Origin: Candidatus Latescibacterota bacterium
GTDB taxonomy: Bacteria > Latescibacterota > UBA2968
NCBI GenBank assembly: GCA_965208125.1
Contig: OZ242320.1
Span: 5,184,001-5,248,000 of the forward strand
Reading direction: 5' to 3'
DNA length: 64,000 nucleotides
Made by a program: the position numbers and the translations under genes. This document shows, one piece after another, positions 1 to 64,000 of this stretch (positions within the stretch are counted from its first letter, which is position 1; each line of letters begins with the position of its first letter). The notes under the pieces are model-generated. The model was not told where the DNA came from, made no database searches, and saw only the letters and a program-made list of their open reading frames with translations.

Positions 1-20
1 CCATAAAAGAATACTCCTGA

Positions 21-845
21 TTACTTGCGTCTCTGAATGATCATTTGGTCAGATTTATTTTTCTTTTTGCGCGTTTTATATCCTTTTGTGGGTTGGCCCC
101 AGGGCGTCACCGGATGCCTACCACCTGTTGCTCGGCCTTCTCCACCACCGTGAGGATGGTCAATTGGGTTCATAGCAACACCACGCACTTTTGGACGTTT
201 GCCTAACCAGCGAGTCCGTCCTGCTTTTCCGACAACGACATTTTCATGCTCTAAATTGCCGACCTGTCCAATGGTCGCATAACACGATACCGAAACCAAC
301 CGACGTTCGCCAGAAGGCAGACGAAGAGTTGCAAGATTGCCTTCTTTCGCCATCACCTGAATTTCAGCACCTGCCGAGCGACCAATTTGTCCGCCTTTTC
401 CTGGCTTGAGTTCAACATTGTGCACATTGCTACCCAAAGGAATATTCGCCAGAGGAAGCGCGTTGCCGGGGCGAATCTCTGCATCTGCGCCAGAGGCAAC
501 CTCATCGCCGACACGTAAGCCAATTGGTGCCAGAATATAGCGTTTTTCGCCATCGACATAATGCAAGAGTGCAATGCGTGCCGATCGATTTGGATCGTAC
601 TCAATGCTATGCACAATTGCAGGCACACCGACTTTATCGCGCTTGAAATCAATTCGGCGATACATGCGCCGATGCCCGCCACCGCGACGACGGATCGTGA
701 TACGCCCCCGGTTATTGCGTCCCCCAGATTTTTTATTGGGTTCAATAAGTGATTTCTCAGGTGTATTTTTGGTAATCTCTTCAAAAGAAGAGACTGTCTT
801 AAATCGCAGCGAAGGCGTTAATGGGCGAAATTTCTTGACGGGCAT
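21..845 (-). CDS. rplB: 50S ribosomal protein L2
   Basis: Motifs EYDPNRSA and [16 protein letters not shown]; S10 operon position. The ATG at 2-4 with upstream AGGAG is probably the start of rpsS beyond the window edge. Confidence 0.99.
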
Positions 846-850
846 GAGAT

Positions 851-1138
851 TTATCCTTCAAAAAAGTCGATACTGTATCCATCGGCCAGGGTGACAACAG
901 CCTTTTTCCAGTTGGAACGGCGTCCCTGAAACCGTCCAAGTCGCTTGATCTTACCATGCACTGTGCTCGTATTGACCTTTACAACCTCGACCTCAAACAT
1001 AGCTTCAACCGCACGCTGAATATCGACTTTGTTTGCACTACGGAGAACTTCAAATACATATTTATTCTGACTTTCCTGCAAATTAGAAGCCCGTTCTGTA
1101 ATAACGGGACGCCGAATAATCTGCATAGAATTTTTCAC
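851..1138 (-). CDS. rplW: 50S ribosomal protein L23
   Basis: IIRRPVITE...WKKAVVTL; GTG start overlaps the rplD stop (GTGA). Confidence 0.97.
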
Positions 1139-1767
1139 GAGGCCCCCCACAGAGCACGAATGCGAGACACTGCACCGCATGTGAGAACCAGAACATCGGC
1201 ATTGACCACATCATAAGTTGAAACTTGTGAAACGGGTAATACGGAAAGTCTGGGAATATTTCGACAGGATTTGACGGTATTTTCAGCAATACCATCTGTC
1301 AAAAGCAATATCTTTTGCCCCTGAATTTCAAGCATTTGTGTCATTTGTGCCATTCGCTTTGTCTTGGGTTCCTCAAGCTCAAAATCTTCCAGAACAGATA
1401 TAGCTTTGCCGAGTGCTTTTTGCGAAAATGCCGAGCGTATGGCCAGTTTCTTGACTTTTTTAGGCACCCGTTCCAGAAAATATCTCGGTCTGGGACCATG
1501 GGCTATCCCACCACCGATCAAAATAGGCGATCCAGCAGTTCCCTTACGAGCACGACCTGTACCTTTTTGTCGGTACATCTTCCGTTTTGACCGATTGACT
1601 TCTGAGCGGGTTTTTGTCGAGGCATTGCCTTGCCGCTGATTGGTCAAATACGCTTTAACAACATAATAGATCGCGTCAGCCGATGGTTCAATTCCAAAAA
1701 CTGTCTCGGGTAACTCCACCGATCCAACTTCTTCACCTTCAAGATTGCAAACCTCAACAGATGCCAT
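1135..1767 (-). CDS. rplD: 50S ribosomal protein L4
   Basis: RQGNASTKTRSEV and QKGTGRAR motifs. Confidence 0.98.
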   Translation of the reverse strand: MASVEVCNLEGEEVGSVELPETVFGIEPSADAIYYVVKAYLTNQRQGNASTKTRSEVNRSKRKMYRQKGTGRARKGTAGSPILIGGGIAHGPRPRYFLERVPKKVKKLAIRSAFSQKALGKAISVLEDFELEEPKTKRMAQMTQMLEIQGQKILLLTDGIAENTVKSCRNIPRLSVLPVSQVSTYDVVNADVLVLTCGAVSRIRALWGAS

Positions 1768-1784
1768 AATCGCCTTACCTCAAA

Positions 1785-2408
1785 TCAGTTGCGTTTCTCA
1801 ATAACAACCGTAGCCCCTTTACTGCCTGGCACGGCACCTTTTACGAGGAGCAAATTTTGCTCGGTATCAACACTCACGACCTTTAAGCCTCGCACCGTTA
1901 CCCGCTGGTCACCCATATGACCTGCCATGCGCATCCCCTTAAACACCCGCGAAGGATTCGAACTTTGACCTATTGAACCAGGCGCGCGATGTCGATCTGA
2001 TTGTCCATGGGTTTTGGGGCCACCTCTGAATCCGTGACGCTTAACACCCCCCTGGAATCCACGGCCTTTTGATCGCGCCGTAACATCGACAACTTCGCCT
2101 ACTTCAAACATGCTGACATTAAGTATCTCACCTATAGCATATTCGGAGACATCATCAACTCGAAATTCCACAAGGCCTCGATGGGGATTAACACCTGCCT
2201 TCTTGAAAATCCCTTGATCTGCGCGGTTTAGCCGATTGGATCGAATCTCATCATACCCAACCCTCAATGCCATATACCCATCCGAATCCCAATTTTTGAT
2301 CTGAACAATGGGACACGGAACAACTTCGAGAACTGTGACAGGCGTCAACATTTCTGCGTCATCAAATGCCTGTGTCATACCGATTTTTTTTCCAATCAAT
2401 CCCAGCAC
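1785..2408 (-). CDS. rplC: 50S ribosomal protein L3
   Basis: GKKIGMTQ, SKGRGFQG and HRAPGSIG motifs. Confidence 0.99.
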   Translation of the reverse strand: MLGLIGKKIGMTQAFDDAEMLTPVTVLEVVPCPIVQIKNWDSDGYMALRVGYDEIRSNRLNRADQGIFKKAGVNPHRGLVEFRVDDVSEYAIGEILNVSMFEVGEVVDVTARSKGRGFQGGVKRHGFRGGPKTHGQSDRHRAPGSIGQSSNPSRVFKGMRMAGHMGDQRVTVRGLKVVSVDTEQNLLLVKGAVPGSKGATVVIEKRN

Positions 2409-2410
2409 GA

Positions 2411-2719
2411 CTACACCTTGATTTCAATATCAATACCCGCAGGCAGGTCCAACTTCATCAGAGCATCTACCGTTTGGGGCGTTGAGTTGTGAATGTCAAT
2501 CAGCCTTTTGTGTACGCGCATCTCAAACTGCTCACGCGATTTTTTATCGACATGAGGAGATCGCAATACCGTATAGAGAGAGCGCCTCGTCGGCAGAGGA
2601 ATGGGGCCTGAAATAAGCGCCCCAGTCCGTTTTGCTGTCCGAACAATTTCTTCAGCGGAACGATCCAGCGCATTGTGGTTGTATGCTTTTAGTCTAATTC
2701 TAATTTTTTGTGCAGGCAC
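2411..2719 (-). CDS. rpsJ: 30S ribosomal protein S10
   Basis: [30 protein letters not shown]. Confidence 0.99.
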
Positions 2720-2739
2720 AGGGCATCCCTTTGCGGTTC

Positions 2740-3933
2740 TTATTCAACAATTTCAGTAATCACACCCGAGCCAATGGTTCGACCACCTTCCCGCACGGCA
2801 AATCGCAGTTCGGTCTCCATAGCAATTGGCGTAAGCAGTTCCACAGACATAGTCACATTATCGCCGGGCATCACCATTTCTACGCCCTCGGGCAACTCTA
2901 CTTTGCCAGTCACATCTGTGGTGCGGAAATAGAACTGAGGTTGATAGCCAGTAAAGAAAGGTTTACTCCGCCCACCCTCTTTGTCCGTCAACACATAAAC
3001 TTCGCCTTTAAACTTTTTATGGGGGGTCACTGAGCCCGGCTTAGCAATTACCATGCCGCGTTCAATCTCATCTTTGTCAACGCCGCGAAGCAACAAACCG
3101 ACATTGTCACCAGCCCTGCCCTCATCGAGCAGTTTGCGGAACATTTCCACACCGGTAACTGTTGTTTTGCGACTCTCGCGAATACCCACAATCTCAACTT
3201 CCTCATTGACATTGACTACACCGCGTTCAATGCGACCAGTACCCACTGTACCGCGACCAGTAATCGTAAAGACGTCCTCAACCGGCATCAAAAAATCTTT
3301 GTCAATCTCACGCACAGGCTCCGGAATATTTTCGTCTACTGCTTCCATCAACTCCCAGATACAGGCACAATCTTCGGAATCGGGATCGTCAGACTCCAAA
3401 GCTTTGAGAGCAGATCCCTGAATCACTGGCACATCATCACCGGGAAAATCGTATTGATCCAACAACTCGCGGACTTCCAGATCGACCAGTTCGAGCAATT
3501 CTTCATCATCGACCATATCGACTTTATTCATAAATACCACGATAGAAGGCACATTGACCTGGCGTGAAAGCAGAATATGCTCGCGGGTCTGAATCATGGG
3601 ACCATCTGCAGCACTAACGACCAGAATCGCGCCATCCATCTGCGCGGCACCCGTGATCATGTTCTTCACATAGTCAGCATGCCCGGGACAATCTACGTGG
3701 GCATAGTGCCGATTTTCTGTTTGGTACTCCACATGGGCCGTATTAATGGTGATTCCACGCTCTTTTTCTTCGGGTGCTTTGTCAATGTCGTCAAAAGGCA
3801 TATAATCGGCAAGCCCCTTGGCTGCCAGCGTCTTGGTAATAGCGGCAGTCAGCGTGGTTTTGCCGTGATCGACATGCCCAATTGTGCCGATGTTGACATG
3901 GGGTTTGTCCCGTTCAAATTTTTCCTTCGCCAT
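2740..3933 (-). CDS. tuf: Elongation factor Tu
   Basis: [28 protein letters not shown]. Confidence 0.99.
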
Positions 3934-3978
3934 GTTTTCCTCCTGAAAAGATCGAACGAAATAAAAAAACGCGTTCGC

Positions 3979-6072
3979 TTACGTTGCAAATACATTGACT
4001 GAAGAGAGAATGTCTTCAGCGATGCTCTGCGGCATTTCCTCAAATTTGGAAAATTCCATTGAATAAATCGCACGGCCCTGTGTGATAGACCGCAACTTTG
4101 TTGCATAACCAAACATTTCACTCAGCGGCACAGTAGCCGAGATAACCTGTGCATCGGGGCGGTTGACAATGCCTACAATATGCCCTCGACGCGCATTCAG
4201 GTCACCTATAACATCGCCCATATAGTCTTCAGGCACAACGACTTCCACATCAAAAACAGGTTCCATAAGATAAGTTTTAGCCCGTCTGGCAGCCTCTTGA
4301 AAAGCCATTGAACCTGCAATCTTGAAGGCTATTTCAGAAGAATCAACATCGTGGTAGGAACCGTCAAACAGTTCGACTTTGACATCATCTATTGGATACC
4401 CAGCCAAGACCCCACCTGTCATTGCCTCCTGAATTCCCGCGCGCACGGCAGGAATATATTCAGACGGAATTGCACCACCTGTAATTTTGTTTTCAAAAAC
4501 AAGTCCTGTACCGGGTTTACCAGGTTCCAGGTTGATAACCACATGACCGTATTGTCCTCGACCGCCACTTTGGCGGACAAAGCGCCCGTGAATATTTTGA
4601 ACGGCATTGCGGAGGGCCTCTTTGTAAGTGACCTGTGGTTTGCCAACATTGGCCTCAACCCTGAATTCGCGTTTGAGACGATCCACAATAATCTCCAGGT
4701 GCAATTCACCCATACCTGAAATAATGGTCTGTCCGGTGTCAGGATCAATAGCTACGTGAAAAGTCGGGTCTTCTTCGGTTAGCTTGCTTAATGCAATGCC
4801 AAGTTGATCCTGATCAGCCTTGGTTTTTGGCTCAATTGCCACAGAAATTACGGGCTTGGCAAACTCCATTGCTTCCAATATCACAGGCTCTTTTGCATCG
4901 CACAGCGTCTCTCCTGTTGCCGTGTCTTTTAGCCCAACAACAGCTGCGATATCACCCGCAGATACCGCATCGATCTCTTCCCGCTTATCTGCGTGCATTT
5001 GCAACATACGTCCGATGCGCTCGCGTTTGCCCTTGTTGGCATTGAGAACATAAGAACCTTTATTTAACTGACCTGAATATACGCGGAAGTAAGTCAACCG
5101 CCCAACATAAGGATCTGTCATCACCTTAAAAGCCAAAGCAGCAAAAGGTACTTCGTCGGAAACCGGACGAGAAACCCCAATGTCGAAATTTTTGAGATCG
5201 TGCCCCATAATTTCAGGCACATCGCGAGGCGAGGGCAAATATGCGACAATAGCATCTAACAAGCGCTGCACGCCTTTATTTTTAAATGCCGACCCACAAA
5301 GCACAGGTAAGGCAGCCCCGTTGATTACAGCCTGGCGCAAAGCAGCTTTAATCTCTCCCTCGCTGATATCTTCACCTTCGAGAAATTTTTCCATCAAAGT
5401 GTCGTCAAAATCGGATACAGCTTCCAGCAATTGCTCGCGGCCTTCATAGGCGCGTTCTGCCAGATCGTTTGGGATACTATCTTCCGTAAACAGGGTGCCT
5501 AAAGAATCATCCTCGTAGGTCACGAGTTTCATCTTGATCAAATCAATCAAGCCCGTAAACATCTCCCCAGCCCCCACAGGCAACTGAACGGGAACAAAAT
5601 TGGCCCCCAATCTTTCACGCATCATTTCTACTACGCGGTCAAAATCGGCACCCGTGCGATCCATTTTGTTGACAAAAGCAATCCGAGGGACGGAATATTT
5701 ATCAGCCTGACGCCAGACAGTTTCCGATTGGGGTTCAACGCCTCCAACTGCGCAAAACAGCCCTACAGCACCATCTAAAACGCGCAACGATCGCTCGACT
5801 TCGGCAGTAAAATCAACATGTCCTGGCGTATCGATAATATTGATGCGGTGGTCATCCCAAAAACACGTTGTAGCCGCCGACGTAATAGTAATGCCGCGCT
5901 CGCGCTCTTGAGCCATCCAGTCCATGGTGGCAGCACCATCGTGGACCTCACCCATCCTGCGCAAAATACCTGTATAATAGAGAATGCGCTCGGTTGTGGT
6001 GGTTTTGCCTGCGTCAATGTGCGCCATAATCCCAATATTGCGGGTGCGCTCTAAGTCGTATTTTTTTGCCAT
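3979..6072 (-). CDS. fusA: Elongation factor G
   Basis: [36 protein letters not shown]; start at ATG 6072 (GTG 6081 is an alternative). Confidence 0.99.
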
Positions 6073-6081
6073 CTTATTCAC

Positions 6082-6549
6082 TTACCAGCGATAATGCGCA
6101 AATGCGCGATTGGCTTCTGCCATGCGATGCGTTTCTTCACGTCGTTGCATTGCACGTCCTTGTCCGTTTGCTGCATCCATAAATTCACCGGCCAAACGCT
6201 GAGCCATTGTCTTTTCGCCTCGTTCCCTGGCAAATAAAATCAACCAGCGAATAGACAGCGCAAGACGCTCATCGGGACGGACTTCTTCTGGCACCTGGTA
6301 AGTCGCACCACCGACGCGGCGCGACCTCACCTTGACAACCGGTTTGACATTGTCAAGTGCTTTTTCAAAAATCTCTAAACCGGAATTTCCACTTCGCGCT
6401 TCAACCAGATCAAGTGCCTCGTAAAAAATTCGTTCACCCACACTCTTTTTGCCCTTGCGAAACAAGCAGTTGACAAAACGCGTCACCAACAGACTGCTGT
6501 ATTTGGGATCTGGAGCCAGATGTCGTTTTTCCGCTCGCCGTTTTCGCAT
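6082..6549 (-). CDS. rpsG: 30S ribosomal protein S7
   Basis: [12 protein letters not shown] and [15 protein letters not shown]; start trimmed to MRKRRAEKR. Confidence 0.98.
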
Positions 6550-6635
6550 ATCGGGATATACCTTCTTTTTACAATAAGGGGGATACACCACCAAGGTGGT
6601 ATCCCCCATGTTTATCAAATAACAGGCACTTGAGA

Positions 6636-7007
6636 TTAACCCGCTTTTTTTGTGCCGTATTTGGAACGACCCTGTTTGCGGTCTTCCACGCCAGTTGTGT
6701 CGAGTACGCCCCGAAGAATGTGATACCGAACCGAAGGAAGGTCCTTGACGCGACCGCCCCGAATGAGTACCACAGAGTGCTCCATGAGATTGTGTCCTTC
6801 ACCCGGAATATAGGCTGTTACTTCAAGACCATTCGTCAACCTGACACGCGCTACTTTGCGCAGAGCTGAATTGGGCTTTTTGGGCGTTGTGGTATAGACG
6901 CGTGTACAAACACCGCGTTTTTGAGGACAGGCTCTCAAAGCGGGTGCAGAAGAACGCTTGCGCTTGGCTTTTCGCCCCTTCCGAACCAGTTGATTAATTG
7001 TGGGCAA
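6636..7007 (-). CDS. rpsL: 30S ribosomal protein S12
   Basis: [19 protein letters not shown]; TTG start preceded by GGAGG. Confidence 0.99.
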
Positions 7008-7066
7008 CTCAACCTCCGTAAATAAATTATGGGAGACTTGTAATATACCTGGTGCAATGATAGCTG

Positions 7067-10000
7067 TCAAGCATTAATTGGAGGCAGACCAATGCTTTCA
7101 GTACTCTCTTCTGCAAGAGCTTCAAAAACCTGTGATTCTTCCACCACATCTGTATCCAAATCGCGGTATTTCAAAGCACCTGTACCGGCGGGAATAAGGT
7201 GTCCGATGATCACATTTTCCTTTAATCCCAACAGCGCGTCAACTTTACCCTGTACTGCTGCTTCGGTAAGTACTCGGGTAGTTTCCTGGAAAGACGCGGC
7301 CGAAATAAAACTCTCGGTCAAAAGAGAGGCTCGTGTAATCCCCAACAAGACGGGATTGTTAGTTGCAGGATCGCCCCCTTCAGCGAGGACCTTTTCATTT
7401 TCCTCGAGAAAGCGGAATCGGTCAACGAGTTCGTCTTCGAGAAAATTGGTATCTCCAGGATCTGTCACCTGCACTTTCTGCAACATCTGTCGGACTATGG
7501 TTTCAATATGCTTATCATTGATTTTCACACCCTGGAGCCGATAAACCTGCTGAATTTCGTCAAGGAGATATTCCTGAACTTTTCGATCTCCCAGAATAGC
7601 CAGAATATCGTGTGGATTTACCGATCCTTCAGAGAGACGATCACCAGCGGTCACGCGATCACCTTCTTGCACGCGCAGATGTCGTCCGTAGGGAATGGTG
7701 TATTTTTTTTCTTCGCCCTCATCAGCCGTGATCAGGACAACACGCGAGCCTCTCACCATACCACCAAAGCGCACCGAGCCGTTGATTTCTGTTACCACAG
7801 AAGCCTCTTTGGGGCGACGTGCCTCAAAAAGCTCAGCCACACGCGGCAAACCACCTGTAATATCTCGTGTTTTACTGCGTTCTCGCGAAATCTTAGCCAG
7901 TGTATCGCCAGCTGCTACTTGATCGCCATCATGCACCACCAGACGCGCTCCCAGGGGAATGATGTAATGGCCCAGTTCTTCACCATCTTCATCAACAACC
8001 AGAATGTGTGGAGATAAGGTGCGGTCTCGGTGCTCAATCACGACCAGTCCGGCAATGCTGGTGGTTTCATCGATCTCTTCGCGATATGTCATCCCTTCTA
8101 CGAGATCCACAAACTGAACCCTACCAGCTTTGGGCGATACAATCACATTATTATAGGGGTCCCATTCGTAGAGAGCCTGGTCCTCTTCCACATCTTGTCC
8201 CTCCCGCACGCGCAACACGGCTCCATGCGGTACATGGTAGTGCCCCCCTCTTACACGCCCCTGATCATCCTGTACTTCGATCTCACCATTCCGACCGACC
8301 ACAACCCACGCATCTGCATCGCGCTGGACAAACTCGAGATGCTTAAAGATGACTTTTCCCGCACGCTTTGCACCTATCTCGGCCTGCTCGGCAATGCGGT
8401 TGGTAGTACCACCAATGTGAAAAGTGCGCAATGTCAGTTGCGTTCCCGGCTCACCCACACTCTGGGCCGCAATAACACCTACAGCCTCTCCAATATCAAC
8501 AGGTAGTCCGGTGGCGGGATTGCGACCATAACAGGCCATACAGACCCCTCGTCGAGTTTCACACGTCAATACGGACCGCACAAAGACGCCTTCAATACCT
8601 GCATCGGCAATTTTGTCGGCCAATTCTTCATCCAATAAAATGCCTGCGTCAACAATGCGGTCACCTGTAATGGGGTCTTCCACATCCTCTAGCACTGTGC
8701 GTCCTACAATGCGATCAGACAGCGATTCAACAACTTCTTCTCCTTCTTTCAGAGCTTCCATCTCAATGCCCAATATCGTTCCGCAATCGGCTTCAGAAAT
8801 AACCACATCTTGCGACACATCCACCATGCGACGCGTCAAGTATCCCGCTTCAGCGGTCTTCAAGGCCGTATCAGCCAGCCCCTTGCGACTGCCGTGCGTC
8901 GAAATAAAATACTCAAGCACGGTCAGACCTTCTTTAAGTGACGAAACAATAGGTGTTTCAATAATTTCGCCAATCGCTCCCGTCAATTTTTTTTGCGGTT
9001 TATTCATCAGCCCGCGCATACCACCGAGTTGCTTGATCTGATCGTCGTTGCCTCGCGCACCCGAATCCTTCATAATCCAGATCGAATTGAAGCCATCTTC
9101 GGCTTTTTCAAATGCACCAATCATAGCCTGGGCAATGTGATTAGTCGTATGCTGCCACACATCAATCACTTTGTTGTAGCGTTCGCCCTCAGTAATAGCC
9201 CCGATCGCGTGTTGTTCAATAATTTTTTCCACTTCGTCCATAGCACCGGTAATCAACTCTTCCTTTTCGGGAGGCACGACCACATCGCTCACCGCAATCG
9301 AAATACCCGACTGCGTCGCATAATCGTATCCCAATTTCTTCAAGCCATCGAGAAAATCTGTCGTAATGCGGTTGCCATACCGACTGTGGACTTCAGAAGA
9401 AACTTTGCGGATACCTTTGTCATCGATCAATTCATTGATAAAGGACATCGTTTCGGGGATAATTTCATTAAAAATGACGCGCCCAACTGTAGTTATCAAA
9501 AGTTTGCCATCAATGCGAACGCGCACGGCTTCGTGCAGGCCAATGCGTTCAAAATCATATGCCATGCGAGCTTCATCGGTACTGCTAAAGGTTTTGAGGT
9601 CCTCTTCCTTACCGTGAACAATTTTTGTCAGATAATACAAGCCCAATGCTATTTCCTGGGGTTTATCGACCACAACAGGAGACCCATCGGCGGGTTTGAG
9701 CAAATTGTTTGAAGACAGCATCAATACCCGCGCTTCAATCTGGGCCTCAAAAGAAAGCGGCAGGTGCACGGCCATCTGATCACCGTCAAAATCGGCATTA
9801 AATGCCGCACAGACCAGAGGGTGAATGCGAATGGCTTTGCCTTCTACAAGCACGGGTAAAAACGCCTGAATGCCCAGGCGATGCAATGTCGGGGCGCGAT
9901 TGAGTAAAACGCAGTGATCCTGGATAATTTCTTCGAGAATATCCCATACTTCAACGCGCTCGCGTTCGACCAATTTTTTTGCACTTTTAACGGTTTGAAC

Positions 10001-11158
10001 AAGCCCTTTTTCTTCGAGCCGCCGAATAATAAATGGCTTGAATAATTCCAGAGCCATATGTTTGGGCAGGCCACATTGATAAAGCCTCAAATGAGGATCG
10101 ACTACAATCACAGAACGGCCCGAATAATCGACGCGTTTACCCAAAAGATTCTGGCGGAATCGGCCCTGTTTACCCTTGAGCAGATCGGAAAGTGACTTGA
10201 GAGATCGATTGCCATCACCGCGAACAGCACGGGACCGGCGACCATTGTCAAACAGGGCATCTACAGCCTCTTGAAGCATGCGTTTTTCATTGCGTAAAAT
10301 GACTTCGGGCGCTTTGATTTCAATCAGTTTTTTTAGCCGATTATTTCTATTGATCACGCGGCGATATAAATCGTTGAGATCCGAAGTTGCGAACCGCCCG
10401 CCTTCTAAGGGCACAAGAGGACGCAAGTCGGGCGGGATGACGGGAATCACATCGAGAATCATCCAATCGGGCTGATTGTCCGATTGACGGAAAGCTTCAA
10501 CGACCTTGAGGCGTTTGAGCGCCTCTTGTTTGCGCTGCACCGAAGTCTCGAAACGAGCTTGTGTTCGCAGTTCGGCAGATAAATCCTCAATATCGATCGC
10601 AGACAGCAGTTTTTTGATCGCACCAGCTCCCATATCCACTTCAAACGAATACCCCTCGTCTTCTAGTTCAATCACCTCATCTTCAGTGAGCAAATCTTTG
10701 GATTTGAGCTCTGGTGCGTCGCCAGGATCAAGTACCACATATGATTCGTAGTAAATAATCCGCTCGAGATTGCGAACGGAAAGATTGAGCAAATACCCCA
10801 TGCGAGACGGCAGAGACTTAAAAAACCAGATATGTGTCACCGGAACCGCCAATTCGATATGTCCCAGTCGTTCTCGTCTGACTTTCGATTGGGTCACTTC
10901 TACCCCACACCGATCGCATACCACACCACGGTACCGAATTCGTTTGTATTTACCGCAATGGCACTCCCAGTCTTTAACAGGTCCAAAAATGCATTCGCAA
11001 AATAAACCATCGCGCTCGGGCTTAAAAGACCGATAATTGATGGTTTCCGGTTTGGTGACCTCGCCGCGCGACCACCCGCGGATGGTATCTGGCGAAGCCA
11101 GTTGAATGCGAATAGAATTAAAGTCTAAGGGTTGATTGGCAAAATTGGTATCGGCCAC
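7067..11158 (-). CDS. rpoC: RNA polymerase beta' subunit
   Basis: NADFDGDQM catalytic motif; N-terminal Zn finger. Confidence 0.99.
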
Positions 11159-11188
11159 GAGAGAACCCCCTTTTCAAATCTTATGTCG

Positions 11189-14100
11189 TCAGTCAATCTG
11201 CGCGTTTTCGAGTACCACGTCCAAACACAGACTTTGCAATTCTTTGACCAGAACATTAAATGATTCTGGCACACCGGGTTCGGGTGGATTTTCTCCCTTT
11301 ACAATAGTCTCGTAAATTTTGGATCTACCCGCTACATCGTCGGATTTAACAGTGAGCATTTCCTGTAACATGTGTGCAGCACCATAAGCTTCGAGCGCCC
11401 AGACTTCCATTTCCCCAAAGCGCTGTCCGCCAAACTGAGCTTTACCGCCCAAAGGTTGCTGTGTGACCAGTGAATAGGGTCCAATCGAACGCGCGTGAAT
11501 CTTATCACTGACCAGATGCGACAGCTTCAACATATAAATGATGCCGACCATCACTTCTTTATCAAATGATTCCCCTGTTTTGCCATCGTAAAGGGGCGTT
11601 TTTCCGTTTTCGGGCAAACCAGCTTCTCGCAACATATTCTGGACATCGTCCATGCTCGCGCCATCAAACACAGGGGTCGCAAAGTGGAGATCCAGTTTGT
11701 GGGCTGCCCAACCTAAATGGGTTTCGAGGATTTGACCGAGATTCATGCGAGATGGTACACCGAGCGGATTCAAAACCAGATCAATGGGCGTACCATCGGG
11801 CAAATAGGGCATATCTTCTTCGGGTACAATAATCGAAATTACACCCTTGTTGCCGTGCCTACCGGCCATTTTATCCCCTACCATCAATTTTCTTTTGCGA
11901 GCGACATACACCTTCACCAGTTGCACAATGCCCGGCGGAAGTTCATCTCCGCGCGCGATTTTTTCAAGCTCTCGCTCGAGTTCTTCCTCCGCCTGCTGCA
12001 TCACGTAAGCGGCCAGTTCAATCAGTCGATCCACCTTTTGGGTTATCGCTGGACCATCACACCAATCCCCATCGGGTCTCACAGCACCCAAGTCAAATTT
12101 TTCCAGCAACCTTGCATTCAGCGCCGTGCCAGCCTTTACAACCACCTTGCCTTCTTCATCGCGCAAGGTATTGACTTTGCGATTTTTGAGAAGAGCCAAA
12201 ACCTGCTGATCGCGGCTTTGTTTTAATGACTCAATCTTGTCGGAAATGCGTTTTCCAGCAGCTTGGGCCTTTTCTCTGTCTTCATTTCGCGTCTTTTCAT
12301 CGCGCTCTTTACGAGAAAAAACTTTGCGATCCATGACCACGCCATCCATTCCCGGAGGAGCTTTGAGCGATGCATCGCGCACATCGCCGGCCTTTTCGCC
12401 AAAAATCGCACGCAACAAACGCTCTTCAGGCGACAATTCGGTTTCGCCCTTTGGGGTCACCTTCCCAACGAGAATATCACCCTGATTGACCTCTGCCCCC
12501 ACGCGAATGATGCCGTGCTCATCGAGATTGCGAACAGCTTGCTCACTCACGTTGGGAATTTCACGCGTAATTTCTTCTGTGCCGCGTTTGGTATCGCGGA
12601 CCTGGAGCTCAAATTCTTCAATGCTAATTGACGTAAAAATATCCTTTTTAATGAGCCGTTCAGAAACAATAATAGCATCTTCAAAGTTGTACCCATGCCA
12701 CGACATAAACGCCACGAGCACATTGGCACCCAGTGCGAGATCCCCTCTATCTGTGGCACAACCATCGGCCAATAACTGCCCCTTTTCAACTTTATCCCCA
12801 ACCTGTACGGCTGGGCGCTGGTTGATACAAAAATCCTGATTGGATCGCTTGAATTTGGTCAGATCGTAAATGTCTTCTTCAGACAGCGAAATGGTTTCAA
12901 TACTGCGACTTTTTCTGCGCCTAACGACAATTTTGTCGGCACTGACATACGTCACAACACCGGCGTTTTTCGCAATGATCACAGCTTTTGAATCAACGGC
13001 AACTTTGCGCTCGAGGCCCGTTCCAACACGCGGGGCATCAGTGATTAAGAGAGGCACACCTTGCCGCTGCATATTAGACCCCATCAATGCGCGGTTGGCC
13101 TCATCGTGCTCGAGAAAGGGAATGAGCCCGGCGGCGGCACTCACAAGCTGGAAAGGTGAAACGTCCATATAGTCAATCACTTCGGGATCGACCACGGGAA
13201 AATCGCCTCGCCGCCTCGCCTGCACGACAGTATTTTGAAACCCGCCCTTATCATCAAGCGACAGATTGGCCTGTGCAATAGTATGGCGATCTTCTTCATC
13301 GGCAGGCAAATATGCAATATCCTGTGTAACTTTGCCATTTTTGACCTTCCGATAGGGCGTCTCGAGAAAGCCGAAAGGATTGACCTTGGCATAAGTTGCC
13401 ACAGACACAATCAGGCCAATATTTGGGCCTTCGGGCGTTTCGATGGGACAAATGCGACCATAGTGCGTGTGATGCACATCACGCACCTCAAACCCCGCCC
13501 GATCGCGCGTTAACCCCCCAGGTCCTAATGCCGACAAACGACGTTTGTGGGTCAATTCGTCAAGCGGATTGATTTGCTGCAAAAACTGCGACAATTGGCT
13601 GCTGCCAAAAAAGGCCTGAACTACAGTAGATACAGTCCGCGCGTTGACCAGATCGTGGGGGGTAAGTTGCTCAGAATCGCGCAAACTCATGCGTTCTCTA
13701 ATCGTGCGCGCCATGCGTGCCAAACCAATACTAAATTGCTTGGAGAGCAGTTCGCCAACGGAGCGCACCCGCCGATTGCCCAAATGATCGATATCATCGG
13801 TAAACCCATCCCCCATGGCCAGGCTTAGTAGATAGCCAATGACGTTAATAAAGTCATCGATACACAGCATGGTGAAGTCAAGCGGAATATTATCGATCAT
13901 ATCCAAACGCTGGTTAATGCGATAGCGTCCAACAGTGCCCAGATTATAACGCCTGGGACTAAAAAAATGTCGCTCGAGCAATCCGCGTGCAGTTTCAATA
14001 TTGGGTGGATCGCCAGGGCGCAGCAGGCTATAAATCCGCGCGAGTGCTTCTTCCTCATTGTCACACGGATCTTTGTCCAGCGTATTGTTAATAATCCCGC

Positions 14101-15049
14101 CATCGTTTTCTGGATCGATATCCATCACTGTGATTTTGACGATCCGATTTTCCTTAAGGGCTAAGAGATGCTCCTCCATCAACGTGGTATATGCTTCGAC
14201 AATGACTTCGCCTGTCTTTTTATTTACCACATCTTCGGTAACAATTTGACCAAGCCAGTTCTTATATCCTTCGAGGAGGTCGGCATCATCGCTGGCTTTG
14301 GTAATGGCCTCCTGCTGCTCTTTAGTGACAATGCCACCGACGAGTTCTTCAGTAACTCTGACTGTGGTATCACCGTGAAAAATGCCCAGAATTTCCTCGA
14401 ACTTGTCAAACCCCAAAGCTCTCAACAAAGTCGTAACTGGCAATTTGCGTTTGCGGTCGATATGAACGTACATAATGTCGTTGATATCGAGACTAAATTC
14501 GAGCCAGGCTCCGTTGTCGGGAATGATTCTAGCTGAAAATAAACGCTTGCCATTAGGATGAATAGTGTCGTCAAAAAATACGCCAGGAGACCGGTGTAGT
14601 TGGCTGACGATCACGCGTTCTGAACCATTGATGACAAATGTACCTTCATCGGTCATCAATGGCAGTTCGCCCAAGAACACCGTCTGCTCGACGATATCTT
14701 TAACGCGAAATTCGCCATTCCCCTGCTTTTCTCGGGAAATCAGACGAAGCGTTGAACGCAGAGGCACGGCATAAGTCGTACCGCGTTCGAGACATTCTTG
14801 TACATCGTATTTAGGAGTTCCAACGGAATAATCTACAAACTCTAAAGAATAGAGATTGTGGGCGTCTGTGATCGGGAAAATACCGTGGAAAACCGCCTGT
14901 AGCCCTTGCTTTTCGCGTGCTACAGGCGGTATATCCTTCTGTAAAAACCAGTCATAAGAATCGATCTGGATATCCAGCAGATTCGGCATTTCGATTGCAG
15001 ACGTGAGAGTTCCATACGATTTCCGGTCAATAAATCCTCTATCTGCCAA
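11189..15049 (-). CDS. rpoB: RNA polymerase beta subunit
   Basis: [12 protein letters not shown] and [17 protein letters not shown] motifs. Confidence 0.99.
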
Positions 15050-15122
15050 GGGCTCACGCTCCTATGCTGGAAGGCTAACGGTCAGTTACGGATTTGTATT
15101 GCTGCACAAACTTACGACAACC

Positions 15123-15497
15123 CTACTTGAGTTCTACCACCGCACCGGCTTCTTCCAGTTCTGCCTTGATCTGTTCGGCTTCTTCTTTTTCTACGCTTTC
15201 TCTGACGGTATTGGGGGCCCCATCAACCAGAGCTTTGGCTTCTTTAAGCCCCAACGAGGTAAGGCTGCGAACAACCTTGATCACCTGGATTTTCTTGTCT
15301 CCAGAAGACGACAAAATCACATCAAATTCTGTCTGCTCTTCAACAGCGGGAGCAGCATCACCGCCACCGCCGCCGGGTGCTGCAACAACAGCTGCCTGTG
15401 CAGTCACACCAAACTTTTCCTCAAGTGCTTTGACCAATTCGGCCAACTCGAGCACTGAGAGTTTTTCAATTTCGCTAATAATGGATTCAACAGCCAT
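15123..15497 (-). CDS. rplL: 50S ribosomal protein L7/L12
   Basis: [21 protein letters not shown]; start at MAVESII after GGAGG. Confidence 0.98.
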
Positions 15498-15540
15498 GAA
15501 TATGCCTCCATCCAACAATGAATTGGGTGTGATAAGCGGT

Positions 15541-16074
15541 CTATTCGCCGCTTTCTTCCTCTTTTTTCTCAGCAACAGCTTGAAGTGTACCAACGAGTTT
15601 TTGCAAAATGCCATTCAACGTAAAGGCGAGGCCACTTATTGGACTTTGCATTGCAGATACCATCTGGCCCAGCAGAACATCGCGCGAAGGTATTTGGGCC
15701 AACCTCTCGATCTGGTCTGCGACAAATATATCGCCATCAATGTACCCGGCTTTAATCGCAGGCTTGCCATCGGTTTCTTCAGCGAATTTGGACAGTACAC
15801 GGGCCGGTGCTACGGGGTCTTCATCGGCGCAAACAAGCCCAGTGGGACCGCGGAACACATCGTCGAGTCCTTCAACTCCGGCTTGTTTAAGTGCCAATTT
15901 AGCCAACCGATTTTTGATTACGCGGTAAGAAACCGATTCTTCGCGGAGTTGCTTTCTCAACAGGGTGAATGAAGGAACGTCTAACCCCGTAAAATCAGTT
16001 AGATATACCCCCTTGGCCCGTTTTAAGATATCTGTCAATTCTGCGACAGTAGCCTCTTTTTGAGCTGTTGGCAT
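15541..16074 (-). CDS. rplJ: 50S ribosomal protein L10
   Basis: LRKQLRE...[10 protein letters not shown]; position between rplA and rplL. Confidence 0.97.
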
Positions 16075-16091
16075 TTCTGTACCTTCCTTAA

Positions 16092-16793
16092 TCAATTGGC
16101 CGCCAGCGCGGTGCGGTCCAGGCGGATACCCGGCCCCATTGTAGTAGATAATGTGACAGAGCGCATGTACTGCCCTTTTGTAGCAGCTGGACGCGCTTTA
16201 ATAATTGCGTCGATCAATACCTGGGCATTTTCCCGAAGGCGCTGTGCATCAAAAGACGCTTTGCCCACAGGCGTATGCACATTGGCCGTTCTATCGACTC
16301 GATATTCTACGCGTCCCGCTTTGGCTTCCTGCACCGCACGTGCCGCATCGGGTGTCACTGTGCCACTCTTGGGATTGGGCATGAGACCTCGAGGTCCAAG
16401 AATACGTCCCAATCGTCCGACCTGTCCCATCATGTCGGGCGTAGCAATAGCCACATCGAAATCTGTCCAGCCACCATTGATCTTTTCCACCAGGTCTTCG
16501 GCTCCTACAAAATCTGCACCCGTCGCTTCGGCAGCAGTAGCAGGCTCGCCCTTGGCAAAAACGGCAACGCGTACGGATTTGCCCAGCCCGTGTGGCAAGA
16601 CGACTGTGCCGCGCACGAGTTGGTCGGCTTGCCGCGGATCAATGCCCAGTCGAAACGTAATCTCAACTGTTTCGTCAAATTTTCGAATGGGCATTTTTTT
16701 TAAGATGTCAATGGCGTCGGCCAGACCGTAATGCGTTTGGCGGTCAAAAAGCGCAGCCGCTTGTTTATAGCGTTTGGATTGCCCTCGTGCCAT
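16092..16793 (-). CDS. rplA: 50S ribosomal protein L1
   Basis: [23 protein letters not shown]. Confidence 0.99.
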
Positions 16794-16805
16794 ACATACC
16801 TCCGG

Positions 16806-17231
16806 TCAATTGTTGACGGTCAGGCCCATACTGCGAGCCGTTCCTGCAATCATGCGCTTGGCAGCTTCGACGCTGCTCGCGTTGAGGTCTTGAACTTTCA
16901 TTTCTGCAATTTCCTGGAGTTGGGCATCGGTCACGGACCCCACTTTTTCTCGGTTGGATTCTGGCGACCCTTTGACAATCCCCGCTGCCCTTTTGAGCAA
17001 TACGGATGCAGGTGGACTTTTCAACTCAAAAGAAAAACTCCTATCCGCGTAAACCGTGATAATCGCGGGAATGATCAAACCCTGTTTGTCCTGAGTTTGT
17101 GCATTAAAAGCTTTGCAAAACTCCATGATATTGACGCCGTGCTGTCCCAAAGCTGGACCAACCGGTGGTGTGGGAGTCGCCTGCCCAGCGGGAATTTGTA
17201 ATTTGATTGTAGTGAGAATCTTTCTCGCCAT
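16806..17231 (-). CDS. rplK: 50S ribosomal protein L11
   Basis: [22 protein letters not shown]. Confidence 0.99.
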
Positions 17232-17243
17232 TGGTGCCTCTCA

Positions 17244-17780
17244 TTATCGCGATTCGACAGCTTCTTCAACCTGCAAAACATCTAATTCCACGGGTGTATT
17301 GCGTCCAAAGATGCTAACCATTACTTTGATCTTGCTCTTTTCTGGATTGATGTCGTCAACCAGGCCAATAAAATCGCTGAAAGGCCCATCTATCACCTTA
17401 ACGCGATCGCCTACTTGATATGGAACATCAGAGGTTTCCTCGACCGGACGACGCTCAATTTGCCCCAAAATGCGGTTCACCTCTTCTTCGCGTAAAGGTT
17501 GCGGTTTTCTGCCTGGACCGACAAAGCTCGTCACACCCGGCACACTGGTGACAAAATAGAGGGACTCTTTGTCCATATCCAGTTCAACCAAAAGGTAACT
17601 GGGCAAAAATTTCTTGAGAGAGGTCGTTTTCCGTCCATCCTTCATCTCGACGACTTCTTCAGTTGGCACAATCACCCGGCCAATTTTGTCGCCAACATCA
17701 ATGTTTTCTTTGGCGGCCTCAATATAGCTCTTGACCTTATTTTCATGCCCAGAATAGGTGTGGACAACGTACCATTTCAT
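17244..17780 (-). CDS. nusG: Transcription termination/antitermination factor NusG
   Basis: KWYVVHTYSGHENKV; C-terminal KOW (VIDGPF, IFGRNTPVEL). Confidence 0.98.
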   Translation of the reverse strand: MKWYVVHTYSGHENKVKSYIEAAKENIDVGDKIGRVIVPTEEVVEMKDGRKTTSLKKFLPSYLLVELDMDKESLYFVTSVPGVTSFVGPGRKPQPLREEEVNRILGQIERRPVEETSDVPYQVGDRVKVIDGPFSDFIGLVDDINPEKSKIKVMVSIFGRNTPVELDVLQVEEAVESR

Positions 17781-17810
17781 CAGTCGAAGACTCCCCGACA
17801 AAAAATCCCG

Positions 17811-17996
17811 TTAAATCAGGATAAACTCCATAATACTCGCCAAAAAAGTATCTACAATATAAATGAATCCGGCCAGTGCAAGTGACAATATAAGTACTAT
17901 TGTGGTTGATGATTTGAGTTCGTCACGAGTAGGCCAGGTGACCTTTCCCATTTCAACGCGCACTTCGCTGAGAAATTGACTGATTTTACCAAACAT
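17811..17996 (-). CDS. secE: Preprotein translocase subunit SecE
   Basis: EMGKVTWPTRDEL plus one TM helix; lies between tRNA-Trp and nusG. Confidence 0.96.
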   Translation of the reverse strand: MFGKISQFLSEVRVEMGKVTWPTRDELKSSTTIVLILSLALAGFIYIVDTFLASIMEFILI

Positions 17997-18011
17997 AAGA
18001 AAATAAAAAAA

Positions 18012-18087
18012 TGGCAGGCCAGGCAGGACTTGAACCCGCAACCGTCGGTTTTGGAGACCGATGCTCTACCAGTTGAGCTACTGACCT
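18012..18087 (-). tRNA. tRNA-Trp (CCA)
   Basis: Cloverleaf, anticodon loop CTCCAAA, GGTTCAAGTCC T-arm, encoded CCA end. Confidence 0.96.
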
Positions 18088-18098
18088 ACCCAAAACAA

Positions 18099-18174
<76 letters not shown>

Positions 18175-18199
18175 GTTGGGCAATCCCCACTTGAGGTTC

Positions 18200-18276
18200 T
18201 GGAGCGGGAAACGGGACTCGAACCCGCGACCCTCAGCTTGGAAGGCTGACGCTCTGGCCAACTGAGCTATTCCCGC
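18200..18276 (-). tRNA. tRNA-Gly (TCC)
   Basis: GCGGGAATAGCTCAG start, anticodon loop CTTCCAA, GGTTCGAGTCCC T-arm, CCA end. Confidence 0.96.
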
Positions 18277-18352
18277 CCGGCTGTGTATAAAAAACGACCC
18301 TTTTCTGCAAAAGGGATCGGTATTGCCAAAAAATATTTTTCCGAGAATTAGC

Positions 18353-18381
18353 AAGATATGAAAAAGATAGTCTAAGGTCAA
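18353..18381 (-). promoter_or_regulatory. Putative sigma70 promoter for tRNA-Gly/Thr/Trp-secE-nusG
   Basis: TTGACC-17 nt-TATCTT on the minus strand. Confidence 0.55.
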
Positions 18382-18495
18382 GAGAATTTTGTATAAAATC
18401 AAACCTGTAATAGATCAAAAAAAGGTAAGTCAGCATTTTGTGTAATGCGAGCCTGGCACTTTCGCATTATTTGGGGAGGAAACAATTGGAGTTTT

Positions 18496-18581
18496 TGGTG
18501 GGGGGTGGCGGATTCGAACCACCGAAGGCATAAGCCAGCAGATTTACAGTCTGCCCCAGTTGGCCGCTTTGGTAACCCCCC
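18496..18581 (-). tRNA. tRNA-Tyr (GTA)
   Basis: GGGGGGT/ACCCCCC acceptor stem, anticodon loop CTGTAAA, long variable arm, CCA end. Confidence 0.96.
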
Positions 18582-18599
18582 AAATTGTACAGGCTTGAA

Positions 18600-18628
18600 A
18601 AAATACCAGAAGATATTTCGATAGTCAA
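18600..18628 (-). promoter_or_regulatory. Putative sigma70 promoter for tRNA-Tyr
   Basis: TTGACT-17 nt-TATTTT, ending 18 nt upstream of the tRNA. Confidence 0.5.
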
Positions 18629-18657
18629 GACCAAAATCGCTCAATGCCAATTGCAGA

Positions 18658-18686
18658 TTGACAAATTCGCCTACCTTTGCTATTTT
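18658..18686 (+). promoter_or_regulatory. Putative sigma70 promoter for the isomerase gene
   Basis: TTGACA-17 nt-TATTTT with extended -10 TG; divergent from the tRNA-Tyr promoter. Confidence 0.55.
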
Positions 18687-18747
18687 CCGAGTTCAGTTTT
18701 CCGCAGTTAATCTTCTCTTGTCAGATGCCTGTTGTGAAAGGAGCAAA

Positions 18748-19662
18748 ATGACCGACCCCATTCAAAATTATGCGCGTATTGGTATTGTTCACTTTATGGC
18801 CTATAAAGCCTGCATTGGAGGCGAAGGCCCGATTTTGGAAACCCTGGAAAAAATTGCCCTTGACCCCTATTTCCAGGTCGTTGAAGTCACCCACATGAAA
18901 GACCCGCAAGTGCGCACACAAGCACGCGACTTACTCACCGCTGCCCACATGGATGTGGCTTTTGGAGCGCAACCCATTCTGCTGGGCAATCAGCTCAATA
19001 TCAATGCCCCCGATGTCGCCCAACGTCAAAGTGCTGTTGACGCCGTCAAAGTGGGAATTGACCAGGCAGAAGCACTCGGTGCTCCAGGGTGTGCCCTGCT
19101 TTCAGGCGTAGATCCGGGTCCCGAGGGCCGCGAAGAAGGTCTCGACCTGCTGGTAGATTCTTTGAGCCAACTCTGCGAGTATGCCAGCGAAAAAAATATG
19201 GACATTGTACTTGAAACCTTTGACCGCGTACCTTATGGCAAAAATTGTATTGTAGGGCCTAATGCCCTCGCCGTTGAAGTATCAAACCGCCTCAGACGTC
19301 AGTATCCCAATTTTGGCCTGATGCTCGATTTGAGCCATTTTCCACTTCAAGGTGAAGACACGGTTTACGCCATCAACATCGCGCGGGATCACATCGTTCA
19401 CATGCACGTTGGCAATTGCGTGATGTCCAACCCCAATCACCCTGCCTATGGCGATAACCATCCCCGATTTGGCTGTGAAGATGGCGAAAACGATGTACCC
19501 GAAGTTGTGGAATTTCTCCGCGAACTGCTCAATATCGGTTACCTCGATCCCGATAAGCGTCCCATCCTTAGCTTTGAAGTCTCTCCGATGGAAGGAGAAT
19601 CTTCGGAAATAATTATTGCCAATGCCAAGCGCGTGCTCGACGAGGCCTGGGCGCAAGTCTAA
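18748..19662 (+). CDS. Sugar phosphate isomerase/epimerase (xylose-isomerase-like TIM barrel)
   Basis: Metal-ligand motifs LETFD, DLSHF, HMHVGN, SFEV; AGGAG RBS before ATG 18748. Confidence 0.8.
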   Translation: MTDPIQNYARIGIVHFMAYKACIGGEGPILETLEKIALDPYFQVVEVTHMKDPQVRTQARDLLTAAHMDVAFGAQPILLGNQLNINAPDVAQRQSAVDAVKVGIDQAEALGAPGCALLSGVDPGPEGREEGLDLLVDSLSQLCEYASEKNMDIVLETFDRVPYGKNCIVGPNALAVEVSNRLRRQYPNFGLMLDLSHFPLQGEDTVYAINIARDHIVHMHVGNCVMSNPNHPAYGDNHPRFGCEDGENDVPEVVEFLRELLNIGYLDPDKRPILSFEVSPMEGESSEIIIANAKRVLDEAWAQV

Positions 19663-19677
19663 ACGCGCACTCAAACT

Positions 19678-19720
19678 AAAAAAGCCGGACCTTCCGAGAT
19701 GGAAAGGTCCGGCTTTTTTT
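19678..19720. terminator. Bidirectional intrinsic terminator
   Basis: A6-GCCGGACCTT...AAGGTCCGGC-T7 between convergent genes. Confidence 0.85.
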
Positions 19721-19732
19721 ATCGCGAAATAC

Positions 19733-20479
19733 TCAATTCCAATACTCACTTCGTGCAGGCGGTCCAGACTTTAATGCCCTGCGGATCAACAGACCCAAAA
19801 CCCGGGTAAAAACCACTAATAAAAAAAAATTAAACATCGAAGCCAGCACCAACCCCACCCACGCCAACGGTTCCAATATCAAACTGCCGAGCAGAGATAT
19901 CCCAAACAGACCAAAACATGCTTGAACGTAGTCGAATCGAATAATCTGGCGCAAATCCCGCCAAACAGGCCCCGGCTCAAATGCCATCCACACGCGTCCC
20001 TCAGTGGCAAAACGCGTAAATACAATGGGAAAAAAACCGTAAAAAAAGATGACCATAAGTGTAAACAATAGCAACATAGGCCCGGCTTCTTCTACAGAAC
20101 CCGGTATCAAACCCAATACCGAAATCACCATTGCAAAACTCGCAAATCCAATGACACTATATCCCAGGACAATGAGGAATAACCAAAATCCCGCTACCCC
20201 GTAAGCCCACCAATTGCTCCATGATGGCAAGTGCAACGATTCAGTACCGTTGAGTGCATCGACAAAAATCCGGTATAAGTACCCCCAGGTAATGAACAAT
20301 AATCCAAAGATTACAACCAGCAATACCCCCCCCATCCAGAGCTTTATTTGCCCGGTGAGAATCAGAATCAGCACCAGCACGGACAGCAAATTTAATGCGC
20401 CGCCAGGGACAATTTTTTGCCACCAGCGCGGCGTCTTAAACAGGGAGCGAAGTGTATTAAACAAAATAATGCCAAACAT
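19733..20479 (-). CDS. DUF4013-like integral membrane protein
   Basis: Multiple TM helices; GYLYRI...LPSWSNW...G pattern typical of DUF4013. Confidence 0.6.
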   Translation of the reverse strand: MFGIILFNTLRSLFKTPRWWQKIVPGGALNLLSVLVLILILTGQIKLWMGGVLLVVIFGLLFITWGYLYRIFVDALNGTESLHLPSWSNWWAYGVAGFWLFLIVLGYSVIGFASFAMVISVLGLIPGSVEEAGPMLLLFTLMVIFFYGFFPIVFTRFATEGRVWMAFEPGPVWRDLRQIIRFDYVQACFGLFGISLLGSLILEPLAWVGLVLASMFNFFLLVVFTRVLGLLIRRALKSGPPARSEYWN

Positions 20480-20493
20480 AGCTTCCTAACATA

Positions 20494-21687
20494 TCAGACT
20501 GCGTCAAGTGCCCGTCCAACATCGACAATAATATCCTCAGCGTCTTCAATGCCCACAGCATAGCGCACCAACTCATCGGCAATGCCAATTGCCAATCGGT
20601 CTTCTCGTGCCAATTCGTAATACGAAATAGATGCGGGATGCGAAACGAGACTCTCCACACCTCCCAGACTGGCCCCTATACACGGAATTCGCAAGCGATC
20701 AATAAAATCCAGCGTCCCTGCCTCATCCGCATCTAAATCAAAACTCACCAGCCCGCCAAACCCACGCATCTGCGCTTTGGCAACATTGTGGTGTGGATGG
20801 CTTTCCAAACCGGGATAATACACGCGCTTTACCCGATCGTGCTTTTCCAAAAACCGCGCCAACATCAGCGCTGTTTCATTTTGCTTACTCATTCGCAGTG
20901 GGAAAGTCTTGATCCCCCGGATCAGCAAATAAGCGCAATGCGGGTCAATCACTCCCCCCAAAATACCTCGATAGTCCCGAATCGCACCAACAAGGGGCGC
21001 ATTGCCCAGCACAGCTCCAGCCATCAAATCGTTGTGTCCGCCCAAATACTTGGTCGCTGAATGAATGACCAGATCGATGCCAAATTCGAGCGGGCGCTGG
21101 TTTAAGGGCGTTGCAAATGTGCTATCAATAATCGTCTTGACCCGATGCCTTTTTCCAATGTCAACCAGTTTTTCCAGATCGATCACATTGAGATGTGGAT
21201 TGGTCGGAGATTCGGAAATAATTACCCGCGTGTTATCCCTGACTGCACCTTCTAATTCGGCGTAATCACCCGCGTGAACAAATGTGGTTTCAATACCAAA
21301 TTTTTTTAACACCATCTGACAAAATTGCGCGGTCTTGCGATAGCAATCATCCATAATCACCGCGTGGTGCCCGGTTGAGAGCATGCCCAGCAGCGTGGTT
21401 GTTACAGCACTCATACCCGACGAAAATAAAATAGCGGCCTCTGCGCCTTCCAATTCTGCGAGCTTGGATTCTGCGGCATGCTGTGTTGGATTGCCGTAGC
21501 GTCCGTAGTCAATCTGTGGGTTTTTGCCCGCTACAAACGCCTTAACCGCATGCGTATCTTCAAATACATAAGTCGATGTCTGGGCAATGGGCACTGTCAG
21601 AGATTTTCCCCAGTGTCCCCTTTCTTCACCTGCATGTACAGCCCGTGTTCCCGAACAGGGTCCGTGCGTTTCGCACTTTTCAGACAT
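20494..21687 (-). CDS. metB: Cystathionine gamma-synthase, plant-type (Cys/Met metabolism PLP enzyme)
   Basis: YGRYGNPT, DCYRKT, ESPTNP, HSATKYLGGHND (PLP lysine); SAM riboswitch upstream. Confidence 0.85.
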   Translation of the reverse strand: MSEKCETHGPCSGTRAVHAGEERGHWGKSLTVPIAQTSTYVFEDTHAVKAFVAGKNPQIDYGRYGNPTQHAAESKLAELEGAEAAILFSSGMSAVTTTLLGMLSTGHHAVIMDDCYRKTAQFCQMVLKKFGIETTFVHAGDYAELEGAVRDNTRVIISESPTNPHLNVIDLEKLVDIGKRHRVKTIIDSTFATPLNQRPLEFGIDLVIHSATKYLGGHNDLMAGAVLGNAPLVGAIRDYRGILGGVIDPHCAYLLIRGIKTFPLRMSKQNETALMLARFLEKHDRVKRVYYPGLESHPHHNVAKAQMRGFGGLVSFDLDADEAGTLDFIDRLRIPCIGASLGGVESLVSHPASISYYELAREDRLAIGIADELVRYAVGIEDAEDIIVDVGRALDAV

Positions 21688-21700
21688 GCGCTATCTCCAC

Positions 21701-21728
21701 AAAAAAAGCGGAGCTAAAAAAGCCCCGC
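21701..21728 (-). terminator. Leader terminator 2 upstream of metB
   Basis: GCGGGGCT-T5-AGCTCCGC followed by T7. Confidence 0.75.
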
Positions 21729-21737
21729 GCAGTACGC

Positions 21738-21766
21738 AAAAAAACCGGACTAAAAAGCCCGGTTTT
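21738..21766 (-). terminator. Leader terminator 1 upstream of metB
   Basis: AAAACCGGGCT-TTTT-AGTCCGG followed by T7. Confidence 0.75.
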
Positions 21767-21774
21767 GGGAATAA

Positions 21775-21825
21775 CTTTTTAGCGACTTGTTTAAAGTGGC
21801 TGCAATATGCCGCAAATCACCACTT
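21775..21825 (-). ncRNA. SAM-II (SAM_alpha) riboswitch aptamer
   Basis: Minus strand reads AAGTGGTGATTTG-CGGCATA-TTGCAGCCACTTTAAACAAGTCGCTAAAAAG, matching the SAM-II consensus GUGGUGAUUUG...UUGCAGCCAC.UUAAACAA.UCGCUAAA; lies directly 5' of a methionine biosynthesis gene. Confidence 0.88.
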
Positions 21826-21844
21826 GCTATAACTGTATTTTGGG

Positions 21845-21873
21845 AATGTAACCAAAACCCTCAACCCTGTCAA
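21845..21873 (-). promoter_or_regulatory. sigma70 promoter of the riboswitch-metB transcript
   Basis: TTGACA-17 nt-TACATT immediately after the thrC stop codon. Confidence 0.75.
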
Positions 21874-41595: not shown

Positions 41596-42717
41596 CTATT
41601 TCTCACCCGAGTAATGGCGCACAGCATCCCAATCGAGTTCTATACCGAGACCCGGTGCAGTGGGAATAGTGAGCAATCCGTCTTCATCCAGTGAAAACGG
41701 CGTGGTGACAATATCTTCGATATAAGGCGATGGGGTAATATATTCGACCCAGCGCGCAATGGGGTGTGCGGCGGCCAGGTGGAGGTCTGCGAGGAGACCG
41801 ATAGCGGTGTTCCAGCCGTGTGTGACGACCAGAACATTGTGATCATACGCATACCATATCAGGCGGCGCACTTCAGAAATACCTCCCACTTTCGTGACAT
41901 CGGGCTGGATAATATCATACGCACCGCGCTCAATCCAGGGCATAAAACTCTGACGGCGAGTAAAAACTTCTCCACCGGCAATGCGGACAGGAGAATATTC
42001 TCGCAATTTGATGTGGCCCTCAATATCGTCGGGAGGGAGGGCTTCTTCAAACCAGGTGATATCGTAATCGCCGAGCATGCGAGCGGTTTCAATCGCCCAT
42101 TTGTAATTATGAGGCCAAAAAGCATCGCTGCCGCCCGCATCAACCATGAGTTCCACATCGGGACCACAGGTGTCCCGGGCGATTTTGATGAGGCGTTCAT
42201 CCATATGGCGGTCAACGCGCCCAAAAGCACCCCAGCCGAGTTTGAGCGCCCTGAAACCGCGGTCGAGCGCGTCTTGCAAAGTGTCGGAAAATGTTTCGGG
42301 ATCTTCAAAGAGAATCGAGCCGTAGGGTTTTATTTTTTTGCGATAATATCCTCCGAGCAAACGCCCAACGGGCTGCCCAGCCACTTTGCCCAAAATATCC
42401 CATAGCGCGATATCAACACCACTAATCGCATGTGTAACAGCACCTCCCCGTCCCTGCCAGAAGGTCATCTGGTGAAGTTTTTCAGATACGCGCTCGGGTT
42501 CCAGCGCGTTCTCCCCAATGATATTGGGGCGCAACAATCCCATCGCCCCATCGACTAATGCTTTGCTGGTAAAAACACTTCCAATACCGTTCACACCTTC
42601 ATCCGTCTGAACTTCGACCAGCGTATGCATATTTTCATCCGGCCCAGGCTCCACTGTCCAGCCCGTCATAGGCGTTTCTCCAAAAAGCGGAATCGTGCGA
42701 ACACCGGTGATTTTCAT
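41596..42717 (-). CDS. Mandelate racemase/muconate lactonizing enzyme family protein (probable acid-sugar dehydratase)
   Basis: AISGVDIALWDILGK, LMVDAG, WFEEAL, GGE, QPDVTKVGG, THGW. Confidence 0.88.
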   Translation of the reverse strand: MKITGVRTIPLFGETPMTGWTVEPGPDENMHTLVEVQTDEGVNGIGSVFTSKALVDGAMGLLRPNIIGENALEPERVSEKLHQMTFWQGRGGAVTHAISGVDIALWDILGKVAGQPVGRLLGGYYRKKIKPYGSILFEDPETFSDTLQDALDRGFRALKLGWGAFGRVDRHMDERLIKIARDTCGPDVELMVDAGGSDAFWPHNYKWAIETARMLGDYDITWFEEALPPDDIEGHIKLREYSPVRIAGGEVFTRRQSFMPWIERGAYDIIQPDVTKVGGISEVRRLIWYAYDHNVLVVTHGWNTAIGLLADLHLAAAHPIARWVEYITPSPYIEDIVTTPFSLDEDGLLTIPTAPGLGIELDWDAVRHYSGEK

Positions 42718-43904
42718 ACGTACTCCTTCAAGTATTCGGCTACTGCGCGTGCCACAATAACTTCTTCGTCGGTTTGGACGATCAGCACGGCAACCGCACT
42801 GTTAGATGCTGAGATCATCCCATCTGTGGGAGGATTGGCATTGGCGACCTCGTCGAGATAAACGCCTAAGTATTCGAGACCGTTACAGACGCGCTGGCGC
42901 ACATTTGCTCCTCGTTCGCCAATTCCCCCGGCAAAAGCAATTGCATCCAGACCGCCCAGTGCGGCGGTGCAAGCACCGATTTCTCTTTTGATCCCATAAC
43001 AAAATGCCTCCAGAGCGAGACGCGCACGCGCGTGCCCCTTTTGAGCGGCTTCTTCGAGATCGCGCACATCGCCGCTAATACCCGAAATGCCGAGCAAACC
43101 GCTTTCTTCTGACAGGATGCGGCTAATTTCGCTTGTCGATAAACTTTCGCGATCCATTATATAGGGAATAATGAACGGATCAATAGTTCCAATGCGCGTG
43201 CTATTGATGATGCCTGTTTGGGGCGAGAAGCCCATCGAGGTGTCTATAGATTGACCATTGCGCACCGCGCATAGAGAGGCACTCCCGCCGAGGTGGCAGG
43301 ATACCATGCGGAGATCCTCGCGGTTGAGTATTTGTGCCGTGCGTTGTGAAACGTAGCGATGGGACGCGCCGTGGAAGCCGTATTTGCGAACCCCGTATTT
43401 TTCATACCAGTCGTAGGGCACGCTGTAGATATAGGCATAATCGGGTATGTTGACGTGGAAGGCGGCTTCAAAAAGTCCAATCAGGGGCAAATTGGGAGCA
43501 CATTGCGCGAAAATGCGAATCGCCTGGATATAGGGCGGATTGTGGGCAGGTGCGAGGCTATTGTAGTCCGCCATGCGCTGCAAAATCTCTTCCTTGAGAA
43601 GATAAGTACCGGCTTTTCCGCGCATGTGAACGGTTTTGAACCCAACGGCATCGAGGTCAGACAAGTCGGAGATTACGCCGGCGCGCGCATCTGTCAAGCG
43701 CGCAATAACATCGCGGACAGCAGATGGATAATTCGGCAAGTGTTGTTCGGTTTCAACAGTGTATTCGCCAATCTGATGGGCAACGGGCGAAGACGAATCG
43801 CCGATGCGTTCGAGACGACCTTCGGCGAGCACCGCTTCATCGGTCATATCAAACAGACGGTATTTAAATGAAGTAGAGCCTGCGTTTGCAATGAGGATTT
43901 TCAT
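42714..43904 (-). CDS. ackA: Acetate/propionate kinase family (microcompartment-associated variant)
   Basis: NAGSTSFKY, LAPAHNP, RKYGFHGASH, HLGGSAS, DTSMGFSP, TDEE. Confidence 0.88.
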   Translation of the reverse strand: MKILIANAGSTSFKYRLFDMTDEAVLAEGRLERIGDSSSPVAHQIGEYTVETEQHLPNYPSAVRDVIARLTDARAGVISDLSDLDAVGFKTVHMRGKAGTYLLKEEILQRMADYNSLAPAHNPPYIQAIRIFAQCAPNLPLIGLFEAAFHVNIPDYAYIYSVPYDWYEKYGVRKYGFHGASHRYVSQRTAQILNREDLRMVSCHLGGSASLCAVRNGQSIDTSMGFSPQTGIINSTRIGTIDPFIIPYIMDRESLSTSEISRILSEESGLLGISGISGDVRDLEEAAQKGHARARLALEAFCYGIKREIGACTAALGGLDAIAFAGGIGERGANVRQRVCNGLEYLGVYLDEVANANPPTDGMISASNSAVAVLIVQTDEEVIVARAVAEYLKEYV

Positions 43905-45124
43905 GGTGTGACTGTTTCAAGCCTCTGCAGGGGTTTATCGGCAATGGGCAAATGAACGAGCGATGAAGTCACAGCCAAGAGAATCGCGGCAATCCAAATC
44001 ATATCGTAAGACCCCGTTGCATCATACACGCGCCCGGCCAGCCACACGCCCAAAAAACTGCCGATCTGATGACTAAAAAAAACAATGCCATACAGCGTGG
44101 AAAGATAGCGCGAACCAAATATCTGCGCGACAGTGCCACTGGTTAGCGGAACGGTCGCAAGCCATAAGAACCCGATCGCGCTGCCAAACACAAGCGCAGA
44201 CGTATTTGTAACGGGTATGAACAGGAATCCGCTAATGACAATGGCGCGACCAAAATAAAGCAAACTCAAGAGATATTTTTTCCGATATCGGTCGCCGAGT
44301 TGCCCCGAAAGATAAGATCCAAAAATGTTAAAAAGGCCTATCAGGGATAACGCCGTTGCACCGACCATCTTTGAAAGACCGTGATCAGTCAGAAAAGCGG
44401 GCAGATGCGTGGCGATAAATGCCACGTGAAAACCGCACACAAAAAATCCCGCATTGAGCAACCAGTATCCCGAATGACCTCGCGCTTGAAGCAGTGCTTG
44501 AAGCAGACTGCCATCATGGGATTCAACGGTATTTGGAGACACCTCGCGCCCGCGATGTGGAATCCCAATAGCGAGCAAGGCACTCGCGCCCGCGATCAGG
44601 GCAATAAAAGCGAATGAAGATTGCCAGCCCAAATCAGAAAGAAGCCATTGAACACCCGGCACAATTGCAAACGTCCCGAAAGAACCCGCAGCAGTAATAA
44701 GCCCAAAAAACGAGGCGCGTTTTTCAGGTGCAACAACCTGAGCGACCGCACCGAGGACCACCACATAGGAAATGCTGCTGAGTGCGATGCCCATAAGTAC
44801 GCCGAGCACGGTGTACAGACCAAGAGGCGTACCGACAGAAGACAAAAGAAAAAAACAGACTGCATAGAGCAATGCGCCGCCAGCAACGACCCATCGCGGT
44901 CCAAAATGATCTGCTAAAATGCCCACTATGGGCAAACCAAAAATGAGGTTTTGCCAGGCGATGGCCAGGCTAAAGACTTCGCGTCCAATGCCGAGGTCCC
45001 GGCTGATCGGTGCCAAAAAAAGGCCAAAGGATTGGCGAATGCCCATGCTGACAAACACAATCAGGGCACTACAAAATATGACAATAGTCGCTTTGCGATT
45101 GGGCACTTCCCAGTCCCACCTCAT
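43901..45124 (-). CDS. MFS transporter
   Basis: About 12 TM helices; GILADHFGPR motif A; GFFVCGFH; HQIGSFLG. Confidence 0.9.
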   Translation of the reverse strand: MRWDWEVPNRKATIVIFCSALIVFVSMGIRQSFGLFLAPISRDLGIGREVFSLAIAWQNLIFGLPIVGILADHFGPRWVVAGGALLYAVCFFLLSSVGTPLGLYTVLGVLMGIALSSISYVVVLGAVAQVVAPEKRASFFGLITAAGSFGTFAIVPGVQWLLSDLGWQSSFAFIALIAGASALLAIGIPHRGREVSPNTVESHDGSLLQALLQARGHSGYWLLNAGFFVCGFHVAFIATHLPAFLTDHGLSKMVGATALSLIGLFNIFGSYLSGQLGDRYRKKYLLSLLYFGRAIVISGFLFIPVTNTSALVFGSAIGFLWLATVPLTSGTVAQIFGSRYLSTLYGIVFFSHQIGSFLGVWLAGRVYDATGSYDMIWIAAILLAVTSSLVHLPIADKPLQRLETVTP

Positions 45125-46413
45125 CTATGAACGACTGTCCCATATTCATTGGGGATTGGTCCGTCGTATTCCCAGGTTTCCCAGGGCGTATCTCGGTGCG
45201 ATTCCCGAACGATGGTTCGAATTTTCGCAACAATATCTGGATATTCAGTTGCGAGGTCATTTTGTTCGCCGATATCCGCTGCCAAATCGTAGAGTTCAAC
45301 AGCGCCTTCGGGATTGGCATGCCCCTCGGGTAAATACGCCTTCCAATCACCCAGACGAACAGCACTGACCCCACGCCGCTCCCAGTAGAGGAATTCGTGC
45401 GCTTGTTGGGTATCGCTACCCAGGAGTGCGGGCAACATAGAAATGCCATCAACCGGTTCCGGGACAGACGTATCAGCCAATTCGCAAAACGTGGGCAACA
45501 TATCCTGAAAACCCGAATAATGTGCGCTCGCAGTACCGGGTTGAATCGTTCCCGGCCACCGGGCGACAAAGGGCACGCGGATACCACCTTCGTAGAGGCT
45601 CCCCTTTTTTGCGCGAAGGGCACCTGCCGCGTTGAAGTGTTCAAGCGTATTGCCACTGCCGTGGGGACCGTTGTCGCTCGTGAAGATAACAAGCGTATTC
45701 TCGGCAATTCCGAGTGCGTCGAGCATATCCAAAAGCGTGCCAATATCGCGGTCCATGCGCGTAATCATAGCCGCCTGCGTTTTCTGATTTTCCGTCCAGG
45801 GCTTGTCTTTGTAAATATCGAGAGATGGAATTTCGAATCTGGTGTGGGGAATCGTATAGGCCAAATAGAGGAAAAAGGGATTGGATTGCTGATCGCGCAC
45901 AAATTGCAAAGCCTCAGCCGTGAGCAGGTCGTGTGAATACGATTTGCCGTAGAGCATAATCTTCTGATCGTTGCGCCAGAGGTGCTGGGGATAATACGTG
46001 TGGGCTTCGCGCTGGCAATTGTACCCAAAAAAGTGATCAAACCCCTGATTGTTGGGATCGCCTTCCGATCCCGGATACCCCAATCCCCATTTGCCAATAC
46101 AAGCAGTGGCATAACCGCCCTTTTTGAGCAATTTGGCAACCGTCTGTGTCTCCCCGGGAATGGGCACATTGCCCTCAATAGGCAAAGCGCGATTGTCCCG
46201 CACATAACAATGCCCCGTATGCAGACCCGTCATAAGCACACACCGCGAAGGCGCACATACCGAAGACCCTGCATAGTGATCCGTAAACCGAATGCCCTCT
46301 GCTGCGATGCGGTCAATATTGGGCGTATAAATAAACTCCTGCCCAAAACAACCCAGATCGCCGTAGCCGAGATCGTCCGAGAGGATATAGATGATGTTGG
46401 GCATTGCTTTCAT
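45121..46413 (-). CDS. Arylsulfatase (formylglycine-dependent S1 sulfatase)
   Basis: PNIIYILSDDLG, CAPSR..LMTG, GKWGLG, SDNGP; no signal peptide, so predicted cytoplasmic. Confidence 0.93.
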   Translation of the reverse strand: MKAMPNIIYILSDDLGYGDLGCFGQEFIYTPNIDRIAAEGIRFTDHYAGSSVCAPSRCVLMTGLHTGHCYVRDNRALPIEGNVPIPGETQTVAKLLKKGGYATACIGKWGLGYPGSEGDPNNQGFDHFFGYNCQREAHTYYPQHLWRNDQKIMLYGKSYSHDLLTAEALQFVRDQQSNPFFLYLAYTIPHTRFEIPSLDIYKDKPWTENQKTQAAMITRMDRDIGTLLDMLDALGIAENTLVIFTSDNGPHGSGNTLEHFNAAGALRAKKGSLYEGGIRVPFVARWPGTIQPGTASAHYSGFQDMLPTFCELADTSVPEPVDGISMLPALLGSDTQQAHEFLYWERRGVSAVRLGDWKAYLPEGHANPEGAVELYDLAADIGEQNDLATEYPDIVAKIRTIVRESHRDTPWETWEYDGPIPNEYGTVVHR

Positions 46414-47222
46414 TACTTCAACTCTTCCATAACCCTGCGAGTAATTTCCGCGATAAGGTCATCCTGGGAAGTTTGGGCAGGAGGGGTGCCGCCAGCACTC
46501 AACGTGCGAATCGTGGGAATGCCGCCATTAGTGGTAGGTTGAGTTGTGGATGCATCGGGAATTTCACACGCTGGATCGGGGCCGCGAAGACCCATGCGGT
46601 TGCGAATAGCGACCAGTTTTTCCACCTGATCCGCATTGAGTTCGTTATACCCACCGAGTTGTTGTGCCACAAAAAGTATTTTTGCAAAATGCTCCAGCGT
46701 TTCCATCTTGTAATAGGCATTCATCACATCGCTGCCAATAGTAGTCGCACCGTGATTTTCGAGCAAATAGGCGTCGTAATCTTTGACATATTGCCTGATC
46801 GGTTCAGATATCTCTGGTCCTCCCGGCGTACCGTATTCCACAATGGGTATGGCACCCAGTGTGATAATCACCTCGGGCAAAACACACATGGTAAGGGGAA
46901 CGCCTGCAACCGCAAAACCCGTAGCCGTTGGCGGATGCGCGTGTACCACAGCGCGCACATCGGGTCGCTCGCGATAGAGAAAAATGTGCATCCCAATTTC
47001 CGACGAAGGCCGCTTTTGCCCACTCACGAGTGTACCATCCATGTCAGTAATACAGAGATCTTCAACCTTGAGAAATCCCTTGGACATCCCCGTTGGCGTA
47101 GTGAGAATGCGATCTTCTTCAACCCGGCAGGAAATATTGCCATCGTTAGAAGCGACAAAGCCGCGTTCATACACGCGACGTCCGGCTTCAACAATATCGA
47201 GTTTGGCCTGATGGAGATTCAT
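46413..47222 (-). CDS. Class II aldolase/adducin family (fuculose/rhamnulose-1-P aldolase-like) with C-terminal encapsulation peptide
   Basis: DGNIS, PSSEIGMH, VVHAHPP, LENHG; tail DDLIAEITRRVMEELK. Confidence 0.88.
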   Translation of the reverse strand: MNLHQAKLDIVEAGRRVYERGFVASNDGNISCRVEEDRILTTPTGMSKGFLKVEDLCITDMDGTLVSGQKRPSSEIGMHIFLYRERPDVRAVVHAHPPTATGFAVAGVPLTMCVLPEVIITLGAIPIVEYGTPGGPEISEPIRQYVKDYDAYLLENHGATTIGSDVMNAYYKMETLEHFAKILFVAQQLGGYNELNADQVEKLVAIRNRMGLRGPDPACEIPDASTTQPTTNGGIPTIRTLSAGGTPPAQTSQDDLIAEITRRVMEELK

Positions 47223-47230
47223 TTTATGTC

Positions 47231-47503
47231 TCACTCCTTCATATCAATATCATCTACAACTCCGACGATAACGGAACGCACCGCAGGCAATTCCACATTG
47301 AGGACGAGACCTGCCGCGACTCCCTGGCGAATCACGAGTACAATTTCGCCGCGACCAACGCCCGTGGCGTCAACTGCAAGAGCCGATGCGCCGTCATCTT
47401 TGCCATCGGGCGTAATGGGCTGCACCACCATGAGTTTGGCACTTTTGTAATCGCTGTGTTTAATAGTCGATGTGACGCTACCGAGAACGCGGGCCAGGAA
47501 CAT
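47231..47503 (-). CDS. BMC-P vertex protein (EutN/CcmL family)
   Basis: MFLARVLGSVTSTIK, AVDATGVGRGE, IVGVVD. Confidence 0.93.
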   Translation of the reverse strand: MFLARVLGSVTSTIKHSDYKSAKLMVVQPITPDGKDDGASALAVDATGVGRGEIVLVIRQGVAAGLVLNVELPAVRSVIVGVVDDIDMKE

Positions 47504-47579
47504 ATAAAATTTGGGATTCGGGATTTAGCTACTTTCTCCCCTTCTTGTAAGGAGAGCCGGAGGGTAGGTCGCCTCAGGA

Positions 47580-47843
47580 TCAGGTATCAACCTGATCGAC
47601 AATACCGACAACTGCCGCGTCAACCGGACCGTATTTATCGGGCAAGGCGTTGGGAGCTTCTCGTGAACCGACCCAGTAGATGGTCTCGCCATCGCTGGCA
47701 TTGACCACATCAACCGCGACAAAAGCATCTCCTGCTTTTTTATGCTCGTGATCAATCGGTTCAACGACAAGCAGTCTAAAACCTTTGAGCGAGGTATCTT
47801 TGCGCGTTGCCCAAATTTTTCCAATGACGCGACCGAGGAACAT
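47580..47843 (-). CDS. BMC-P vertex protein (EutN/CcmL family)
   Basis: MFLGRVIGKIWATRK, PVDAAVVGIVD; GAGG RBS. Confidence 0.93.
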   Translation of the reverse strand: MFLGRVIGKIWATRKDTSLKGFRLLVVEPIDHEHKKAGDAFVAVDVVNASDGETIYWVGSREAPNALPDKYGPVDAAVVGIVDQVDT

Positions 47844-47866
47844 TTTCACCTCGCGTGATGCTGGAT

Positions 47867-49303
47867 TTATACAATTCTGAAGTAGTCGATAAGAGCACAG
47901 CGGCGCTGGCGGGTAAATGTGCGGGCAGACGTGCAACCTTCGCCTGTAGGTGTAGCAATCGAGAAAGACGTATAGCCCTCACCACCTGCGCCCAATCCCG
48001 CAGATGACGCGCCGTTTTTCACAAAAATCGTACATTTACACCGGCGAGCCATAACCGTCATATTCTCGACATTCTTAGAGTGCATGACCGCCGTGTGGCG
48101 ATACCCCTGTTCGGCTTGAATAGCCCAGTCTATCGCCCTGTACACATCGGGTGTGCGAACAATGGGAACAAACGGCATCATCTGCTCGTGTTGAACAAAA
48201 TCGTGCTCATTTTCAACCTCGCCAATCAAAAGCTCTGTATCGGGCGAAATATTGAGGCCAATTTGAGCAGCAAGCACATGCGCGCTGCGACCAACGAGAT
48301 CGCGGTTAAGCATCCAATCGCCTTTTTCGTCTCGAGGGAACGCGATATTGGTCAGTGCATCAATTTGCGAACGGTCGAGTTCCACACAATTATTTGCCTT
48401 CAGGTGGCGCATCAGGTCATCAGCCACGGCTTGAACTGCAAAAACTTCCTTTTCGCCAATGCACAAAATATTATTGTCAAAACCGCCGCCTTCAATAATG
48501 CCGAGGGCTGCCTTTTCGATATCGGCGGTCTCATCCACCACCACAGGTGGATTACCAGGACCGGCTGCGATCACGCGCTTGGGCGCTTGCATGGCTGCCT
48601 TGACAACGCCGCCACCACCGGTGACGAGAACGAGGTCAATACCCGGATGCACAAAAAGGCTCTGCGCCGTTTCTATAGAAGGTTCGCGCACAGCGACGAG
48701 CAAATTTGGTGGACCGCCCGCACCGACAATGGCGCGATTGAGCATTTGAAGACCCAGAGCCGAAACATCTTTTGCACTCGGATGAGGCGCAAAAACCGCA
48801 CTATTGCCCGCAGCGATAAAGCTAATTGCATTGTTGACCATCGTGGGCACCGGATGCGTGGATGGCGTGACAGCTGCAATCACGCCAAAGGGCGCCATTT
48901 CAACAACCGTCAAACCATTGTCGCCCGTCCACGCTGTGGGCTGCAAATCTTCAACACCAGGCGTGTGTTGTACAACAACCTCGAGTTTGCGAATTTTGTG
49001 CGGCACCTTGCCCATGCCGGTTTCTTCAACGGTTTTTTGCGCGATACCCTTTGAATGCGCCATAGATTCGCGGCGAATCGCAGCAATCAGATCGCGGCGT
49101 TGCTCCAAGCTCATTGCTTCAAGGGCACGCTGGGCTTCCGAAGCCGCAGCAATAGCTTCTTCGAGATCGTCAAAAAGGCCATCGTCGCCTTTGTTTTCAT
49201 AGCGAGCGGGCGGTGCAATAACCGCAGGAGCTTCGCGCTCAGCTACAAGGCGGCGCACAACCTGCTCAACCACCGATTGGATTTGGATTTCGTCTAAGTT
49301 CAT
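47867..49303 (-). CDS. CoA-acylating aldehyde dehydrogenase (EutE/PduP-like) with N-terminal encapsulation peptide
   Basis: APFGVI..TPSTHP, VTGG, GPGNPP, FDNNILCIGEKE, TPTGEG.TSARTF; N-terminal DEIQIQSVVEQVVRRL. Confidence 0.93.
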   Translation of the reverse strand: MNLDEIQIQSVVEQVVRRLVAEREAPAVIAPPARYENKGDDGLFDDLEEAIAAASEAQRALEAMSLEQRRDLIAAIRRESMAHSKGIAQKTVEETGMGKVPHKIRKLEVVVQHTPGVEDLQPTAWTGDNGLTVVEMAPFGVIAAVTPSTHPVPTMVNNAISFIAAGNSAVFAPHPSAKDVSALGLQMLNRAIVGAGGPPNLLVAVREPSIETAQSLFVHPGIDLVLVTGGGGVVKAAMQAPKRVIAAGPGNPPVVVDETADIEKAALGIIEGGGFDNNILCIGEKEVFAVQAVADDLMRHLKANNCVELDRSQIDALTNIAFPRDEKGDWMLNRDLVGRSAHVLAAQIGLNISPDTELLIGEVENEHDFVQHEQMMPFVPIVRTPDVYRAIDWAIQAEQGYRHTAVMHSKNVENMTVMARRCKCTIFVKNGASSAGLGAGGEGYTSFSIATPTGEGCTSARTFTRQRRCALIDYFRIV

Positions 49304-49313
49304 AAGCAATAGA

Positions 49314-49401
49314 AGCTTTCAGCCATCAGCTTTCAGTTCCCCGCGCCACTCTCCAAAGGCAATACCTCGCTTGTTTTGCTGACTGCTGACCGCTGATAGC
49401 T
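49314..49401 (-). repeat. Heptamer-armed palindromic element, copy 1
   Basis: (AGCNNTC)3 ... (GCTGANN)3; homologous to 52756-52842. Confidence 0.75.
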
Positions 49402-49690
49402 ATTTTTGATAAACCGCTTCACCTTCGATTTCTGCCGTGTCGATAATAGCGACAATCACAGCATCGACAGGGCGATCTTCAGTCACACTCGTCATGCGGG
49501 CGGAACTCCCACTACAACAGAGCACAACTTCGCCATCGCCTGCACCAACAGCATCTACAGCGACCAAAAAACTTTCTTTGAGTTCGAATGCAGGCAAATC
49601 GAGCGTTTGGACGATCTGGAGCTTAAAACCCGCCAGACCGCTGTCTTTTTGGGTGGCAACCACCGTTCCCACCACCTTGCCGAGGGTCAT
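49400..49690 (-). CDS. BMC-P vertex protein (EutN/CcmL family)
   Basis: GKVVGTVVATQK, AVDAVGAGDGE, GSSAR, PVDAVIVAIID. Confidence 0.95.
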   Translation of the reverse strand: MTLGKVVGTVVATQKDSGLAGFKLQIVQTLDLPAFELKESFLVAVDAVGAGDGEVVLCCSGSSARMTSVTEDRPVDAVIVAIIDTAEIEGEAVYQK

Positions 49691-49693
49691 AGT

Positions 49694-49978
49694 TTAGTCG
49701 TTTGAAGAGCCGATAGGCAGAATATTTTCAAGGCTACCATGTGGCCGCGGAATGACGTGTACGGAAACGAGTTCGCCAATTTTGCCAGCAGCAGCAGCGC
49801 CGGCTTCCGTTGCGGCTTTGACCGCTGCTACATCGCCGCGCACAATAGCAGTGACATATCCTGCGCCAATGCGTTCCCAATTGACAAATTGGACATTGGC
49901 GGCTTTGACCATCGCATCGGCAGCCTCAATCATAGCTACGAGACCTTTGGTTTCAATCATGCCGAGGGCTTCACCCAT
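49694..49978 (-). CDS. BMC-H shell hexamer (EutM/PduA-like)
   Basis: [43 protein letters not shown]. Confidence 0.96.
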
Positions 49979-50000
49979 GTTGTATCCTCCTGAAAAATGA

Positions 50001-50273
50001 TCATTGGGTAATAAAAATAACTGCTTCTACTTGTGGGTCGAGATTTGGAATGACGTGAGCGGAAATGAGATCTCCAACGCGCTCGGCAGCTTCGGTTCCC
50101 GCTTCGATAGCTGCGCGCACCGCGCCCACATCACCGCGCACGAATGTGGTGGTATATCCCGCACCGATTTTTTCGTACTTTTCAATTGAGACGGAAGCCA
50201 TCTTAGCCATCGCATCGGCAGCTTCTGTTGTGCCAATAACGCCGAGAGTTTCAATCATACCGAGTGCTGTCAT
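50001..50273 (-). CDS. BMC-H shell hexamer (divergent)
   Basis: [32 protein letters not shown]; ATG overlaps the pduL stop. Confidence 0.93.
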
Positions 50274-50977
50274 TTTACCATAAACACCGTATCGCCACAA
50301 ACGAGATCAGCTGCGTTGGCATCGTCGGTATCCAGATGGAGTTCGGGCAAATAGCTTTCGTCAATTTTGAGACGCACATTGTCATATATAACGCCTTTCT
50401 CGCCTCCCACGCGCACCCTGACAGATTCCCGTCCTTGAAAGCCATAATCTATTACGTCAGATGGACGCAGATGAATGTGACGCGCCGCGCGGATAGCGGC
50501 GTTCATCGTGATAGATCCCCTGGGACCGATAAAAGTAACAGGTGGCGCATCTCTCAGGTCTCCCGAATCGCGCACAGGCGGATCAACGCCGATGTAGATG
50601 GCATCTGTTCGGGCGAGTTCAACCTGATTATAGTCGCGGCTGGGACCGAGAATCCGCACGCGCTCAATCGCGCGCAACCGGGGACCAACAACAGAGATGA
50701 CTTCCTCGGCGGCAAAAGCACCCGGCTGATAGAGCTCGCGATAAGGCGTTAAGGTGTGACCCTCACCAAAAAGAATCTCCAGGGTTTCGTCATCAACATG
50801 TGCATGTCGGGCAGATACACCTACGGAAATGGGAATTTCTGCGCCATCTCCACCGCGTATTTGGAGCACGACTTCTCGTGCAATGCGGTCAATCGCATCG
50901 CTTTCCCCGCTGTTTTGCCCGAAAGAACAAAGACCGCAGTCATCGCACACAGAGGCATTTTTTCGCATTGGAAGCAT
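50270..50977 (-). CDS. pduL: PduL-type phosphotransacylase
   Basis: VSARHAH, LYQPGAFA, VRILGP, AARHIH, ELHLDTDDANAA; start at 50977 or 50968. Confidence 0.92.
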   Translation of the reverse strand: MLPMRKNASVCDDCGLCSFGQNSGESDAIDRIAREVVLQIRGGDGAEIPISVGVSARHAHVDDETLEILFGEGHTLTPYRELYQPGAFAAEEVISVVGPRLRAIERVRILGPSRDYNQVELARTDAIYIGVDPPVRDSGDLRDAPPVTFIGPRGSITMNAAIRAARHIHLRPSDVIDYGFQGRESVRVRVGGEKGVIYDNVRLKIDESYLPELHLDTDDANAADLVCGDTVFMVK

Positions 50978-51016
50978 TGTCAAAGTTTTGTACCAGGTGC
51001 TGTTTACAAAAGGCGA

Positions 51017-51045
51017 AAAATAGCCCATGACTGCTGTAAAGTCAA
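51017..51045 (-). promoter_or_regulatory. Putative sigma70 promoter of the BMC operon
   Basis: TTGACT-17 nt-TATTTT about 40 nt upstream of pduL. Confidence 0.5.
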
Positions 51046-51131
51046 GGTTAAACACGCGGGAAAAAGCGCAATGCTTGACAAGTACCGCGCTTTGAACCAA
51101 ATTCAGAGAAACCGCTTTGTTTTTCCTAATC

Positions 51132-52751
51132 GTGAGAAATATACACTTGCTACTCAGATTACTCACCTGCATCCCCATATTTTTTTTTCTCGCCAGTCCA
51201 GTGATAGGCGAAGATGCCTCGCCCGATATCCCACTGCACCATCCCGTGTATCCCCTTTTAGATCGCCTGAATGCGCGAGGTTGGATTGCCGTGCCCGATA
51301 CACGGCCCTTGACCCGGATACAAGTTGCACAGATACTCTCCGCCGTATCAAATCAATCGATGTCGCCAACCGAGGGCGGCCTCGTCAATCGATACATCGC
51401 AGAATTGGAAAATCGCGCGGCTTTTGCACGCGAACCCCGGTGGGTCTGGCGCGACTCTACGGCATCCGTCATTCTCGAACCACTGGTGAGACAACAGGTG
51501 ATTGCGCGCAGGGGCGATGGATTTGTGAACGAAACCGCGTCGCAAACCTATATTGGCGGTTCTGTGCGCGGGCGATTCCACACATTGGGATTTTATGCCC
51601 GCCACTTTGAGGCCCGCGAATGGAGCAACCAACCGCGTCTTCGCCGAGAAGATGTGCTGGCCCACCCCATTGAAGACGTGCAACTCAAGGGCAAAAAGGC
51701 GGACTTCCGCGAAAGCGCGTTTCAACTGGCCTGGGCAAATTCATGGATGCGTATAGATGCGGGCAAGGGAAGCCTGAATTGGGGACCTGGGCGCACGGGA
51801 AATTTATTGCTCTCCAACAACGCACCATCTTATGGCCTGTTTCGGTTGCAGGCATCACACGGGCGATTGCGCTATACTCACATCGCTTCATCGCTGCGCG
51901 CACGCCCGGGCTTAATCGACACAACGCGACGGTGGATAGATAACGGGCATGTGCGCATCTTTTTACGGCAAAAACGACTGGCCGCGCACCGACTGGAGAT
52001 TGCATTCTCAAAGGTGCGAATTGGGTTGCATGAAGCCGTGGTATATGGTGACCGAGGATTTGAACTGCTCTACGTTCTGCCGGTGGCCGTATTTGCCGGA
52101 ACGCAAAACCACCTGGGAAATCGCGACAATCTCGTAATTGGAGCCGATATATCGGTTCGCATACGGACGGGACTGACGCTTTATGGCGCATGGTTTTTCG
52201 ACGATATGGTCAAATTTGATCCCGATGCATTTTCAAACCAATTCGCCTTTCAAGTGGGCGCGTTCTGGGTTGATCCTATGGGCTTGCGAGATACTGATGT
52301 GCGCGCCGAATACGTGCGCGTGGAGCCTTATGTGTACGCGCACAATTTTGACATCAATACGTATGAACACTACGACACCCTGTTGGGCTATCCAACCGGG
52401 CCAAATGCAGACCGCTATTTTGCACAAGTGACACACCGTTTTTCTCCGAGCCTGAATGCGTCTTTAACTTTTGAAAGAGAGCGGCAAGGGGAAAACCCAG
52501 TAAACCCAGATGGAACAGTTGTCAATGTGGGAGGCAACGCACAACTGGGGCGTCGGTTACAGGATGCACCCACGCGAGACTTTATGTCGGGCGATGTGGA
52601 GACACACAAAAAAATAGGTGGCCGCGTGGTATTTACACCCGTGAGAAATTGGACTTTACAGGTACAATATCAACGCCATCGCATTATAACGCAGCAAAAT
52701 AGGGCAACGGGACATGAATGGACAGCGACAATGGATGTGAACTTCTATTAA
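51132..52751 (+). CDS. Capsule assembly Wzi-like outer-membrane protein
   Basis: Signal peptide; WGPG..GNLLLSNNAP, AAHRLE, LHEAVVYG, LGYPTGPNAD; terminal aromatic residue; start uncertain (51117 or 51132). Confidence 0.75.
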   Translation: MRNIHLLLRLLTCIPIFFFLASPVIGEDASPDIPLHHPVYPLLDRLNARGWIAVPDTRPLTRIQVAQILSAVSNQSMSPTEGGLVNRYIAELENRAAFAREPRWVWRDSTASVILEPLVRQQVIARRGDGFVNETASQTYIGGSVRGRFHTLGFYARHFEAREWSNQPRLRREDVLAHPIEDVQLKGKKADFRESAFQLAWANSWMRIDAGKGSLNWGPGRTGNLLLSNNAPSYGLFRLQASHGRLRYTHIASSLRARPGLIDTTRRWIDNGHVRIFLRQKRLAAHRLEIAFSKVRIGLHEAVVYGDRGFELLYVLPVAVFAGTQNHLGNRDNLVIGADISVRIRTGLTLYGAWFFDDMVKFDPDAFSNQFAFQVGAFWVDPMGLRDTDVRAEYVRVEPYVYAHNFDINTYEHYDTLLGYPTGPNADRYFAQVTHRFSPSLNASLTFERERQGENPVNPDGTVVNVGGNAQLGRRLQDAPTRDFMSGDVETHKKIGGRVVFTPVRNWTLQVQYQRHRIITQQNRATGHEWTATMDVNFY

Positions 52752-52755
52752 AACA

Positions 52756-52842
52756 AGCGATCAGCAGTCAGCAAAACCAAAAACGCAGGCTTTTGGGCGG
52801 TTGAGTGGTGTGCTGATAGCTGAAAGCTGATGGCTGAAAGCT
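52756..52842 (+). repeat. Heptamer-armed palindromic element, copy 2
   Basis: (AGCNNTC)2AGC ... (GCTGANN)4; shares 17-bp and 23-bp identical blocks with the reverse complement of 49314-49401. Confidence 0.75.
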
Positions 52843-52855
52843 ACAGGAAAGAAAG

Positions 52856-54022
52856 ATGAATCACCGCCAGTACCTGTGGGGCCTGCTCGCGTTCGCATTA
52901 TTATTGCGCGTAGGCTTTGGGTTGACGCAATCCGATTTGACCAATGCATCTGATGAGGTACATTGGGATCGCCTGGGGCAGGCTTATGTCACGCTGGGCA
53001 TTTTGCATCCCGATACCGGAATTTATCGCCCCCCATTATACGGCTTATTTCTGGCAGGTATGTATCGTACATTTGGTCACAACCTCTTCCCGGTGCGGAT
53101 TGTCCAGGCCATCATGGGCACAATCACATGCTATCTCATCTATATTCTGGGCTGTAAAATGGGTGAGGTATTGGTCGGTCTGGTCGCTGCGGGCTTATTC
53201 GCTATTTATCCGTTATTTGTATTTTTTTCGGGCGTGTTGATGGCCGAAACCCTCCTGATTTTGTTGACGACTATTGGCTTTGTGTCTTGTATTCAATTTT
53301 GGCAAAAGAGCACCGTCACTATGGCGATGATATTTGGCGGGATTGTGGGGCTGTCCGCACTTTGCAAGCCCGTTTTATTGCCCTGGTTGCCACCTCTCCT
53401 CTTTTTCTGGTGGCGAAAATCGCGCCTGACACCTGCACAAAAAGCATCGCGCGTACTAACCGTAATCGGTGCACTCTGTCTGATTATTTTGCCGTGGACA
53501 GCACGCAATCATATCATCTCGGGCGAATTTGTTCCCATCTCGGCCAATTTGGGAATCAACTTACTGGTGGGGGCACACCCCGAGGGACGCGGCATTTACG
53601 ACAATCACATCGATTATCTGACACTTTATCACACACTGTCCGACACATCTCAGGGTGCAGCGGCCGACCGCCGCGTCGCGGGCATTGTGATAGAGTGGAT
53701 AATCGCGCAACCACTGCACTATCTGAGTTTGAGCATTGATAAACTGCTCTATTTTTGGTGCCCCTGGGTTCCGGGAGAGCCGCCATTATACAACGCGATT
53801 GCCCTGCTTTCCTGTACTCCACTCCTGATACTGGGCCTTGTCGGCACATTTAGCCAACGCTACAGACCCGAAGGTCTGGCACTTATTCTACTGATAATTT
53901 GCATGTCACTATTGCACATGGTATTCTTTGTCCATACGCGTTTTCGGCTACCCATTGATGCTGTTTTGTGCGCGCCGGCTGCGTGGATATGCATACAGTG
54001 GATTAATCGGACGGAACGGTAA
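52856..54022 (+). CDS. GT-C fold glycosyltransferase (GT39/ArnT/PMT_2-like)
   Basis: SDE loop, YRPPLY, AETL, PWTARN, RFRLP; many TM helices. Confidence 0.8.
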   Translation: MNHRQYLWGLLAFALLLRVGFGLTQSDLTNASDEVHWDRLGQAYVTLGILHPDTGIYRPPLYGLFLAGMYRTFGHNLFPVRIVQAIMGTITCYLIYILGCKMGEVLVGLVAAGLFAIYPLFVFFSGVLMAETLLILLTTIGFVSCIQFWQKSTVTMAMIFGGIVGLSALCKPVLLPWLPPLLFFWWRKSRLTPAQKASRVLTVIGALCLIILPWTARNHIISGEFVPISANLGINLLVGAHPEGRGIYDNHIDYLTLYHTLSDTSQGAAADRRVAGIVIEWIIAQPLHYLSLSIDKLLYFWCPWVPGEPPLYNAIALLSCTPLLILGLVGTFSQRYRPEGLALILLIICMSLLHMVFFVHTRFRLPIDAVLCAPAAWICIQWINRTER

Positions 54023-54028
54023 TTGTAA

Positions 54029-55267
54029 ATGCGCGCAGCAATGCACACACGCGGAAATCGAGTTTTGCTGTATATCGTTATCTGTGGCGTTCTATTATTG
54101 TCTCTATGGGTTGCTATTTTTGGGTTTCCATCATTCAGGCAATTTTGGAATATGCCACAAACGCCCCTCATCTTTGCCGACTCACACACCATTATAACCA
54201 GTGCAGATTCGCATGCTTTGGGCTACGACCCGATGTTTGAAAATATCGCAGACCCTTATGGCAGAGAGATGAACTATCCAAGAATCTGGCAATGCCTGTT
54301 TTGGCTGCCAATCAACAGCGATCACCTGGTACTTTTGGCTGGAACTTTTATCCTGCTGTTTTTTGTCGGTATTTTTTTATTTTTAAAAACAATTGATACC
54401 CAAACAACTCTGTTTTTGGGCGCTGTGACGTTTTCACCTTCAGCGATTTTCGGGCTGCAATCAGGCAACAACGATCTCGTTATCTTTTTTTTTGTCGCAC
54501 TGGCATTGAGGTTGGGGTATCGCTCGAAACTTTGGGGATCAATCGCGATGTTCTTCGCAGCTATTCTGAAGGTATTTCCAATTTTTGGATTGGCGCAGCT
54601 TTTGACAGAAGATAAACGCGACTTCTGGCGACTTTTGATACCACTTACCGCACTATTTCTGATCTACTGCTGGATATCGCTCGATGATTTTCGGCAAATT
54701 TACAGTGTAACACCTCGGGGACGCAGTGGTGCTTATGGCGTGTATGTTCTGCCCATGATGATTGAGAAAACCCTGAAAAAGTGGACAATTTTTCCCGACT
54801 TGCGCACATGGATAATTGCGGCAGCACCGATATTTTTTTACGGCATTGCCGGTTTGATCTTTATGATTTCGCTTTACGCGCTGGTTAACAAAAACACCTC
54901 GTCTCGACCGGTTGCGGGGGTACATATCAGTCCATTTCGAGTAGGAGCGTGTATTTACATCGGCAGCTTTTTGCTCGCCAGTAACTGGAATTATCGGATG
55001 ATCTTTCTCATTTTTACCATTCCCCAACTCTTTGCATGGTTGTCCATTGCAGATATCCGGCTTTCGCGCATTCTTCGGATCACCCTGATCGGTATTTTGT
55101 TTTCCTGCTGGTCAATGTTTATACAGGGTATTTTGGGATCGTACATTTTTATACTGGACGAGATTGCTAATTGGGTCGTTTTTGCTGGACTCATATACCT
55201 ATTTCTCGCATCCCTGCCCAACTGGCTGTTCGATGCTCTGCTATATCTCGTTCCTATTCGACGATAA
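54029..55267 (+). CDS. Polytopic membrane protein, GT87/DUF2029-like GT-C glycosyltransferase
   Basis: FAD...GYDP, MNYP, SGNND, LKVFP, NWNYR. Confidence 0.6.
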   Translation: MRAAMHTRGNRVLLYIVICGVLLLSLWVAIFGFPSFRQFWNMPQTPLIFADSHTIITSADSHALGYDPMFENIADPYGREMNYPRIWQCLFWLPINSDHLVLLAGTFILLFFVGIFLFLKTIDTQTTLFLGAVTFSPSAIFGLQSGNNDLVIFFFVALALRLGYRSKLWGSIAMFFAAILKVFPIFGLAQLLTEDKRDFWRLLIPLTALFLIYCWISLDDFRQIYSVTPRGRSGAYGVYVLPMMIEKTLKKWTIFPDLRTWIIAAAPIFFYGIAGLIFMISLYALVNKNTSSRPVAGVHISPFRVGACIYIGSFLLASNWNYRMIFLIFTIPQLFAWLSIADIRLSRILRITLIGILFSCWSMFIQGILGSYIFILDEIANWVVFAGLIYLFLASLPNWLFDALLYLVPIRR

Positions 55268-55310
55268 TTGAGACGCGAATAAAGCAATCCATTGGAAATT
55301 TTTTTATTTT

Positions 55311-56705
55311 ATGACGCTTCGAACAGATTTTTTTAACCCTGCAAAACCTCACCTGTTGGTTCTCATGTGTTTGGGGCAGGTCCTGTTAATTGCACTGCCG
55401 TTTTTGATAAATGACGCGCTTGCAGTGATTCTTGTATTGAGCTTATTGTCAGCAATTGCGCTTTTTGGATCTCTCACACTGTCAGTACTCTATTTGTGTT
55501 TCACCGCTGCGGTTGTGCCTTCCTGGTTCTATGAATACTATCTGATTTTGCCTCTGGACTTCAAATTCTATGAAGGACTTCTCGTCGTGGTAATGGGCAT
55601 TGCCTATCTCAACTATTTGTTGGAAGGCCGATGGAATTGGCGACAGCATACGTTTTTGGATCGACCAATGTGCGTATTGCTGGGACTGGTCGTACTTTCC
55701 TGCTTGTTGGGATTGATATACGGACAATCGATCTCGCAAATGTTGCGCGACGTGCGCTATCCATTGTACTACACACTGTTTTTTGTGGTAACATGGTTTT
55801 TTGATGTGCGGAGGTTCTCCACATTCCTGCATTTGTTTTTGCTCATCGCCGCAATTGTCGGCATCGAGTATTTGTTTGAATTCCTTTTGCAGGTCGATAC
55901 GGACATTGCGGGCGGTTTTGTTCGGGTCGCACGACTTGAAGGCATTGTGTTGCCAATGGGTATGCTCATTATCGCCGCCATTTTGTTATTTGAAACGCGG
56001 GCGTACAGGCGCGCCTGGGCGTGGAGCGCGATATTGCCCATCGGGTTGGCTCTGGTTTTGACAATGGGACGGGGCATGTGGATTTCGCTATTCGTCGGAC
56101 TGGGCAGTCTGGCCGCATTGACCATCCTGGATAAGCAGGCTGCGACGCGAAGCCTGTCGCGTCTTTTTGTCGTGGCACTGGTCCCCTTGCTGCTGCTGGT
56201 GATGGGTTATGTTTTTCAGCAACAAACCCGTGCTGCCGTAAGTGATATCGCACTGGATCGCGTGACGCGCAGCGTCGAAGCCGTAAGTGGACGGTTGATA
56301 TCTTATGGCAACGCACTGGAAAAAATTCGTCAACGTCCTTTGCTCGGAGGCGGACACGGTGAAACTGTAACGTCTTTGGTGACATTTCCACCACCGCCAC
56401 AGATATTGACTGTAGGCGCAGTTGACAATGTTTATTTAACTATTGGTATGCGGATGGGACTGGTCGGTGTCGCGGTGTTTTTGTGGGTCTTTGGTTTTGC
56501 CCTCTGGCGTGCGTATCTATTATTCCAGCGAAGTTCTGATACCCGCGTGCGTCTGTTTTGCGCGTCATTTATCGCCATTTACGCAGCACTCCTCGTCTAT
56601 GGCATGGCAGATGCAACCCTCTTTGCCAATCGGTTGATCTTTATCCATGCGACATTTTTGGGACTTATTGCGCGGCTGGTAGCAGAGGAAAAAAATAATG
56701 TCTGA
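55311..56705 (+). CDS. O-antigen ligase/Wzy_C family protein
   Basis: LTMGRGMW, SGRL, RPLLGGGHG, DNVYL...GLVG; many TM helices. Confidence 0.8.
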   Translation: MTLRTDFFNPAKPHLLVLMCLGQVLLIALPFLINDALAVILVLSLLSAIALFGSLTLSVLYLCFTAAVVPSWFYEYYLILPLDFKFYEGLLVVVMGIAYLNYLLEGRWNWRQHTFLDRPMCVLLGLVVLSCLLGLIYGQSISQMLRDVRYPLYYTLFFVVTWFFDVRRFSTFLHLFLLIAAIVGIEYLFEFLLQVDTDIAGGFVRVARLEGIVLPMGMLIIAAILLFETRAYRRAWAWSAILPIGLALVLTMGRGMWISLFVGLGSLAALTILDKQAATRSLSRLFVVALVPLLLLVMGYVFQQQTRAAVSDIALDRVTRSVEAVSGRLISYGNALEKIRQRPLLGGGHGETVTSLVTFPPPPQILTVGAVDNVYLTIGMRMGLVGVAVFLWVFGFALWRAYLLFQRSSDTRVRLFCASFIAIYAALLVYGMADATLFANRLIFIHATFLGLIARLVAEEKNNV

Positions 56706-57645
56706 ATGTGTGACAGCAATAGTGGTCAACTGGAATGCCGGAGAAAATCTGGCGCAGTGCATTGCCGCATTACTCGATCAGCGTGGAACGGATCTCGATG
56801 TGGTCGTAGTCGATAACGCATCGTCGGACAATAGCCTGGAGGCACTGGAAATTTATGGCGACCGCGTGCGCGTGATTCAAACCGGTGCAAATCTGGGCTT
56901 CGGGAGCGCAGTGAATCGCGGTGTGGCTGTCTCGCACACCGCGATTGTCATAGCCATGAATCCCGATGTCGTATTGCAACCAGACGCAGTGAATACGATG
57001 GTCGAATTTTTGAACACACACGCCAATGTGGGCATGATAGGTCCGAAACTTAAAGACGCGGATGGACAGGTACTCGCATCGTGCGGTGAAGCGCCCAGAC
57101 TCAGAGATGAAATCTGTCGTAAATTCCTATTGCATCTAATATTTCCATTGCTTAAATTTCGGCGGCGAAGGCCCACCAAACCCGAAGCCGTAGCCTGGGT
57201 AACCGGGGCGTGTTTCGCGGTTCGTCGCCGCGTGCTGGATGCTGTCAACGGGTTGGACGAGGCCATTTTTATGTATTACGAAGATGTAGATCTCGGCCTG
57301 TGCATCAACCGCGCTGGCTGGCAGGTCATGTATTTGCCCCACGCCGAAGGCATACACATTGGAGGCGAAAGTTCCAAACAGGCATTGACGCGGATGCTCG
57401 TGGTCAGCGAAGCGTCTTATGCCTATTTTATTGCCAAACATCTGGGGCAATGGGCCGAGCGCTTGCTCAGGCTCCTCCGCCCCATCGAAATGACATTGCG
57501 CACATTGCTCTGGGGAAGTGTGTTTTTACTCGCCCACAGCCGTCGCACAGAGGCGCGAGCGCGTTTGCGGGCTTACTGGTTTATACTGACTAAAAGCATG
57601 TCAGCACATGCCTTAACTCACGGTGTTGTGGAGGAAGGTCCATGA
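56698..57645 (+). CDS. GT2 glycosyltransferase (WbbL/rhamnosyltransferase-like)
   Basis: VVNWN, VVDNASSD, NLGFG..VN, NPD, WVTGAC, FMYYEDVD. Confidence 0.88.
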   Translation: MSECVTAIVVNWNAGENLAQCIAALLDQRGTDLDVVVVDNASSDNSLEALEIYGDRVRVIQTGANLGFGSAVNRGVAVSHTAIVIAMNPDVVLQPDAVNTMVEFLNTHANVGMIGPKLKDADGQVLASCGEAPRLRDEICRKFLLHLIFPLLKFRRRRPTKPEAVAWVTGACFAVRRRVLDAVNGLDEAIFMYYEDVDLGLCINRAGWQVMYLPHAEGIHIGGESSKQALTRMLVVSEASYAYFIAKHLGQWAERLLRLLRPIEMTLRTLLWGSVFLLAHSRRTEARARLRAYWFILTKSMSAHALTHGVVEEGP

Positions 57646-58748
57646 TTCCCATTTTTCGTCCATGGTTTGACGACGCAGAAGTCGAAGCTGTCCGCGAGGT
57701 ATTGATGTCTGGTTGGGTCGGTCCCGGGGAAAAAGTCGAAGAACTCGAAGCGCGATTTGCCCATTATGTGGGGGCACAACACGCCGTATCTGTCAACTCG
57801 TGCTCTGCAGCCCTTCTGCTGGCTTTGAAGATACTGGACATAGAGGGAGGCGAAGTCATTACCACACCACTGACCTTTGTATCGACCAACCACGCAATAT
57901 TGCAAAATGGAGCCACACCGGTGTTTTGCGACATAGATCCCGAAACACTCAATATCGATCCAAAAGCAATTGCCGCTAAAATCACGCCGCGCACCCGAGC
58001 GATTATGGTCGTACATTTTGCCGGTCATCCCTGCGACATGGATGAGATTCTATCCATCGCAAATGGGATCCCAGTCGTAGAAGACGCCGCACACGCCAGC
58101 GGCGCGCGTTACAAAGATCGGATGATTGGTGGGGTAGGCACAGTGACGTGTTTTAGTTTTGACGCGCGCAAAAATTTGTCAACATGCGATGGGGGGATGT
58201 TGACCACCAATAATTCGGACCTCGCCGAACGCGCGCGAAAATTGCGCTGGATGGGAATCTCGCGCGGAACTTATGATCGTTTTCGAAAAAATGGCGCAGA
58301 GCACCGATGGGAATACGAAGTGGGCGAACTCGGCTATAAATGCTATATGAATGATCTCAATGCGGCAATTGGTCTGGTGCAATTGGGCAAATTGGAGTCA
58401 GCCAATGCACAACGCCGGGAGATTTTTTTGCAGTACGGACGTGCATTTTCCGCCCTCGACTGGATGCAAACACCTGTAGAAAAAACCCAGGTTCGCAGCG
58501 CAATGCACGCTTATGTGGCGCGCGTACCCCAGCGCGATGAATTGATAGATCATCTGGGGCAACACAACATCGATGCGGGCGTACACTACAAACCCTGCCA
58601 TTTATTTGAAGTGTACAAACCCTATCGCACGGACTTGCCCGTCACTGATGCCGTGTGGCGCAATCTGGTCACGCTACCCCTATTCCCAAGCATGACCAAA
58701 AGCGAAATTGGACAAGTCATCGCAGCAGTAAAGAAGTTTGAAGTTTGA
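57642..58748 (+). CDS. DegT/DnrJ/EryC1/StrS sugar aminotransferase
   Basis: VNSCSAAL, VVEDAAH, FSFDARKNL..DGG, LPLFP. Confidence 0.92.
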   Translation: MIPIFRPWFDDAEVEAVREVLMSGWVGPGEKVEELEARFAHYVGAQHAVSVNSCSAALLLALKILDIEGGEVITTPLTFVSTNHAILQNGATPVFCDIDPETLNIDPKAIAAKITPRTRAIMVVHFAGHPCDMDEILSIANGIPVVEDAAHASGARYKDRMIGGVGTVTCFSFDARKNLSTCDGGMLTTNNSDLAERARKLRWMGISRGTYDRFRKNGAEHRWEYEVGELGYKCYMNDLNAAIGLVQLGKLESANAQRREIFLQYGRAFSALDWMQTPVEKTQVRSAMHAYVARVPQRDELIDHLGQHNIDAGVHYKPCHLFEVYKPYRTDLPVTDAVWRNLVTLPLFPSMTKSEIGQVIAAVKKFEV

Positions 58749-58815
58749 AATCCACCCTACACCGCCCCAAGACCGTTGCTTCACCTCACCCTTCACACTT
58801 CCTACTTCACACTTC
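58733..58815. repeat. Heptamer-armed palindromic element (GAAGTTT)n ... (CTTCACA)n
   Basis: Directly visible; overlaps the aminotransferase stop and abuts the next start codon. Confidence 0.6.
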
Positions 58816-58816
58816 T

Positions 58817-60412
58817 ATGACGCCTGTTATTTTATTCGGTATTACTGCGGTTTTAGCGGCTTTATTCACGGCGGTTGCGCGTATCATTGCACGCCGTTTT
58901 GCTGCGCCCAACGCGCCTGTTTCAACTCTGGGCGGTACAGCTTTGCTGGCCGCTCTTTTTTGTGGCTTTTGGTTTTTGCCCCAATCGCTCCCTTTGGGCC
59001 TCGTCATCGGTGCTGTGGGAATGGCACTCATCGGCCTTTTAGACGATTGGAACCCCTTTGCACCGCTACACAAATTTGCGTTGACCCTCGCAGTTGCAGG
59101 CATTGCCGCCTGGCTTGGCCCGCGTATCCATCTCACAGATATTATCTGGATAGACGCCATACTGACTGCGTTGTGGATGGTCTGGATGTGCCATGCGTTC
59201 AATGTTCTGGACATGGAAGACGGTCTTTCCGCGGGTAGTGGAACCATTGCCTCGCTGAGTTTGTGGCTGATAAATGCTGGCGATTGGGCACTCGTAACAG
59301 CAGGCGCACTCACGGGGTATTTACTACACAATTTTCATCCCGCCCGCATCCTGATGGGTGACACCGGAAGCCTGTTAATTGGCTTTTTGCTCAGTAGTAT
59401 GGCTATTTCTGTCGCAAATCAAATTGGGGGTTTCATGGGCGTTATCGGACCTTTGATCGCCCTGGGCCTGCCCATCTTTGAAGCAGTATTTATCAGTTCA
59501 ATCCGATTTGCCAAAGGCCGCTCTATTGTCCGACCCAGCCGTGACCACGTTGCACAGCGATTGATACAATGGGGACGACCAGTGCGTGCAGCAGTCGCTC
59601 TGATGTGGTTGGCAGGTATTGTTTTGGGTGGTCTGGCTCTCGTGTTCTCCTGGGGGCACTGGATCAGTTTGGTTGGTGTTGCGTGTCTCGCCATTGGTGC
59701 ATGGAGGGGATTGTCGCGCGTGGATATGGAAGGCGATGGATGTGATGGACGCCCGGTTGGCCTATTTGGCAAAAACTGGTTGATTCACCGCACAATGCGC
59801 CAGATAATGGACGAAGTAAAGGAGATGGTAAGTGGGAAATTGCTGGATGTGGGGTGTGGCAATAAACCCTATGCCGGCATTTTTGAGACGCGCGTGCAAC
59901 AATATATCGGCCTGGAAAAAGGGCGCGAGCGGTATGAACGCGCCGACGTGTGGGGCGATGTGTTGGCCCTCCCCATCCGCGACCAAACCTGCGATACCGT
60001 GTTGTGCAATCAGGTCCTGGAACATGTGCCGCAACCCCAATTGGCGATTGACGAAATGGCGCGCGTCTTGCGACCAAATGGCTACTTGATTCTCACCGCA
60101 CCCCATATTTGGGGCTTGCACGAAGTCCCCTACGATTATTTCCGCTTTACGCCTTATGGCTTGCGCTATCTCGCTGAAAAATCAGGGCTAACCGTCCACA
60201 CAACGCGCGCGCTCGCGGGATTTTGGATCACCGCCGGGACGCGATTCTGTTATTATCTGGCGCGTTTTGAACGCGGCCCTCTAATCCCCTTTGTGCGCGT
60301 TGGATTTTTTGTCGTCCAACTCGGTGCTTTATTTTTAGATCGCTTGCACCGCGTGGAAAGCGAGGCGTGGAATTTTCTACTCATCGCACAAAAGGATTTA
60401 TCCCATGAGTGA
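58817..60412 (+). CDS. Fusion: MraY/WecA-like polyprenyl-phosphate sugar-1-P transferase plus class I SAM methyltransferase
   Basis: GLLDD, FNVLDMEDGL, NFHPARILMGDTGS, then LLDVGCG, NQVLEHV, RVLRPNG, HEVPYDYFRFT in one frame. Confidence 0.85.
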   Translation: MTPVILFGITAVLAALFTAVARIIARRFAAPNAPVSTLGGTALLAALFCGFWFLPQSLPLGLVIGAVGMALIGLLDDWNPFAPLHKFALTLAVAGIAAWLGPRIHLTDIIWIDAILTALWMVWMCHAFNVLDMEDGLSAGSGTIASLSLWLINAGDWALVTAGALTGYLLHNFHPARILMGDTGSLLIGFLLSSMAISVANQIGGFMGVIGPLIALGLPIFEAVFISSIRFAKGRSIVRPSRDHVAQRLIQWGRPVRAAVALMWLAGIVLGGLALVFSWGHWISLVGVACLAIGAWRGLSRVDMEGDGCDGRPVGLFGKNWLIHRTMRQIMDEVKEMVSGKLLDVGCGNKPYAGIFETRVQQYIGLEKGRERYERADVWGDVLALPIRDQTCDTVLCNQVLEHVPQPQLAIDEMARVLRPNGYLILTAPHIWGLHEVPYDYFRFTPYGLRYLAEKSGLTVHTTRALAGFWITAGTRFCYYLARFERGPLIPFVRVGFFVVQLGALFLDRLHRVESEAWNFLLIAQKDLSHE

Positions 60413-62528
60413 TTTTATCGCGTCCATTAAAGCCAATTTTAATAAGCGGTACCCAGGTATCCTCTCTGCGATAGTGAAGCACTATTTCACATCTATCATC
60501 ATACTGGTCATCTTCTTTGCATTTATCCTTCGATATTTCCAATTAAACATCGGTTTGCCCTATTTGTATTTCTGGGATGAACCCCTTACGACCAGCAACG
60601 CGCTCCAGATGATGAAAACGGGGGATTACAACCCCCATTTTTTTAAGTACGGCTCTCTGATGATTTATTTGAACCTGCTGATAGATCAGTTATACCGTAT
60701 TTATCTATCACTCACAGGCGATTTGGTAAGCGTGGCAAATATACGCATTGCAGCCGACACCGGTTGGCACTGGACGATATCTCATCCGGGCTTTTATTTT
60801 TGGAATCGTTTTTTGACCACCACAATGGGCACCGCAACAGTATTTATCACCTATTTAATCAGCAGGTCGATATGCAACAGATGGACGGGCATCATATCGG
60901 CCTTTTTTTTATCTGTTCTCCCAATCCACATTGTTCATTCGGGTTTTGTAACAATGGACGCGCCAGTCGCCCTGTTTGTCTCGCTTGTCGCCCTATTCTC
61001 CATTCTGTTTATCGACCAAAAGAAAATCATCTATTTCATATTGAGTTTAATATGTGTCGGGTTTGCCACAGCGACAAAATACAATTCGGGCCTGGCAATA
61101 TTGCTCCCCATTGCATCGCTAATTTGGATGTCTTATCGGGATGGAATCCCGCACCCAAAATTTTATTGGCTCGCGGTTCCAGGCCTGCCAGCGGTGACCT
61201 TCTTTCTCTCTATGCCCTACGCAATTCTCGACTTTCCAAATTTTATTAAGGATGTCTTACACCAGATTAATTACTACAAAACCACGGGACACCCCGGCGC
61301 AACAATCAGCCCTGGATGGGATTATTTTGCGTTTCAGATACGAGAATTTTACCAAAACATCGGACTGACGGGCACTATCCTGTTCGCAATCGGTCTCGCT
61401 GGGATAATTTCTCGCCCTGTATTGCTTCTGATCTTATTATTCCCTGCGAGCTATCTTGTATTTATGAGCGACATGACCGTTAACTTTCACAGAAATTTTA
61501 TACAGGTGTACCCATTTATTGCCATCTTTTCAGGTATTGCGTTTTACAATCTGCATGCGGCATTGACGCGCTTTTATCCAAAACTCAAAAAACCAGTTCC
61601 AATTGTGGGTATTGCAGCCATGCTCGTTTTACTCCCGCGTGCTTATGACGCCTATCAAACGGGCGTGGTATTGCACAACACCAGAGATACCAGAAGCGCG
61701 GTTATAGATACGCTCAACGCAATGGAAGATGTGCAAAAAGTCGTCTTTGCCAGAGAACTGAGAGTTCACGAACAAGACCTCGACAGATTAAAATACGACT
61801 ATTCGATACACCCCATAGAAATAATGAGCGTGGAACAAAATCGAGACCACACACACTATGTCTTACCAGCCAAAATATCTCAGATTTATACCTATTACCA
61901 GGAAGAAATACAGACCAAACAAGAAATCATCGACAAAATTCCCGACGAGCATATTCTGCAATACATCGACAACAATTACATCGGACAAAATATTGGCAAA
62001 GATTACATCAAACAAAATGCCGCAACCATGCTCGATGTATTTTCCACAAGTCCCTCGCTGATCATCGCAAATCAGATACTGCACGAACCGTTGCACCCTG
62101 GCACTATTGCATTTGATACCTGCACGCTATCTCCCACAGGCGTGCAAATCAACATCCGCAATACCGCAACACTCCGCGATGGCGTAATAACAACCCCGTC
62201 CTACGACCTGAAAAGCGGGAAATACCTGTTCACATTTCAAGCAAACAAATCTGCGACACCAGAACGCTCCAAAAGCTTTGTCTTTGGAGAATACGAAACA
62301 AAAATCACCGTAAAACGCCTGAACGCATTCCGCGAACATGCGAGCATCAAGGTCTCAATCTTTGCGGACCAGGCACTCTTAACACAACAAATATTCATCC
62401 CAACAGAGAACTTCGCTCAAATGGACGCCTTTTTTTCGCTCGAAAAAAATCAGCGCGTTTCAGTCCAAATAGAAAATCTCCATCCTGTGAAAACAACGAT
62501 TAAGCAACTGAAAATATTGGCTTTGTAA
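60405..62528 (+). CDS. GT-C (GT39/PMT-like) glycosyltransferase with C-terminal soluble domain
   Basis: FWDE, YNPHFFKYGS, ATKY, PYAILD, RNF; 11-13 TM helices. Confidence 0.78.
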   Translation: MSDFIASIKANFNKRYPGILSAIVKHYFTSIIILVIFFAFILRYFQLNIGLPYLYFWDEPLTTSNALQMMKTGDYNPHFFKYGSLMIYLNLLIDQLYRIYLSLTGDLVSVANIRIAADTGWHWTISHPGFYFWNRFLTTTMGTATVFITYLISRSICNRWTGIISAFFLSVLPIHIVHSGFVTMDAPVALFVSLVALFSILFIDQKKIIYFILSLICVGFATATKYNSGLAILLPIASLIWMSYRDGIPHPKFYWLAVPGLPAVTFFLSMPYAILDFPNFIKDVLHQINYYKTTGHPGATISPGWDYFAFQIREFYQNIGLTGTILFAIGLAGIISRPVLLLILLFPASYLVFMSDMTVNFHRNFIQVYPFIAIFSGIAFYNLHAALTRFYPKLKKPVPIVGIAAMLVLLPRAYDAYQTGVVLHNTRDTRSAVIDTLNAMEDVQKVVFARELRVHEQDLDRLKYDYSIHPIEIMSVEQNRDHTHYVLPAKISQIYTYYQEEIQTKQEIIDKIPDEHILQYIDNNYIGQNIGKDYIKQNAATMLDVFSTSPSLIIANQILHEPLHPGTIAFDTCTLSPTGVQINIRNTATLRDGVITTPSYDLKSGKYLFTFQANKSATPERSKSFVFGEYETKITVKRLNAFREHASIKVSIFADQALLTQQIFIPTENFAQMDAFFSLEKNQRVSVQIENLHPVKTTIKQLKILAL

Positions 62529-62642
62529 AATTTTCAAACTGTTGTAAAAATTCACACCTGTGCCATAGCGTCACATATTCCGCATTCTCCATTCTGATTG
62601 TATCCTATTGTAATTCAATAACTTAAAACAAATCTCCTTAAT

Positions 62643-62658
62643 TGGCACGCCATTTGCA
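62643..62658 (+). promoter_or_regulatory. sigma54 (-24/-12) promoter
   Basis: TGGCACGCCATTTGCA matches TGGCACG-N4-TTGCW; IHF-like site ATTCAATAACTTA at 62613-62625. Confidence 0.8.
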
Positions 62659-62702
62659 TAACACTTTTACCGCACGCAAAAACCTCAACGGAGAAATGTG
62701 CG

Positions 62703-64000
62703 GTGAAAACAATTTACTACACAGTGCTTTTGCTAACCGTCACGCTACACGGCTGCACCACTTATTCTCACTTCTCGGGCGACTTTCGCACAAGCTTGCG
62801 CGCGCGCAACTACGAAGACGCCCGTGCAAAAATCAAAAAGTCGAGAAAAAGAGGCAACCAATTGCTCTATCTCCTCGAGAATGGCCTCCTCACCCACTAT
62901 CAGGGCCACTACGAAACATCCAACCGCTATTTTGCCGAAGCCGAGCGGCTATCTGATCGACTCTACACCCGCTCAGTTTCCCGAGAAGCCGCTGCATTTT
63001 TGACCAACGACGCCATATGCAACTACCGCGGCGACAGCTTTGAAATGGTTGCCGTTCACTACTATCGCGCGTTAAACTACTGGTACCTGGGCCTCCCAGA
63101 AGACGCCCTTGTCGAATGTCGCAAAGCCAATTTGAAACTCGACCAATACGCCATTCACAATGGACAGGCGAGTTACAAAAATGACGCCTTCATTCACTAC
63201 ATCACCGGCCTGTTCTACGAAGCCACAGGCGAATACAACGACGCCCGCGTCTCCTATCAACACGCACATGACGCCTATTCATACTACGAAAAAAAGTTCC
63301 ACACCGCCCCACCTCAAACCATCGCTGAAGATCTCAAACATGTAGGTGGCATTCTCAACGGCGAGGGAACCGACATGCGCTTTGCTTCGCTCAACATCCC
63401 GCCCTTTGTACCACCTGTGGGCAATGGCGAACTCGTGATCTTTTCTGAAATCGGTTTTATCCCCCGCAAAGTACAGGAGGAAATAGATCTCCCCATTTAC
63501 GGAGAAGACATCAAACGCAGCAAAGGCGACAAAGTATCTTCCATCGCCACCGAAATCTCACACCGTCGTCACCGCGTATATCCCATTCGCGATGTCGAAT
63601 ACTGGTTGCGCGTTACCCTTCCCAAATACGAAGCCGTTGCCCCGCGCACAAAGCGCATTCTCATCCGCGCAGGAAATCGCACGATTCAAACGCAGATCGC
63701 CCAAAATTACGCCGCAATTGCAAAAACATCGCTCCAGGATCACTACCCGAGAATTATGATCAGAACAATTGCACGCGGGCTTGTGAAATACATAGCCCAC
63801 CGAGAGGCCAAAGACGAAAATGAAGTCCTCGGTTTCTTCGTCAACCTGTTCAACATCTCAACCGAAATCGCCGACACCCGCAGTTGGGTCTCCTTGCCCC
63901 ACAATATTCAAATCGGCCGTCTCGAACTGCCACCCGGTATTCACACCATCACACTCGAAGCACTCGACGCCAACGGACGCATTATCGAAACCGAAACCTT
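62703..64000 (+). CDS. COG3014-like lipoprotein (3' end beyond the window; absent from the ORF track)
   Basis: GTG start after GGAG; lipobox LHGC; LLYLLENG, YTRSVSREAAAFLTND, ALNY, DALVECRKAN, ADTRSWVSLP. Confidence 0.8.
   Translation, partial: MKTIYYTVLLLTVTLHGCTTYSHFSGDFRTSLRARNYEDARAKIKKSRKRGNQLLYLLENGLLTHYQGHYETSNRYFAEAERLSDRLYTRSVSREAAAFLTNDAICNYRGDSFEMVAVHYYRALNYWYLGLPEDALVECRKANLKLDQYAIHNGQASYKNDAFIHYITGLFYEATGEYNDARVSYQHAHDAYSYYEKKFHTAPPQTIAEDLKHVGGILNGEGTDMRFASLNIPPFVPPVGNGELVIFSEIGFIPRKVQEEIDLPIYGEDIKRSKGDKVSSIATEISHRRHRVYPIRDVEYWLRVTLPKYEAVAPRTKRILIRAGNRTIQTQIAQNYAAIAKTSLQDHYPRIMIRTIARGLVKYIAHREAKDENEVLGFFVNLFNISTEIADTRSWVSLPHNIQIGRLELPPGIHTITLEALDANGRIIETET

Follow-up and report, generated by a model that had tools for sequence, protein, structure and literature searches.

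The feature examined in this report lies on the minus strand of a 64,000-nucleotide stretch of DNA from Candidatus Latescibacterota bacterium (hereafter, "the window"), and every element named in the initial annotation of that stretch is present there. The gene that it precedes (20494..21687, minus strand) encodes a 397-aa PLP enzyme of Cys/Met metabolism that belongs to the cystathionine gamma-synthase family (PF01053, 439.8 bits). The open reading frame starts 71 nt past the aptamer match described below, and its Shine-Dalgarno (SD) sequence, GGAG (21695..21698, minus strand, located in the sequence), stands 7 nt ahead of the ATG (21687-21685). The gene had been labeled metB. Its product is a Cys/Met PLP enzyme, but we do not adopt the MetB label: in a search for NCBIfam equivalogs, every best match of this protein fell below its cut-off. 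We therefore place the enzyme in its family only, with MetB, MetZ and other identities left undivided. Immediately upstream is a threonine synthase gene (21874..23238, minus strand; TIGR00260, 223.3 bits against a cut-off of 167.1), and the -35 box of the leader abuts the stop codon of this thrC-like ORF. No terminator was found between the threonine synthase gene and the leader; thus, transcripts reading through from thrC would meet the riboswitch too.

A promoter scan located a -35 box, TTGACA (21868..21873, minus strand), and, after a spacer of 17 nt, a -10 box, TACATT (21845..21850, minus strand), as had been claimed. This site scores 10/12 and is the only promoter-like site in 21000-22500, but shuffled versions of the same 1.5 kb yield 1.4 +/- 1.2 such sites. 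The score alone is not above chance, and the weight therefore rests on conservation: 62 of 68 related leaders have the pattern TTGAC[AT]-N16-18-TANNNT at most 60 nt 5' of the aptamer, and in most of them it stands 17-22 nt ahead of P1. A near-consensus promoter just upstream has likewise been described for the SAM-II family (Corbino et al. 2005, PMC1273637). Contigs from four RNA-library runs, placed at a likeness of at least 88%, are 90-95% identical to the locus and hence derive from relatives, in small shares. Some of them run continuously from leader into ORF (X1 record 3, 21335-21839; X4 record 15, 20494-21874; X3 record 13, 21617-21823), and those of run X2 leave 21700-21811 uncovered. 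These contigs say nothing on termination, because neither 3' ends nor strand are shown in them and DNA may have been present.

Behind the promoter lies a match to the Rfam covariance model RF00521, SAM_alpha (21758..21833, minus strand). The initial annotation had proposed a SAM-II-like aptamer here and had named a search with this model as a check. The match spans the full model (1-79); its score of 45.4 bits exceeds the gathering score, 36 (E 5.1e-7). A whole-genome search returned the same result and showed this to be the only copy in 5.75 Mb. At its 3' end the match extends into the first of the two terminators treated below. The models of three other SAM riboswitches, SAM-I (RF00162), SAM-V (RF01826) and SAM-I/IV (RF01725), had no match in the genome, and the blanks for SAM-V and SAM-I/IV are weak because the control genomes matched nowhere for those two families either.

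The secondary structure was examined by pair counts on an alignment of 43 related aptamers (41 distinct sequences), with P2 placed from the crystal-structure description in PMC3303485. On the minus strand, P1 pairs 21824-21819 with 21800-21795, L1 (GAUUUG, by comparison with PMC3303485) occupies 21818-21813, and the 5' strand of P2 lies within 21811-21801. The 3' segment of the aptamer ends in GUCGCUAAAAAGUU (21786-21773), and within it the 3' strand of P2, CGCUAAAAAGUU (21773..21784, minus strand; alignment columns 45-56), is the putative switching strand, by duplex and folding calculations. Across the 43 aptamers, 94.3% of the cells of P1 and P2 are paired, whereas sliding the 3' partners by one to three columns lowers the figure to 22-58%. 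The six pairs of P1 are intact in 99.2% of cells, and its outer pair is AU in 33, CG in four, GU in two and GC in one of the 41 distinct sequences; the nine pairs of the P2 H-type pseudoknot are intact in 91.1% of cells. Four P1/P2 pairs, three of them in P2, have changed on both sides, and none of 500 shuffles reached the observed covariation score. The core P2 pairs do not vary and so carry no weight either way. The pocket nucleotides GAUUUG, UAUUGC and GCUAAAAA show little or no variation, which accords with the family but yields no covariation. These three motifs correspond to U10-U12, U18-G22 and U44-A48 around SAM in PMC3303485, and the UUU of L1, UAUUGC and GCUAAA agree with the nucleotides described there as surrounding the ligand. 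By the same comparison, the 3' strand of P2 carries a SAM-contacting U, and the strand singled out in the initial annotation is this one. The minimum-energy fold of the full-length leader (z -2.74) pairs the aptamer non-natively, and we did not use it as evidence. We conclude that the leader holds a genuine SAM-II (SAM_alpha) aptamer with P1 and an H-type pseudoknot, and its binding of SAM is predicted.

A spacer of 10 nt separates the P2 3' strand from terminator 1 (T1), a hairpin CCGGGCUUUUUAGUCCGG (DNA CCGGGCTTTTTAGTCCGG; 21745..21762, minus strand) of seven pairs, five of them G-C, with a loop of four. It was missed by the scanner used at first and recovered in a genome-wide hairpin scan, and RNAfold assigns it -10.4 kcal/mol. 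Its U7 tract (21738..21744, minus strand, located in the sequence) and the AAAA at 21766-21763 can extend the T1 stem once transcription has passed. Terminator 2 (T2) begins 16 nt farther on, stem to stem. This hairpin, GCGGGGCUUUUUUAGCUCCGC (DNA GCGGGGCTTTTTTAGCTCCGC; 21708..21728, minus strand), was found by the scanner; it has eight pairs, six of them G-C, a predicted energy of -13.4 kcal/mol (RNAfold), and a U7 tract of its own (21701..21707, minus strand; sequence and scanner). Between the two, the scan and growing-transcript folding place a small hairpin, GCGU-ACU-GCGC (21727..21737, minus strand), which overlaps the first two bases of T2 and in which only the loop varies within the genus. 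The two hairpins with T7 tracts and the ribosome-binding site reported earlier are thus all present (T1 21762-21745, T2 21728-21708, GGAG 21698-21695). With two hairpin-U7 units behind one aptamer, and a single RF00521 match in the genome, the leader is a dual-terminator platform. It is also of the terminator type: the terminators follow the aptamer, and folding shows an antiterminator, built with a strand of the aptamer, that cannot form together with them.

Other modes of control were considered for this leader and set aside. A degenerate second aptamer between the terminators, which would make the leader a tandem riboswitch, does not accord with a gap of just 16 nt and a single RF00521 match in the genome. 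Distance rules out control of translation by the pseudoknot, as the SD sequence lies 75 nt beyond the P2 strand. Masking of the SD sequence by the 3' half of T2 (CUCCGC with GUGGAG) is possible in the window; most congeners offer only CUCC and GGAG across an 11-nt loop, and nothing similar was seen by eye in genus g9. The initial annotation had regarded SAM-II as often acting on translation, and here the published work consulted says otherwise: SAM-II is described as most often joined to transcription terminators, which is the commonest mechanism in alpha- and beta-Proteobacteria.

The initial annotation had further noted that both hairpins contain the complement of the aptamer strand. This is literally true. 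T1 carries GGCUUUUUAGU (21759-21749), the complement of GCUAAAAAGUU in the aptamer, and the T2 segment CUUUUUUAGC is likewise complementary to GCUAAAAAG. We gauged both against the 433 terminator-like hairpins of this genome, with ranks taken over the 431 that remain when T1 and T2 are left out, by computing RNAduplex energies with the 16-nt strand AAGUCGCUAAAAAGUU. The background duplex energy has a mean of -5.7 kcal/mol (sd 2.0). The T1 duplex, at -10.5 kcal/mol, is equalled or bettered by 4/431 background hairpins, and the motif CTTTTT[AG]G occurs in only two of the 433 hairpins, one of which is T1. The T2 duplex of the window, at -8.9 kcal/mol, is equalled or bettered by 35/431 (top 8%). 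Thus, the complement in T1 is clearly beyond chance, whereas that in the T2 of the window, taken alone, is not.

The relatives are more telling for T2. The typical T2 in the genus gives -10.5 kcal/mol (4/431), by pairing AGUCGC with GUGGCU and AAAAG with CUUUU; G010 and G001 reach -14.1 and -13.1 kcal/mol (0/431 each), and G016 gives -9.1 kcal/mol (31/431). In genus g6 the T2 duplex is stronger still (-16.5 kcal/mol, 0/431) and is formed in a different register, UUAGCGGC against GUCGCUAA. T2 duplexes elsewhere stand at -14.9 and -15.0 kcal/mol in g9, at -11.7 kcal/mol in g11 (1/431), and at -15.7, -12.5 and -10.4 kcal/mol in g17. There are exceptions: the T2 of g20 (-5.6 kcal/mol, 309/431), the T2 of g19 (-10.7 kcal/mol, 23/431) and, in g17, one T1 (L007; -7.3 kcal/mol, 137/431). 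In 56 of 68 leaders, representing 12 of 15 genera, the 130 nt downstream contain the pattern C-U4-6-[AG]-G, compared with 501 of 20000 random windows of the genome (2.5%), a contrast that overstates the support because relatives are not independent samples. The basal stems of the terminators differ among genera, and the apical complement element is retained; if the complement is functional and the strand that it faces is invariant, the apical loop would be expected to be better conserved than the stem below it. A complement of the UUGGCGAC type, facing GUCGCUAA of the strand, was also recognized by eye within the single terminators of alphaproteobacterial and Gemmatimonadales leaders, and the antiterminator logic therefore belongs to the SAM-II family at large. 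In those leaders the complement lies in the loop and 3' stem, whereas in the window it lies in the 5' stem and loop (CUUUUUAG). Sequence comparison thus suggests that T2 may be under the control of the strand, with the support coming from the relatives rather than from this genome.

The aptamer and its doubled platform are differently distributed. RF00521 is present in 57 of 61 relatives and in 60 of 151 sampled Latescibacterota genomes, where it is concentrated in families f1 (29/29) and f2 (18/19), nearly all of whose members have it, and in f4 (2/2), with part of f3 as well (10/64); none of the 36 genomes of families f5-f14 in this phylum sample had a match. An exact-pattern scan of species genomes, from which the best 80 of 98 stretches were compared, gave 16 matches with the same leader type, all of them from Latescibacterota/Latescibacteria MAGs; the rest of the 80 comprised 33 of Gemmatimonadales type (a few labeled "uncultured bacterium") and 31 from Alphaproteobacteria. 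A census of tandem terminators, made with one set of criteria throughout, found the layout in 20 of the 21 genomes of the host genus, the exception being G018, which has lost T2. In other genera it was found in g9 (2/2), g11 (1/2), g17 (1/1), g6 (1/5) and g8 (1/4, a case not inspected further), and in none of the 32 leaders of the other nine genera. Nor was it seen in any of the 31 alphaproteobacterial or 33 Gemmatimonadales/other leaders (0/64) among the matches listed. Inspection by eye added three g6 leaders of the same gene that have both units with a T1 too weak for the threshold (-7.6 or -2.7 kcal/mol), two more leaders of g17, and leaders of g19 and g20. The tandem layout thus recurs in at least five further genera beyond that of the host. 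SAM-II/SAM-II doublets occur in Latescibacterota as well (L170).

How might one strand act on these terminators? At equilibrium it would not. In the window, T1 and T2 each form with a probability of 0.98-0.99 whether the strand is free or blocked, and the same values hold in four other tandem leaders, with one g9 T2 left out. Further, the antiterminator formed by the strand and T1 (11 bp) is worth -8.5 kcal/mol against -10.9 kcal/mol for the T1 core. Because the equilibrium states are alike and the antiterminator is the weaker structure, any control must be kinetic, and kinetic control is found in many riboswitches. Folding of the growing transcript is consistent with such a scheme. In the most stable fold of the 97-nt transcript, P1 is intact and the strand is paired with the 5' half and loop of T1; by a length of 103 nt, T1 has taken over. 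The 133-nt transcript places the strand on the T2 loop, with T1 folded inside, and T2 in turn prevails at 139 nt. For a direct path leading from antiterminator to T1, findpath gives a barrier of 13.5 kcal/mol, an upper bound; it is high because the two helices cross, so that one must open almost fully first. Before the 3' half of T2 has been made, the state with the strand on T2 and T1 folded (-24.9 to -28.0 kcal/mol) is far below that with the strand on T1 (-8.5 to -11.9 kcal/mol), and it is favored in all four leaders of the genus tested at that stage. The hand-over barriers, also upper bounds from findpath, are 7.6-9.7 kcal/mol and are not negligible. We also note that just four nucleotides of T1 are still unmade when the antiterminator is complete, which counts against kinetic blocking. 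The earlier proposal that the unliganded strand is an antiterminator therefore survives in part: the strand pairs with T1 and then T2 in growing transcripts, but at equilibrium both terminators stand at 0.98-0.99 in both states.

Aptamer class, pseudoknot, promoter, the hairpin-U7 terminators, conservation of the layout and the energetics were all computed here, and the following model builds on them. The SAM-II switch probably turns the PLP-enzyme gene off by premature termination, with a platform of two terminators in series. That it is an OFF switch working through termination, with T1 under the control of the strand, we regard as very probable; that T2 is also governed by the same strand, we judge to be an evenly balanced proposition. 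With SAM bound, the P2 3' strand CGCUAAAAAGUU would be locked in the pseudoknot, T1 would fold and stop most polymerases, and T2 would catch those that read through. Without SAM, the free strand would pair with the emerging 5' half and loop of T1 (GGCUUUUUAGU) to form an 11-bp antiterminator that acts as a kinetic trap. As transcription brings out the corresponding parts of T2, its 5' half and loop, the strand would be handed over to them, with T1 folding harmlessly behind the polymerase; T2 would then be blocked in its turn, and the gene transcribed. Response to ligand, efficiency of termination, and the hand-over with its speed are what we infer from comparison and folding. Our tentative suggestion, for which we put the chances at somewhat below even, is that the leader is one sensor with two checkpoints, in which a single P2 3' strand blocks T1 and then passes to T2 by strand exchange. 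Such a design would have been kept or re-made across several Latescibacterota genera, and it would tighten the OFF state with no need of a second aptamer.

The most direct challenge to this model is that the aptamer senses T1 only, with T2 acting constitutively, as a back-up or attenuating terminator, to lower expression in both states. T2 would then also end read-through from thrC, which no terminator separates from the leader, and its likeness to the strand complement would be a leftover of a duplication of T1 or simply a U-rich loop. The window itself lends this account some substance: its T2 complement is equalled by 35 of the 431 background hairpins, T1 and T2 share GGGCUUUUU(U)AG...U7G, as a duplication would give, and T2 forms at equilibrium in both states. 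Elsewhere, the second hairpin of g20 lacks the complement (309/431), and in the c-di-GMP riboswitch Bc1 the second terminator stays folded on ligand binding and masks the response (PMC11218506). A strong T2 blind to the strand (-13.4 kcal/mol with its U7), however, would silence the gene in both states. Moreover, T2 complements rank at 0-5/431 in most tandem lineages, and the strand on T2 is the best structure before the T2 3' half is made in four of four leaders of the genus. The g6 register, UUAGCGGC against GUCGCUAA, is not expected from a plain copy of T1, and this shift argues for selection on the T2 complement. On balance, we consider a T2 that ignores the strand to be doubtful, though a serious contender.

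A different wiring of the same parts is known from amino-acid attenuators, in which pairing follows a 1:2 / 2:3 / 3:4 scheme. [quoted passage not shown] The leaders of g9 and g11 invite this thought, as CCCGGG-like sequence is found there both in the 3' half of T1 and in the 5' half of T2, and in L152 the two form a cross-hairpin of -10.6 kcal/mol; similar cross-hairpins were seen in L011 (-9.0 kcal/mol) and L025 (-7.2 kcal/mol). For the window, the scanner lists a hairpin UUUUGCGU-ACU-GCGCGGGG (21741-21723) that uses the T2 5' half, but the cross-pairing amounts to three G-C and five G-U pairs and is never the best structure in the growing-transcript series. It is also without compensatory changes, only the loop of the small hairpin varying within the genus, and near-palindromic, G+C-rich stems cross-pair by default. 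A relay of this kind is thus credible for g9 and g11 but has little behind it in the window, and as an account of this leader we find it improbable. Another reading, compatible with the others, has short riboswitch RNAs that end at T1 or T2 acting in trans, with cis control secondary. The upstream promoter is strong and conserved, and in S. meliloti the stable SAM-II-derived sRNAs RZ and RA have been suggested to have trans functions (PMC9373788). Nothing computed here points to a target or to a function in trans, and the close association of the leader with a single methionine-pathway gene, which is conserved across genera, favors cis control; a primary role in trans therefore strikes us as very improbable. 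We return, then, to termination in cis, with one strand facing two terminators, as the preferred reading.

Most of this design is already known from SAM-II. Many representatives were noted at the discovery of the family (PMC1273637) to have terminators between P2 and the ORF, and termination has been predicted for the metZ SAM-II leader of S. meliloti (Scheuer et al. 2022, PMC9373788). With this terminator type (RF00521; the metA motif of PMC1273637; S. meliloti metZ), the leader described here shares P1 and the H-type pseudoknot with GCUAAA, the upstream promoter, a methionine-pathway gene, the terminator between P2 and the ORF, and OFF logic. It differs in having two terminators where the known type has one, and in its host, a member of the Latescibacterota. 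The initial annotation had called the platform unusual; terminator/antiterminator logic is in fact standard for SAM-II, and only the doubling is unusual. It had also placed the leader in a lineage where SAM-II is seldom discussed, and this was borne out in the literature covered. SAM-II has been recorded in alpha- and gamma-Proteobacteria and in Bacteroidetes (Barrick and Breaker 2007), our literature search returned no paper that pairs SAM-II with Latescibacter or with a Gemmatimonad, and by their titles none of the papers on Latescibacter and riboswitches is about a SAM-II leader.

The closest parallel for the doubling is Bc1, a c-di-GMP-I riboswitch of the Bacillus cereus group with dual terminators in one platform (Liu et al. 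2024, PMC11218506), a layout that its authors call "rarely seen". It was the sole natural case found in our literature search for dual or tandem terminators in riboswitches, a search whose coverage did not extend to subscription journals. In both systems one aptamer is followed by two rho-independent terminators close to each other (28 bp in Bc1; 16 nt, stem to stem, in the window), the first hairpin is the weaker and the second the stronger, and the arrangement is conserved within the group. Ligand, aptamer class and phylum differ, and so does the logic as described: in Bc1 the ligand unfolds T1 while an intact T2 masks the response, whereas in the window each terminator holds the strand's complement, and the ligand is expected to turn the gene off. 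Bc1 has been tested at the bench, whereas the element described here is known from sequence and folding. Tandem SAM riboswitches (SAM-II/SAM-II and SAM-II/SAM-V; PMC9481103) likewise place two successive control points in a leader, but each of their platforms has its own aptamer, whereas the window has no second aptamer and only 16 nt between T1 and T2. The review of tandem riboswitches by Sherlock et al. (2022, PMC9481103) sorts them by aptamers per platform, and in its available text we found no class with one aptamer and several platforms.

What is new here is thus that the terminator is doubled, that this doubling is conserved and recurs in Latescibacterota, and that both copies hold the complement; the SAM-II class, control by terminators and the antiterminator logic were already known. 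There is a smaller gain for annotation, in that predicted repression by SAM can now be noted for the gene at 20494-21687. Conserved steering of two terminators by one aptamer, if true, would add a class to the aptamers-per-platform scheme, and it would be relevant to studies of co-transcriptional folding and to the design of RNA switches. For the family, the present results widen the range of SAM-II to one clade within an uncultured phylum, where its platform occurs in a full set of variants. For the organisms that have it, the arrangement, if it works as proposed, would be a cheap means of tightening repression, in which two read-through probabilities are multiplied and the sensor is not duplicated.

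The leader is closely packed against its upstream neighbor. The thrC-like gene ends in a stop codon (21874-21876, minus strand) that directly adjoins the riboswitch promoter at its -35 box (21868-21873, minus strand), with no terminator between the two, and the SAM-II leader and both of its terminators would lie in the path of any thrC read-through transcript. In about half of the congeners, the sequence upstream of the leader differs from that of the window. The stretch comprising thrC, the leader and the regulated enzyme (20494-23238) has 90-95% identical contigs in coral and sponge metagenome RNA libraries; these have no bearing on expression, but they do indicate that relatives of the window's genus occur in such samples. 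Elsewhere in the window, also on the minus strand, are a cluster of three tRNA genes (18015-18276; 67.8-72.2 bits) and an ORF (23549-24013) whose 154-aa product carries a DUF2442 domain and is weakly similar to the DhiA antitoxin (25 bits versus a cut-off of 200).

Other SAM-II arrangements exist in the phylum. One related leader (L170, G103:C175:4677-5318) has two aptamers separated by 165 nt. A terminator comes after the first, whereas the second leads directly into a Shine-Dalgarno-like GGGAG and then an ATG. This doublet is of the “bi-mechanism” kind that Sherlock et al. 2022 (PMC9481103) describe. The highest SAM-II score in the phylum sample, 55.5 bits, belongs to L169 (G117:C16:20758-21232), in which a unit of hairpin plus U6 occurs twice. 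Its second hairpin contains no complement to the aptamer strand, and the first 119 aa of the downstream gene product match nothing in NCBIfam. SAM-II-like aptamers at three further loci fall below threshold at about 35 bits (L174, G135:C159; L175, G117:C216; L176, G117:C193). In each, the P2 3' strand runs on as AAAAGGAG, followed by the ATG of a small ORF. The L174 aptamer is present in two copies 340 nt apart, and the G117 copies, on two contigs, are near-identical.

Nine leaders from relatives place a SAM-II riboswitch ahead of a gene for L-threonine 3-dehydrogenase, an enzyme not usually found under SAM switches. The enzyme was identified by profile score at L006 (1414-2802, plus strand; NF003808, 398.7 bits, cut-off 380), and at L010, L129, L130, L153, L157, L161, L163 and L164 by the protein start MKAIRK..., shared with L006 as judged by eye. 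These leaders have one terminator, in most only ~8 nt 3' of the aptamer.

In the window itself, the regulated PLP-enzyme gene is followed, after a gap of 14 nt, by a gene for a DUF4013 protein (19733-20479, minus strand). The two are probably co-transcribed; thus, the riboswitch probably governs the DUF4013 gene as well.
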